Origin: an uncultured delta proteobacterium
GTDB taxonomy: Bacteria; Myxococcota; Myxococcia; SLRQ01
Assembly: GCA_963727485.1 (NCBI GenBank)
Contig: CAVSGM010000001.1
Location: forward strand, 928,001-992,000
Direction: 5' to 3'
Length of the DNA stretch: 64,000 nucleotides
This document shows positions 1 to 64,000 of this stretch, one piece after another; position 1 is the stretch's first letter; each line of letters opens with the position of its first letter. Made by a program: the position numbers and the translations under genes. The notes under the pieces are model-generated. The model worked only from the letters and a program-made list of their open reading frames with translations, searched no databases and was not told where the DNA came from.

Positions 1-38
1 ACCGGGCCCTGAAGGTCGGATCGGTGGGCACACTTCTA

Positions 39-1001
39 CTATCGTGGGATAGCGTCCCGATGATTCTTGAGCGCACGGACTTGAGGTCGGGCTGACGACG
101 CTGGGTACCGTTGGGCACGAGATACAGGGTCGCGAGGGTTGGCCGCCCCCGGAGCCGCTGTCGCGGGCGGCCCCCGAGAGGCCGAGCGCATCTCGACGTC
201 GCCGATGGTCACCGGCTCGAGCGCCGCGTAGTCCGTGCGCCGCCACTTGAGGTGCGACAGCTTGCGGAGCTCCGGCGCCTCGGCCTCCACCAGCAGCTTC
301 AGCGCCTCGAGCACCACCCGGCGCTGCTGGTCGGCGCGGCCCTTCTCACCGGTCGCATGCCCGAAGGGAAAGCGCACGAAGGCCACCCGGGGCGGGTTCG
401 CCTTCAGCGAGTAGGCCTCGGAGATCGAGAGGGTCACCGTGGGAATCCCCACGGCCTCGATGGATTGGGCGACCAGACCGGCCGTCAGGTTGCACGTGCC
501 TCAGGCAGGCACCAGGAGCACCGCGTCCACCGCGGCGCCCTGCATCAGGCCGGCGACCTCGGGGCCGGTCTGGTACTCCATGCGCCGCAGCTCCTTGTCC
601 TCCACGTGGCCCATGAGGCCCGCGGCCACGGGGGCCAGGGAGCCGACCACGCCCTCGTCGACCAGCTCGCGGACGCGGCTGACCGGGAGCACCAGGTCCA
701 GGTCCTCCCGGGCGTCGGTGGGGTCGTACCAGTCGTGGGTGATCTCGTACTCGGCGGGGAGCCGCGAGACGTCGAGCTCGCGCCAGCTCCCGTCGCCCTG
801 GGGCGAGTCCGCCTGGCGCTTGAAGGGCGGCTGGTCCGGGTGGTGCACGCCCCCGGTGGTCACCAGCCCCAGGCGGACCTCGGACAGGGGCTTCGTCAGA
901 TGGGCGAAGGGTGGGGCGTCGCGTTCTTCGTGCGACCGGGCCCACATGCGCTCGGTGACCGGCACGTTCACGAAGGCCCAACGGATGAGACGCTCGAACA
1001 T
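39..1001 (-). CDS. PrdB/GrdB-family selenoprotein (D-proline/glycine/sarcosine/betaine reductase selenoprotein B-like), Sec at 501-503
   Basis: ORFs 501..1427 and 39..452 are in the same frame, separated by one TGA. Read-through gives VDAVLLVPA-U-GTCNLTAGLVAQSIEAVGIPTV (UxxC). Also has LGLVTTGGVH, HDWYD and FPFGH family motifs. ATG at 1001. The last ~50 residues are low-complexity and uncertain. Confidence 0.88.
470..484 (-). promoter_or_regulatory. Putative bacterial SECIS hairpin
   Basis: mRNA 17-31 nt after the UGA reads CGGCC-GGUCU-GGUCG: a 5-bp stem with a GGUCU loop, resembling the apical loop of the E. coli fdhF SECIS. Confidence 0.65.
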
Positions 1002-1145
1002 CGTGCCCGCTGTTATAGGGCGGAGCGAGCGCGGATCCACCCCGGATTCCGCACGATCCGGCCCGGGTTCCCCTCGCGCCCGCGACGCTCGCCAGTGGGC
1101 GACGGCCGTGGCAGACTCCTCGGCGATGCGACGGGGGGTGCCACG

Positions 1146-1488
1146 ATGAAGGTCGTCGCGGGCGTGATGGCCGTGCTCCTGGCGGGCCTGGGGATCGTCT
1201 TCCTCGCCGGGAACCAGGGCCTCGTGGGGCGCATCGTCCTCGGGGCCGTGCTCCTGGTGGCCGCGGTGGTGCTCCTGGTGGTCATGCGCCTGCGGCCCCA
1301 GGTCACCGAGCGCAACATCGTCCAGAAGATTCGACGTCTCCGGCCGGATCGAGGCCAAGGCCCTGACCTGCCAGAAGTGCGGCGCCACCCTCGACGAGTC
1401 GTCGGTGAGCGTGAAGGCCGGCGCCATCTTCGTCGACTGTCCCTACTGCAAGCAGAGCTACCAGCTCGAGGAGGCGCCCAAGTGGTAG
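1146..1488 (+). CDS. Small two-TM membrane protein with C-terminal zinc ribbon (CQKC...CPYC); +1 indel near 1330
   Basis: MKVVAG... has two hydrophobic helices. Removing one T at AAGATTCGAC gives KIDVSGRIEAKALTCQKCGATL...VDCPYCKQSYQLEEAPKW*. Stop overlaps the next start. Confidence 0.75.
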
Positions 1489-3005
1489 CCGACGTCCTCT
1501 CCCGCGCGGCCCGGGCCGTGCGCTCCGATCTCTCCGGCTTCGCCGCGGCGCTGGGCGGCGGCAAGGGCACCGGCCCCGCTCCCGGTCTCCACACCTACGA
1601 CTTCGAGGGGAACGGCGGGCGCACCCGGCTCCACCTGCGCGCCCAGCCCGACGGCACCGGGCTCCTCTTCGTCGACGTCACCGACGTCCTCCACCTCTCG
1701 GGCGCCGCGACCATGCTCGCCTGGCTCGCCCTGGAGGACGTGCCCGAGGCGCGCGCCCTGGCCACCCTGGCGCGGCGGTACCGGGGCCGCACCCGCGGCG
1801 AGCTGGCCGCGGACTACCGGCGGATGCGCGAGGTGGTGGCGAGCCTGGCCAGCCCGGGCGAGGGCTGCCGCACCTGCCAGCTCGACCTCCCCAAGACCCC
1901 CCTCTTCGCCACCCGGGCCCAGGCGCCCCACAAGGTCGACCTGGCGCTCACCTACGCCTGCAACAACGACTGCCCCCACTGCTACAACGAGCCCTCGCGC
2001 TTCGATCTCGACTCCCTCGACGCCGCCGGCTGGCGGCGCGTCCTCGACCAGCTTGCGAGCGTCGGCGTCCCCCAGGTCGATCTTCACCGGCGGCGAGGCG
2101 ACCCTGCACCCGGCGCTCCCCGAGCTCATCGCCCACGCCAGCGACCTGGGGATGATTGTCGGCCTCAACACCAACGGCCGGCGGATCTCGCACCTGAGTA
2201 CATGCAGGCGCTCGCCGCCGCCGGCCTCGACCACGTGCAGGTGACCCTGGAGAGCCACCGGCCCGAGGTCCACGACGCCATGGTCCACGCCCGGGCCTTC
2301 CACCAGACCGTCCGCGGCATCGAGGCGGCGCTCGCCGCCGGCGTCCACGCCATCACCAACACCACCATCACCCGCCTCAACGCCGGCGAGATCGAGGAGA
2401 CCGTGGACTTCCTCCACGAGCTCGGCCTCGACACCTTCGCCATGAACGGGATGATCTACTCCGGCGGCGGCGAGGACACCCCCGACGCCATCCCCGCCGA
2501 CCGCATGGCGCCCATCCTGGTGCAGGTGCGCGACCGCGCCGCCGAGCACGGCATGCGCTTCCTCTGGTACACGGTCACCGAGTACTGCGAGATGTCCCCG
2601 GTGGAGCTGGAGGTCGGCGCCAAGCGCTGCAACGCCGGCGAGTACTCCATGTGCGTCGAGCCCACCGGCGACGTGCTCCCCTGCCAGAGCTACTACACCA
2701 GCGCCGGCAACCTCCTGCGCGACCCCTGGGAGCAGATCTGGAAGGGCGCGCTCTTCCGCTCCTTCCGCGACCGGGAGACCGACCCCGTCCTCGCCGGCCT
2801 CCCCGACAAGTGCCAGAGCTGCCCCGACCTCCCGGTGTGCGGCGGCGGCTGCCGCATCGAGCGCGAGGTCCGCGAGGGCACCGCCCCGGGCGGGTGCCAG
2901 AGCTGCGCCACCGGGGGCGTCCACTCGAGCGGCGTGCGCTCCAGCGGCTGCAGCGCCGCCACGCCCGAGACCCCCCTGGTCCAGATCGGAGGTGCCGGAT
3001 GCTGA
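1482..3005 (+). CDS. Radical SAM/SPASM enzyme with N-terminal RRE/PqqD-like domain (compensating indels ~2078 and ~2190)
   Basis: CNNDCPHC (CxxxCxxC). IFTGGEATL and LNTNG appear in the shifted frame between the indels. SPASM cysteines RCNAG..MCVEPTGDVLPCQS..CQSCPDLPVCGGGC. The ~90-aa N-terminal beta/helix region resembles a peptide-binding RRE. Confidence 0.9.
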   Translation: MVADVLSRAARAVRSDLSGFAAALGGGKGTGPAPGLHTYDFEGNGGRTRLHLRAQPDGTGLLFVDVTDVLHLSGAATMLAWLALEDVPEARALATLARRYRGRTRGELAADYRRMREVVASLASPGEGCRTCQLDLPKTPLFATRAQAPHKVDLALTYACNNDCPHCYNEPSRFDLDSLDAAGWRRVLDQLASVGVPQVDLHRRRGDPAPGAPRAHRPRQRPGDDCRPQHQRPADLAPEYMQALAAAGLDHVQVTLESHRPEVHDAMVHARAFHQTVRGIEAALAAGVHAITNTTITRLNAGEIEETVDFLHELGLDTFAMNGMIYSGGGEDTPDAIPADRMAPILVQVRDRAAEHGMRFLWYTVTEYCEMSPVELEVGAKRCNAGEYSMCVEPTGDVLPCQSYYTSAGNLLRDPWEQIWKGALFRSFRDRETDPVLAGLPDKCQSCPDLPVCGGGCRIEREVREGTAPGGCQSCATGGVHSSGVRSSGCSAATPETPLVQIGGAGC

Positions 3006-4285
3006 AGAAGACCTTCAAGCGGTCCCTCATGGTCGAGCGGGCCGGCGGCGAGGCCCCCGAGCCGGGGCTCCATTCGTTCACCGGCGAGGCCGACGGCCGG
3101 GCGGTGCGCTACCACCTGCGGGTGGAGCCCGACGGCGCCGGGCTGCTCCTCGCCGACGCCGCCCGGGCCCTGCGCCTCTCGCCGGTGGGCGTCGCCGCCG
3201 CCGCGGGGATCCTCGGGGGCGAGACCCACGCCGCCGTCGCCGGTCACCTCCGCCGCCTGTTCAAGGGGGTCACCAAGGCGCGCCTCGTGGCGGACGTCGC
3301 CGCCGTCGAGGCCGCCATCGAGGGCCTCTCGCGCCCGGGGCACGACGGCCCGGTGGACAGCCTCGACGACCCCACCGCCACCGCGCGCACCCGGGCCCTC
3401 TCGGCGCCCCTGTGCGCCGACGTCCGCCTCGGCGAGGTCGCCACCGGCGAGACCGTGCTCCGGCGCCTCTGGGACGCCGGCGTCCCCCAGGTCGTCGTGG
3501 TGGTGCCCGAGTCACCGGACCCCGCCGCCCTCACGCGCCTGGTGGAGCTCGCCGGCGACCTGGGGATGATCACCGGCGTCCGCGGCCGGGCCACCGAGCT
3601 CCTGGGCGACGGGCTCCTGGAGTCCCTGGTCCAGGCGGGCCTCGACCACGTGGACCTCGCCTTCGCCGGCGACGCCGCGGTCCACGACCGCCTCTTCGGC
3701 GCAGGCGACCACAAGGCTGCCGCCACCGTCTTCGAGGCGGCGCGGGCGAGCGAGGTCTTCAGCGTGGCCGTGGTCCCCCTGGTCGAGGACACCGCTCACG
3801 ACCTCGACGCCGTCCTCGAGGCGGCCCAGGCCCTCGGCGCCGGGGCCGCCGTGGCCCACGCCGTGGTCCAACCGGGGGGCGCCACCCGGGCCCTGGCCCC
3901 GGAGGCCCTGCGCCAGGCGGCGGCGAGCTGCGAGGACTTCGCCGACACCCGCGGCCTCAAGGTCGTCTTCGCCACCCCCACCGCCATCGCCAGCGACGTC
4001 GACCTCGAGGCCGCCGTCCGTGCTGGCCCCCGGGCCTCGGGCGAGGGAACCCTCGCCGTCGACGCCGCCGGCCGGGTGCTCCCACCCCGGGGCGACGCCG
4101 CGCCGGTGGGCGACCTCGCCACCACCGAGGTCGCCGCCGTCTGGGCGGCCCCGTGCTTCGCCCCCTGGCGCGAGCCCACCGCGCCCCCCGAGCGCTGCGA
4201 CGCCTGCCCGGGGCTCACCACCTGCGACGCCGGCTGCCCCAGCGCCGAGACCTCGTGGGCCCGCCACCCGGGAGGTGCCTCGTGA
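2999..4285 (+). CDS. Degenerate radical SAM/SPASM paralog lacking CxxxCxxC
   Basis: Colinear with the upstream enzyme (PGLH..YHLRVEPDGAGLL, GVPQV, LGMITG, GLDHV) but the cluster motif segment is absent in frame. Only C-terminal CDACPGLTTCDAGC is retained. Confidence 0.85.
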   Translation: MLKKTFKRSLMVERAGGEAPEPGLHSFTGEADGRAVRYHLRVEPDGAGLLLADAARALRLSPVGVAAAAGILGGETHAAVAGHLRRLFKGVTKARLVADVAAVEAAIEGLSRPGHDGPVDSLDDPTATARTRALSAPLCADVRLGEVATGETVLRRLWDAGVPQVVVVVPESPDPAALTRLVELAGDLGMITGVRGRATELLGDGLLESLVQAGLDHVDLAFAGDAAVHDRLFGAGDHKAAATVFEAARASEVFSVAVVPLVEDTAHDLDAVLEAAQALGAGAAVAHAVVQPGGATRALAPEALRQAAASCEDFADTRGLKVVFATPTAIASDVDLEAAVRAGPRASGEGTLAVDAAGRVLPPRGDAAPVGDLATTEVAAVWAAPCFAPWREPTAPPERCDACPGLTTCDAGCPSAETSWARHPGGAS

Positions 4286-6123
4286 AGGCCGCCACGTTCC
4301 GCGCGCTGCTCCTCGGCGCCGTCGCTGCCATGCTCTTCGCCTGGGCGCCCCCCGCCCGCGCCCAGGGCTACATCTTCCGGGTCCCGACCTTCGAGCTCCA
4401 GGCGACCGTCAACCCGGACGCCTCGGTGTCCCTCGACTACACCATCGTCTTCCACAACCTGCCCGGCGCCCACGCCATCGACATGGTCGACGTGGGCCTG
4501 CCCACCAAGGACTACGACACCACCAACATGGTGGCCTCGGTGGACGGCCAGCACGTCTACGGCTCCATCGGGCCCTCGCCGCGGGTCAAGGACGGGGTGG
4601 TGGTCCACCTGGGGCGGCACGCCATCCCCGCCGGCGCCACCGGCACCTTCCGCTTCCACACGGTGGTCCCGGACCTGGTGTTCAACGACACCACCGACCG
4701 CAAGCTCGCGTCCTTCCGGATCACGCCGACCTGGTTCGCCTCCAGCGTCGTCGCCGGCACCAGCGACCTCAAGATCGCCGTCCTCGTCCCCAAGGGCGTG
4801 AAGCCGGACCAGCTGCTGCACCAGGGGACGCCGTTCACCGAGAAGGCCGTCTTCCACGATCGCGCCGCCGCCATCTGGGAGTACCGGAACGCCCGGGTCA
4901 CCGGCCCGCACCTGGTGGGCCTCTCGTTCCCCATCTCCTCGATGAAGCGGGTGGTGCACATCTCCAAGCTCGAGCTGCTGGCGAGGTGGTGGGTGGCGAG
5001 CCCGGGGGTGCGGCTCATCGCCGCCCTGCTGATGCTCGGGCTCTTCGCCTTCGAGTTCTTCCGCTTCTCCGGGCGGACCGGGTGCACCGTGTGGGGCGCC
5101 CTCACCGCCGGGGCCGTGGTCCTGTTCATCTTCGCGCCGCGGATGCAGCTGTGGCTCGTCGTCCCCTGGGTCGTGGCCCTGGTGCTCATGGAGTGGGCGC
5201 TGCGCCGCAAGCGCCGGGACTACCTCCCGCCCATCGTCAACGTCGAGGGCGGGGGCATCAAGCGCGGGCTCACGGCGCCCGAGGCCGCGGCGCTCCTCGA
5301 GGTGCCGCTGGGCAAGCTGGTGACCCTGGTGGTCTTCGGCCTCCTGAAGAAGGGCGTGCTGGTCTCCAAGCAGACCGAGCCCCTGGTGCTCGAGGTCGCC
5401 GAGGCGTTCCGGGGCCAGAGCCCCACGGCGAGGCGCAAGGCCGCGTCCCAGGCCGGCGTGGTCCTCCAGAAGTACGAGAACGCCTTCATCGACGAGGTGG
5501 AGAAGCACGCGGGGAAGCCGGTCACCGAGATGGACTTCTCGGACGCGGTGAAGGGGCTCCTCGATGCCGCCACCTCGCGGGTCAGCGGCTTCGACGTCAG
5601 CGACACCAAGGCCTACTACAAGAAGATCGTGGAGCGGGCGTGGAAGATGGCCGAGGACCTCGGGCCCATCGACCAGCGCACGAAGGCCGTGGACAAGAAC
5701 CTCGAGTGGCTGCTCATCGACCACGGCTACCAGCGCCGCTTCGACCACTGGGGCACCAGCGGGTTCCTCTATGCGCCCCTGTGGATCCGCTCCCCGGGCA
5801 GCGCCATCGGCCCGGTGGGCACCGCGCCCTCCGGGGGCTCGGGGTCGTCCGCGCCGAGCTTCGGCGACGTCTCCGGCTCCTTTGCCGGCTGGACCCAGAA
5901 CGTCACCGCGGGCATCGCCGGGGCCATCCTCCCCGGCGCCGTGACCGCGCCGAGCGCCAGCGGCGGGGTCATCAACCTCTCGGGCTTCGACCACGCCACC
6001 GCCGACGTCTTCCAGGCCATGGCCGCCTCGGGCTCGAGCTCCGGGGGCGGCTCCGGGGGCGGGTGCGCCTGCGCCTGCGCCGGGTGCGCCTGTGCCTGCG
6101 CCTGTGCCGGGGGCGGGGTGTGA
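4282..6123 (+). CDS. DUF2207-like membrane protein with C-terminal Gly-rich linker and (Cys-Ala)n tail
   Basis: Signal peptide (PARA-Q), beta-rich domain (VNPDASVSLDYTIVF), three TM helices followed by RRKRR, then LTAPEAAALL. Ends SGGGSGGGCACACAGCACACACAGGGV. Confidence 0.8.
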   Translation: MKAATFRALLLGAVAAMLFAWAPPARAQGYIFRVPTFELQATVNPDASVSLDYTIVFHNLPGAHAIDMVDVGLPTKDYDTTNMVASVDGQHVYGSIGPSPRVKDGVVVHLGRHAIPAGATGTFRFHTVVPDLVFNDTTDRKLASFRITPTWFASSVVAGTSDLKIAVLVPKGVKPDQLLHQGTPFTEKAVFHDRAAAIWEYRNARVTGPHLVGLSFPISSMKRVVHISKLELLARWWVASPGVRLIAALLMLGLFAFEFFRFSGRTGCTVWGALTAGAVVLFIFAPRMQLWLVVPWVVALVLMEWALRRKRRDYLPPIVNVEGGGIKRGLTAPEAAALLEVPLGKLVTLVVFGLLKKGVLVSKQTEPLVLEVAEAFRGQSPTARRKAASQAGVVLQKYENAFIDEVEKHAGKPVTEMDFSDAVKGLLDAATSRVSGFDVSDTKAYYKKIVERAWKMAEDLGPIDQRTKAVDKNLEWLLIDHGYQRRFDHWGTSGFLYAPLWIRSPGSAIGPVGTAPSGGSGSSAPSFGDVSGSFAGWTQNVTAGIAGAILPGAVTAPSASGGVINLSGFDHATADVFQAMAASGSSSGGGSGGGCACACAGCACACACAGGGV

Positions 6124-6830
6124 CCGCGGCGGACCTCCCGTCGCCAGAGGCCCTCGAGGCCCAGGCGGCGCGGCTGGCGGGGATGCGCAGCCGGCTCCTC
6201 CGCCAGGCCGGCGTCGCCCACCTCGGGCCGGTCCTCGATCTCGGCGCCGGCTACGGCGCGGTCACCGGCGAGCTGCGCCGGCGCGCCAAGGGGCCGGTGG
6301 TGGCCCTCGACCGGCGCCGCGAGGCCCTGGCGCACGCCGGTCCCCCGGCGGTGGCGGCGGACGCCCACGCGCTGCCGTTCAGCCGGGGCGCCTTCGCCGC
6401 GGTGTTCTGCCAACTGGTCTTCCTCTGGCTCGCCGACCTGCCCCGGGCCCTCGCCGAGATCGACCGGGTGCTGGCACCCGGCGGGACCCTCCTGGCCATC
6501 GAGCCCGACTACGGGGGCCTCGTGGAGCACCCGGCGGACCTCGCCCTCGGCGAGGTGTGGCGCGCCGCCATCGCCCGGGCCGGCGGCGATCCCCTCGCCG
6601 GACGGCACCTGGTCGCCCGCCTCGGCGAGGCCGGCTACCACGCCGAGACCCGGCTCCTCCCGAGCCTCGCCGCCCCCGACGGGACGCGCTTCGACGTCCT
6701 GGCGGGCCTGCCCCTCGAGCCCGCCGAGCGCGCCCGGGTCGACGCCGCCCGCCGCGCCGAGCAGGCCCTGCCGCCTGGCGCCGCCGTCATCCACCTCCCG
6801 TTCTTCTTCGTCCTCGCCCGCCGGCGCTGA
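6120..6830 (+). CDS. Class I SAM-dependent methyltransferase
   Basis: VLDLGAGYG motif I, ADAHALPF, RVLAPGG, EPDY. GTG start overlaps the upstream TGA. Confidence 0.85.
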   Translation: MTAADLPSPEALEAQAARLAGMRSRLLRQAGVAHLGPVLDLGAGYGAVTGELRRRAKGPVVALDRRREALAHAGPPAVAADAHALPFSRGAFAAVFCQLVFLWLADLPRALAEIDRVLAPGGTLLAIEPDYGGLVEHPADLALGEVWRAAIARAGGDPLAGRHLVARLGEAGYHAETRLLPSLAAPDGTRFDVLAGLPLEPAERARVDAARRAEQALPPGAAVIHLPFFFVLARRR

Positions 6831-6864
6831 TCGGCCGCGGCCCAGGTGATATAGAGCGGCGCAC

Positions 6865-8227
6865 ATGGGATCCCGGGAAGACATCCTCTCCGGCTGGGGC
6901 GGCTACCCGAAGGCGCGCACCGAGGTGGTGCGCCCGGAGGCGGTGACCCAGCTCCCCGGCGCCTTCACCGGCGTGGGCCACGTCATCCCCCGGGGCCTCG
7001 GGCGCAGCTACGGCGACGCCGCCTTCGCCGGCGACGGGCGCACGGTGCTCACCGGCCGCCTCGACCGCATCCTCGAGCTCGACGAGGACGCCGCCGAGAT
7101 CGAGGTGGAGGCGGGGTTGCGCCTCGACGCCCTCATCCGCTTCCTGGTGCCGCGGGGCCTGTTCCCCGCGGTGGTCCCGGGGACCTCCCAGGTGACCCTC
7201 GGCGGGCTGGTCGCCTGCGACGTCCACGGGAAGAACCACCACGTCGCCGGCGCCACCTCCCGCCACGTCCTCGAGCTGGGCCTGGTGCTCCCGAGCGGCG
7301 AGCGGGTCACCGTCAGCCGCACCGAGGACCCCGAGCTCTTCTGGGCGACGCTGGGGGGCATGGGCCTCACCGGCATCGTGGAGCGGGTGCGCCTGAAGCT
7401 CGAGCGCATCGAGAGCGCCTACTTCTCCGTGGACATCGACCGGACCGCCGACTTCGAGGAGGCCCTCGACCGGTTCCACGACTCCGACGACCAGTACACC
7501 CACTCGGTCGCCTGGATCGACGCCCTGGCCCGGGGCCGGCACCTGGGGCGCGGGGTGCTGCTGCGGGGCAACTGGCTCCCCGCCGCGGGCCTCACCGGCC
7601 GCCGCGCCCGGGACCCGCTCAAGGTCGTCCGCCGGCCCACCGCCGCGGTGCCCCTGACGCCCCCCTCGGGCCTCCTCAACACCGCGTCGATCACCGCGTT
7701 CAACACGGCCTTCTACCTCAAGAACCCGAAGCGCGCCCGGGGCCACGTCGAGGACTACGACAAGTACTTCTTCCCCCTCGACATCGTCCACGACTGGAAC
7801 CGGCTCTACGGCCCGAAGGGCTTCCTCCAGTACCAGCTGGTGATCCCCGAGGACGGCGGCCGCGAGGGGCTCCGGGAGATCCTGGAGACCAGCGCCGAGG
7901 CCCACGTGCCGAGCTTCCTCTCGGTGCTCAAGCGCTTCGGCCCCGAGGAGGCCGACCAGCTCCTCTCGTTCCCCATGGCCGGCTACACCTACACCCTCGA
8001 CATCCCCATGGCCGGCGAGGAGACCCTGGACCTCCTCGAGCGCTTCGACCGCATGGTCCTCGACCGCGGGGGCCGGCTCTACCTCGCCAAGGACGCGCGC
8101 ATGAGCGCCCAGCACCTTCCGCGCCATGTACCCGGGCTGGGAGCGGTTCCTGGCGGTGAAGCGCCGGGTCGACCCCGAGGGGCGCCTGGCCTCCGACCTC
8201 GCCCGCCGCCTGGAGCTCGTCCGATGA
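6865..8227 (+). CDS. FAD-linked oxidase, DprE1-like (frameshift ~8110)
   Basis: SGWG, RGLGRSYGD, VVPGT..VTLGG...DVHGKNHH, GGMGLTG, LSFPMAGYT, GGRLYLAKD. An extra C in CCC at ~8110 shifts the C-terminus. Confidence 0.85.
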
Positions 8228-8962
8228 ACGACACGGTCCTCGTCCTCGGCGCCACCTCGCCCATCGCCCGGGGCACCGCCGCCGCCCTGGCGCGCCGGGG
8301 CCACGACCTCCACCTCTTCGGCCGCGACGCCGAGGCGCTCGCGCGCACCGCCGCCGACCTGCGGACGCGGTACGGCGTCGAGGTGCGCACCAGCACCTTC
8401 GACGCCGAGGATCTGCGCGAGCCACGCGCAGCTGCTCACCGAGGCCTTCTCCGAGGACGAGGTCACCGGCGTGGTCGTCGCCGTGGGCCGCCTCGGGGAC
8501 CAGGCCCGCGCCGAGACCGACCCGGCCCACGCCGCGGAGATCCTCCAGGTGAACCTCGGCAGCGCGGTGAGCCTGCTGACCCACGCGGCCAACCACCTCG
8601 AGGCCGGCGGCAAGGGCTTCATCGTGGGCATCTCGTCGGTGGCCGGCGACCGGGGCCGCCAGTCGAACTACGTCTACGGTGCCGCCAAGGGCGGGCTCAC
8701 GGTGTTCCTCCAGGGGCTCCGGAACCGCCTGGCGCCCAAGGGCGTCCACGTGCTCACGGTGAAGCCGGGCTTCGTGGACACCCGGATGACCTTCGGCAAG
8801 CCCGGGATGTTCGCGGTCGCCGAGCCGGAGAAGGTGGGCGAGGGCATCGCCCGGGCCCTCGATCACCGGCGCAACGTGGTCTACCTCCCGGGGTTCTGGC
8901 GTGCCATCATGGGCGTCATCGACGCCATCCCCGAGACCGTGTTCAAGCGCCTCAAGCTGTGA
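8224..8962 (+). CDS. Short-chain dehydrogenase, DprE2-like (frameshift ~8415)
   Basis: VLVLGATSPIA, SSVAGDRGRQSNYVYGAAKG (YxxxK), KPGFVDT. Coupled to the DprE1-like gene. Confidence 0.85.
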
Positions 8963-9883
8963 CGCCCGAAGCCCCGTCGCCCGTGTCCGAAGCCCTCGCC
9001 ACCGCGCCGCTCCACCTCACCTGCGAGTCCTGCGGGGCGGCCCTCACCGTGGCGCCGGAGATGGCGCACCACCGTGTGCCCCTACTGCGCGGCGGCGGCG
9101 GTCATCGAGCGGCCGGCGGGGGACGGCGCCGAGGACCCGGTGTTCACCGTGCCCTTCGTGGTACCCGAGGCGCGCGCCCGGGCGCTCGCCGCCGCCTGGG
9201 TCCACCGGCGGCGCCTGTTCACCCCCTCGGCCTTCTCCAAGGCCAAGGTCGGCGACGTGCGCGGGGTCTACCTCCCGGCGTGGCTCTACGGCGCCACCGC
9301 CCACACCGAGTACGACGTGGAGATCGGCGAGGACTACGAGAAGCGCGGCGCCGACGGGAAGGAGCACGTGACGACCGAGTGGTGGTAGTTCTCGGGGAGC
9401 CACGCCACCTACGTCCACGACGTGCTGGTCACCGCCTCCAAGGGCGTCCCCGACGACGAGCTGGCGAAGGTCGAGCCCTTCGACCTCGGGGCCCTGCGCC
9501 GCTACCGGCCCGAGCTCATCGCCGGGTGGATCGCCGAGGATCCCTCGGTGGGCAGGGGCGCCTCCCTGGGCCGCGCCCAGGAGGAGGCCAAGGCCCAGGT
9601 GGTGGGCCAGCTCGGCAGCTACCTCCCCGGCGACAGCCAGCGCGACCTCCGCATCGGCGTCCGCTTCGACGACGAGGACCTGTCCCTGGTGCTGGTGCCG
9701 GTGTGGGTCCTGGCGGTGCGCTGGCGCGAGGACAAGCCAACCGTCCGCCTCCTCGTCAACGGCCAGAGCGGCGAGGCCGCCGGCAAGGTCCCCTTGAGCC
9801 CGGTGAAGATCCTGGTGGCCAGCGTCCTGGGCCTCGGGGTCCTGGCCGCCGCCGCCGCGTACCTCTGGCCGCTGTTCCAATGA
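8959..9883 (+). CDS. YdjG-like zinc-ribbon membrane protein (frameshift ~9065, internal TAG 9386-9388)
   Basis: CESCGA..CPYC, PF..P, GVYLPAWLY, EPFDL, LVPVWV, VNGQSG...GKVP, C-terminal TM helix. Confidence 0.7.
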
Positions 9884-10862
9884 CCGTCCCCGTCGCCAGA
9901 GGCGCCGCCTGCGCCCGCTGCCAGTGCGAGCTGGCCCCCGAGGACCTGCGCTGCGCGGTGTGCGGCCTGCCGTCCCCGGAGCGCCAGGGCGAGGTCCCCG
10001 AGCGGGCCCTGGCCCAGATCCTCCGGTGCGAGGCCTGCGGGGCGGCCATCAGCTACGACGCCGCCCTCGGCGCGCCGAAGTGCGCCTTCTGCGGCGCGGT
10101 GATGCACCTGGAGGCGCCGGTGGATCCGGTGGAGCACGCCGACGCCTGGCTGCCCTTCACCATCCAGGCCGAGCACGCGAAGCGCGCCCTCGACGCGTTC
10201 CTCTCGAAGCGCCGGTTCCTCCGCCCCAGCGGGCTCGCCGCCGAGGCGAAGGTCACCGGCCTCAAGCCCCTGTGGTGGGTCGCCTGGATCTTCGACGCCG
10301 ACGGCGAGGTCACCTGGACCGCCGACTCGGACGAGGGGAGCAAGAAGTCCGCCTGGGCGCCCCACTCCGGGAGCGGCACCCTCCACCTGGAGCGGGAGCT
10401 GATCTCGGCGTCCCGGGGGCTCACCGAGGACGAGACCGCGGCGCTGGCCTCGAGCTTCCGCCTCGAGGAGGCCCGGCAGGGCACGCCGTCCGGGGTCGAG
10501 GGCGCGGTGGTCGAGCGCTTCGACGTCCAGCGCTCGGCGGCGCGCCAGCGCATCACCCTGGCCATCGAGGCCGAGGCCCAGGCGCAGGCGGAGGCGCGTT
10601 GGATCCCCGGGAGCCGGAAGCGCAACGTCCACACCGCGGTGCGCATCACCGGCCTGCGAGACCGAGCGCTACGCCCTGCCGAGCTGGGTGCTCGCCTGGC
10701 GCTACCGGGGCAAGGTCCACCGGGCGGTCATCAGCGGCCAGGACGCCACCCGGGTGGTGGGCAAGGTGCCCTTCTCGCCGTGGAAGGTGGTCGGGCTTCG
10801 TCACCGGGCTCACGGTGGCCGTCGGCGCGCTCGTCGCCGCGGCGGTCTACTTCCTCGGGTAG
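9880..10862 (+). CDS. Second YdjG-like double-zinc-ribbon membrane protein (frameshifts ~10660 and ~10790)
   Basis: CARC..CAVC and CEAC..CAFC, WLPF, ISGQ...GKVP, C-terminal TM helix. Paralogous to the upstream gene. Confidence 0.7.
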
Positions 10863-10900
10863 GCGCCGGCGCGCGCTCGGCCGGCGGCCCGGGGCGTGCG

Positions 10901-11469
10901 CTACTTGCGCTCGTAGGTCCCGACGAGCTCGGCGGTCGCCAGGGCGTGCTGCTTCGCCTCGGCCTCGAGGGCCCGGTAGTCCTTGGGCGCCGGCTCCAGC
11001 TTGTCCACCGAGAGCGCGTAGAGCGTGAAGTGGTAGTGGTGCGGGCCGTGGCCCGGGGGCGGGCAGGGGCCGCCGAAGCCGTGCTTGCCGAAGTCGTTCT
11101 TCACGCTCTGGCCCGGCAGCTTCTCGCCGGGCGCGAGGCCCTTCACCGACGCGGGCACGTCGTAGAGCCCCAGGTGCACCCAGCCCTGGGGCCGCGGGGC
11201 GTCGGGGTCGAAGACGGTGAGCGCGAAGCTCTTCGTCCCCGCCGGGGCGCCGGACCAGGACAGGGGCGGCAGGGTGTCCTTCCCCTCGCAGCTGTGGACC
11301 TTGGGGATGGGCTGCGCCGGCGGCGAAGTCGGCGCTCTCGAGCTTCAGGGTGGACTCGGCCATGGTCGGCTCCTTGTAGGCGAGGAGGGCCACCCCGGCG
11401 AGGCGCGGCGACGGCGAGGCCCAGGACGAGGCGCCGGCGGGCGCGGGGCGGGGCTTGGCGGGTCGGCAT
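10901..11469 (-). CDS. YbhB/YbcL family (PEBP, Raf kinase inhibitor-like) protein, frameshifted
   Basis: LSWSGAPAGTKSFALTVFDPDAP..WVH, NDFG..GFGGPCPPPGHGPHHYHFTLYAL. Start uncertain (11469 with a signal peptide, or 11363). Confidence 0.85.
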
Positions 11470-11727
11470 GGGGTGGCCTCCGGAACGGGTTCGGTGGGGG
11501 CCATGCTAGTCATCGGTCCCGAGGGCGTCACGCGGGCATGGGCAACCAGGTCGTGTCCGCCCAGGTGGCCACCAGCGGGGCGTTGGTCCAGCGGACCGAT
11601 GCGTCTTGCCTGCTGGATGCAGATGCTCCACCAGGGGTCGACGGAGACCTTTCACATGGTGCGCCGGCCGTTTCTCATGAAGCCCCTTGGGAGGGCTTTA
11701 CACCACTCGGGCGGACCCTAACGGGCA

Positions 11728-12268
11728 TCAGACCGAAAGCTGGTTCACCAAAGCTGAGAGATCCGCATCAGGGGGCGCGGTCATCAGCCTCAAGACTGCC
11801 TGTGTGAGCCGAAAGAATCGATGCGGTGATGATCCCCTTGCGCCGTGGGCGGCCCAAACGAATCTGATCTCCCGCATAGCGGGCGCCGGGCTCGCCGCGA
11901 GTTCCTCCCTCGCTGCTTCGGCAACTGCACGCGAGAGATCGTCGGGCAGCCCCCACCGGACCACGTCGATACGACGAGGCAATGCATCCTCGAACAGTGG
12001 CCCATCGCTCACGGTAGCTGGCACTACGACTCTTTAGCTTGTCTCCGGCGGGTAGGCGACCGCTTGCCTGAGCACCCAGCAGGCCGTAGTCGAAGCGGCC
12101 TCCTGCCGGCACCAGCATCTCGACGACCACCGTAGCTCTGTGGACCTTCGTTGCAGATCCAGCCTCGACCTCGAACGACTTCTCCGTGACCGCCGGCGGC
12201 ATGCCTTTGCCAGGAGGCTCGAACCAGACGCGGCCTTTTCGTGAGAAGGGGAGAGCGAGATCGATCAT
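11728..12268 (-). CDS. Putative immunity protein for the upstream Rhs toxin tip (frameshift ~12030)
   Basis: ATGA overlap with the toxin stop and lower GC. Joins ORFs 11768..12268 and 11728..12024 into ~180 aa. Confidence 0.6.
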
Positions 12269-13361
12269 TTGATGCCCCAGAATGCCTTGGTTCCGGCGTC
12301 AAACCACTCGCTGAACTCGGCAACAACCTCGGGTGCGTACAGTTGAGCGTAGTTCATACCTTCGTCAAGTGCGTATGTTGCCAAAGCTGCTGCATGAGCT
12401 TCTTGGTACTCCATGCCGCCCTGGCGGAGGCCAAGCTCTAGCGATCTCGTGCAGATAGAATTGCGCATCTGCACCGGTGAGGGGCGCCCCGGCGTCGATG
12501 GCGGCCTCGAGACGGGAGACCATCGCCGCGTTGTAGGGCTCCGAATCCGCGCCCAGTTCGGTGAGGTTCTGCACCACGAGCCCGAGCCCCTCATCTGTGG
12601 CCTGCACCCCATACCTGACCGCGGATACCGCGCCGCAGGCGCCTGCGTAGGCCGCTTCGCCACCCTCAACGGCATCTCCGATACCGAAAGTGGCGATGCC
12701 GATTGCCGCGTTTGAGAAGAGCCACGCGCCCGCGTTCGCCCACGGGCCGTCCGGCGGATCCGGAGTCCAATCGAGCCCATGGTAGTGCGCGAAGATCGTC
12801 CCATGACCCCCGACGAAGTACCAGTCGGATCCATCGGGAGAAGCCAGCTTCAGCGGGTAGCCACCGTTTGGATCTGCCCATCCGGCAGGGTTGTCGAAGG
12901 CGTACTGGTAGGGGTTGCCCGACGACGTTGCCGGCGCCAGCTGGGCAGCGGCCAGGCGTCCACGACCTCCATCGGCTCCAGCGCCGTGAACTGCCCCATG
13001 TCGGGGGCGTAGTAGCGGGCGCCGTTGTAGTCCCAGTCGGTCTCGGGGTCGTGGTACTCGCCCGGGGCGCGCAGGGGGATCCAGACCGGTGAGGCGCCGG
13101 TCTCGTACATCTGGCAACGGTGACCCAGTCGGTGACCACGCGACCCTGGTGTGCGCCGCCGACGTGTCCGGCCGCGAGAAGGTCGGCGCCGGTGCCGTGG
13201 TCGGTCAGGGTGGCGTAGTCGGAGGAGAGGCTGGCGGTGTCGACGTCGTGGAACCGCGCCCGGGCGCGCATGGACATGCCGGCGGGGATGGGCGGCGCGA
13301 AGGTCGCCAGCACGGCGTTGGTGCTCGCCGCGTAGGGGTGGGCCCCGGTGTCGACCCTGCG
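12265..13361 (-). pseudogene. Orphan Rhs C-terminal fragment: CUB-like insert, Rhs core and toxin tip
   Basis: HPY-starting segment, PLRAPGEYHDPETDWDYNGARYYAPDMGQF, NPYQYAFDNPAGWADPNG (DPxG), then a ~200-aa tip with FYLHE..EAHAAAL. TAG TAG lies directly upstream, there are no YD repeats, and there are several frameshifts. Confidence 0.8.
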
Positions 13362-13538
13362 CTACTACCCTCGGCGACTGTCCGGATCCAGGACGCCAAC
13401 CCGGGGGACGTCCCCCGCAAACCGCCCGGGAATTGGGCACAACCCCCCGGAATCCTTTGCCGCGGGAGGTAAAGTGACCCCTCGGCGCAACTGTGGTTCC
13501 ATGCCGCCCCCCCAGCCCAGTCCCGCTCTGGAGGCAGC

Positions 13539-16500
13539 ATGCTCCGCGCCAAGCACCTCGGTATCCTCGCCCTCGCCCTCGTCGTCTCCGCCTGCAACCC
13601 CGCAGGCGGCGCCGGCCCCGCCCCCGTGTTCATCCGCGGGGCCCAGGGCCGCTTCGACCCCACCGTCTCCGGCGGCCCCCAGAATCGCGGGCCTGCGCAC
13701 CGAGCTGGTGGGCGCCCGGGCGCCGTTCATCGTCCAGTTCCAGGGGCACGTCACCGTCGCCGAGCGCCAGAGCCTGAAGCGGGCCGGCGCCACCATCGTC
13801 GCCTACCAGCCGGACAACGCGCTGTTGGTCCGCGTCGCCCCGGGGGCGGCCAAGACGCTGCGCCAGCTCTCCGGCGTCCGCGCCGTGGTCCCCCAGAGCC
13901 CGGCGATGCGCCTCCAGTCCTCGCTCCTGGCCCGCGCCGACGGGCACCTCGTCCCCGCCACCAGCCTCAAGCCGGTGGAGCTGCTCATCCAGGTCCCCGA
14001 TGAGGACGCCCAGGTGGCCGTGTCCCAGACCGTCGGCGCCATGGGGGGCAAGCTCGACCAGCTCTCCAGCTCCGGCCACTACATCTCCGCCACCCTCCCG
14101 ACGGCGGCGGCGGCCGAGCTCGCCGCGCGCAGCGACGTCCTCTGGGTCCAGAAGGCCGACCACTTCCATGTCCTCAACGACCAGGCGCGGTGGGTGATCC
14201 AGTCGGGCTCGGGTCAGGCCAACGTGGGCCAGACCCCGGTGTGGGACGCGGGCATCACCGGCCAGGGCCAGATCATCGGCATCGCCGACAGCGGCATCAA
14301 CACCAGCAACTGCTTCTTCGCCGACGTCTCCAACAAGATCCTCAAGTACGACCTCCTGGGCGGCGCCACCCAGGGTGACGAGATCGGCCACGGCACCCAC
14401 ACCTCGGGCAGCCTCGCCGGCAACACCAACAACTCGAGCTACAGCAAGTACGACGGCCAGGCGAAGGACGCCCAGCTCTACTTCCAGGACGCGTCGAACC
14501 AGAGCGACGCCGCCCAGGGCAGCCTCTCGGGCATCCCCAACGACCTCTCCACCGGGCTCTTCCCCGCGCCCTACGCCGCCGGCGCCCGGGTCCACTCCGA
14601 CTCCTGGGGCGGCCAGACCTCGAGCTACGACGCCAACGCCCAGCAGGTCGACGAGTTCGTCGCCGCCCACCCGGACATGCTGGTGGTCTTCGCCAACGGC
14701 AACGCCGGGCCGGCCGCCGGCAGCGTGGGCAGCCCCGCCACCGCCAAGGACCTCATCTCCGTGGGCGCCACCGAGAACCCCACCGCGAGCACCCCCGACG
14801 CCGCCGAGCAGATGGCCTCGGTCCAGGGCCAGGACTTCTCCAGCCGCGGGCCGACGGCCGACGGTCGCATCAAGCCGACCCTCACCGCCCCGGGCGCCAT
14901 GATCAACTCCGCCGACTACCAGCAGAGCTGCGGGGTCAAGGCCGACGCGGGCACCTCCATGGCCACCCCGACGCTGGCCGGCGGCGCCACCCTGGCGCGC
15001 GAGTACTTCACCGACGGCTTCTACCCCTCCGGCTCGAAGAACAGCGCCGACGCCCTCAAGCCCAGCGCCGCCCTCCTCAAGGCGGTGCTCATGGCCGGCG
15101 CCGACGCCATGACCGGCTCCACCGCCGGCAAGCTCCTGTCCATGTCCCAGGGCTTCGGCCGGGTGAACATCGGCCACGCCCTCTACTTCGCCGGGGACTA
15201 CGCCAAGGACCGGCTGTGGATCCACGACGACAAGACCGGGGTGAACACCTCTGACGCCCCGACCTTCAACCTCACCACCGACCGCGCCGGGCCCCTCAAG
15301 GTCGCCCTGACCTGGACCGACCCGGCGGCGAGCGCCGGAGCCAACCCCGCCCTGGTCAACGACCTCGACCTCACCGTCACCGCCCCCGACGGCACCGTCT
15401 ACGCCGGCAACGCCATGCAGAGCGGCCAGTCGGTCCCCGGCGGCAGCGCCGACCACAAGAACGTCGAGGAGCTCGTCTACGTCCCCTCCGCCGCCCAGGG
15501 CACCTGGGTGGTGACCGTCAAGGGCAACAACGTGCCCAGCGGGCCCCAGACCTTCGCGCTGGCCGCCGTGGGCGAGGTGCAGGTCTCCGGCCAGGGCACG
15601 CCCACCAAGGACCCCCCGGGGCCCCCGCCGCCGCCGCCGCCCCCGAGCAAGTGCACCGACGCCGTCGTCTCGCCGCTCCAGGCCGACGTGGGCTGGGTGG
15701 ACAGCCTGGTCACCACCCAGGCCAACTTCTTCGGCGACGACGACATCTACGTGTCCAACGGCCCCGACTCGCAGAACCAGAACGGTGACCGCTACGGCGT
15801 CATCCAGGTGCCCATCAACGTGGCGCGGGGCGAGACCCTCGACCACCTGAGCCTCGCCCTGACCACCCAGACCTCGGCGTGGCTCCAGCCCGGGACCACC
15901 TTCACCTTCGACGCCGTCGACCTGCCGGCGCTCACCACCAGCACCAGCTACAGCGACGTCAAGAACGCCTCGGTGCTGGCGACCTCCCCGGACCCGGTGG
16001 ACGACAGCATGATCTCCGACAGCGCGGAGAACATCGTCACCTTCCCGGCGAACGCGGTGAGCAGCGCCAACCTCCTGACCGTGCGCATCCACGCCACCGC
16101 CTCCACCTGGTCGATGACCAGCTGGGACTCGGGCTACCCGACCACCGCGTCGAGCGGCGACAGCACCCCGGGCCTGGGCATCAAGCCGGTGGTCGGCCTC
16201 TGCTGGCAGAGCACCACCCCGCCCCCGCCCACGACCCTGAAGATGAACACCGTCGGAGACCAGACCGGCGCCGAGTCCCAGGCCCTGGACATCAAGCCCA
16301 CCCTGGCCTCGGACCCGAAGCTGGCCGCCGAGGTGTGGAGCGCCACCGGCCTGCCCCAGGGCGCCAACCTCGATTCCAGCACCGGTGAGATCACCTGGAC
16401 CCCGAGCTACCAGCAGGCCGGGACCTACCCGGTCACCCTCACCGTCACCGAGGGCTCGGCGACCGACAGCCAGTCGTTCACCGTCACCATCAACAACACC

Positions 16501-17004
16501 CCCCGGGACCCGGTGTTCACCCCCGTCGCCGACCAGACCGTGCAGGCCGGCAACACCGTGAGCTTCCAGGTGCAGGCCCCCGACCCCGACGGCGACGCGG
16601 TGAAGATCACCGTGACCGCCGGGCCCTCGGCGGCGACCTTCACCAACGACACCTTCTCCTGGACGCCGAGCAACGCCGACGTGGGCCAGCACACGGTGAC
16701 CTTCACCGCCACCACCATCGACCACGACTCGGTGACCATGGACGTGCACATCACCGTGACCCAGGGGACGACCAGCGGGAACGACGGCGGCAGCACCGGG
16801 GGCACCGACGGCGGGACCACCGCCGGCAACGACGGTGGGAGCACCGGGGGCACCGACGGCGGCACCGGCCAGGTCGGCGGCGGCGGCGCCGGGAACGCCA
16901 CCGGGTGCGCCTGCTCCTCGACCCAGGGCAGCCCCGGCGGGCTCCTGCCCATCGTCTTCGGGCTCCTGGGCCTCGCGGCCCTGCGGCGGCGGCGCCAGGC
17001 CTAG
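13539..17004 (+). CDS. S8 subtilase lipoprotein with Ig-like repeats and MYXO-CTERM (frameshift ~13683)
   Basis: Lipobox VVSAC; catalytic IADSG/HGTH/NGNAG/GTSMA; LTWTD..NDLDL domain; 2 Ig-like repeats; GCACSS..LLGLAALRRRR tail. Confidence 0.9.
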
Positions 17005-17081
17005 GCGCGACGCAAAACATGCCGGCAGCCGGGTCCTTCCCGGGCCCGGAGGATCGGGTACAGTCGACGGTGGGAGGCACC

Positions 17082-20000
17082 ATGCACCGTCACGTACCCG
17101 TCCTCGCCGGGGCGCTCGCCCTCGCGCTCTCCGCCTGCACCGCCACCGGCTCCGATCCCGGCACGCCCCGGATCCACACCGCCCTCGGGAGCTTCGATCC
17201 CACCGCCACCACCGGGCCGGCCCTCGCCGGCCTGCGCACCGTGCGGGTGGGACCGACGGCGCCGTACATCGTCCAGTTCGGCGGCCACGTGACCCTCGCC
17301 CAGCGCGAGGCCCTGAAGGGCGCCGGGGCGACCCTCGTCGCCTACCAGCCCGACGACGCCTTCGTGGTCCGGGCCTCGCCCACCGTGGCCGCCGGGCTCT
17401 CCGCCGTCGCCGGGGTGCGGGCGGTGGTGCCCCAGGGCCCGGCCCTGCGCCTCCAGCCGGCGCTCCTCTCGCGCGTCGCCGGCCAGCTGGCGCCGTCGCT
17501 CGAGCTGACCCCCACCCGGATGCTGGTCGAGGTCCCGGACGAGGACGCCCAGGTCGCCGTGGCCCAGGCCGCAAGGTCCCTGGGCGGCACCGTCGACGCG
17601 CTGGCCGCCGGTGGGCGCTACCTGAAGGTGACCCTGCCGCTCGCCGCCGCCCCGGAGCTCGCCGCCCGCAGCGACGTCACCTGGGTCCAGAAGGCCGACC
17701 GCTTCCACGTGCTCAACGACGAGGCCCGGTGGGTGATCCAGGCCGGCAGCGGCCCCGCCAACGTGGGCCTCACCCCCGTGTGGGACCACGGCCTCACCGG
17801 TCAGGGACAGGTGGTGGGCATCGCCGACAGCGGCATCGCCGGCTCGGGCTCGGGGACCAGCTTCAGCTCCACCAGCTGCTTCTTCTCCGACGTTGCGAAC
17901 AAGATCGCCTACTACGAGGTGCTCTCGGGGGCGGCGTCCGGCGACGAGATCGGCCACGGGACCCACACCTCCGGGTCCATCGCCGGGAACACCACCAACA
18001 CCAGCATGAGCCAGTACGACGGCCAGGCCAAGGACGCGCAGCTCTACTTCCAGGACATCGGGGCCTCGAACCAGACCCTCCAGGGCCTGCCCGCCGATCT
18101 GTCCACCGGGCTCTTCCCCAACGCCTACAACTTCGGGGCCCGGGTCCACAGCGACTCCTGGGGCGCCACCACCTCCAGCTACGACGCCTACGCCCGGCAG
18201 GTCGACGTCTTCGTCGCCGCCCACCCCGACTTCCTGGTGCTCTTCGCCAACGGCAACGCCGGCCCCACCGTGGGCAGCGTGGGCAGCCCGGCGACCGCCA
18301 AGGACCTCATCTCCGTGGGCGCCACCGACAACGCCACCCCGGCCGACGCGACCCGCGCCGACTACATGGCGAACGCGTCGAACAACCTGTACTCCAACAC
18401 CTCGTTCTCCAGCCGCGGGCCCACCGCCGACGGGCGCATCAAGCCGACCCTCACGGCGCCCGGCGCCTTCGTGACCTCCGCCGACTGGAAGAGCGCCTGC
18501 GGCGTGGTCCCCGATCCCGGCACGTCCATGGCGACCCCGACGCTGGCCGGCGGTGCCACCCTGGCCCGCCAGTACTTCCGCGAGGGCTTCTACCCCACCG
18601 GCGCCAAGACCGCGGCCGACGCCATGCAGCCGAGCGCCGCCCTCCTCAAGGCGGTGCTCATGGCCGGCGCCGACGCCATGGACGGCCCCAACGCCGCGCC
18701 CATCCCCTCCATGGACCAGGGCTTCGGCCGGGCGAACGTGGGCCACGCCCTCTACTTCACCGGCGACCCCGCCGAGGACCGCCTCTGGATCCACGACGAC
18801 GCCACCGGCCTCAACACCAATGACGCGCCCAGCTACAGCCTCCACACCGACCGGGCGGGCCCCCTGAAGGTGGCGCTGACCTGGACCGACCCGGCGGCGG
18901 CCTCCGGCGCCAACCCGGCCCTCGTCGACAACCTCGACCTGCGGGTGATGGCCCCCGACGGCACCATCTACAAGGGCAACGTGATGAGCGGCGGCGTGTC
19001 CGTGACCGGGGGCGCCGCCGACAGCAAGAACGTCGAGGAGCTCTTCTACCTCCCGAACGCGCCGGCGGGCACCTGGGGGGTGCAGGTGGTCGGGACCAAC
19101 GTCCCCTCCGGGCCCCAGACCTTCGCCGTCGCCGCCGTGGGCGAGGTGGTGGTGGGCCGCCAGGGCGCGCCCTCGGCCGATCCCGCGCCGCCGCCGCCGC
19201 CGCCTTCGCCCCCGGCCAAGTGCACCGACGCCACCATCTCCCCGGTGCAGAGCGCCGTGGGCTGGGTGGACAGCGCCGGCGGCTACGCCACCAAGAATGC
19301 CAAGAACGCCTTCGGCGACGACGACATCTACGCCTCGGCGGGCGTCGACCCGACCAACCAGTACGGCGACCGCTTCGGCGTCCTCCAGGTGCCCATCACC
19401 GTGCCCCCGGGCAAGACCCTCGACCACCTGACCCTCACCGTCACCAGCCAGACGCCCTGGTTCGTCCTCGCCGGGACCAACTGGACCTTCGACGCGGTGA
19501 ACCTGCCCGCCCTGTCCACCAGCACCACCTACGCCAACGTCCAGGCCGCGTCGGTCCTCGACACCGCACCCCAGTCGGTCACCGACCTCCAGGTGGCGAA
19601 GTACGCCGAGGACACGGTCACCTTCGCCCCGGCGGCGGTCGACGCCAACGGCCGGCTCACCGTCCGCATCCACGGCAATGGCGTCGCCGGCTCCATGGAG
19701 AGCTGGGACTCGGGCTTCCCCAACGGGAGCACCACCGATCCCAACCCGGGCCTGGGCATCCCGCCGGTCGTCGGCCTCTGCTTCGTCCCGCCGCTGGCGA
19801 TGAACGCCATCCCGGGTCAGACCGTGGACGAGAACGCCGCGCTCACCGTGACTCCGTCGCTGGCCACCGACCCCAAGGTCGCGACCCCGACGTGGAGCGC
19901 CACCGGCCTGCCCACCGGGGCCAGCCTCGACCCGGGCACCGGCGTGCTCACCTGGACCCCGACCTACAGCCAGGCGGGGACCTACACCGTGACCCTCACC

Positions 20001-21734
20001 GTGACCGAGGGGACCCAGTCGGACAGCAAGACCTTCACCATCACCGTGAACAACGTGAACCGGCCGCCGGTGCTGGCGGCGATCTCCGCCCAGCAGGTGA
20101 TCGTGGGCCAGACCCTGTCCTTCACCGTCTCCGCCACCGATCCCGACGGGGACACGGTCACCCTCACCGACCCCGGGGCGCCGTCGGCGTCGACGTTCAG
20201 CGGCGGCACCTTCACCTGGACCCCGGCGGCGGCCGACGTGGGGGCCCACACGGTGACCTTCACCGCCAGTGACGGGACCCTCACCGACACCGGGACCGCG
20301 AGCATCACCGTGATCGCCGCGTTGAAGCTGGCGACCCTCGGCGCCCAGACCGTGGCCGAGAACAGCGCGCTCACCGTGACCCCGACCCTGGCCTCGGATC
20401 CGGGGACCGGCACGCCTGCCTACAGCGCCACCGGGCTGCCCGCCGGCGCCAGCCTCGACCCGGCCACCGGCGTGCTCACCTGGACCCCGAGCTACAGCCA
20501 GGCCGGGAGCTACCCGGTGACCCTCACGGTGACCGAGAGCGGCCAGACCGACAGCCAGACCTTCGCCATCACCGTGACCAACACCGACCGCCCGCCGGTC
20601 CTCGGGGCCATCGCGGCCCAGTCGGTGACCGTGGGCCAGACCCTGACCTTCACCGTCTCCGCCACCGATCCCGACGGGGACGCGGTGACCCTCACCGACC
20701 CCGGGGCGCCGGCGGCCTCGAGCTTCGACGGGACCACCTTCACCTGGGCGCCGGCCGCCGCCGACGCCGGGGTCCACACGGTGACCTTCGACGCCACCGA
20801 CGGGACCCTCTCCGACACCGGGACCGCGACCATCACCGTGATCGTGCCCCTCAAGCTCGCGGCCATCGCCGACCAGACCGTCGACGAGAACGCCCTCCTC
20901 GACCTCACCGCCCGCCTGGCCTCGGATCCCGCGAACGGGACCCCGGCCTGGACCCTCACCGGGAAGCCCACCGGCGCGACCTTCGACGGCGCCACCGGGC
21001 ACCTCACCTGGACCCCCGACTACACCCAGGCGGGGACCTACCCAGTGACCGTCACCGTCATCGAGGCCGGGGCCACCGACCGCGTTTCGTTCACCATCAC
21101 CGTGAACAACGTCGACCGGCCGCCGGTGCTGGCGCCCATCGGGGCGAAGACGGTGACCGCCGGCACCGCCCTGTCCTTCGCCGTCGCCGCCACCGATCCC
21201 GACGGGGACGCGGTGACGATCACCGCCGCCGGGCTGCCCACCGGGGCCACCTTCGACGGCAGCACCTTTGCCTGGACCCCGGGGGCGGCGGACGTGGGGA
21301 CCTACACGGTGACCTTCACCGCCGACGACGGGACGCTCCAGGACACGCAGACCGTGGACATCACGGTCACCGACGGCGGGACGGCGACCGACGGCGGGAC
21401 GGCGACCGACGGCGGGACGGCGACCGACGGCGGGACGGCGACCGACGGCGGGACGGCGACCGACGGCGGGACGGCGACCGACGGCGGGACCGCGACCGAC
21501 GGCGGGACGGCGACCGACGGCGGGACCGCGACCGACGGCGGGACCGCGACCGACGGCGGCGGCCAGCAGGGCGGCCAGGACGCTGGTGCCGGGGCCACCG
21601 GGGGCGGCAGCGCCGCGGCGGGGGGCTGCAACTGCAGCGCCACCACCGGGAGCCCCGCGGGCCTGATCCCGATCGTCCTGGGCCTCCTGGGTCTCGTCGG
21701 CCTCCGCCGGCGGCGGAGGGCGCCGGGCGCCTGA
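17082..21734 (+). CDS. S8 subtilase lipoprotein with six Ig-like repeats and MYXO-CTERM
   Basis: GGGAGG RBS; lipobox ALSAC; intact D/H/S triad; repeated LTWTP..QAG.Y and ATDPDGD units; GCNCSA..LLGLVGLRRRRR. Confidence 0.92.
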   Translation: MHRHVPVLAGALALALSACTATGSDPGTPRIHTALGSFDPTATTGPALAGLRTVRVGPTAPYIVQFGGHVTLAQREALKGAGATLVAYQPDDAFVVRASPTVAAGLSAVAGVRAVVPQGPALRLQPALLSRVAGQLAPSLELTPTRMLVEVPDEDAQVAVAQAARSLGGTVDALAAGGRYLKVTLPLAAAPELAARSDVTWVQKADRFHVLNDEARWVIQAGSGPANVGLTPVWDHGLTGQGQVVGIADSGIAGSGSGTSFSSTSCFFSDVANKIAYYEVLSGAASGDEIGHGTHTSGSIAGNTTNTSMSQYDGQAKDAQLYFQDIGASNQTLQGLPADLSTGLFPNAYNFGARVHSDSWGATTSSYDAYARQVDVFVAAHPDFLVLFANGNAGPTVGSVGSPATAKDLISVGATDNATPADATRADYMANASNNLYSNTSFSSRGPTADGRIKPTLTAPGAFVTSADWKSACGVVPDPGTSMATPTLAGGATLARQYFREGFYPTGAKTAADAMQPSAALLKAVLMAGADAMDGPNAAPIPSMDQGFGRANVGHALYFTGDPAEDRLWIHDDATGLNTNDAPSYSLHTDRAGPLKVALTWTDPAAASGANPALVDNLDLRVMAPDGTIYKGNVMSGGVSVTGGAADSKNVEELFYLPNAPAGTWGVQVVGTNVPSGPQTFAVAAVGEVVVGRQGAPSADPAPPPPPPSPPAKCTDATISPVQSAVGWVDSAGGYATKNAKNAFGDDDIYASAGVDPTNQYGDRFGVLQVPITVPPGKTLDHLTLTVTSQTPWFVLAGTNWTFDAVNLPALSTSTTYANVQAASVLDTAPQSVTDLQVAKYAEDTVTFAPAAVDANGRLTVRIHGNGVAGSMESWDSGFPNGSTTDPNPGLGIPPVVGLCFVPPLAMNAIPGQTVDENAALTVTPSLATDPKVATPTWSATGLPTGASLDPGTGVLTWTPTYSQAGTYTVTLTVTEGTQSDSKTFTITVNNVNRPPVLAAISAQQVIVGQTLSFTVSATDPDGDTVTLTDPGAPSASTFSGGTFTWTPAAADVGAHTVTFTASDGTLTDTGTASITVIAALKLATLGAQTVAENSALTVTPTLASDPGTGTPAYSATGLPAGASLDPATGVLTWTPSYSQAGSYPVTLTVTESGQTDSQTFAITVTNTDRPPVLGAIAAQSVTVGQTLTFTVSATDPDGDAVTLTDPGAPAASSFDGTTFTWAPAAADAGVHTVTFDATDGTLSDTGTATITVIVPLKLAAIADQTVDENALLDLTARLASDPANGTPAWTLTGKPTGATFDGATGHLTWTPDYTQAGTYPVTVTVIEAGATDRVSFTITVNNVDRPPVLAPIGAKTVTAGTALSFAVAATDPDGDAVTITAAGLPTGATFDGSTFAWTPGAADVGTYTVTFTADDGTLQDTQTVDITVTDGGTATDGGTATDGGTATDGGTATDGGTATDGGTATDGGTATDGGTATDGGTATDGGTATDGGGQQGGQDAGAGATGGGSAAAGGCNCSATTGSPAGLIPIVLGLLGLVGLRRRRRAPGA
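21369..21560 (+). repeat. 18-bp coding tandem repeat (10 copies plus a partial one) encoding TDGGTA
   Basis: ACCGACGGCGGGAC(G/C)GCG repeated contiguously, in frame, just before the MYXO-CTERM. Confidence 0.95.
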
Positions 21735-21796
21735 CACCCGGAACCTGACCTGGGAGGTGGTCCTGAGGGCCTGGGCGGACCTATGCTCCACCGACC

Positions 21797-24700
21797 ATGC
21801 TGCGACGCACCGGCCGCCTCGGCCTCCTGTTCCTGATCGTCCCCCTCTCAGCCTGCGGGCTGGCAGGGACCGGCGCCGCCCCGGCGGCCACCCTCGTCCA
21901 CACCCGCCAGGGCGCCTTCGACCCGCGCCACGACGCCGGCCCCGCCCTCGCCGGGGTGGATCCCATCGCGGTGGGGAGCGACCTCCCCTGGATCGTCCAG
22001 CTCGACGGCCCGGTGACCGCCGCGGCCCGGGACGCCCTCCGCCGCGCCGGGGCCACGGTCACCGGCTACTACCCGTCCCGGGCCCTCCTGGTGCGGGCGC
22101 GGCCTGAGGTGGCGACCGCCCTCACCGGTCTCTCCGGGGTGCGGGCGGTGGTGCCCCAGTCCCCGGCCCTGCGCCTGGCCCCGTCGCTCACCGATCGTCG
22201 CCACGGGCTCCTCGCCCCCTCGGCGCGCCTGCGCCCCGAGCCCCTCCTGGTGTCCGTCGCCGACCCCGACGCGGTGCAGGCGGTGGCCCAGGCGGCGCGC
22301 TCCCTCGGGGGCACGGTGATCCGCACCGCCCGGAAGGCCGGCCTGGTGCGGGTGTCCCTGGCCCCGGCCCTGGCCGCCGAGCTGGCGGCGCGCAGCGACG
22401 TGACCTTCGTGGAGCCGGCGCCGAAGCTCCACTACCTCAACGCCGAGGCCCGCTGGGTGATCCAGGCCGGGGCTGGCGCCGCCCACGTGGACAAGACCCC
22501 GGTGTGGGACCAGGGCCTCACCGGCAAGGGCGAGATCGTCGGCATCGCCGACAGCGGCATCAACACCTCGAGCTGCTTCTTCGCCGACGTGCCCAACAAG
22601 ATCTTCAAGTACGCGGTCCTCGCCGGCGCCACCAAGGGCGACGAGATCGGGCATGGGACCCACACCTCCGGATCCATCGCCGGCAACGAGACCACCAACC
22701 CCAAGCTCGAGGGCTTCGACGGCCAGGCCAAGGACGCCCAGCTCTACTTCCAGGACGTCGGCGCCGACGCCAGCGGCAGCCTCTCGGCGGTCCCCGACGA
22801 CCTCGACCTCCTCTTCCAGCCCCCCTACGACGCCGGGGTCCGGATCCACAGCGACTCCTGGGGCGGCGACTCCTCGAGCTACGACGCCTTCGCCCGGACC
22901 ATCGACGTCTTCGTCCACGCCCACCCCGACTTCCTGGTGCTCTTCGCCAACGGGAACGCCGGCCCCGAGCGCGGCTCGGTGGGCAGCCCGGCCACCGCCA
23001 AGGACCTCATCTCCGTGGGCGCCTCCGAGAACGCCACCGCGGCCGACCCCGACCGCCCCAACGGCCTCGCCTACTTCTCCAGCGAGGGCCCCACCGCCGA
23101 CGGCCGCATCAAGCCGACCCTCACCGCCCCCGGGGACCAGATCACCTCCGCCGACTGGCAGTCCGCCTGCGGAGTGGTCGCCGAGCAGGGCACCTCCATG
23201 GCGACCCCGACCCTGGCCGGCGGCGCCGCCCTGGCGCGGCAGTACTTCACCGACGGCTTCTACCCCTCGGGGACCCGGACCGCCGCCGACAGCCTCGACC
23301 CCAGCGCCGCCCTCCTCCGGGCGGTGCTCATCGCCGGGGCGTCGCACATGACCGGCCCCTACACCGGGCGGGTCCCCTCGCCGTCCCAGGGCTTCGGCCG
23401 GGTCGACCTCGGGCGCAGCCTCTACTTCGCCGGTGACGAGGCGAGGACCCGCCTCTACGCCGACGACGTGACCCCGGGCCTCGGCACCGGGGACGCGCCC
23501 ACCGTCACCCTGACGACCGACCGGGCGGGCCCCCTGCGGGTGGCCCTCGCCTGGAGCGACCCCCCGGGCACCCTCGGCGCCGGCGCCGCCCTGGTGAACG
23601 ACCTCGACCTCGAGGTCACAGCCCCCGACGGCACCGTCTACCGGGGCAACGCCATGCAGGGGGGCGAGTCGGTCCCCGGCGGTTCCGCCGACCCCCTCGA
23701 CGTCGAGGAGCTGGTGAGCCTGGGCAACGCCCCCGCCGGGACCTGGACGGTCACCGTCCACGGCACCGACGTCCCCCAGGGCCCCCAGGCCTTCGCCCTG
23801 GCGGCGGTGGGCGAGGTGGTGGTCACCGGCCAGGCCCCGCCCACCGACGACACCGTCACCCTGGCACCCCCGGACCCCAACCCCTACCCGGTGGCCTGCG
23901 CCGACGCCACCGTGACCCCGGACAAGACCGCGGTGGCCTGGACCTCCAAGGGCGATCCCCAGGCGATGCACGTGAGCGACGACGACCTCTACGCCGGGAG
24001 CCTGCCCCTGGTGAAGAACGGCCAGGCCATGCCCCGGGAGTCGGTGTTCCAGGTGCCCGTCGCCGTCCCCGCCGGCGACACCCTGGACCACCTCTCGGTG
24101 ACCCTCACCGGCCAGGACGACGCCAGCCTCCAGCCCTTCAGCACCTTCACCGTCGAGGCCATCGACCTGCCGCCCGTCGCCCGGACCATGAACTTCGCCG
24201 CCATCGACGGTGCCCCGGTCCTGGCGGTGGGGGAGCAGGTGCTCGACGACACCCAGGTGGGTCGCTACGTGGAGAATGTGGTGACCTTCCCGGCGAGCGC
24301 GGTGAAGGACGGGGTCCTCACCCTGCGCATCCGCGGCGAGGGGCCCCCGGGGTCCACCATGAGCTGGGACAGCGGGGTGGCGAAGTTCCTCGGCACCGGC
24401 ACCACCTCCACCGACCTCACCCCGGGCCTCCACGACCCGCCGGTGGTGGGGCTGTGCCTGGGCCAGGGGCCGGCGGCGGCGCGGACGCCTCTGACCCTGG
24501 CGGCCCTGCCCTCCACCAAGGTCCAGGTGGGCCAGACCCTGCACTTCACGGTGAAGGTCGACTCGGATCCCGGGGTCGCCAGCCCGGTCCTCCTCGCCGC
24601 CGGGATCCCCGACGGGGCCACCTTCGACGCCGCCACCGGGGCCTTCTCCTGGAAGCCCGTCGCGGCCGACGAGGGGAGCCACCCGGTGAGGTTCTCGGCC

Positions 24701-24895
24701 TTCGAGGGACAGCAGAGCGCCAAGCTCGCCGCCACCCTCCTGGTGGTGCCCCAGGCGGCGCCGAAGACCCCGCCCAAGACCGCCCCCGGCTGCGGGTGCA
24801 GCGCCACCACCGGCGATCCCGAGGCCCTGTGGCTCCCGGGGGTGCTGGCCCTGGTGTTCCTGGGGGTGGTGCGCCGGCGACGCCGGCGGAGCTGA
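21797..24895 (+). CDS. S8 subtilase lipoprotein with one Ig-like repeat and MYXO-CTERM
   Basis: Lipobox PLSAC; IADSG/HGTH/GTSMA; GCGCSA..VFLGVVRRRRRR tail. Paralog of the two upstream genes. Confidence 0.92.
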   Translation: MLRRTGRLGLLFLIVPLSACGLAGTGAAPAATLVHTRQGAFDPRHDAGPALAGVDPIAVGSDLPWIVQLDGPVTAAARDALRRAGATVTGYYPSRALLVRARPEVATALTGLSGVRAVVPQSPALRLAPSLTDRRHGLLAPSARLRPEPLLVSVADPDAVQAVAQAARSLGGTVIRTARKAGLVRVSLAPALAAELAARSDVTFVEPAPKLHYLNAEARWVIQAGAGAAHVDKTPVWDQGLTGKGEIVGIADSGINTSSCFFADVPNKIFKYAVLAGATKGDEIGHGTHTSGSIAGNETTNPKLEGFDGQAKDAQLYFQDVGADASGSLSAVPDDLDLLFQPPYDAGVRIHSDSWGGDSSSYDAFARTIDVFVHAHPDFLVLFANGNAGPERGSVGSPATAKDLISVGASENATAADPDRPNGLAYFSSEGPTADGRIKPTLTAPGDQITSADWQSACGVVAEQGTSMATPTLAGGAALARQYFTDGFYPSGTRTAADSLDPSAALLRAVLIAGASHMTGPYTGRVPSPSQGFGRVDLGRSLYFAGDEARTRLYADDVTPGLGTGDAPTVTLTTDRAGPLRVALAWSDPPGTLGAGAALVNDLDLEVTAPDGTVYRGNAMQGGESVPGGSADPLDVEELVSLGNAPAGTWTVTVHGTDVPQGPQAFALAAVGEVVVTGQAPPTDDTVTLAPPDPNPYPVACADATVTPDKTAVAWTSKGDPQAMHVSDDDLYAGSLPLVKNGQAMPRESVFQVPVAVPAGDTLDHLSVTLTGQDDASLQPFSTFTVEAIDLPPVARTMNFAAIDGAPVLAVGEQVLDDTQVGRYVENVVTFPASAVKDGVLTLRIRGEGPPGSTMSWDSGVAKFLGTGTTSTDLTPGLHDPPVVGLCLGQGPAAARTPLTLAALPSTKVQVGQTLHFTVKVDSDPGVASPVLLAAGIPDGATFDAATGAFSWKPVAADEGSHPVRFSAFEGQQSAKLAATLLVVPQAAPKTPPKTAPGCGCSATTGDPEALWLPGVLALVFLGVVRRRRRRS

Positions 24896-27415
24896 TCAGC
24901 CCGGCGTCTCGGGCCAGCGGTGCTTGGGGTACCGCCGGGAGAGCTCCCGGCGGATCTCCGGGTAGTGGCGGGTCCAGAACCCGGCGAGGTCCTGGGTGAT
25001 CTGCACCGGGCGGCGGTTGGGGGCCAGGAGCCGGACCTGGAGCGGCACCTGGCCGCCCCCGACGCGCGGGGTCTCGGCCAGCCCGAAGAAGTCCTGAATC
25101 CGCGAGGCCACGTAGGGCGGGGCGTCCTCGGGGTAGTGGACCGGCACGCGCTTGCGGCCGGGGAGGGCGATGGCCGTGGGCGCCAGGCGGTCGAGGTCCC
25201 GGCGTGCCTCCCAGGAGAGGCCCCCGAGGAGCGCCTCGACCAGATCCCCGTGGGCGAGGTCGGCGAGCTTGGCGTGGCCGAGGCAGAGGCGCTCGACCGC
25301 GGCGCGGATCGCCGCGTCGTCGAGCTCGAAGAACCCGGCGTCCGGGGCCACAGAGGCGGCGAGGCGCAGGCGTCCGGCGAGGTCGGCGAGGCGCTCGGGG
25401 TCCGCGTAGGCCTGGACGCCCGCCTTGAGCGCCTGCTCGGCGAGGATCCGTGCCGCCTCGGGGTGGTCTTCGGCGCGCACCCGGCTCTCGGCGAGGACCA
25501 CGGCGCCGTAGCGCATCCGGGAGAAGGCGTCGACCCGGCCCGCGGCGCCGTTCCACTCGGCCTCGACGCCGTCGGTGATGCGCTCGGGGAAGAGGTCGAG
25601 GAGCCAGTCGGCCTCGATGGCGCTGGCGAGGTCGACCACGGTGGTGGCGCCCCGGGGACCCTTCCGCTCCCGGGCGTCCACGGCGACCATCAGCTCCGCG
25701 TCGCGGACCACGCTGGTCTCGGAGAGGACGACCTCGGTGCCGCCGGCGAGGAGGAGCTCGGGGGCCCCGGGGCGGCGGCGGCGGGCGACCCGGTCGGGCC
25801 AGGCGGCGAGGACCGCGTGGCGCAGGGCGTCCTCGGCCTCGGGGCCTTCGGCGAGGGGAGGGCGGGCGCCCTCGGGGCGGCGGCGGAGGAGCTGGCGCCG
25901 CGCCCGGTCCACCGCCCGGGCCGCCCCCGGGTCCAGGCCCTGGCGGCGCAGGGCCGAGGGATCGAAGCCGGCCCGCTCGGCCTCGGCGAAGCGGTCGAGG
26001 CGGTCGAGGAGGTCCGAGGGGCCGGCGCGGGTGGCGCCCCGGGGGCCGCCGCGTCCCGGGCCCCGGGCGACCAGGTCCCGCTCCCCGAGGAGGGCGGCGA
26101 CGGTGCAGGCGTCCGCGAAGACCCCCCGGGCGGCGGCCTCGAGGAGGAGGGTGCCGAGGCGCGGGTGGACCGGCCAGCCGAGGAGCGTCCGGCCGGTGGC
26201 GGTGGGGACCCCGGCGTCGTCCACGGCGCCGAGGTCCCGGAGCAGGGCCCGGGCGGCGTCGAGGGCGGCGGTCGGGGGCGCCTCGAGCCAGGCGAGCGCC
26301 GCGGGATTGGGGATCCCGAGGCCCGCCAGGGAGAGCACGGTCTCGGCGAGGTCGAGGCGGCGGATCTCGGGGGCGTCGTGGTCGGGGCGGCCGCCGAGGT
26401 CGTGGGCGGTGTAGAGGCGCAGGCAGCGGCCCGGCCCGGTGCGCCCGGCGCGGCCGGCGCGCTGGGTCGCCGAGGCCCGGGAGATCTTCGCCACCTCCAG
26501 GGTGGGCAGGCCCGAGAAGGCCCCGTGGCCGGCGACCCGGTGGAGGCCGCTGTCGACCACGGCGACCACCCCGTCGATGGTGATCGACGACTCGGCGACG
26601 TTGGTGGAGAGGATGACCTTCCGGCGCTGGCTCGGGGCGAGCGCCCGGTCCTGGTCCCGGGCGGGCAGCTGGCCGTGGAGCATCACCACCTCGAGGTCGG
26701 CGTGGGCGGCGTACCCGGCGAGCGCCTCGCGGCTCCGGCGGATCTCGGCGGCGCCGGGGAGGAAGACCAGGACGTCGCCGTCGAGCCCCTCGTTGACCAG
26801 CCGGCGGACGGCGCTGACCACCTGCTGGTCGAGGTGGCGGTCGTCGGGGCGCTCGAGGTGGTCGATCTCCACTTCGAAGCGCCGGCCCTCGCTGCGGAGG
26901 ATCGGGGCGCCCTGGAGATAGGCGGCCACCGGGTCGGCCTCGAGGGTGGCGGACATGGCCACCACCGCGAGGTCGGGGCGAGGGCCCTCGCGCAGGCGCC
27001 GGAGGAGGGCCAGGGCCACGTCGGTGTGGAGGTGGCGCTCGTGGAGCTCGTCGAGGAGCACGGCGCCGACGCCGTTGAGCGACGGGTCGTCCTGGAGCCG
27101 GCGGACGAAGAGGCCCTCGGTGAGGAAGAGGATCCGGGTCTTCTTGCCGGCGACCCGCTCGAAGCGCACCTGGTAGCCCACCTCGTCGCCGAGGCGGCCC
27201 CGGCGCTCGCTGGCGACCCGGGTGGCGGCGAGGCGGGCGGCCAGGCGCCTGGGCTCCAGGACCAGCACCTGGCCCGCGATCCCCGCGTCGAGGAGCGCCG
27301 GGGGCACCCGGGTGGTCTTCCCGGCCCCCGGCGGCGCCTCGAGGACCAGGCGGCCGGTCTCGCGCACGGCGCGCGTGAGCTCGGGGAGGAGCGGGTCGAT
27401 GGGAAGGCGGTCCAC
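24896..27415 (-). CDS. hrpB: ATP-dependent RNA helicase HrpB
   Basis: [77 protein letters not shown] start with GGAGG upstream. Confidence 0.95.
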
Positions 27416-27555
27416 GCGGCTGGCCTCCAGGGGCGGCTGCCCTAGCTTGGCCCGAAGGTGCCACGGATGCCCGCCGGGGTCGAACCTGCCCGTGGCAGGG
27501 GTCGCCAGGGCGGGGTGCATCCGGTACATAGAAGGCCGACGCCAGAGGAGGCCAC

Positions 27556-27803
27556 ATGCCCACGCCCGCGCAGGAAGCACAGCCCGAAGTCGTCCCCTTC
27601 AATCACCTCCGCGCCCGGGGCTTCAAGTCTCCGTTCGGGGCCTTCGACGGCACCGTCTTCTGTCCCCACTGTGGCAGCCACTACCCGCGCGAGGACCTCG
27701 GGGTCCTCGCCGAGGCCGAGGCCGGCGGCGTCCGCTACCTCGCGGTGAGCTGCCCCAAGTGCCACGCCCACGGCATCCTCCGCGGGCGCGGCGAGGAGGC
27801 CTG

Positions 27804-27804
<1 letters not shown>
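27556..27804 (+). CDS. Small zinc-finger-like protein (CPHC...CPKC)
   Basis: GAGGAGG RBS, 82 aa, two CxxC motifs, TGATG overlap with acs. Confidence 0.7.
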
Positions 27805-29742
<1,938 letters not shown>

Positions 29743-29773
29743 CGCCGGGGCACGGAGCGGAAGCGGCGGAGCC

Positions 29774-30523
29774 GTGAACCTCATCCTCCTCGACCCGGTT
29801 GAGCTCGGCGACGACGGGGTGGTGCGCCTGGTCGGACGCCGGGCCGACCACCTGCGCCAGGTGGTGCGTCCGGCGATGGGCGCGACGCTCCGGGTGGGCG
29901 TGATCCACGGCCGGCGCGGCACCGGGGTGGTGCGCGCCGTGGACGACGAGGGGGTCGAGCTCGAGGTCGCCCTCGAGGGCGAGCCCACCCCCGACCCGGG
30001 CCTCCACCTGGTCCTGGCGGTGCCGAGGCCCAAGGCCCTGCGGCGCATCCTCCAGTCCGCCGCCGCCCTCGGGGTCTCGCGCATCGACCTCACCAACGCC
30101 TGGCGGGTGGAGAAGAGCTACCTCGACTCCCCGCGCCTCACCGCCCCGGCGCTCCACGAGGCGCTGGTCCTCGGGTGCGAGCAGGGGATGACCACCTGGC
30201 TCCCGGCGGTCACGGTGCACCGGCGCCTGACGCCGCTGTTGGAGACCCTGCCCCCGCCGGAGACCGAGGTGGCGATCCTCGCCGACCCGGTGGCCGACGG
30301 CTGGCTCGAGGACGTCCCGGGCCTCCGCGCCGGCGACGGCGGCACCCGGCGGCTCGTGGTCGCCGTGGGGCCCGAGGGCGGATGGATTGACCGGGAGCGG
30401 GCGAGCTTCGCCGAGCGGGGCTTCGTGGCGGCGCGCCTCGCCGACGGGGTGATGCGCACCGAGACCGCGGTCACCGCGCTGCTGGCCGAGCTGGCGCTGC
30501 TCCGGCGGCTCAGCGGCAGCTGA
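29774..30523 (+). CDS. rsmE: 16S rRNA m3U1498 methyltransferase RsmE family
   Basis: [31 protein letters not shown]. Confidence 0.88.
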
Positions 30524-31403
30524 AGCGGAAGCTGTCGTCGAGGGCCACCGGGAGCACCAGGGTGCTCAAGCCCAGCTGGTTGGCCTTCTGGCACAGGGCC
30601 GCCCGGGCCGCGGCGTCGGTCCGATAGGTCTTCTTGTACTCGGCGTTGAGCACGGCCTTCCCGGCGTCGACGAAGGCCTTGAGCTTGCCGCACTCCTGGT
30701 ACTGGAAGCACTGCTCGTTGAGGGCGAAGTCGAAGTCGCCCTCCAGCTGGGCCACCTGGTCGAGGTCGTTCTTCAGGGCGACGGCGAGGCCCCGGGCGTG
30801 GGCCTCGGTGGCGAGGAAGCGGTCGTAGTCGAGCTGGTCGGCGGCGGTGAGCCCCAGGCCGTTGGGGTTGGCGTAGCCGTCGACGTTGTCGGGCTCCACC
30901 CCGTCGCAGCCCTTCTGCACCGCGAGGTCGAGGCGCGCCCTCATGATCCGCCGGACGTTCGCCGAGCGGACGTCCACCCAGCGCTCCCCGGCCCAGCCCG
31001 AGAGGGGCTTGCCCAGGTCGGCGGCCTTGAACTCACCGGCGTCGGGGCGCCAGTTCTCGTCCGACCCCGCGGAGAAGTAGCAGACCACCTTGCGCCCCTT
31101 TGCCTGGAGCGAGGCGATGAGGGATGCCGGCGAGTCGAAGAGGTCGATGTCGTAGAGGGCGGCGTCGTAGCTGGTGTTCACGGTGCCGGTGAGCTGCCAC
31201 TGCCAGGTGGTGCCCGGCGCCGGGTGGAACCAGGTCGCGGCGGCGGTGCCGCCGTCGGTGGTGCCGGCGTCGGTTGCACCTGCGTCGGTTGCACCCGCGC
31301 CGGGGGCGCCGACCCGAGGGACGCCGCAGCCACACAGCCACAGGGCCCCGGCCGCAAGCAGCAGGAGCCGGGCTCGCCGTCCCGTGAGGTCGCCTCGCCG
31401 CAT
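30510..31403 (-). CDS. GH114 endo-alpha-1,4-polygalactosaminidase-like lipoprotein
   Basis: TWQWQL, YDIDLFD, CYFSAGS.E.WRPD, GCDGVEPDNVD, LKND, NEQC. Lipobox LCGC followed by a DAG linker. Confidence 0.9.
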   Translation of the reverse strand: MRRGDLTGRRARLLLLAAGALWLCGCGVPRVGAPGAGATDAGATDAGTTDGGTAAATWFHPAPGTTWQWQLTGTVNTSYDAALYDIDLFDSPASLIASLQAKGRKVVCYFSAGSDENWRPDAGEFKAADLGKPLSGWAGERWVDVRSANVRRIMRARLDLAVQKGCDGVEPDNVDGYANPNGLGLTAADQLDYDRFLATEAHARGLAVALKNDLDQVAQLEGDFDFALNEQCFQYQECGKLKAFVDAGKAVLNAEYKKTYRTDAAARAALCQKANQLGLSTLVLPVALDDSFRFSCR

Positions 31404-31444
31404 TCCCCCAGAGTCTCGCACAACGGTCCGGGTCCCGCCGCCCC

Positions 31445-32502
31445 CTACTCGTCGGCCATCACCCCGACCTGGGTCCCGTCGCCCATGGGGATGAGCGTCA
31501 GCGTCGCCCGGAGCTTGCCCCGGCGGATGCGGAGGACCTGGGGCGAGAGCGACTTCTCCAGGTGCCAGCCGTGGGCCGGCAGCGCCCGGCGGAGGAACGC
31601 CCGGGTCTTCGCCGCCGACGCCGGGACCCGGTAGCTGGTGATGCCGCCGAGGGTCATGCCCTTCTTGGCGCCCTTGGGCATGGGGAGCTGATCGAGGGTG
31701 GCGGCGTTGTGCCGGGCGGAGCGGCAGGCGTCGGGGAGGACGAGCTTCACCGCGTTCCCGTGGCCGTGGAGGTGGGACGAGGTGAAGGTCCAGGTCAGGG
31801 GCGGTACCTTGGCCTTGGCTCCGCCCGCCAGCGCCACGCGTCCGTGGCTCGCCAGCGGCGCGCCCTGGGCGTCGAGGGAGACCTCGCCCTGCACCCGGGC
31901 GCGGCGGCTCACCAGGGGCTCGGTGGTGTCGAAGGTGTAGGTCGTCACCGGGACCCCGGAGACCTCGGCGGTTCCGGTGCGCTTCAGGGCGCGCCGGGGG
32001 ACGCCAAGGCTTAGGGGCGCCAGCGGGCCGGCACGCTGGGCGATCCAGGGTTCGGCGAGCATGGCGAAGGCGGCGTCGGCGAAGCGCCCGGTGGACTTCT
32101 CGCAGTGGCCCTGCTTGACGGTGTAGGTGGTGTCGCCGCGCCGGAAGGCGGTGGTGGGCGCCAGGAGGGCCCAGGCCCGGGCGAGTCCGCCGGCGCTCCG
32201 GGCCCGGTGCACCTGGACGTGCCGGCCGCCGGTGACCGCCTCGTAGTCCTGGCGCCCCGAGCCGTAGGGCGAAAGGTCGAAGTGCACCAGGTGCACGGTG
32301 GTCCCGGCTGGGAGGTCGTCGTCGGCCCGGGGGGGCCGGCGTCGGGGCCGCTGCCCCCATCGGTCTCGGCGGCGACCCCGCCATCGGCGGTGGCCACGAC
32401 CCCACCGTCGACCGCAGGCGCGGGCGCGGGCGACGCCGGCGGCGCCGGACGGCTGCAGCCGGCGACGAGGCAGAGGGCGGAGAGCAGGATCAGCCGTCGC
32501 AT
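31445..32502 (-). CDS. Hypothetical lipoprotein (frameshift ~32300-32330)
   Basis: Lipobox LVAGC and Pro/DGG linker in ORF 32011..32502, continuing in ORF 31445..32296. Confidence 0.6.
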
Positions 32503-32557
32503 GGCCGACCCCTATCAGCGCCCTGGCGGCGGGTACAGGGCCGGCCCGCCCCCGGTG

Positions 32558-33607
32558 TCACGGCCCGGTGGTGTTGCAGTCCACCGGCGGCATCGCCGCG
32601 ATCCACGCCTTGATCAGCGCCACGCCCTGGGTGTCCACGGTCTGGGTGGGCATCTCGGGCATCTTCACCTCGGGGTCGGTGGAGCTCATCCGGAACACGA
32701 TGACCGAGTGGTCCGGGTCGCCGGGCACCAGGGTGAACTGGAAGCCGCCGGTGCCACGCCCGGCGGAGTTTGGCGTCTTGCACTCGCCGGTCTGGCCGCC
32801 AAACGGCGTCTCCAGGCGCAGGTCGAGGCCGCTGGACTCGGCGGCGCCCCCGGGGCTGTGGCAGTGGGCGCAGTTGGCGTCGAGGTAGCCGCGGGCCCGG
32901 TCGTTCAGCGGGAGGCTGGTGTCGTAGGGCGGCGCCAGGGTCTCCCGCTGGTCCACGGGGGGGATGTCGCCCTTCAGGGTGCCCAGCTTCACCATGTGGT
33001 CGATCTGGTTGACCGGCCCGCTGCCGTAGTCGTTGTCCCGGTTGAGCTCGCGGGTGCGGGGCCCGAGGGGATGGAAGACGTGGTCGGTGCTGTGGCACTT
33101 GGTGCAGTCGTTGTTGTCGGGCACCCGGTAGTCGAGCTTCTGGGTCTTCCCGTCGGCGTCGATCCAGGTGGCCGGGAGCAGGTCGCCGGCGATCTCGTGG
33201 ACCGCCTGGGTCTGGGCGTCGTTCCACACGTAGGTGTTGCCCGTCCACTTGCCGCCCTGCTTGATGATCAGCCGGGTTTCCAGAAGGCGCTGGCCCTTCG
33301 CCGGGTCCCGGTAGTCCTTGAGGTAGGCGAAGGTCTTCACCAGGATGGTCCCGTCGGGCCACTTCCACTGGCCGGTGGGGTCGTAGGTGGCGTGCTGACC
33401 CTTGGGCACCTTGATGAACCGGTACTTCACCGCCTCGTCGGCGTAGAGGACCGCGTTGACCTCGTAGGGCATGACGCCGTCGGCGGGGAGCTGCTTCACC
33501 GCGTCCTTGAACAGCCCGTAGTCCGCCAGGGTGGGGTAGGGGATCTTGCCGGGTCCGCAGGCGGCGGCGAGGACGAAGAGCGACGAGAGGGCGGCGAGGC
33601 GGCGCAC
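32558..33607 (-). CDS. SO2930/HNE_0200-family diheme c-type cytochrome lipoprotein
   Basis: LYADEAVKYRF, GTILVKTF, LLETR, CTKCH, ARGYLDANCAHCH, MP. Lipobox LAAAC. Confidence 0.88.
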   Translation of the reverse strand: MRRLAALSSLFVLAAACGPGKIPYPTLADYGLFKDAVKQLPADGVMPYEVNAVLYADEAVKYRFIKVPKGQHATYDPTGQWKWPDGTILVKTFAYLKDYRDPAKGQRLLETRLIIKQGGKWTGNTYVWNDAQTQAVHEIAGDLLPATWIDADGKTQKLDYRVPDNNDCTKCHSTDHVFHPLGPRTRELNRDNDYGSGPVNQIDHMVKLGTLKGDIPPVDQRETLAPPYDTSLPLNDRARGYLDANCAHCHSPGGAAESSGLDLRLETPFGGQTGECKTPNSAGRGTGGFQFTLVPGDPDHSVIVFRMSSTDPEVKMPEMPTQTVDTQGVALIKAWIAAMPPVDCNTTGP

Positions 33608-33617
33608 GACAGGACTC

Positions 33618-34877
33618 CTAGAAGCTCACCGGCGGCAGCGACGGATGGGTGCAGGTGACCTCGGTGATGTCCGTGGTCCTCGCCGAGGTCGGCTGGCCGT
33701 AGGCGAAGTCGAGGTAGGTGGCGCCGCCGTTGTTGTGGAAGCAGTTGGTCAGGTGCCCGTCGCTGTTGTCCTTGGAGGGATCGGTGACCCCGTCCCAGAT
33801 GATGTCGGTCAGCGGCGTCGTCCCCACCAGCGCCACCGCCACGTCGGCGGGCTGGTCGCCGTTGGCGGTGAAGGTGTTGTCGTGGGTGTAGTTGCCCTCG
33901 GGATAGGGGTCGTAGCTGGGGTCGTCGTACTTGCGCCCGCTGATCTCGAAGTTCACCAGGCCGATGCCCATCGACTGGTTGCCCTTGATGGTGTTGTCGA
34001 AGATCTCGTTGTTCTTCGAGCCGAAGACCAGCATCCCCGTCCCCGACGGCACCAGGCCCACGATGTTCCCCTGGGGCGCGAAGTTTTCCCCGTTGTTGCT
34101 CTCGATGCGGTTGTGGAAGACCCGGGCCCGGCCGCTGGTCTTCACGTCGAGGTTGGGCAGGGCGAAGACCAGGACCCCCCCGGCGTTGTCGTGGCTGTAG
34201 TTGTCGTGGACGTCGGCGTCGACCGAGTTCTCCACCTCGATGCCCGCGACGTTCTCGTAGGCCTCGTTGTGGGTGATGAAGATGTGGTTCGACTGGCCCA
34301 CGTAGACCCCGGTGTCCGAGGCGCCGAAGGCGGTGCAGTGGTCGACGATGACGTTGGTGGAGAGCACCGGGTAGAGGGCGTAGCCGCCGTTGTCGGCGTT
34401 GCGGCCCCGGCGCCACCCGGCCTTCACGTACTTGAAGGTGATGTCCTTGACCTTGTCGGCGCGCAGGGCGTCGCCGGCGGTGTCGTAGACCGCCAGGTCC
34501 TCGACGGTGATGCCGTTGCCGGTGATGGCCAGGCCGTTGCCCCCGCGGACCTGGCCGGAGAAGTCGAGGAGGGTGGTCGGCTCGCCGGCGCCGTACTGCG
34601 GCGGGGACTTGGGGGCGGTGGCGCCGTCGGCCGTGTAGCCCTTCACCGTGACGTTGTCGACGGCCAGGGACACCTCGTCGGTGAACTTGAAGGTCCCCTT
34701 GTCGAAGCACACCGTGTCGCCAGGCTTGGCGTCGATGAGGGCGGCCTGGACCGTCTTCTGGTCATTGGCCCCGGGCTCGAGCACCGTGGTGCAGCCCTTG
34801 AAGGCGGGGTTTCCGCAGCCGGCGCCGGTAACCAAGAGGGCGCCGCCGAACAGGATCAGGATGCCTCGGCGAACCAT
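33618..34877 (-). CDS. Parallel beta-helix lipoprotein (usual partner of the SO2930-type cytochrome)
   Basis: NGGYALYPV, GASDTGVYVGQS, NVAGIEVENS, NFAPQGNIVG, YDPYP. Confidence 0.88.
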   Translation of the reverse strand: MVRRGILILFGGALLVTGAGCGNPAFKGCTTVLEPGANDQKTVQAALIDAKPGDTVCFDKGTFKFTDEVSLAVDNVTVKGYTADGATAPKSPPQYGAGEPTTLLDFSGQVRGGNGLAITGNGITVEDLAVYDTAGDALRADKVKDITFKYVKAGWRRGRNADNGGYALYPVLSTNVIVDHCTAFGASDTGVYVGQSNHIFITHNEAYENVAGIEVENSVDADVHDNYSHDNAGGVLVFALPNLDVKTSGRARVFHNRIESNNGENFAPQGNIVGLVPSGTGMLVFGSKNNEIFDNTIKGNQSMGIGLVNFEISGRKYDDPSYDPYPEGNYTHDNTFTANGDQPADVAVALVGTTPLTDIIWDGVTDPSKDNSDGHLTNCFHNNGGATYLDFAYGQPTSARTTDITEVTCTHPSLPPVSF

Positions 34878-35033
34878 GGACGTGTCTCCTCCCTAGAAGG
34901 CGCGCCCCCCTGGGCCCGCGTGCGGGCGAAAGTATTGCACACGGATTCTGATCCAGGCCAGGGAACCGATGGCCCGCCCCCCGGTCGGGGGACCATTGGA
35001 AGTCCGGGGCGGCCGGCCCTATACCTGTGGCCC

Positions 35034-36239
35034 ATGAGCCGATGGCTTTCCTTTGGGATCTTCCTCGCCGTGGCCCTCGGCCTCATCGGCGCCTGGCACT
35101 GGTACCTGTGGCTGCGGCTGGTGCGCGACCCGGGCTGGGGGCCCTGGCCCACGCGCCTGCTCACGATGGGCATCATCGCCCTGGCGCTGCTCCTGCCGCT
35201 GGGCCTCATCGGCGGGCGCCTCCTGCCGCCGAGCCTGGCCCGGCCGCTCGGCTACCTCTCGTATGGGTGGATGGGCCTCGGCTTCGTGCTCCTGGTGCTG
35301 GTCGCCGGCGCCGACGTCCTCCGGCTCCTGGGCTTCGGCGCCGAGCGGGTGTGGGCGGCGGTCTCGGGTCCCGAGCGGGGCCTCGTCGATCCCGGGCGGC
35401 GGCTCTTCTTCTCCCGTTCGTTGGCGGTGGTCGCCGGGGTCGGCGGGGGGCTCACCTCGGTGGCCGGTGTCTACAGCGCCTTCGACGGAGTGCGCCTCCC
35501 CGAGGTGCCGGTGAAGCTCCCGCGCCTCCCCGCCGCCCTCGAGGGCTTCACCCTGGCCCAGCTCTCGGACATCCACGTGGGCCCGGTCATCGGCCAGGGC
35601 TTCCTCGACGACATGATCGAGAAGACCAACGCGCTGAAGGCCGACGCCATCGTCATCACCGGCGACCTGGTCGACGGCAGCGTCAGCCACCTCAAGCACA
35701 TTGTCGCCGACCTCCGCCGCCTCGAGGCCCCCCACGGCGTCTTCTTCGTCACCGGAAACCACGAGTACTACTCCGGCGCCGACGAATGGTGCGCCTACCT
35801 CGAGTCCATCGGCATCCAGGTCCTCGACAACGCCTACGTGCCCGTCGGCGACACCGGACCCGGGGGCGCCACCTTCGACCTCGCCGGCATCCCCGACCCC
35901 ACCGCCCGGCGGGTCCTCGGCCCCACCCGCGCCCCGGACCTCGCCCGGGCGCTGACGGGTCGCGACCCCGACCGGGAGCTGGTGCTCCTCGCCCACCAGC
36001 CCAAGCAGATCGACATGGCCGTCCCCCAGGGCGTGGGCCTCCAGCTCTCGGGCCACACCCACGGGGGGCAGATCTGGCCCTTCGGGGCGCTGGTGGCCCT
36101 GGACCAGCCGTGGATCGCCGGGCACCACCGCCGGGGCGACACCCAGATCTACGTGAGCCGGGGGACGGGGTTCTGGGGTCCGCCGATGCGCGTGGGGGCG
36201 CCGGCGGAGATCGCGAAGATCGTGCTCACCCGCGGGTGA
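35034..36239 (+). CDS. Membrane-anchored metallophosphoesterase (YkuE/YaeI-like)
   Basis: N-terminal TM helices, SDIH, TGDLVD, GNHE, LAHQP, SGHTHGGQ, GFWGPPMR. Confidence 0.92.
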   Translation: MSRWLSFGIFLAVALGLIGAWHWYLWLRLVRDPGWGPWPTRLLTMGIIALALLLPLGLIGGRLLPPSLARPLGYLSYGWMGLGFVLLVLVAGADVLRLLGFGAERVWAAVSGPERGLVDPGRRLFFSRSLAVVAGVGGGLTSVAGVYSAFDGVRLPEVPVKLPRLPAALEGFTLAQLSDIHVGPVIGQGFLDDMIEKTNALKADAIVITGDLVDGSVSHLKHIVADLRRLEAPHGVFFVTGNHEYYSGADEWCAYLESIGIQVLDNAYVPVGDTGPGGATFDLAGIPDPTARRVLGPTRAPDLARALTGRDPDRELVLLAHQPKQIDMAVPQGVGLQLSGHTHGGQIWPFGALVALDQPWIAGHHRRGDTQIYVSRGTGFWGPPMRVGAPAEIAKIVLTRG

Positions 36240-36477
36240 GGGCGCCGGCCGGCGGAGATCCGGACGGCGCCTCCGTGGGGCGGGCAGGTTGATCCGGCGG
36301 ACATTCGGCTGCCGAGCCGGTCGCCGGCCCCCGCGTCGGCCGCCGGCGGGCGTGCCCGTGCCGTGATGCAGGCCCCGAGTGGCCCTGAGCCGTTGGAGGC
36401 AGGCCGGCCCCGCGCCACATGGCGCCGGCATCACGCCCGGTTCACGCCCGCCAGCAGTCGCCCGCCCCCCGGCCGGG

Positions 36478-37565
36478 TCACGATCCGCCGTCGGCGTCCA
36501 CCATCCCCGACGGCCCGGCCGCCCCGCCCATCCCCGGCGGCGCGCCAGCCCCAGACGCCCCGCCCGTGCCCACCGGCGGCGGCCCCGCCGGCGCCTCGAA
36601 GATCCTCCGCACCGGCGGCGGGACCTGGCCCTTCTGGGCCTTGGTGAGCCCATCGTAGACCTTCCGCCCCTCGACCCCGCGCCCGGCCTCGGCGAGCGCC
36701 AGCGCATACCGCCACTGGAAGGCGACCACCTGGGGATAGCGCTTCACCAGCGGCGCGAAGCGCTGGATCGACGCCTCGAAGTGGTGGTCCGCCAGGGCCT
36801 GGGTCGCCTCGTAGGCCTGCCACCCGGGGGACCACACGGGCCGCCAGGCGGCCAGGCCAAGCGCGAAGGCGAAGGCCACGAAGCCCGCGGTGGCGAGCCC
36901 GCGCCGGACGCCCCGGGAGGCGGCGACGGCGCCGATGAGCAGCCCGGTGACGGCGCCGAGCCCGTGGGCCCAGTTGGCCACCGGGAGGATGTCGAGCTTG
37001 GTGAGCACCACCGCGAAGAGGCCCCAGCCGGCGAGGATCACCGCGAAGGTCTTGGAGAAGAGCTGGCCGAAGGGCCCGCCGAGGGGTCGCAGCGCCAGGA
37101 ACCCGAAGAAGAACACCCCGTAGACCGCGCCGGAGAGCCCGATGGCCCCGGTCATCCCCAGGCCCGGGGCGATCATCTGCCCCAGGCTCCCGGCGACCCC
37201 GGTGACCAGCATCAGGGCCAGGAGCCGGGCGGTGCCGTAGCGCACCTCGATGAGGGCCCCGAGGTTCCACCACAGGGCCACGTTGAAGGCCACGTGGAAG
37301 AAGCTCCCGTGGAGGAAGACCGAGGTGATGAGCCGCCACCACTGCCCCTGCCACACCTGCATGGGGACCATGGCCCCGGCGTCGACGATCGCCGGATGCT
37401 GGGAGCTGTAGAGCCACAGGCCCCCGCAGAGGACGGTGATCGCCACCGTCCCCGGGGCCCACTTCCACCGCGGGGGCATCCGGCGCACCGGCTGGGACCC
37501 CTGGGGCGGAGCGCCGTCGGGGCCACGGGGTGCCTCGGGGGGCGTCTGGTCTTCGGGTCCGGGCA

Positions 37566-37566
<1 letters not shown>
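36478..37566 (-). CDS. Rhomboid family intramembrane serine protease with TPR-like C-terminus
   Basis: WWRLITSVFLH..HVAFN, GLSGAVYG, WAHGLG. Start overlaps the M1 peptidase stop. Confidence 0.88.
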
Positions 37567-40343
<2,777 letters not shown>

Positions 40344-40491
40344 GGGAGCCTCCCGGGCAGGGGCGGACGGAGTGCCGCGACGACCTACTACGGCTGGCCC
40401 GCGGCCCGCATTTCACGGGTCGCGCCAACTTGCCTCCAGGCCGGACCCGGGGCAACCCCCGTGGTGGCCCGGCGCCGGCGCAGGCCCTGTC

Positions 40492-43054
40492 TCAGCCGCC
40501 GGCGCCGAGGCGCTCCAGGAACCCGGTCACCGACGCGTGCCCGGCCTCGCGCAGGGCGATGACATGGTTCGCCCGCTCCACTCCCTGGCGGATGGCCCGG
40601 TCGCCCCCGGGGACGGCCTTGCCGTCGAGGAACGCCCGCGCCGCGTCCCGGCCCTCGGGGGTGCGGAAGGCGCCGACGATGGTGCCGATGTGCACGAAGG
40701 TGAACTCGGGCTGCCGGCTGCGCACCGTGTCGAAGTGGGCCTGGAACCAGGCGAAGGTCTGGTCCCGGGTCTCCGGACGGGCCAGCCCGCTGCGGAACAC
40801 GTAGTAGAAGTCCTGGGCGCGCACCGCGTCGGTGAGGGTGAGCGCCAGGGCCGCGTCGAGGGGCTCGCCGACCGGGAGCAGGCCCAGGGCCCGGAGGGCC
40901 GCGAGGCGCTGCTCGGGGTCGGTGGCCCGGGCGAGGTGGGCCTCGAGGGTCTCGAAGGGCACCTGCCCGGCCCGGGCGGCCACCGCGAGGCAGGCGGCGG
41001 CGAGCTCCGAGGGGACGGACCCGGGGCGCGCCAGCTCGGCCTCGGCCCGGGCGAAGGCCAGCTCGCGGACCTTGGGATTGGCGGCGTGCTCGCCCAGCGC
41101 CCGCACCAGGGCCGGGCGGACGATGGTGTCGTCCTCGTCCTCGCCCTCGGCGGGATCGAAGCCCACCCGCTCCAGGTGCCCGGCGAGGACCCGCTCGGCG
41201 AGCGCCGCGAAGCCCGCGGTGCCCCGGACCTCCTCCCAGACGTCGGCGACGCGTCCGAGGCCCGCCACCAGCTCCTCGACCAGGGGCCGGGCGGTGGCCG
41301 CGCGGCTCTCCAGGAGCACCCGGAGGTAGGCGTCGGGGCCCCGGCGCCCGGCGGCGACCATGGCCCAGGCGTTGTCCAGGACCCCGAGGCGGCTGCGCAC
41401 GTCGAGGGCGTCCCCGGCGCCGGCGAGCGCCGCCAGGGCGTCCTCCGGGAGGTCCCAGCGGTAGTAGGACCACTCGCCGAGGTTGGGGTGGAGGGGGCCG
41501 CCCTGGGCGGGCACGGTCAGCGGCGTGTCCTCCAGGATCGCCCACGGCGCGTCGCCGCTCCCGGCGCGCACCGGGATCTTCCACCTCGCCCCCTCGGCGC
41601 TCGGGGGCTCGAGGCCCAGGAGCCCAAAGGGCGACTGGGTGAGCACCGCCTCGTCGCCCGAGGGCGCGACCGTCACCAGGGGCACCCCGGGCTGGTCGAG
41701 GAAGGCGTGGGCGACCCCGCTGACGTCCTGGCCGCTCTCCTGATCGAGGTGGGCGAAGAGGTCGGCGGCCGTGGCGTTCCCCCACTCGTGGGCCTTGAGG
41801 TAGGCGCGCACCCCGGCCTGGAAGGCGTCCTCGCCGATCCACCGCTCGATCATGGTGAGGAACGCCGCGCCCTTGAAGTAGGTGAGGTCGTCGAAGGCCT
41901 GCTCCGCCTCGCCCACGCTGGAGACCTCCTGGCGCACCTTGCGCGCCGCCGGGAGGCTGTCGGTGGCCATGGTCCGGGTGCGGATTCTGGAGCAGCTCCA
42001 TGCGCTGGTCGAACTTCGGCCGCCACAGGTCACAGGCCTTGGCCGCCATCCAGGTGGCGAACGCCTCGTTGAGCCACAGGTCCTCCCACCACCACATGGT
42101 CACCAGGTTGCCGAACCAGTGGTGGGCGATCTCGTGGGCCATCACCTCGGCGATGGACCGCTCGCGCGCCCGGGTGAGGGTCTTCTCGTCGGCGAGGAGG
42201 AGCTCCTCGCGGAAGGTGATGAGCCCGGCGTTCTCCATGGCCCCGGCGCCGAACTCGGGGACCGCCACCACGTCGAGCTTGGGGTAGGGGTAGGGCAGGC
42301 CGAACCAGTCCTCGAGGGTGGAGAGGATGCCGGGGATGAACGAGAGGGCCGTCCCCACCAGGCGCCCCTTGCCCTTGGGGGTGATGGCGCGGATGGGCAC
42401 CCGGGTGTCCTCGGCGCAGCGCACCACGTCGAAGGGGCCCACGGCGAAGGCCACCAGGTAGGTGGGCAGGGGCCGCGTGCCCTCGAAGCGCACGGTGGTG
42501 TGGCCGCCGGTGGTGTCGCGGGCGACCTCGGGGGTGTTGGCCAGGGCCTCCATGCCCTCGGGGACCAGGAGGGTCACCTCGTAGGGCACCTTGAACCCGG
42601 GCTCGTCGAAGCAGGGGAAGCACTTGCGGGCGTCGGCGGCCTCGAACTGGGTGAAGGCGTACCAGGTGCCGCCGTCCTTCACCCGGTAGAGGCCGGCGAG
42701 CTGGGCGTCGAAGGGGGCCTCGAAGGCGAGGTAGAGCTCGCACACCCCCTTGGGGAGCGCCTCGGGGAAGGCGAGGACGATCTCGCCGTAGCCGGGCTCG
42801 GCGCCTTGGCCCTCGGCGGCGGCGACGGTGGCCGGGTGGACCGAGCCGTCCTCGAGGCGGGCCTCGGCCCGGGCGATCTCCGGCCCGCGGGCGTGGAGGT
42901 GGACGCGGTCGGTCTCCACCGCCACCTCGAGGCGGATGGTGACCTCGCCGGAGAACCGCGGCTGGCGCGGGTCGACCTCGAGGACGAGGTCGTAGGCGAG
43001 GGGCGCGACGGTGCGCGGGAGGTGTCCGGGGATGCGGTCGGGCGTGGTGTCCAT
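40492..43054 (-). CDS. M1 aminopeptidase without signal peptide (frameshift ~41986)
   Basis: FTQFE..DARKCFPCFDEP, GAMEN, HEIAHHWFG...WLNE. The C-terminal half is in ORF 40492..42033. Confidence 0.9.
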
Positions 43055-43171
43055 GGGAGGGGCACCCTGCGACGCCGCGGGCCGTCTGGCAAGGATCCGG
43101 TGACCGGTTGCTCGCAACCGGGCCGAGGACGCATATACTTCGCCGACCGGGTGAGGAGTGGGATTCCCCCT

Positions 43172-45809
43172 ATGTTCGAAGGCAGCGGCCACATGCAGCA
43201 TCGCCCGGAGCCCTCCAAGGGCCGCCGTCGGCTGGGCTCCCTCCGGGTCCGGCTGGCGGTCCTGGCCCTGGTGGCCGCGGTCCCCGGGGTCCTGGTGATG
43301 TCCTATGCGGTCACCCGGCAGCGGGCGGTCCTCGCCGACGCCGCCCGCCACGACGCCCTGCAGCTCTCCGAGCTCGCCGCCCGGAACCACGCCGAGGCCC
43401 TCGCCGGCGCCCGGGGCCTGCTCGTCGGCCTCGCCCACCTCCAGGTGATGCACCAGCCCGGGAGCCCGGTCTGCCACCGGTTCCTCGCCCAGCTCCTCAA
43501 GCACGATCACGTCTACCTGAACCTCGGCGTCATCCTCGACGGCAAGGTGGTCTGCAGCGGCCTGCCCCTCAAGGGGCCGGTGGACGTCTCCGATCGCAGC
43601 TACGTCAAGCGGGCCCTGGCGTCGGGGGCCTTCGCGGTGGGGGACTACCAGGTCGGGCGGATCTCGGGGCTGCCCGGGGTGGTCGCGGCGGTGCCCATCG
43701 ACCCCCGTCGTCGCCAGTCGAGCGCCCTGATCTTCGCCGCCCTGGGGATGGCGCCGCTGTCGAACCTCGCGGCCCGCACCGGGATGCCCCCGGGGACGGC
43801 GGTCACCCTGGTGGACGACCGGGGGGTGGTGATCGCCCGGCGGCCCGAGCCGGAGAAGTGGGTGGGCAACAACGTGTCCAAGGTCCCGGTGATCGCCACC
43901 GCCCTGGCCCAGCGTCGCGGCTGGGTCGAGGGCCGCCGCCTCGACGGGAGCCGGGGCATCGTCGCCTTCACCCCGGTGGACGAGGCGATCGGTGGGGCCT
44001 CGCCGGCGGTGGCCCTGGTGGGGGTGCCCCTCTCGGAGGTCTACGGGCCGGCGGACACCACCTTCCACATCGGCCTCGCCCTGATGGCGGTCGCCGCCCT
44101 CCTCTTGCTCCTCGGCGGCTGGGCGGTGGCCGAGGCGATGCTGGTCCGGCCCCTCACGGCCCTGGTCGGGGTCACCCAGCGCCTCTCCGGCGGCGACCTC
44201 TCGGCCCGCTCCGGACCCCGTCGCTTCCCTGGGGAGCTGGGGCAGCTCGCCGCCTCCGTGGACCAGATGGCCGAGGGGCTCTCGAGCCTGACCCGCGAGA
44301 ACAGCCTGCTCCTCGCCTCGGCGGAGGAGGGCATCGTGGGCCTCGACCCCGAGGGACGGGTGACCCTGGCGAACCCCGCCGCCGCCGAGATCCTCGGGCG
44401 GTCCCTCGAGGACCTGGTGGGCGCGCGCTTCCATGCGCTGGTCCACGAGGGCACCATCGGCGACGCCCCCCACGCCGCCGCCGACTGCCCGCTCCTCCGG
44501 CCCCTGGACCAGGGGCGGCCCCTGCGCCAGGCCGACGGGCGCTTCCACCGCGCCGACGGCACCCCGGTCCCGGTGGCCTGGACCGCCAGCCCCATCCGCG
44601 ACGGGGCGCAGGTCACCGGCGTCGCCGTGTTCTTCTCCGACGAGAGCGGCCGCCGGGACCTCGAGGGCCAGCTCCGCCAGGCCCAGAAGCTCGAGGCGGT
44701 GGGCCAGCTCGCCGGGGGCGTGGCCCACGACTTCAACAACCTGCTCACCGCCATCCTCACCTGCGCCACCCTGGTCAAGCAGCGCCTCCCCGAGGCCGAC
44801 GAGAACCAGGAGGACCTCGACGCCATCCTCCGCTCCACCGACCGGGCCTCGGGCCTCACCCGCCAGCTGCTGGCCTTCAGCCGCCGGGACGTGGTGAGCC
44901 CGAGGGTGCTGGTGGTCCCCGAGGTGGTCAGCGGCCTGGAGCGGATGCTCTCCCGGGTCCTCCCGGCGAACATCACCCTCGCCACCGAGGTCGCCGCCAC
45001 CGCCGGCCGGGTGCGCATGGACGAGACCCACCTCGAGCAGAATCCTCCTCAACCTCGCGGTCAACGCCCGGGACGCCATGCCCGGCGGGGGGACCCTGCG
45101 GATCTCGGTGGCGGCCTTCGAGGGGACGCCGGGGGGCCACCTCGGCGCGGCCGAGGGGCGCTACGTCCGCCTCACCGTCGCCGACGAGGGCACGGGCATC
45201 GACGCCGAGACGGTCAGCCGCATCTTCGATCCCTTCTTCACCACCAAGCCGGTGGGCAAGGGCACGGGCCTGGGGCTGTCGACGGTCCTGGGGATCATGC
45301 AGCAGATCCACGGCGACATCGTGGTCGAGACCCGGGAGGGCGTGGGCACCGCCTTCCACGTCTTCCTGCCCGCCACCGGGGACAAGGGCCTGGTCGCCGC
45401 GGCCGTCGACCGGTCCACCCGGGCCGGGGTGGGCACCGAGTCGGTGCTCCTGGTCGAGGACGACGCCGCGGTGCGCCCGGCGGTGCAGCGGGGCCTCGAG
45501 GCCTACGGCTACCGGGTCATCGCCGCCCCCGACGGCGAGACCGCCCTCGCCATCCTCCGCGCGCCCCCGGAGCCCCTCCACGTGCTGGTCACCGACCTGG
45601 TCCTCCCGGGCCTCGGCGGCGACGAGCTCGCCGAGCTGGCGGCGGAGACGGACCCCGCGCTCCGGGTGATCTTCGTCTCGGGCTACGCCGCCTCGGAGAC
45701 CTCCCGGCAGGTGGTCTTCGCCGGGGCGCCGTTCCTCCACAAGCCGTTCACCGTGGAGGCCCTGGCCCGGCGGATCCGCGAGGTCCTCGACGACGCGGCG
45801 GCGGCGTAG
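43172..45809 (+). CDS. Hybrid sensor histidine kinase (Cache-HAMP-PAS-HisKA-HATPase-REC; frameshift ~45042)
   Basis: TM-Cache-TM, GELGQLA HAMP, PAS, LAGGVAHDFNNLL, FFTTK..GTGLGL, LLVEDD..TDLVLP..KPF. Start may be 43193. Confidence 0.9.
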
Positions 45810-45888
45810 CGTCCCGGCCGCGGAGGGCACCGACGGGCGTGCCTCGCGCGTTGCTCCCACGGGTCCGGCCCGGCTATGGTGGGAGACG

Positions 45889-46839
45889 ATGCCCTACGAA
45901 ACCCGGCTGGTCCGTCTCGCACTGATCCTGGCTTTCGCGGCGTCGTCGGGGATCCCCGGCGTCGCCCTCGCCGGCGGCGCCGCGCCGTCGTTCGGAAGGC
46001 AGGCACCGGCCGCGGCGCCCACGGCCCCCAAGAAGGTCGCGGTGATGGCGGTGCACACCACGGGCATCGAGAAGGGCGTGGGCTCGACGCTCACCGAGAT
46101 CCTCAACTCGGAGGTGGCCTCGGTGAGCCACCTGCAGGTCATCGGCTCCAGCGACATCAAGAGCCTGCTGGGCTTCCAGGCCCAGAAGCAGATGGTGGGC
46201 TGCACCGACGACTCGGCGTGCCTGGCCCAGATCGGTGGCGCCCTGGGCGTGGACCTGCTGGTCACCGCGCAGGTGGGCAAGGTGGGCAAGACCTACGTGG
46301 TGAGCGTGAAGCTCCTGCGGATCGACGAGTCGAAGGTCGAGGGGCGGACGTATGAGACGGTGAGGGGCGCCCTCGACGACGTGATCGGTCGGCTGAAGGC
46401 GGCGGTGCACACGGTGTTCGCCCAGGCGGGGTACCTGAACAAGCCGGCGGATGGGATCGCGGTGCAGATGAAGCCGCCGGCGCCCGAAGGGGCGGGCGGT
46501 GGCTGGCACGTCCCGGGGACGAGCTGGGGGCTGTGGGCGGGCGGCGCCCTCCTGGTGGTCGTCGGGGGCTTCATGGGCCTCCAGGCGAACCAGAGCTTCA
46601 AGCACGCCACCGACGCCAACTATCCCGGGGCGCAGAAGGATGCGGCGAGCGGAGCGCAGAGCCAGCTCTTCGCCAACCTGGGCTTCGGCGTCGGGGGGGC
46701 GGCGCTGGCGGCGGGGACGGTGATGCTCTTTGTCGACCACGGGGGCGCGGCGCCGGCGGACGGCGACACATTCATGACCTCGGTGACGCCGGTGGCCGGC
46801 CCCGGCGGCTTCGGCGCCGTGGCCACGGTGAGGTTCTAG
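45889..46839 (+). CDS. Secreted protein with CsgG/TolB-N-like domain, hydrophobic hairpin and C-terminal beta signal
   Basis: Signal peptide; KVAV...LLGFQAQKQMVGCTDDSACLAQIGGALGV; two Gly-rich hydrophobic segments; ends GFGAVATVRF. The fold assignment is inference. Confidence 0.65.
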   Translation: MPYETRLVRLALILAFAASSGIPGVALAGGAAPSFGRQAPAAAPTAPKKVAVMAVHTTGIEKGVGSTLTEILNSEVASVSHLQVIGSSDIKSLLGFQAQKQMVGCTDDSACLAQIGGALGVDLLVTAQVGKVGKTYVVSVKLLRIDESKVEGRTYETVRGALDDVIGRLKAAVHTVFAQAGYLNKPADGIAVQMKPPAPEGAGGGWHVPGTSWGLWAGGALLVVVGGFMGLQANQSFKHATDANYPGAQKDAASGAQSQLFANLGFGVGGAALAAGTVMLFVDHGGAAPADGDTFMTSVTPVAGPGGFGAVATVRF

Positions 46840-46856
46840 CGGTGAGGGGCACGGTG

Positions 46857-49397
46857 ATGGGGCGACGCACGACGATGGCCTGGGCGGTGGCGCTGGTCCT
46901 GGGGACGGCCCCGGCGGGGTGCACCATGAGCTTCCCCTCGGCGGACCAGTCGCACGTCTTCGCGTGCCACCAGGACAGCGACTGCGCCAGCGGCTACATG
47001 TGCGGCGCGGACCGGAAGTGCGACGTGCCTTCGGAGGCCGGCGGCGACGGCGGGACCACGGGCACCGACGGCGGGACGACCGGGACCGACGGCGGCACCA
47101 GCGGCACCGACGGCGGCACCAGCGGCACCGACGGCGGCACCAGCGGCACCGACGGCGGCACCCCGCCGCAGTGCGACACCCGGATCGCCCTGAGCCCGAG
47201 CACGGTCAACGACCACGATGGCTTCGGGGTTGCCTTCTACCTGCCCGCGGGCGTCCAGCCCCAGCGGGTCCGCGTCGACGGCAACCTGACGCCCAATCCC
47301 ACGCCGATCGCGTCGGGCAACCTCGCCTTCAACGGCTGGAGCGTTCCGGTCCAGGTCAGCACCTCGCTGCCGACCGCCACCTTCCGGGTGGACGTCACCG
47401 GCGGTGGCTGCTTCGCCGGCAACCTGCGGGTCGTCCACCAGCCCCACACCGTCACCGTCACCCCCAAGGCGGTGGGCGCCGGTGGTGCGACGCCGATCGC
47501 CGTGCACTTCCCCGCCGGCAGCACGCTGCAGCCCGGGGAGGCCGCCTGGGTCTACCTGGTGGACCAGAGTGGGACCCTCCACGCCATGGGCGACGCCATG
47601 GTCACCGGTGCCAACACCGTCGCGGCTCCGGTCGTCGGGGTCGGCCACGGAAGCTATGGCGCCGTGGCAATCGTCGGCGGGCAGTCCCCGCTCCTCGGCG
47701 TCGCGGCGCGCCCGGCCCTGGAGGTCTCCGCCGACGGGGTGCCGCGGATCGTCCGGGTGAGCCCGGTCCACATCCCCAAGGGGGCGACCAACGTGCCGGT
47801 GACCATCACCGTGTCCAACGCCCCTGGGGAGCCGGCCCTCGCCCAGGGTGCCGAGGTGCAGCTGGTCTGTGGCAGCCAGGTGGACACGCCGCAGGCAATC
47901 CCCACCGGGGGCCAGATGGACACCGTGACCCTCGACGCGCCCTCCGCGGGCGAGGGGACGCCCTGCGTCCTCGCCTACCAGGACACCACCCCGGGCGGGA
48001 ACACGCTCACCACGCAGTTCCCCGGCCTGTCCATCAGCGGGAGCGGCGCCGCAGCCTGGACGACCGCCATGGTGAAGCTCGGTACCGCCCGGCAGGACCC
48101 CGGGGCCGCGGTGGTCACCGCCGCCGACGGCACGCGCTACCTGGTGGTGGTCGGTGGCTCCGACGGGACCGCGGCCCTGCGGACCACCGAGTACGCGCCC
48201 CTCGACGACAGGGGGGCGCCACAGCAGTTCTCCCCCGGGCCCCTGCTGCCGACGGCGCCGGGCGTGTGGGCCCCGGCGGTGGTCTCCCTCAGCAATACCA
48301 TCTTCGTCCTGGGGGGCTTCGCGGCCCAGGGCGTGGCCACCAAGTCCGTGTATCGGGCGGAGCTCCGCGATCCCAGGGAGCATCCGACCGGTCTCGGCAC
48401 GGACCTGTCGGTGGGCTCGGGCTACACCAAGACCCAGCCCACCACGTTCTTCTACACGGTGACCGCCGACATCTCGGACCCCAATCGGGGCACCTTCGAG
48501 ACGGTGGCGGCGCCGCCGGTCCGCGCGGAGATCCCCCCGCAGGTTCCGGTGACCGTGGTCCTCCACTGGGCCCAGCAGCCGGGCGCCGTCGGTTACGAGA
48601 TCTACCGGGGCACCACGCCGAACATCTCGCAGATGGACCACATCCAGAGCATCAAGGACAACAACACTCTTCAGTTCGACGACCTGGGCGCCCCGACGCT
48701 GGACGGGTCGAGGCCGCCCCCGCCCGACACGCTCACCCCCTGGAAGGCGCAGTCCCAGGCCCTCACCGGGCCCCGGGCCGCGGCCGGCGCGGTGGTGATC
48801 CCCGATGACCAGGGAGGCGGCGTCATCGTGGTGGGGGGCGGCAACGACGGCACCCAGGATCTCGCCAGCGTAGAGGTGGGCGACCTGACCGCGCAGACCC
48901 CGCCGCTGCGGCTCCAGGTCTTCAAGTCCCTGGGGTCGAACGTGCTCTCCCAGGCCCGGCAGGGCCTCGACGCCCGGGTGGTGGACAGACACTGGACCCC
49001 TGGGGCCGGGAACCTCGGCGGCTACGTGATCTTCGGACCGGGAGCGAGCTCCACGACCGCGCAGCCCATCGTGGAGTGGGGAGCCTACGCCGGCGGTGCG
49101 CTCACGCTGACCTCCGGCAATGCGCCCCCGATGCGAGACGGGCTCCACCTGTTCACCGGGGCCGGCCTCGTCGACGTCCTGGGGGTGGACGAGAACACCG
49201 CCCCGGCCACCTCGTCGGACGTCCAGCTCCCGATGCCGATCACCGGCAGCACCCTGACCGTGACCGCCTCCGGCAGCGTGGGCCCCATCCTCACGTCCCT
49301 GGCCCGGCACCGCGGGAGCGCCGAGGCCAACGGCTTGTGCTACCTGGTCGGCGGCGGCGGCTCGGACGGGACCACGGTCCTCTGGACCATCCGGTAG
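46857..49397 (+). CDS. Large lipoprotein with Cys-rich N-terminal knot, GTDGGT linker, Ig/FN3-like and Kelch-like repeats
   Basis: PAGC lipobox, CHQDSDCASGYMC..C, YLVVVGGSDG, IFVLGG, GYEIYRG, CYLVGG. Confidence 0.75.
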   Translation: MGRRTTMAWAVALVLGTAPAGCTMSFPSADQSHVFACHQDSDCASGYMCGADRKCDVPSEAGGDGGTTGTDGGTTGTDGGTSGTDGGTSGTDGGTSGTDGGTPPQCDTRIALSPSTVNDHDGFGVAFYLPAGVQPQRVRVDGNLTPNPTPIASGNLAFNGWSVPVQVSTSLPTATFRVDVTGGGCFAGNLRVVHQPHTVTVTPKAVGAGGATPIAVHFPAGSTLQPGEAAWVYLVDQSGTLHAMGDAMVTGANTVAAPVVGVGHGSYGAVAIVGGQSPLLGVAARPALEVSADGVPRIVRVSPVHIPKGATNVPVTITVSNAPGEPALAQGAEVQLVCGSQVDTPQAIPTGGQMDTVTLDAPSAGEGTPCVLAYQDTTPGGNTLTTQFPGLSISGSGAAAWTTAMVKLGTARQDPGAAVVTAADGTRYLVVVGGSDGTAALRTTEYAPLDDRGAPQQFSPGPLLPTAPGVWAPAVVSLSNTIFVLGGFAAQGVATKSVYRAELRDPREHPTGLGTDLSVGSGYTKTQPTTFFYTVTADISDPNRGTFETVAAPPVRAEIPPQVPVTVVLHWAQQPGAVGYEIYRGTTPNISQMDHIQSIKDNNTLQFDDLGAPTLDGSRPPPPDTLTPWKAQSQALTGPRAAAGAVVIPDDQGGGVIVVGGGNDGTQDLASVEVGDLTAQTPPLRLQVFKSLGSNVLSQARQGLDARVVDRHWTPGAGNLGGYVIFGPGASSTTAQPIVEWGAYAGGALTLTSGNAPPMRDGLHLFTGAGLVDVLGVDENTAPATSSDVQLPMPITGSTLTVTASGSVGPILTSLARHRGSAEANGLCYLVGGGGSDGTTVLWTIR
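47061..47162 (+). repeat. 21-bp coding tandem repeat (about 5 copies) encoding GTDGGT(T/S)
   Basis: GGCACCGACGGCGGCACCAGC-type units in frame. Confidence 0.9.
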
Positions 49398-50122
49398 GTC
49401 CGCTCCACCACCTGGTCCACGCCGCAGACGCTGGTGTCCACGGTGTACCGGGCCCGGGCGTAGAGGGGCGCGCGCTCGGCGAGCAGCGCCCGGAGCTCGG
49501 CCATGGCGTGGGGGTTGTCGGCCATGGGGCGCGGGTCGCCCTGGTCGACGACCCGGTGCCAGTGGTCCTCGGGGTCGGCCTTGAGCCACACGGTGGTGGC
49601 CTGGCGCTGGAGGAGCTCGAAGGCCTCGGGGCTGGTGACGATGCCGCCGCCGGTGGCGATGACCGCGCCGCCCGGGTGACCGAGGACGCCCTCGAGGACC
49701 TCCCGCTCCACCCGCCGGTAGTAGGCCTCGCCGTGGAAGTCGAAGAGCTCCCGGAGGGTCAGGCCGGCCTCGGCCTCGACCCGGGCGTCGAGCTCCACGA
49801 AGGGGACCCCGAGGCGCTCGGCGAGCCGCGGGCCCACGGTGCTCTTCCCGGCGCCCCGGAGGCCGAGGAGCGCGATGGCCGGCCGCTCGCCGTCCTCGGC
49901 CGGGAGCAGGTCCCGGGTGGGCAGGCCCAGGGCCCGGGCCACCTGGGCCAGGCGGGCCACCGAGATGTTCCCCCGGCCGCTCTCGAGGTCGGCGAGGTAG
50001 CGCTCGCTGACCCCGGAGCGCTCGGAGAGGGCCCGCCGGGTGAGGTGGTGGCCCTCCCGGAGGCCCCGGACCCGGTGGCCCAGGGCGACGAGGAGGGGGT
50101 CGGTGGCGCGGGGTGCGGTCAT
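49340..50122 (-). CDS. boxR: BoxR/BzdR-family regulator (XRE HTH + shikimate-kinase-like domain)
   Basis: SGVSERYLADLESGRGNIS HTH, IALLGLRGAGKST, IATGGG, VVDQGDPRPM. Divergent from boxC. Confidence 0.9.
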   Translation of the reverse strand: MTAPRATDPLLVALGHRVRGLREGHHLTRRALSERSGVSERYLADLESGRGNISVARLAQVARALGLPTRDLLPAEDGERPAIALLGLRGAGKSTVGPRLAERLGVPFVELDARVEAEAGLTLRELFDFHGEAYYRRVEREVLEGVLGHPGGAVIATGGGIVTSPEAFELLQRQATTVWLKADPEDHWHRVVDQGDPRPMADNPHAMAELRALLAERAPLYARARYTVDTSVCGVDQVVERTYRMVQRTVVPSEPPPPTR

Positions 50123-50129
50123 GACGGGG

Positions 50130-50175
50130 TGAACTATAGCGCATCGTTTTCGAACAGGGCAAGGCACTATAGTGC
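50130..50175. promoter_or_regulatory. Two putative BoxR/BzdR operators
   Basis: Perfect palindrome GCACTATAGTGC (50164-50175) and degenerate TGAACTATAGCGCA (50130-50143), both fitting TGCA-N6-TGCA, with centres 33 bp apart. Confidence 0.75.
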
Positions 50176-50204
50176 TTGCATTCGCTGATCTCGATCAGTA
50201 GATT
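50176..50204 (+). promoter_or_regulatory. Sigma70-type boxC promoter with an FNR-like palindrome in the spacer
   Basis: TTGCAT-17 bp-TAGATT, 8 nt before the ATG. The spacer contains CTGAT-CTCG-ATCAG (50185-50198). Confidence 0.65.
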
Positions 50205-50212
50205 GGCTCGCC

Positions 50213-51892
50213 ATGAGCGAGGCGAAGACGATCCCGATGCCCGAGTCGGCCCCCGAGCCGGTGACCTTCGAGACCCACCCCGACCGGTACCAGCACTGGC
50301 GCCTCGCGGTGGACGGACAGGTGGCCACCCTGAAGATGGCGGTCAAGGAGGACGGGGGCCTGCGGGACGGCTACCTCCTCAAGCTCAACAGCTACGACCT
50401 CGGCGTGGACATCGAGCTCGCCGACGCCCTCCAGCGCCTGCGCTTCGAGCACCCGGAGGTGAAGGTGCTGGTGGTCACCAGCGTCCTGGAGCGGATGTTC
50501 TGCGCCGGCGCCAACATCAAGATGCTCGGCTCCAGCCGCCACCCCTGGAAGGTGAACTTCTGCAAGTACACCAACGAGACGCGCCTCTACCTCGAGGACG
50601 CCTCGGAGCGCTCGGGCCTCAAGACCCTCGCCGCCCTCAACGGCATCGCCGCCGGCGGGGGCTACGAGCTGGCGCTCGCCTGCGACCGGATCCTGCTGGT
50701 GGACGACGGGGCCAGCGTGGTCTCGCTCCCCGAGGTGCCGCTCCTCGGCGTGCTCCCGGGCACCGGCGGCCTCACCCGGGTCACCGACAAGCGCAAGGTG
50801 CGCCGGGATCTCGCCGACGTGTTCTGCTCCAACCAGGACGGGGTCAAGGGCGACCGGGCGGTGAAGTGGAACCTGGTCGACGCGGTGGCCCCCCGGTCGT
50901 CGTGGGACGAGGCGGTGGCCAAGGAGGCCAAGGCGCTCGCCGCCGAGTCCACCCGGCCCGGCACCGGGCCCGGCATCACCCTCACCCCCCTGGATCCCGA
51001 GCTCGCCGACACCGCCTGGCGCTACCGCCACGTCAGCGTGGATCTCGACCGGGCACGGCGGGTGGCCACGCTCACGGTGCGCGGCCCCGAGGGCCCGCAG
51101 CCCGAGACCCCCGAGGCCCTCTTCGAGGCCGGTGCCGACGCCTGGTGCCTCCGGGCCTTCCGGGAGCTCGACGACGCGCTCCTGCGCCTGCGCCTCAACG
51201 AGGGGGAGCTCGGCACCCTGCTCCTGCGCACCGAGGGCGACCCCGAGGCCGTCCTCGCCGTGGACCGCTTCCTCCAGGAGGAGCGCGAGGCCAGCTGGCT
51301 GGTGAACGAGGTGGCCCTCCACCTGGCCCGGGTCCTCCGGCGCCTGGACATGATGGCCAAGAGCCTCATCGCCCTGGTGGAGCCCGGGAGCTGCTTCGCC
51401 GGGTCGCTCGCCGAGCTGGCCTTCGCCGCCGACCGCAGCTACATGCTCGACGACCCGGACCGGCCCACGGCCCTGCGCCTCGGGCCCCTGAACGGCGGCC
51501 CCCTGAAGATGGGCAACGGGCTGACGCGCCTGGAGTCGCGCTTCCTCGGGACGCCGGAGCAGGTCGCGGTGGTCCTGGGCCACGACGGGCCCTTCGACGC
51601 CGAGGCGGCGCTGGCGGCGGGCCTCGTGACCTACGCCCCCGACGACATCGACTGGGAGGACGAGGTGCGCCTCGCGGTGGAGGAGCGCGCCAGCCTCTCG
51701 CCGGACGCCCTCACCGGGATGGAGGCGAACCTGCGCTTCGCCGGCCCCGAGACCATGGAGACCAAGATCTTCGGGCGGCTCTCGGCCTGGCAGAACTGGA
51801 TCTTCCAGCGCCCCAACGCCGTGGGCAAGCAGGGCGCCCTGACCCTCTACGGGCAGCCCGAGCAGCCCGAGTTCGATTTCGAGCGCACCTGA
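50213..51892 (+). CDS. boxC: 2,3-epoxybenzoyl-CoA dihydrolase
   Basis: LKLNSYDLGVDIEL, KVNFCKYTNETR, LPEVPLLGVLPGTGG, SPDALTGMEANLRF, RLSAWQNWIF.RPNA. Confidence 0.97.
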   Translation: MSEAKTIPMPESAPEPVTFETHPDRYQHWRLAVDGQVATLKMAVKEDGGLRDGYLLKLNSYDLGVDIELADALQRLRFEHPEVKVLVVTSVLERMFCAGANIKMLGSSRHPWKVNFCKYTNETRLYLEDASERSGLKTLAALNGIAAGGGYELALACDRILLVDDGASVVSLPEVPLLGVLPGTGGLTRVTDKRKVRRDLADVFCSNQDGVKGDRAVKWNLVDAVAPRSSWDEAVAKEAKALAAESTRPGTGPGITLTPLDPELADTAWRYRHVSVDLDRARRVATLTVRGPEGPQPETPEALFEAGADAWCLRAFRELDDALLRLRLNEGELGTLLLRTEGDPEAVLAVDRFLQEEREASWLVNEVALHLARVLRRLDMMAKSLIALVEPGSCFAGSLAELAFAADRSYMLDDPDRPTALRLGPLNGGPLKMGNGLTRLESRFLGTPEQVAVVLGHDGPFDAEAALAAGLVTYAPDDIDWEDEVRLAVEERASLSPDALTGMEANLRFAGPETMETKIFGRLSAWQNWIFQRPNAVGKQGALTLYGQPEQPEFDFERT

Positions 51893-51938
51893 GCAAAGCG
51901 CGCGCACCGGACCACCGGTGCGGGAAGGACCTCTCGAC

Positions 51939-53360
<1,422 letters not shown>

Positions 53361-53421
53361 GGGCGCCAGGGGCGGCGGCCCTGCGTTGAGCCGCCGGATG
53401 GGCTCGGGTAGTATCTGCGGG

Positions 53422-54381
53422 ATGAACCTAAGCCGCCGGTCGCGCGCAGGCCTCGTCTGCGCGCTCGCCCTCGGGGCCCTCCTGGGCCCCCGGTGGGCCC
53501 TCGCCGACGGCCCCGCCCAGACCAAGGTCGCCGTCCTCGACGTCAAGGCCACCGGCCCGGTGGCGAAGAAGCAGATCCAGGGGCTCTCGCAGGTGGTGGC
53601 CTCGGTGGTCGCGGCGCGGCCGTCGCTCCAGGTGCTGACCAGCGAGGACATCCGCACCATGCTCGGCTTCCAGGCGGAGAAGCAGCTCCTCGGCTGCACC
53701 GACTCCCACTGCCTGGCCCAGATCGGCGGCGCCCTGGGCGTGGGCTTCGTGGTGGCGCCGGAGATCTCCCGGGTGGGCAAGACCTGGCTGGTCACGGTGG
53801 TGGTCCTCGACGTGCAGAACGCCCGGGCGGTGGCCCGGAAGACCGGGACCGCCCAGAGCGAGGACGACCTGGTCACGGTGACCACCCGGGAGACGAAGGC
53901 CGTCCTCCCGGCGCTGCTCCCCAAGCAGGCCAGGCCGGCGAAGCAGACCACGGCTGCCGGCGCCAAGGCCCCGGCGGGCAAGCCCAGCCCGTCGCCGGAG
54001 TCGAGCCACACCGCCCCGGCGACCGCCGCCCCCGCTGCCGCAATTGCGCCGGCGCCGTCCCCGCCGGGTCGCGGTGCCCTCGCCTGGACGCTCACCGGGG
54101 TGGGCGCCGCCGCGGTGATCGTCGGCGCCATCCTCTACGGCAACGCCTGGTCGGTGAACGGCCGGTACGCGGCCGACCCCTCCAACATCACCTGGAGCGA
54201 GGCGCAGGACGCCGAGGCCCAGTCCCAGATCGGGGTCGCCACGGCGGTCCTGGGGGTCGCGGCGGTCGCCGGCTCGTTCCTGGTCCCGGCGCCCCACCCG
54301 GCGGGGACGACCCTGGGGCTCTCGGTGCTGCCAGGCGGCGCCTACGCCGAGGTCACCATCTCCCTGGGAGGTGGGCGATGA
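53422..54381 (+). CDS. Paralog of 45889..46839 (CsgG/TolB-N-like domain + hydrophobic hairpin)
   Basis: KVAV...MLGFQAEKQLLGCTDSHCLAQIGGALGV. Same architecture as the first copy. Confidence 0.65.
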   Translation: MNLSRRSRAGLVCALALGALLGPRWALADGPAQTKVAVLDVKATGPVAKKQIQGLSQVVASVVAARPSLQVLTSEDIRTMLGFQAEKQLLGCTDSHCLAQIGGALGVGFVVAPEISRVGKTWLVTVVVLDVQNARAVARKTGTAQSEDDLVTVTTRETKAVLPALLPKQARPAKQTTAAGAKAPAGKPSPSPESSHTAPATAAPAAAIAPAPSPPGRGALAWTLTGVGAAAVIVGAILYGNAWSVNGRYAADPSNITWSEAQDAEAQSQIGVATAVLGVAAVAGSFLVPAPHPAGTTLGLSVLPGGAYAEVTISLGGGR

Positions 54382-55523
54382 AGCGCGCCCTGACCCTCCT
54401 CGCCGGCCTGGGGCTCCTGGTCGCCGGCTGCCCCCAGTTCTCCCAGGGGGCGAGGTATCACTGCGACCCCCAGAACGCGTGCCCCGGCGGGAGCACCTGT
54501 GTGAACAACTTCTGCGTCGCCCAGGCCGACGGTGGGCAGCCGGGCACCGACGGGGGCCATGCCGGCAGCGACTGTACCGGTGGCACCGGCTGCGACGGCT
54601 TCGCCAACAGCTTCTGTCACCAGGGCTACTGCCTGGTCCAGTGCGGCCAGAACGCCAACTGCGCCCCCGACGAGATCTGTGACACCACCTCCGGAAGCCC
54701 GGTCTGCCAGAAGGCGGACGGGGTGCCGTGTGGCGGTGACAGCGACTGTCCCGTCCACTTCAAGTGCGCGAACGGCCCCACCGGCAACATCTGCCGGCGG
54801 CTCTGCCTCGACGTCAGCGGCTGTCCCGAGGGGTGGAAGTGCGACCCGCTCGGCGGCCAGCAGGCCTGCATGCCGGCGGAGTGCGGGGCCGGCGCCCAGG
54901 GAATGACGGCAGCGTTCGGCGCTACCGACGCCTGTACGCTCCAGACCGGCGTGAACGAGGTCAACGGGACCTGTGTCGGCCCCGAGCCCCAGACCTACCT
55001 GGCCGACCAGGACGACGGCCTCTGTTACGGCGACGGGAAGCTCCAGGAAGGCGTCGCGTGCGGCAGCGGGGCCCTCTACGGCGACGGCAGCCAGGCGTGC
55101 GCGGCGGGCCTGGCCTGCGTCCCACCCCTGCCGCTGCTCACCAACGGGGGGAATCCGCCGAGCGGGCCGGCTACCTGCAGGACGCTGTGCGGGGCCGGCG
55201 CGGGTCCGTGCCCGCAGGGGTCGAGGTGCTGGCAGCTCTGGGCCGATCTCGGGGTCTGCGTGAAGCAGCAGGCCGGGGTGCTCCAGGGCCAGCCGGGCAA
55301 CGCCTGCGGCTCCGCCATCACGGTGACCCAGGCGGCCGACAACCGCACGTGCATCGACGGCGTCATCTGCGTCCCCTCGAGCGTCGGAGCGACGGGTGGG
55401 ACCTGCTACCAGGCCTGCAACACGGGCACCTCCCACAACCCCGTGGTCTGTCCTGGCGGCGCCACCTGTACCGCCGTCCCCGGCAACACCCGGGTGCCCA
55501 ACCTCGGCTACTGCAAGCCCTGA
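54378..55523 (+). CDS. Cysteine-rich lipoprotein
   Basis: Lipobox LVAGC, many CxxxxxC/CP.G..C repeats. ATGA-coupled to the upstream gene. Confidence 0.8.
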   Translation: MKRALTLLAGLGLLVAGCPQFSQGARYHCDPQNACPGGSTCVNNFCVAQADGGQPGTDGGHAGSDCTGGTGCDGFANSFCHQGYCLVQCGQNANCAPDEICDTTSGSPVCQKADGVPCGGDSDCPVHFKCANGPTGNICRRLCLDVSGCPEGWKCDPLGGQQACMPAECGAGAQGMTAAFGATDACTLQTGVNEVNGTCVGPEPQTYLADQDDGLCYGDGKLQEGVACGSGALYGDGSQACAAGLACVPPLPLLTNGGNPPSGPATCRTLCGAGAGPCPQGSRCWQLWADLGVCVKQQAGVLQGQPGNACGSAITVTQAADNRTCIDGVICVPSSVGATGGTCYQACNTGTSHNPVVCPGGATCTAVPGNTRVPNLGYCKP

Positions 55524-55582
55524 CCCCGGGCGGGGCCGGGGTGCCTGGACGCCAAAGGGCCCCGGGACTATCCTCCCGCCCA

Positions 55583-55837
55583 ATGAAGCCCGACGAGCTC
55601 AAGCAGGCCATCGAGGAAGGCATCCCCGGCGCCCGGGTCCTCATCAAGGACCTCACCGGCACCGCCGACCACTACCAGGCGATCGTGGGGGCCGAGGCCT
55701 TCACCGGCAAGACCCTGGTGCAGCAGCACCAGATGGTCTACCAGGCCGTCGGTCCCAAGGTCGGCGGCGAGGTGCACGCGCTCTCGCTGAAGACCTGCAC
55801 CCCCGCAGACTTCGACCGCCTCGCCGAAGGCGGCTGA
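55583..55837 (+). CDS. BolA/IbaG family protein
   Basis: DHY..I...F.GKTLVQQHQMVY..EVHALSLKT. Confidence 0.92.
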   Translation: MKPDELKQAIEEGIPGARVLIKDLTGTADHYQAIVGAEAFTGKTLVQQHQMVYQAVGPKVGGEVHALSLKTCTPADFDRLAEGG

Positions 55838-55858
55838 CCCACTCACAGAGGTACCAAG

Positions 55859-56185
55859 ATGGACGACGCGACCAAGAAGCGGATCGAGGACAAGATCTCC
55901 AGCGCCCCGGTGGTGATCTTCATGAAGGGCTCCCCCATGCTGCCCCAGTGCGGCTTCTCCGCCCAGGCGGTGGAGGTGCTCCGGCGCAGCGGCGCCACCG
56001 ACCTCGCCTACGAGGACGTCCTCGCCGACCCCGAGGTCCGCCAGGGCATCAAGGAGCACACCGGCTGGCCGACCATCCCCCAGGTCTTCATCCAGGGGGA
56101 GTTCGTCGGCGGTGCCGACGTGGTCACCGAGCTCTACCAGCAGGGCGAGCTCGCCGGGAAGGTCAAGGCGGCCCAGGGCGAGTAG
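55859..56185 (+). CDS. grxD: Monothiol glutaredoxin Grx4
   Basis: FMKG, PQCGFS, WPTIPQ, GGAD. Confidence 0.95.
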   Translation: MDDATKKRIEDKISSAPVVIFMKGSPMLPQCGFSAQAVEVLRRSGATDLAYEDVLADPEVRQGIKEHTGWPTIPQVFIQGEFVGGADVVTELYQQGELAGKVKAAQGE

Positions 56186-56219
56186 CCTTCGCCGGGCGCC
56201 GCCCCCTGCGGGCGCGCGC

Positions 56220-57101
56220 CTAGCGCCGAGCCAGGGCGCAGAGCGACGCCGGGACCCCGAGGCGGGTGCCGGCGTCGTCGATCCAGGCCTCGATGCGCGC
56301 CTCGGGGATCCCGCGGCTGCGCAGGTCCTTGGCCACGGCGATCACCGCCTGCGCCCGGACCTTCTCCACCTGGGCCAGCACCAGGGCGGTCTGGAGGTAG
56401 CTGTGGGTGGGCACCACCCGCGGGTCGGCGAAGGTGTCCGGCTCGGTGGCGCGCTCCAGGTGGACGAAGATCCGGGCGACCGGGTCTGCGGTCACCGGCA
56501 GCGGGCTGGCGAGGTCCACGGCGTCGGCCACGGCGTCCCGGTGCACCCCCAGGTCCTCGAGGCGCGCCGCCAGGGCCGGGCCCCGGAGGCCGGCGCAGAC
56601 CTCGCCGAAGAGGGCGAAGACGGTGGCGTCGGCCTCGACGTCGTCGCCGAAGAGCAGCCAGCTGGCGCCCGTCGGCACCTCCGCCCGGTAGAGGAGGAGG
56701 GCGGCGAGCTTGTAGCCCACCTGCTCGGTGATGCGCCTCGGGTGACCGGCCATCAGCAGGCCGAGCTGGTCCTTGAAGGTGACCCCGTCGTAGTCCACGC
56801 CGTCGAGGGTCATGCGCCGCTCGATGACCTGGCGCAGCTGCACCGGGCTCCCGGAGACGAAGAAGAGGGGCACGATGGCGCTCTCGGCGCCGGCGCCATG
56901 GCGCAGGGCCCGGAGCAGCGGCACCGCCCCGGGGATGGTCTCCTTGTCCACGGCCATCTCGAAGGGGATCGACAGCAGGCCCCGCCACGAGGAGAAGCGG
57001 GTGGCGAGGTAGGTCTTGTCGATGTCCCAGACCAGCACGTCGCCTTCGTAGTCCGGGGGCAGGCGCCGGTCGTTGGACCGCTGGAGGTAGCGCCGGGGCA
57101 C
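56220..57101 (-). CDS. HAD-like phosphatase, App1/LNS2 phosphatidate-phosphatase-like
   Basis: WDIDKTY (DxD), FVSGSP, YK, LFGDD.E.D. Lies in an operon with lipid genes. Confidence 0.7.
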   Translation of the reverse strand: MPRRYLQRSNDRRLPPDYEGDVLVWDIDKTYLATRFSSWRGLLSIPFEMAVDKETIPGAVPLLRALRHGAGAESAIVPLFFVSGSPVQLRQVIERRMTLDGVDYDGVTFKDQLGLLMAGHPRRITEQVGYKLAALLLYRAEVPTGASWLLFGDDVEADATVFALFGEVCAGLRGPALAARLEDLGVHRDAVADAVDLASPLPVTADPVARIFVHLERATEPDTFADPRVVPTHSYLQTALVLAQVEKVRAQAVIAVAKDLRSRGIPEARIEAWIDDAGTRLGVPASLCALARR

Positions 57102-57115
57102 GGGCCGTCGGTCTC

Positions 57116-58090
57116 CTAGGCTCGCAGCCGAAGCCCGGCGGCGAGCTCGAGGTCGAGCTGGAGCACCGCCTCCAGGGTGGGGCCCGCCTCGGCCTCGCCG
57201 TGGAGGATGCGGTGGACGGCGGCGGCGAGGGGCAGCTCGAGTCCAAGGCGGTCGGCGACGTCGAGGGCGGCCGCCGCGGTGTGCACGCCCTCGACCTCGC
57301 CCTTGGCGGCGGCGAGCGCCGCATCGAGGGGCGTGCCCTGGGCGACGGCGGCGCCCACCTGGTGGTGCCGCTCGGTGGCGGCGACCCGCCGGGGGATGAG
57401 GTCGCCGATGCCGGCGAGGCCGGCGAAGGTGGTGGCCTCGGCGCCCAGCGCCCGGCCCACCTGGGAGGCCTCGACCAGGCCCCGGGTGAGGAGGACGCCG
57501 CGCGCGGTGTCGCCGAGGCCGAGCTGGTCGGCCATGCCCACGGCGAGCGCGGTGACGTTGGCGATGGCCCCGGCGACCTCGACGCCGACGACGTCGTGGC
57601 TGGGGTGGACGTGGACCGCGCCCCCGGCGACGGCGGCGCGCACCGCGGCGAGGGTCTCGTCGAAGCGCGAGGCGAGGACCGCGGCGATGGGGTGGCCGCT
57701 CACGAGATCCCGGGCGTGCAGCGGTCCGCCGAGGACACCGATCTTCCGGACGCAGGTCTCCTCTCGGACGACCTGGTGGGGGAGGACGAAGTGGCCGTCG
57801 ACGCCGCGGGTGGCGTGGACCAACAGGTGGTCGGGGCGCGCGGCCTCGCCGAAGGCGGCGACCACCTCGCGGAAGGCGCCGGCGGGGACGGCGACGAAGA
57901 CCAGGTCGGCCTCGGCGCCGGCCTCGGCGACGCTCTTCGCCTGGGCGACCTTGGGCCGCTTCTTGGCGAGCGCCCGGCGGGCGGCGGGGCGACGGACCCA
58001 CATGGTGGTGTCGGCGCCGGCCTCGGAGAGGATCTCGGCGACGGCCTGTCCCATGGCCCCGCCGCCGAGGATGGCGATGCGGGGGCTCAT
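57116..58090 (-). CDS. GpsA-like glycerol-3-phosphate dehydrogenase homolog with degenerate active site
   Basis: GGGAMG, DVVGVEVAG, TRGLVE, TFAGLAGIGDL, VEG. KN is replaced by AN and SRN is absent. Confidence 0.85.
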   Translation of the reverse strand: MSPRIAILGGGAMGQAVAEILSEAGADTTMWVRRPAARRALAKKRPKVAQAKSVAEAGAEADLVFVAVPAGAFREVVAAFGEAARPDHLLVHATRGVDGHFVLPHQVVREETCVRKIGVLGGPLHARDLVSGHPIAAVLASRFDETLAAVRAAVAGGAVHVHPSHDVVGVEVAGAIANVTALAVGMADQLGLGDTARGVLLTRGLVEASQVGRALGAEATTFAGLAGIGDLIPRRVAATERHHQVGAAVAQGTPLDAALAAAKGEVEGVHTAAAALDVADRLGLELPLAAAVHRILHGEAEAGPTLEAVLQLDLELAAGLRLRA

Positions 58091-59731
58091 GCGGCCACCC
58101 CCAGGGCCCGGTGGTCGGCGGTGAGCACCGGGGCGATGCCCAGCGCCCGGTCCAGGCGATACCCCTCCAGGCGGTTCTGGTAGTAGAAGAGCAGGGTCCG
58201 GTCCTGGGCGAAGAGGCGGTCGCCCCGGCGCACGGCGGCCGGCGTCTGGTGGTAGATGGCGAAGTGCTTGAGGCCGTCGGTGACCACGTCCTCGGCCTCG
58301 GCGCCGGCGAGCCCCGGCCCCAGGCGGATGCCGCCCCGGTCGGCGAGGCCCTTGAGCTCGGTGAGGAGGCGCGCGGTCTCCTGGTAGACCTCCCGGAGCT
58401 CGAGGGCGTCATGGCGCGCCCCGACCCGGATGAGCCGCACCAGGCCCACGTCGGGGTTGTGCTGGCGCAACAGCGAGAACACCACCCGGGCGACGACGTG
58501 GGTGGACTGCACCACGTTGTCGCGCATGTAGGCCTCGCCGATGCGCTCGCCGAGCTCCCGGGTGAACTCGGCGTCGCGCTGGGCGAGGTGCTCGGGGGCG
58601 CCTTTCACGTGGACGTAGCGGGCGATGTCCACGTGGCGGCCCCGGGGGTCGAGGCTCTGGCCCTCGTCGTCGACCTCGTTGCCGAAGGGATCCAGGCCCC
58701 GGCTCACGGTGAGGAAGATCTTGGAGTCGAGGCTGAACAGCTTGCTCACGAAGTCGAGGATCCTCCGGGGCTGGCTGAACTCGTCGTCGGTGATGACGTA
58801 GCGGCTGCGCCCGACCTCCCGGAGGAAGTCGTCGATGAGGGTCTCGGCCTCGAGGACCAGCTGGTAGGACAGCGTCGCGGGGACGATGAACACCTTGGGG
58901 CTCGGGACCCCGCGCTTGAGGTTCTCCACGTAGGCGTTGAGCCCGCAGCCGAGGAGCCCGAGCTTGAGGTGCTGCTCCACGGCGCCGGAGCGGGCGCGGG
59001 TGCCGCCGGGGAAGAAGAGGTTGTCGTAGCCGAGCTCCAGGGTGAGCGTGGCGTAGTGCTTGAGGACCTCCTTGTAGAGGGGGTCCTTCTTCTTCCGGTC
59101 GACGGTGTAGGCGCCCAGGTTGTGCATGAAGAACCCCATCAGGGGGTTCGAGAAGAGGTTGAGGCCGGCGCCGTAGACGAAGGGCGGCAGGCCCATCTTG
59201 TAGATGGCCAGGCCCAGGAGGATGGAGTCGAGGTTGCTCACGTGGGTGGGTGTGAGGATCACCGTGCCCAGCTCGTGGAGGCGGCGCAGGTGGGCCACCT
59301 CGCCCTGGATCACCAGGTTCTCGTCGGCGCGCAGGGTCGAGGAGAAGCTCTGCACCAGCCGCTTCGGCGACACGGCGCCGAGGAGCAGGCCCACCGCCGT
59401 CGGCAGCATCTTGGTGGTCACCTGGTAGACCCGGTCGTCGAAGTTCCCGCAGAATCTCCTCGGCGTAGTGGGAGACCACGGAGCGCAGCAGCCCCTGGAG
59501 CTCGCGCTCGCCGGCCCGGCCGAGCTTGCGCTCGATGCCCTTGATGAAGGGCGCGTCGGCCTTCTTGATCCGGGCGTCGGTCTCGTCCTTGAGGCGGCGC
59601 TTCTCGTGGTAGACGGTATCCGCGAGGACCTCGACCAGCGGGGTGCCGCCCTCGGCGGCAGCCTCGGTCTTCTCGGCGAGGATGCGGCTCTCGACCTCGG
59701 TGAGGATTCGTTCCTGATCTTCCCGGCGCAT
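58087..59731 (-). CDS. Glycerol-3-phosphate/1-acyl-G3P acyltransferase, PlsB-like (frameshift ~59453)
   Basis: PTHVSNLD (HxxxxD), GAGLNL, GAY.VDR, FFPGGTRARSG. Confidence 0.85.
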
Positions 59732-59838
59732 GTGAGGGCATCCTAGCGGATTGGGGCCAGGGCGCCAGCGCGCGGGCAGGCGCCGGTCGTGGCGCGGGAC
59801 GGTTGCCCGGCGGCCCCCCGGGTTGCATGCTTCCCCCC

Positions 59839-60366
59839 ATGGCGCTCTACGAGTTCGAAGGGAAGCGGCCGGTGGTGGGCGAGGGGAGCTTCGTGTTCCC
59901 CAGCGCCGACGTCATCGGCGACGTGGTCATCGGCGAGGGATGCTTCATCGGCGCCGGGGCGGTGCTCCGGGGCGACTACGGGCGCATCCGCATCGGCGAC
60001 GAGTCCAGCATCCAGGAGAACGTGGTGATGCACGCCCGCGAGGGCGAGGAGACCCGCATCGGCAAGCGGGTCCAGTGCGGCCACGGGAGCCTCTACCACA
60101 CCTGCACCGTGGAGAACGCGGCGGTCATCGGCGTGGGCGCGGTGGTCAGCGACTACGCGGTGGTCGGCGAGTGGGCCATCGTCGCCGAGGGCGCGGTGGT
60201 GCGCACCAGGATGCAGGTGCCCCCCGGGCGCATCGTCGCCGGCGTCCCGGCGAAGCTCCTCGGCGAGGTGACCGAGGAGATGAAGGTCCTGTGGGAGAAG
60301 TACAAGGACCTGTACGCGCATCTCGCGCGCGACCGGTACCCCAAGGGGCTCAAGCGGATCGACTAG
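59839..60366 (+). CDS. Gamma carbonic anhydrase family hexapeptide-repeat protein (PaaY/CaiE/YrdA-like)
   Basis: IGDV.IG, VLRGD, IQENVVMH, GH...H, AGVPAK. Confidence 0.9.
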   Translation: MALYEFEGKRPVVGEGSFVFPSADVIGDVVIGEGCFIGAGAVLRGDYGRIRIGDESSIQENVVMHAREGEETRIGKRVQCGHGSLYHTCTVENAAVIGVGAVVSDYAVVGEWAIVAEGAVVRTRMQVPPGRIVAGVPAKLLGEVTEEMKVLWEKYKDLYAHLARDRYPKGLKRID

Positions 60367-60827
60367 CGCGGTGCTGGAGGCACGAGCCGGAGCGGGACGG
60401 TGATCTTCTGCCCCTCGGGCACCGGCACGCAGGGCACGTAGCGCCGGAAGGCGCTGCGGAGGCAGGCCGCGGCGGGCTCGAGGCCGGCCTTGGCCCCCGA
60501 GGGCAGCCTCGTACGGACGTCTCGTACGGGACCTGCTCCCGTGCTGGTCGCCTCGACCACGACCCGGTAGCCCACGGGCGCCTCGGGGTCGGGGGCCAGC
60601 GCCCGGGCACACCTCGCGATGACCGGCTGCAGAGGGGCACAGGGCCGGGCACAGGCGAGCTCGCCGTCGGCCACGGTGAGGCAACGGGGCGCGGCTGCGG
60701 CGCGGGCGGGCGGCTGGGGCGGCGGCTCAGGGGCCCGGGCGGTGGCCGCGGTGGCGGCGCAGCCGGCGGCCCCCACCAGGAGCGCCGCGAGGCAGAGCCC
60801 GGCCAGCGGGTCGGGCCACCGGCTCAC
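60363..60827 (-). CDS. Hypothetical lipoprotein
   Basis: GTGA overlap with the creatininase stop; lipobox AAGC; Pro linker and a Cys-containing domain. Confidence 0.55.
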   Translation of the reverse strand: MSRWPDPLAGLCLAALLVGAAGCAATAATARAPEPPPQPPARAAAAPRCLTVADGELACARPCAPLQPVIARCARALAPDPEAPVGYRVVVEATSTGAGPVRDVRTRLPSGAKAGLEPAAACLRSAFRRYVPCVPVPEGQKITVPLRLVPPAPR

Positions 60828-61621
60828 GGCTGCCCCAGCGCCTCGAGGACCTCGGTGACCACCATGGTCACCAGCTTCCCGTAGCTCTCCTCGCCCTCGG
60901 CGGCGGTCGCCGATGCCGGCGCCCCGAAGTAGGCCCGGTCGCCGCCCATCTCGCGGAAGGTCTTCTTGCCGTCCTTCATGGCCTCGGAGATCGACGTGGG
61001 GTTGTCCGGGAGCGTCGCCATGGTGTCGGTGTCCACCAGCTGTGGCGTCGCCGCCAGCACCAACGATCCCTCGTAGCGCCCGGCGTGGCAGGCGCCGCGC
61101 TTGAACTCCTCGGTGAGGGTGGCGCCCCAGCGGCGCGAGAGCACGTTGGGCAGGCTCACCGGCACCACGCCCTCGTCGGCGCCGCCGCCGGCCTCGTTGA
61201 CCTCCAGCACCGCGGCGTGGAGGGCGGCGACGTGCTCGGGCTCGAGGTGGTTGTTCACCAGCGACACGTGCCGCCACCCGTCGCGCAGGTACGCCCGGCA
61301 CAGGGCGGCGACCAGCTCGGTGACCATGGGCGCCGCAAGCGAGATGGCCCCGGCGAAGCCCTCGGCGTAGTCGGTGACCCCGTAGGGGAGCGCCGGGGCC
61401 ACGAAGGCGGCGAGCCCGCGCTCGCGCAGGGCCAGCGCCGCACGCCGCGCGGTCTCGGCGGAGAGGATCATGTCCGTCGCCAGGGGCAGGTGGGGCCCGT
61501 GGGGCTCGGTGCTCCCGACCGGGAGCAGGGCCACGGAGGTGAGGTCGGACTCGAGGACGCTCGCCACCTGCTCGGTGGTGAGCTCGGCGAGCATCAGGGG
61601 CCAATCGCGGGTGTACGGCAT
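60824..61621 (-). CDS. Creatininase/amidohydrolase family protein
   Basis: LPVGSTEPHGPHLPLATD, YGVT, NNH, HAG.YE.S. Confidence 0.9.
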   Translation of the reverse strand: MPYTRDWPLMLAELTTEQVASVLESDLTSVALLPVGSTEPHGPHLPLATDMILSAETARRAALALRERGLAAFVAPALPYGVTDYAEGFAGAISLAAPMVTELVAALCRAYLRDGWRHVSLVNNHLEPEHVAALHAAVLEVNEAGGGADEGVVPVSLPNVLSRRWGATLTEEFKRGACHAGRYEGSLVLAATPQLVDTDTMATLPDNPTSISEAMKDGKKTFREMGGDRAYFGAPASATAAEGEESYGKLVTMVVTEVLEALGQP

Positions 61622-61622
61622 G

Positions 61623-63272
61623 TTACGACTCCCGGCCGCCGGCCTCTCGGGCCTTCAGGGCCTTGCGGTCAATCTTCCCGCGATCGTTCTTGGGGAGCCG
61701 GTCGACCACCTCGATCTCCCGCGGGTACTTGTGCTTCGCCAGGTGGCGCTTCACCCAGGCCTTGATGTCGTCCCGGTCGATCTTCGCCCCGGTCCGGGGC
61801 ACCAGGAACGCCTTGGACAGCATGAGCCCGTCGCGGGCCACGGCAATCACCGCCGCCTCGGCGACCGTGGGGTGGCGCAGCAGGCAGTCCTCGACCTCCA
61901 GGGGGCTCACCCACAGGCCGCTGACCTTCATCAGGTCGTCGGCGCGGCCGGCGAAGTAGAAGTAGCCCTCCTCGTCCTGGCGGAAGAGGTCCGAGCTCAT
62001 GCACCAGTGGCCGTGGAAGGTCTCCCAGCTCTTGTCCCGGTCCTGCCAGTAGCCCAGCGCCACCGAGTCGCCCCTCACCCACAGGGTGCCGATCTCGCCC
62101 GGGGCCACCGGCGCGGCGCCGGGGCCCGCGGCACCCCGCGGCAGCACCCGCGCCTCGTAGCCCTCGACCACGCGCCCCAGCGACCCGGGCCGAACCTCGC
62201 CCGGGCGGTTCGACACGTAGATGTGGAACATCTCGGCTGAGCCGATGCCGTCCCAGACCTCGACGCCAAAGCGCTCGGTCCACCGGTCGAGGAGCGCCGG
62301 GGGCAGGGCCTCGCCGGCCGAGAGGCACCCGCGCAGGGACGAGAGGTCGAGGCCCGGCTCGCCGCGCGCGCGCAGGTCGGCGTCGTGATCGAGGAGCTTG
62401 CCGATCATGGTGGGCACGTTGGTCAGGAGCGTCGCCTGGTACCGGTGCACCGCGAGCGCCACCGACTCGGGGGTGGGCCGCTCGCAGAAGAGCCCCGTGG
62501 TCCCGCCCACCGCGAACGGGAACATCAGGTTGGTCCCCGTCGCGTAGCCGAAGAAGAGGCGCGGCACGCTCACGCATACGTCGCCCCGGCGCCAGCCGAT
62601 GGTCTCCTTGGCGTAGACCTCGGTGTTGAAGGCGAAGTCCCGGTGGGTGTGCATCGCCGCCTTGGAGCGCCCGGTGCTCCCGGAGGTGAACAGCCAGATG
62701 GCGATGTCGTCGCGCCGGGTGACCGGCGGGCTCCACTCGCCCGAGGCGCCGCCGAGGGCCTCGGTGAGCCAGAGCCGCGCCGGGCCGCCGTCGCCGCGGG
62801 CGAGCATCGAGGCGGGCACCGGGGCGTCGGGGTCGTCGCCGGTGGCGAGCTCGGCGGTGAGCAGGACCGTCTGGAGCCAGGGGCTCTGGTCGAGGGCCTC
62901 GGCCAGCGCCTCGGCGACCCGGGGCAGGGTGACCATCACCGTGGCCCGGGTGTACTCGAGGAGGTAGGCGAGGTCCTTCGCGGGCGCGTCGGGGTTCGAC
63001 ATCGCCACCACGCCCCCGGCCTTCAGGGTGCCGAAGAAGGTCCAGACGAACGGCGGGATGTCCGGGAGGCAGATGAGCACCCGCTGCTCCGGGAGGAGCC
63101 CGGCGTCGGCGAGGACCTCGGACATGCGCAGCGAGAGGTCGGCGACCTCTTCATAGGTCCAGGTGCGCTCGCCGAAGAGCACCGCCGGGGCGTGGCCGTG
63201 ACCCTCCTCGAGGCGGTCGAAGAGGAAGTAGTCGGCGAGGTTGAAGACCTCGGGGAAGGTGGGACCGGCCAT
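61623..63272 (-). CDS. Benzoate-CoA ligase family protein
   Basis: WLFTSGSTG..K, LFFGYATG, SAGEALP, DGIGSAEMFHIY, GRADDLMKV.G.WVSP. Confidence 0.9.
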   Translation of the reverse strand: MAGPTFPEVFNLADYFLFDRLEEGHGHAPAVLFGERTWTYEEVADLSLRMSEVLADAGLLPEQRVLICLPDIPPFVWTFFGTLKAGGVVAMSNPDAPAKDLAYLLEYTRATVMVTLPRVAEALAEALDQSPWLQTVLLTAELATGDDPDAPVPASMLARGDGGPARLWLTEALGGASGEWSPPVTRRDDIAIWLFTSGSTGRSKAAMHTHRDFAFNTEVYAKETIGWRRGDVCVSVPRLFFGYATGTNLMFPFAVGGTTGLFCERPTPESVALAVHRYQATLLTNVPTMIGKLLDHDADLRARGEPGLDLSSLRGCLSAGEALPPALLDRWTERFGVEVWDGIGSAEMFHIYVSNRPGEVRPGSLGRVVEGYEARVLPRGAAGPGAAPVAPGEIGTLWVRGDSVALGYWQDRDKSWETFHGHWCMSSDLFRQDEEGYFYFAGRADDLMKVSGLWVSPLEVEDCLLRHPTVAEAAVIAVARDGLMLSKAFLVPRTGAKIDRDDIKAWVKRHLAKHKYPREIEVVDRLPKNDRGKIDRKALKAREAGGRES

Positions 63273-63276
63273 GGGA

Positions 63277-63999
63277 TCACCTGGGCTCTGGCTCGCCCGC
63301 CTCGCCGGCCTCCCGGAGGAGGTCGCCGGCGATGACCAGGCGCTGGATCTCGCTGGTACCTTCGTAGATACGCAGCGCGCGGACCTCGCGGTAGAGGCGC
63401 TCGACCGTGACGCCCCGGAGGACCCCGGTGCCGCCGTGGAGCTGCACCGCCCGGTCGACGATGCGCTGCGCCGCCTCGGTGGCGAAGAGCTTGGCCATGG
63501 CCGAGGGACGGGTGACGCGGCCGCCGACCGTGTCCTTGTGCCAGGCGGCGCGGTAGGTGAGCAGGCGCGCGGCCTCGAGCTCCACCGCGCTCTCGGCGAG
63601 GTAGGCCTGGACCTGCTGGTGGTCGGCGATGGGGCGGCCGAACTGCCGGCGGGCGAGCGCCCGGTGCGTCGCCTCGTCGAGGGCCCGGCGGGCGAGGCCC
63701 AGGGCGGCGGCGGCGACGGTGGTACGGAAGACGTCGAGGGTGGACAGGGCGATCTTGAGGCCCTGGCCCGGCTCCCCGAGGAGGCGGTCGGCGGGGAGCC
63801 GGCAGCCGTCGAAGCGCAGCGTGCCCAGGGGGTGGTCGGCGGCGGCGAGGAGGGGCTCGGCCACGGTGAACCCCGGGTCGCCGGCGTGGACCAGAAAGGC
63901 GCAGGCGGCCTTCTTGTTCCCCGGCTCGGTGGTGGCGAAGACCACGTGGGGCCCGGCGATCCCGGCGTTGGAGATGAAGGTCTTCTCCCCGTCGAGGCG
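63277..63999 (-). CDS. Acyl-CoA dehydrogenase (5' part outside the window)
   Basis: [38 protein letters not shown]. Confidence 0.92.
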
Positions 64000-64000
64000 C

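What the first reader, a model, noticed from the sequence alone, without database searches (positions are those of the whole stretch)
1146..6830. Candidate undescribed system: radical SAM pair + methyltransferase acting on the (Cys-Ala)n tail of a membrane protein
Seen: five genes with overlapping stop/start codons (1488/1482, 3005/2999, 4285/4282, 6123/6120). They encode a Zn-ribbon membrane protein, an RRE-rSAM-SPASM enzyme, a degenerate paralog, a DUF2207-like membrane protein ending in a 7-Cys alternating tail, and a methyltransferase. No short precursor-peptide ORF is evident. Known: RRE+SPASM radical SAM enzymes usually modify peptides, often forming thioether cross-links from Cys (sactipeptides, ranthipeptides). 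Inference: the substrate is the C-terminal tail of a ~610-aa membrane protein, i.e. RiPP-like chemistry on a full-length protein. This could build a cross-linked or metal-binding module, or release a peptide. I know of no characterised system with this layout.
Basis: partly seen in the sequence, partly recalled or inferred. Interest (0 to 1): 0.9.

Follow-up and report, generated by a model that had tools for sequence, protein, structure and literature searches.

The report
Radical-SAM cassette targeting membrane-protein cysteine tail
A conserved gene cassette pairs a membrane protein ending in an almost invariant cysteine-alanine repeat with a peptide-maturase-type radical SAM enzyme, which likely cross-links that tail inside the cell; this would be an untested case of peptide-antibiotic-style chemistry on an integral membrane protein.

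Summary
Three frameshifts (about 1330, 2078, 2192) are very likely assembly errors: near-identical public contigs lack them.

The 613-aa protein ends CACACAGCACACACAGGGV, and 119 of its 120 best homologues keep such a tail. It has a predicted signal peptide and three membrane helices, so the tail is likely cytoplasmic.

Enzyme and tail protein mark the same genomes: 3 of 301 (own phylum), 29 of 201 Anaerolineae, 13 of 201 Lachnospiraceae. A sister enzyme clade pairs with homologues ending in (Cys-His-Ser-Ala)n. In two genomes the dead paralog is fused to the tail protein. No conserved separate precursor was found.

The closest solved enzyme is the sactisynthase SkfB, with similar active-site residues. 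Best reading: the enzyme likely installs Cys thioethers in the tail (0.55; any tail chemistry about 0.75). Nothing is shown biochemically.

Protein thioethers by such enzymes are known (QhpD, CrpC). I found no paper on this cassette. This scan noted it before in other genomes.

The parts
1146..1488 (+). Gene 1: about 113-aa protein with a hydrophobic N-terminal half (predicted membrane-bound) and a C-terminal CxxC...CxxC zinc ribbon ending EEAPKW; +1 assembly frameshift near 1330
   Evidence: weak Zn-ribbon hits; intact 113-aa homologues; beside the tail gene in 34 of 45 loci with at least 6.5 kb upstream; no named family
1482..3005 (+). rSAM1: RRE + radical SAM (CNNDCPHC, TGGE) + SPASM enzyme; compensating assembly frameshifts near 2078 and 2192
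   Evidence: PqqD, Radical_SAM and SPASM in intact homologues; SkfB E 4e-30; RRE TfuB1 E 6e-4; model of homologue L046: SkfB Z 28.9, rmsd 4.1, 352 aligned
2999..4285 (+). rSAM2: pseudo-enzyme paralog (428 aa); keeps RRE-like and barrel regions and four C-terminal SPASM Cys; lacks CX3CX2C, GGE and the PC motif
   Evidence: (26% to rSAM1); not found with this query in 5 of 5 single-enzyme genomes; fused to the tail protein in L002 and L065 and to rSAM1 in L029
4282..6123 (+). 613-aa membrane protein: predicted signal peptide (1-28), beta-sandwich ectodomain (28-222), three membrane helices (241-313), GOLPH3/GPP34-like domain (329-543), Gly/Ser linker, Cys-Ala tail
   Evidence: pLDDT 85; ribophorin I/Ost1 Z 14.9, rmsd 2.7, 179 aligned; GOLPH3 Z 8.0, rmsd 3.8, 161 aligned; 5578 homologues among 8000 scored
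5221..5274 (+). Conserved segment YLPPIVNVEGGGIKRGLT just after the last membrane helix; candidate RRE docking strand (inferred, untested)
   Evidence: Mean column conservation 0.86, against 0.43-0.58 for the other non-tail regions; residues 314-323 disordered in the monomer model; YxPPxxxxE also in the CHSA-tail family
6064..6123 (+). Tail CACACAGCACACACAGGGV-stop (Cys 595, 597, 599, 602, 604, 606, 608); putative substrate core
   Evidence: (C597-G612 invariant in 100 rows); disordered in the model
6120..6830 (+). Class I SAM-dependent methyltransferase (236 aa), accessory
   Evidence: directly downstream in 45 of 63 loci with at least 0.9 kb of flank; none in 18 internal-motif (class B) locus records; top solved hit LahSB, E 2e-10

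Best explanation
The cassette likely encodes a protein-maturation system in which the RRE-radical SAM-SPASM enzyme binds the predicted cytoplasmic part of the membrane protein and likely cross-links the cysteines of its (Cys-Ala)n tail as thioethers, most likely sulfur to alpha-carbon. SHOWN: the gene layout; the conserved tail; one-to-one co-occurrence; tail type changing with enzyme clade; the catalytic and SPASM motifs; loss of catalytic motifs in the paralog; in-frame paralog-tail fusions in two genomes. PREDICTED: the RRE fold; the domain folds; a cytoplasmic tail (signal peptide plus an odd number of membrane helices). INFERRED: (1) The RRE docks on a conserved segment of the membrane protein, best candidate YLPPxxxVE after the last helix, so the protein itself plays the part of the leader. 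(2) The 5'-deoxyadenosyl radical abstracts H from an Ala or Gly and a tail Cys captures it (-2 Da each), unit by unit, since the repeat number varies while the GGG end is fixed. (3) The dead paralog is a binding or tethering partner. (4) The methyltransferase caps the product, perhaps as a C-terminal methyl ester. (5) The modified tail stays on the protein as a rigid sulfur-rich module, probably metal-binding or signalling, behind an extracytoplasmic domain. Step 5 is the weakest.
For: Co-occurrence. Own phylum: 3 of 301 genomes have the close enzyme (E<1e-160) and the same 3 have the tail pattern; G000 is included. Anaerolineae: 29 of 201 genomes have the enzyme at E<=1e-94, the same 29 have the tail family at E<=1e-45, and all 29 fetched loci show a CA tail. 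The cut-offs were set afterwards at gaps in the scores, and the seed genome G005 is included. Lachnospiraceae: 13 of 201 for each query, the same 13, on the same contig; there the motif sits on a different, about 330-aa carrier. Where rSAM1 was not beside the tail gene, 10 of 10 genomes checked had it elsewhere. Specificity: more distant enzymes form their own clade (SH-aLRT 100, quick tree) beside homologues with (CHSA)n tails, in 8 of 9 fetched own-phylum loci and 6 of 7 Anaerolineae loci, the seventh ending at a contig end. G128 and G005 carry both systems, each tail type with its own enzyme. Enzyme type: RRE; best sequence and fold match SkfB. The six active-site-proximal positions of PMC10288494 read Y-T-L/N-T-Q-S, against SkfB Y-T-F-S-Q-L and PqqE S-S-I-S-H-A (read), StsB Y-T-I-S-K-L and CteB F-F-T-S-H-Q. 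StsB makes sactionines in a CxCxC core. Topology: one or three predicted helices after the signal peptide in the CA and CHSA proteins scanned. Fusions. No other precursor.
Against: No biochemistry, and no model of the complex. Co-occurrence cannot tell a substrate from another kind of partner, and related genomes are not independent. One related enzyme (L160, G046) has no tailed gene in a 16-kb stretch. SuiB, a C-C cross-linker (function recalled), ties with SkfB in fold score (Z 28.2 vs 28.9). An extra conserved Cys (C356 in 118 of 121) could fill the auxiliary-cluster site that thioether formers are thought to leave open. Positions 3 and 6 of the six-residue profile differ from SkfB and StsB, and I compared them by eye, not with the paper's scoring. 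A variable, uninterrupted (CA)5-6 tail in class B does not fit a fixed hairpin like StsA's. The two fusions come from metagenome assemblies and were not checked against reads.
Confidence: 0.55

Rival explanations
1. The tail is not covalently changed. It binds metal or an Fe-S cluster, or donates sulfur or electrons, and the membrane protein is a scaffold that recruits the enzyme to act on something else, such as a lipid, a cofactor or the Zn-ribbon protein.
For: CxC arrays are common soft-metal ligands (general knowledge). A Zn-ribbon gene is usually adjacent (34 of 45 loci). The fourth C-terminal SPASM Cys is present in only 83 of 121 enzymes, leaving a site that a tail thiol could fill. Cofactor enzymes (AhbD, NirJ, PqqE) are among the top sub-threshold NCBIfam hits.
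Against: An RRE is a peptide- or protein-substrate module. Tail sequence switches with enzyme clade. Ala is invariant between the Cys, which metal binding alone would not obviously require. The two-gene class B module has only enzyme and tailed protein.
Confidence: 0.2
2. The tail is the substrate, but the chemistry is not a thioether: for example L-to-D epimerisation of alternate residues (mass-silent, giving an alternating D/L strand), or oxidation or desulfuration of Cys.
For: Strict two-residue periodicity recalls alternating epimerisation (polytheonamide; recalled, from no call). The repeat number varies freely. Three conserved Cys lie outside the canonical ligand set (C115, C356, C378), and one could serve as H donor.
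Against: EpeE/YydG epimerases are far weaker matches (E about 1e-4, Z about 18). The sister tail has period four, with Cys kept throughout. The active-site profile is sactisynthase-like.
Confidence: 0.17
3. The membrane protein is a giant anchored leader. After modification the tail is cut at the Gly-rich linker and released as a small peptide product.
For: The leader-linker-core layout, the disordered Gly/Ser linker, and a methyltransferase whose top solved hit is LahSB, a C-terminal carboxyl methyltransferase of peptide precursors (PMC11285071).
Against: No conserved protease or exporter at a fixed position in 75 loci. The carrier domains are themselves well conserved. In class B the motif is internal and followed by a conserved RAGCSxKDF.
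Confidence: 0.08

Closest known systems
CrpC/CrpA of Methanococcus voltae (TIGR04463; PMC13692751; read: abstract, Introduction, Results parts 1-2 of 3, Discussion; 3 supplement files searched)
   Same: An RRE-rSAM-SPASM enzyme shown to install thioethers on a Cys-rich C-terminal region of a large adjacent protein.
   Different: CrpA is a 29-kDa protein with 17-residue repeats and ranthionines; no membrane-protein substrate is described in the parts read. Here the target is a 600-aa integral membrane protein with a short (CA)n tail, the enzyme looks SkfB-like, and a pseudo-enzyme, a Zn-ribbon protein and a methyltransferase accompany it. The motifs were not found in the supplements held.
SkfB (PDB 6efn) and StsB/StsA hairpin sactisynthases (PMC10288494; read: passages and two Results sections)
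   Same: RRE + rSAM + SPASM/twitch; best sequence and fold match; similar active-site-proximal residues; StsA has alternating CxCxC donors.
   Different: They act on short leader-core peptides. No such precursor was found here, and all family cut-offs are missed by a wide margin (SkfB 86 vs 300 bits, StsB 96 vs 625).
QhpD/QhpC (as described in PMC13692751, Introduction)
   Same: RRE-dependent rSAM thioether cross-linking of a protein subunit.
   Different: QhpC is a small enzyme subunit with Cys-Asp/Glu links; this tail has no Asp or Glu.
TIGR04222 membrane proteins with MNIO (DUF692) enzymes (PMC12452194; read: passages)
   Same: Membrane proteins with an unstructured Gly/Ser/Cys C-terminus proposed as substrates of a RiPP-type enzyme; remote homology to the CHSA sister family (E 1e-9, below cut-off).
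   Different: The enzyme there is a non-haem iron oxidase and the tail is predicted periplasmic. Here it is a radical SAM enzyme, a predicted cytoplasmic tail and an invariant sequence. Also untested experimentally.
DUF2207 membrane proteins
   Same: Beta-sandwich ectodomain, membrane helices, helical cytoplasmic domain, Gly-rich end; remote likeness.
   Different: P0001 hits neither Pfam model. The DUF2207 protein seen here (L211) ends in plain Gly and is not next to the enzyme.

Membership tests
Radical SAM / SPASM superfamily (rSAM1) | CX3CX2C and GGE motif in a partial TIM barrel | tested here: met
   CNNDCPHC and TGGE in the window; the three Cys are invariant in 121 of 121 aligned homologues; PF04055 over cut-off
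Radical SAM / SPASM superfamily (rSAM1) | SPASM auxiliary-cluster cysteines | tested here: met
   PF13186 and TIGR04085 over cut-off; C370, C388, C425, C428, C434, C438 invariant. Cluster binding itself is untested.
RRE-dependent RiPP maturases | N-terminal RRE (PqqD fold: three strands, three helices) | tested here: met
   PF05402 over cut-off in homologues L205 and L211, E 0.0012 in P0124; TfuB1 E 6e-4 at profile positions 30-104; model secondary structure and SkfB alignment from residue 35
Sactipeptide / ranthipeptide clusters | Short leader-core precursor peptide gene | tested here: not met
   No ORF family of 25 aa or more is conserved across phyla beside the cassette in 75 loci; the only Cys-rich core is the protein tail
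Sactipeptide / ranthipeptide clusters | Cys-to-carbon thioether formed by the enzyme | not testable with these tools
   Needs mass spectrometry; only inferred
Hairpin sactisynthases (SkfB, StsB group) | Six active-site-proximal residues (PMC10288494) | tested here: inconclusive
   Y-T-L/N-T-Q-S: 3 of 6 identical to SkfB, 2 of 6 to StsB, 0 of 6 to CteB and PqqE; motif-based reading by eye, the paper's scoring was not applied
Named NCBIfam rSAM equivalogs (SkfB, PqqE, StsB, AhbD, MftC and others) | Score over the curated cut-off | tested here: not met
   Intact homologues reach at most about one third of the listed cut-offs (best 25 shown per protein)
CrpC family (TIGR04463) | Match to TIGR04463 | tested here: inconclusive
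   Not among the best 25 families shown for any homologue; its score was not displayed
DUF2207 (PF09972 / PF20990) | Pfam match over cut-off | tested here: not met
   P0001 has no hit; one CHSA homologue passes PF09972; hhalign probability 88.6 to a DUF2207 protein over 84 columns
TIGR04222 / MNIO system | TIGR04222 domain over cut-off and an adjacent DUF692 enzyme | tested here: not met
   No TIGR04222 hit for P0001; sub-threshold in one sister protein; the conserved neighbours are rSAM-family genes (neighbours were clustered, not scanned for DUF692)
Pseudo-rSAM proteins (TIGR04347 type) | rSAM/SPASM fold without CX3CX2C beside an active paralog | tested here: met
   Feature met, but P0002 scores 22 against a cut-off of 525 for TIGR04347: analogous, not a member

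The most novel reading that the evidence does not exclude
This is one branch of a widespread, undescribed class of protein maturation. Receptor-like membrane proteins carry interchangeable cysteine-repeat tails ((CA)n, (CHSA)n and hybrids), each written by its own radical SAM clade. A dead paralog, sometimes fused to the substrate, tethers the enzyme at the membrane. The product is a poly-thioether cytoplasmic module with a new ring topology that binds metal or relays a signal from the outer domain.
Probability: 0.35. Interest if true: 0.88.

Novelty: new variant of a known kind. Interest (0 to 1): 0.72.

Why it matters
If true, it extends RRE-guided radical SAM chemistry from short peptides and a few soluble proteins to integral membrane proteins. 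It would do so in a family with thousands of unannotated members (5578 clusters among 8000 scored). Record titles place members in Chloroflexota, Planctomycetota, Armatimonadota, Hydrogenedentota, Myxococcota and Bacillota. An Ala/Cys-only core implies a cross-link pattern unlike characterised sacti- or ranthipeptides. The two-gene version in Hungatella hathewayi WAL-18680 (L045), a named strain, makes the question directly testable. The fusions give a concrete role to test for radical SAM pseudo-enzymes.

Tried and rejected
- Real pseudogenisation of genes 1 and 2: rejected; near-identical contigs lack the indels.
- Tail as a DNA microsatellite: rejected; 125 synonymous spellings.
- Separate precursor or conserved protease/exporter: none found. 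A Met-synthase activation-domain gene is inserted in only 6 Chloroflexota loci. ABC ATPases appear in 10 loci at scattered positions.
- Flanking window genes (GrdB-like, FAD oxidase, SDR) as parts: rejected; not conserved neighbours.
- Phage-borne origin: no relative of P0001 in viral contigs (one close-range query).
- Foldseek search of the enzyme model did not run; the VIA search did.
- Longer fused forms of 1074-3065 aa: none scored (weak, and the known fusions are shorter). The representative search returned one full fusion, P0248, which appears to be L065's protein, so the count stays at two.
- Expression: no RNA holder listed.
- Tree: only the quick tree finished. Two separate origins of the dead paralog are suggested, not established.
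- Literature: searches found no paper on this cassette. Motif searches were swamped by primer strings, and the string matches only one tail variant. Subscription journals are not covered, and the supplements of PMC13692751 and PMC10288494 may hold sequence sets I could not see. PMC10705402 had none of the terms.
Full report
Observation. The five genes lie at the stated places with overlapping stops and starts. Genes 3-5 are intact. Gene 1 and rSAM1 carry three single-base indels. Near-identical contigs from public runs lack the extra base at 1330 in 4 of 4 runs and at 2078 in 3 of 3 covering runs, and add one at 2192/2193 in 3 of the 4 runs. The indels are therefore very likely assembly errors. 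The tail pattern occurs once in the genome.

The tailed protein. P0001 has no Pfam or NCBIfam hit but 5578 homologues among 8000 scored candidates. Of the best 120, 119 end in a Cys-Ala tail with 6-8 Cys; the exception runs on into methyltransferase sequence. C597-G612 is invariant in a 100-row alignment. The core is spelled in 125 different ways in DNA (the loci were found with this pattern, so only the free third positions are informative). The AlphaFold2 model (mean pLDDT 85) and hydropathy give a signal peptide, a beta-sandwich, three membrane helices, a helical domain and a disordered tail. The sandwich resembles ribophorin I/Ost1 (Z 14.9, rmsd 2.7, 179 aligned) and the helical domain GOLPH3 (Z 8.0, rmsd 3.8, 161 aligned; borderline). 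Relatives have three or one predicted helices after the signal peptide, so the tail is predicted cytoplasmic, where a radical SAM enzyme could reach it. The DUF2207 link is remote.

Neighbourhood. After dropping 5 duplicate loci, 69 of 75 encode a recognisable member of this protein family. An rSAM-family gene lies upstream in 54 of 58 loci with at least 3.5 kb. Of 45 loci with at least 6.5 kb, 29 have both paralogs, 7 only the active one, 7 only the dead one, and 34 have gene 1. The methyltransferase follows in 45 of 63. I checked 10 of the 11 genomes whose locus had long flanks yet lacked rSAM1 (L041 not checked); all 10 have it elsewhere (one match partial). Five single-enzyme genomes gave no dead paralog with the query used. 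No short ORF family is conserved across phyla.

Reverse test. In 301 genomes of the window's phylum, the close enzyme and the tail pattern mark the same 3, the window's included. In 201 genomes of G005's class (Anaerolineae by L023's title), the same 29 have enzyme (E<=1e-94) and tail family (E<=1e-45); all 29 loci show CA tails, one in a shifted frame. In 201 genomes of the Hungatella genome's family, the same 13 have both genes, on one contig. There the motif is internal in a roughly 330-aa protein that hhalign matched to this family only at the motif, and the enzyme lacks the last SPASM CxxC. Thresholds were set after the fact at score gaps, the seed genomes are counted, and kin are not independent.

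Tail type follows enzyme clade. Enzymes at E 1e-50 to 1e-70 form a separate clade (quick tree). They sit beside distant homologues ending in (CHSA)n in 8 of 9 fetched own-phylum loci and 6 of 7 fetched Anaerolineae loci; I fetched only these and a few more, not all such enzymes. Against this, L160 has a related enzyme with no tailed gene in 16 kb. G128 and G005 carry both systems. Two Lachnospiraceae tails are hybrids, with xHSS repeats followed by (CA)n.

The enzyme. Intact homologues have PqqD, Radical_SAM and SPASM domains and pass no named family cut-off. A 121-row profile matches SkfB best (E 4e-30), then PqqE, and the RRE TfuB1 at its N-terminus. The model of homologue L046 (pLDDT 92) aligns best to SkfB (Z 28.9, rmsd 4.1, 352 residues), tied with SuiB. 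The six active-site-proximal positions defined in PMC10288494 read Y-T-L/N-T-Q-S, nearer SkfB and StsB than CteB or PqqE. This favours S-Calpha thioethers but is not decisive: C356 may saturate an auxiliary cluster, and the variable repeat number suits unit-wise chemistry better than a fixed hairpin.

The dead paralog. It lacks the cluster loop, GGE and the PC motif but keeps four C-terminal Cys. In L002 and L065 it is fused in frame to the tail protein's signal peptide, each with a different deletion of the SPASM end, and in L029 to rSAM1. This points to physical association of the three proteins. The junctions come from metagenome assemblies and are unchecked, and L065's taxon label looks doubtful.

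The methyltransferase. It is a class I enzyme with a conserved family signature. It was not found in 18 class B locus records (3 with long flanks, 15 with 1.5 kb), where the motif is not terminal. Its top solved hit is LahSB (E 2e-10), a C-terminal carboxyl methyltransferase (PMC11285071, passages). A terminal methyl ester is a weak guess, about 0.3.

Mechanism. The best reading (0.55) is RRE-guided thioether cross-linking of the tail, kept on the protein. Some covalent chemistry on the tail is about 0.75 likely. Rivals are an unmodified metal- or cluster-binding tail (0.2), epimerisation or other chemistry (0.17), and release of a peptide (0.08). No complex model could be obtained, so the docking strand is an inference from conservation (0.86) and disorder.

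Known and new. PMC13692751 shows an RRE-rSAM-SPASM enzyme making thioethers on a large Cys-rich protein and cites QhpD. PMC12452194 proposes Cys-tailed TIGR04222 membrane proteins as MNIO substrates (passages). So this works like CrpC, SkfB or QhpD but is a member of none of their curated families. Nine searches found no paper on the cassette, within the limits stated under Tried and rejected. Earlier notes of this scan describe the same cassette and its sister tails in other genomes; two of them gave me the paper leads. Their claims of archaeal members and of CG and CSS tails I did not test. Verdict: a real, widespread, uncharacterised system; new variant of a known kind; interest 0.72.

Noticed in passing
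window 39-1001 (-): GrdB/PrdB-like gene with an in-frame TGA at 501-503 that reads as a UxxC motif; the genome has SelB over cut-off. Likely a selenoprotein split by ORF callers; divergent from the cassette.
   Followed up: partly
window 6865-8962 (+): FAD-binding oxidase followed by a short-chain dehydrogenase, a DprE1/DprE2-like pair (name recalled); both appear frameshifted near 8100 and 8410, probably more assembly errors.
   Followed up: no
window 8960-10860 (+): Two paralogous proteins starting with Zn-ribbon-like CxxC pairs and ending in a hydrophobic stretch; the two pieces scanned had no Pfam hit; apparently frameshifted.
   Followed up: no
L162-L168, L200, L208-L213, L130, L140: Sister system: homologous membrane proteins ending in (CHSA)n or CVHD repeats next to their own rSAM clade, often followed by a roughly 400-aa gene and a small membrane Zn-ribbon gene.
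   Followed up: partly
L022, L043, L045, L217-L244: Class B two-gene module: roughly 330-aa protein with internal (CA)nGGGRAGCSxKDF next to an enzyme with a shortened SPASM domain; L219 and L224 have hybrid xHSS + (CA)n tails.
   Followed up: partly
L002:5067-8054, L065, L029: In-frame fusions of the dead paralog to the tail protein (two different junctions) and of rSAM1 to the paralog.
   Followed up: partly
L005, L017, L032, L039, L061, L064, L069: Two tandem tail genes in these Chloroflexota loci (in L005, one with one predicted helix and one with more); six of the loci have a Met-synthase activation-domain gene between the paralogs.
   Followed up: no
L202:8748-9905, L203:9702-10844: A second kind of dead paralog without any SPASM Cys, nested among active enzymes in the quick tree; may be a separate origin.
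   Followed up: partly
L160:7420-8769: Related enzyme with no tailed gene within the 16-kb stretch; sits among large repetitive proteins.
   Followed up: no
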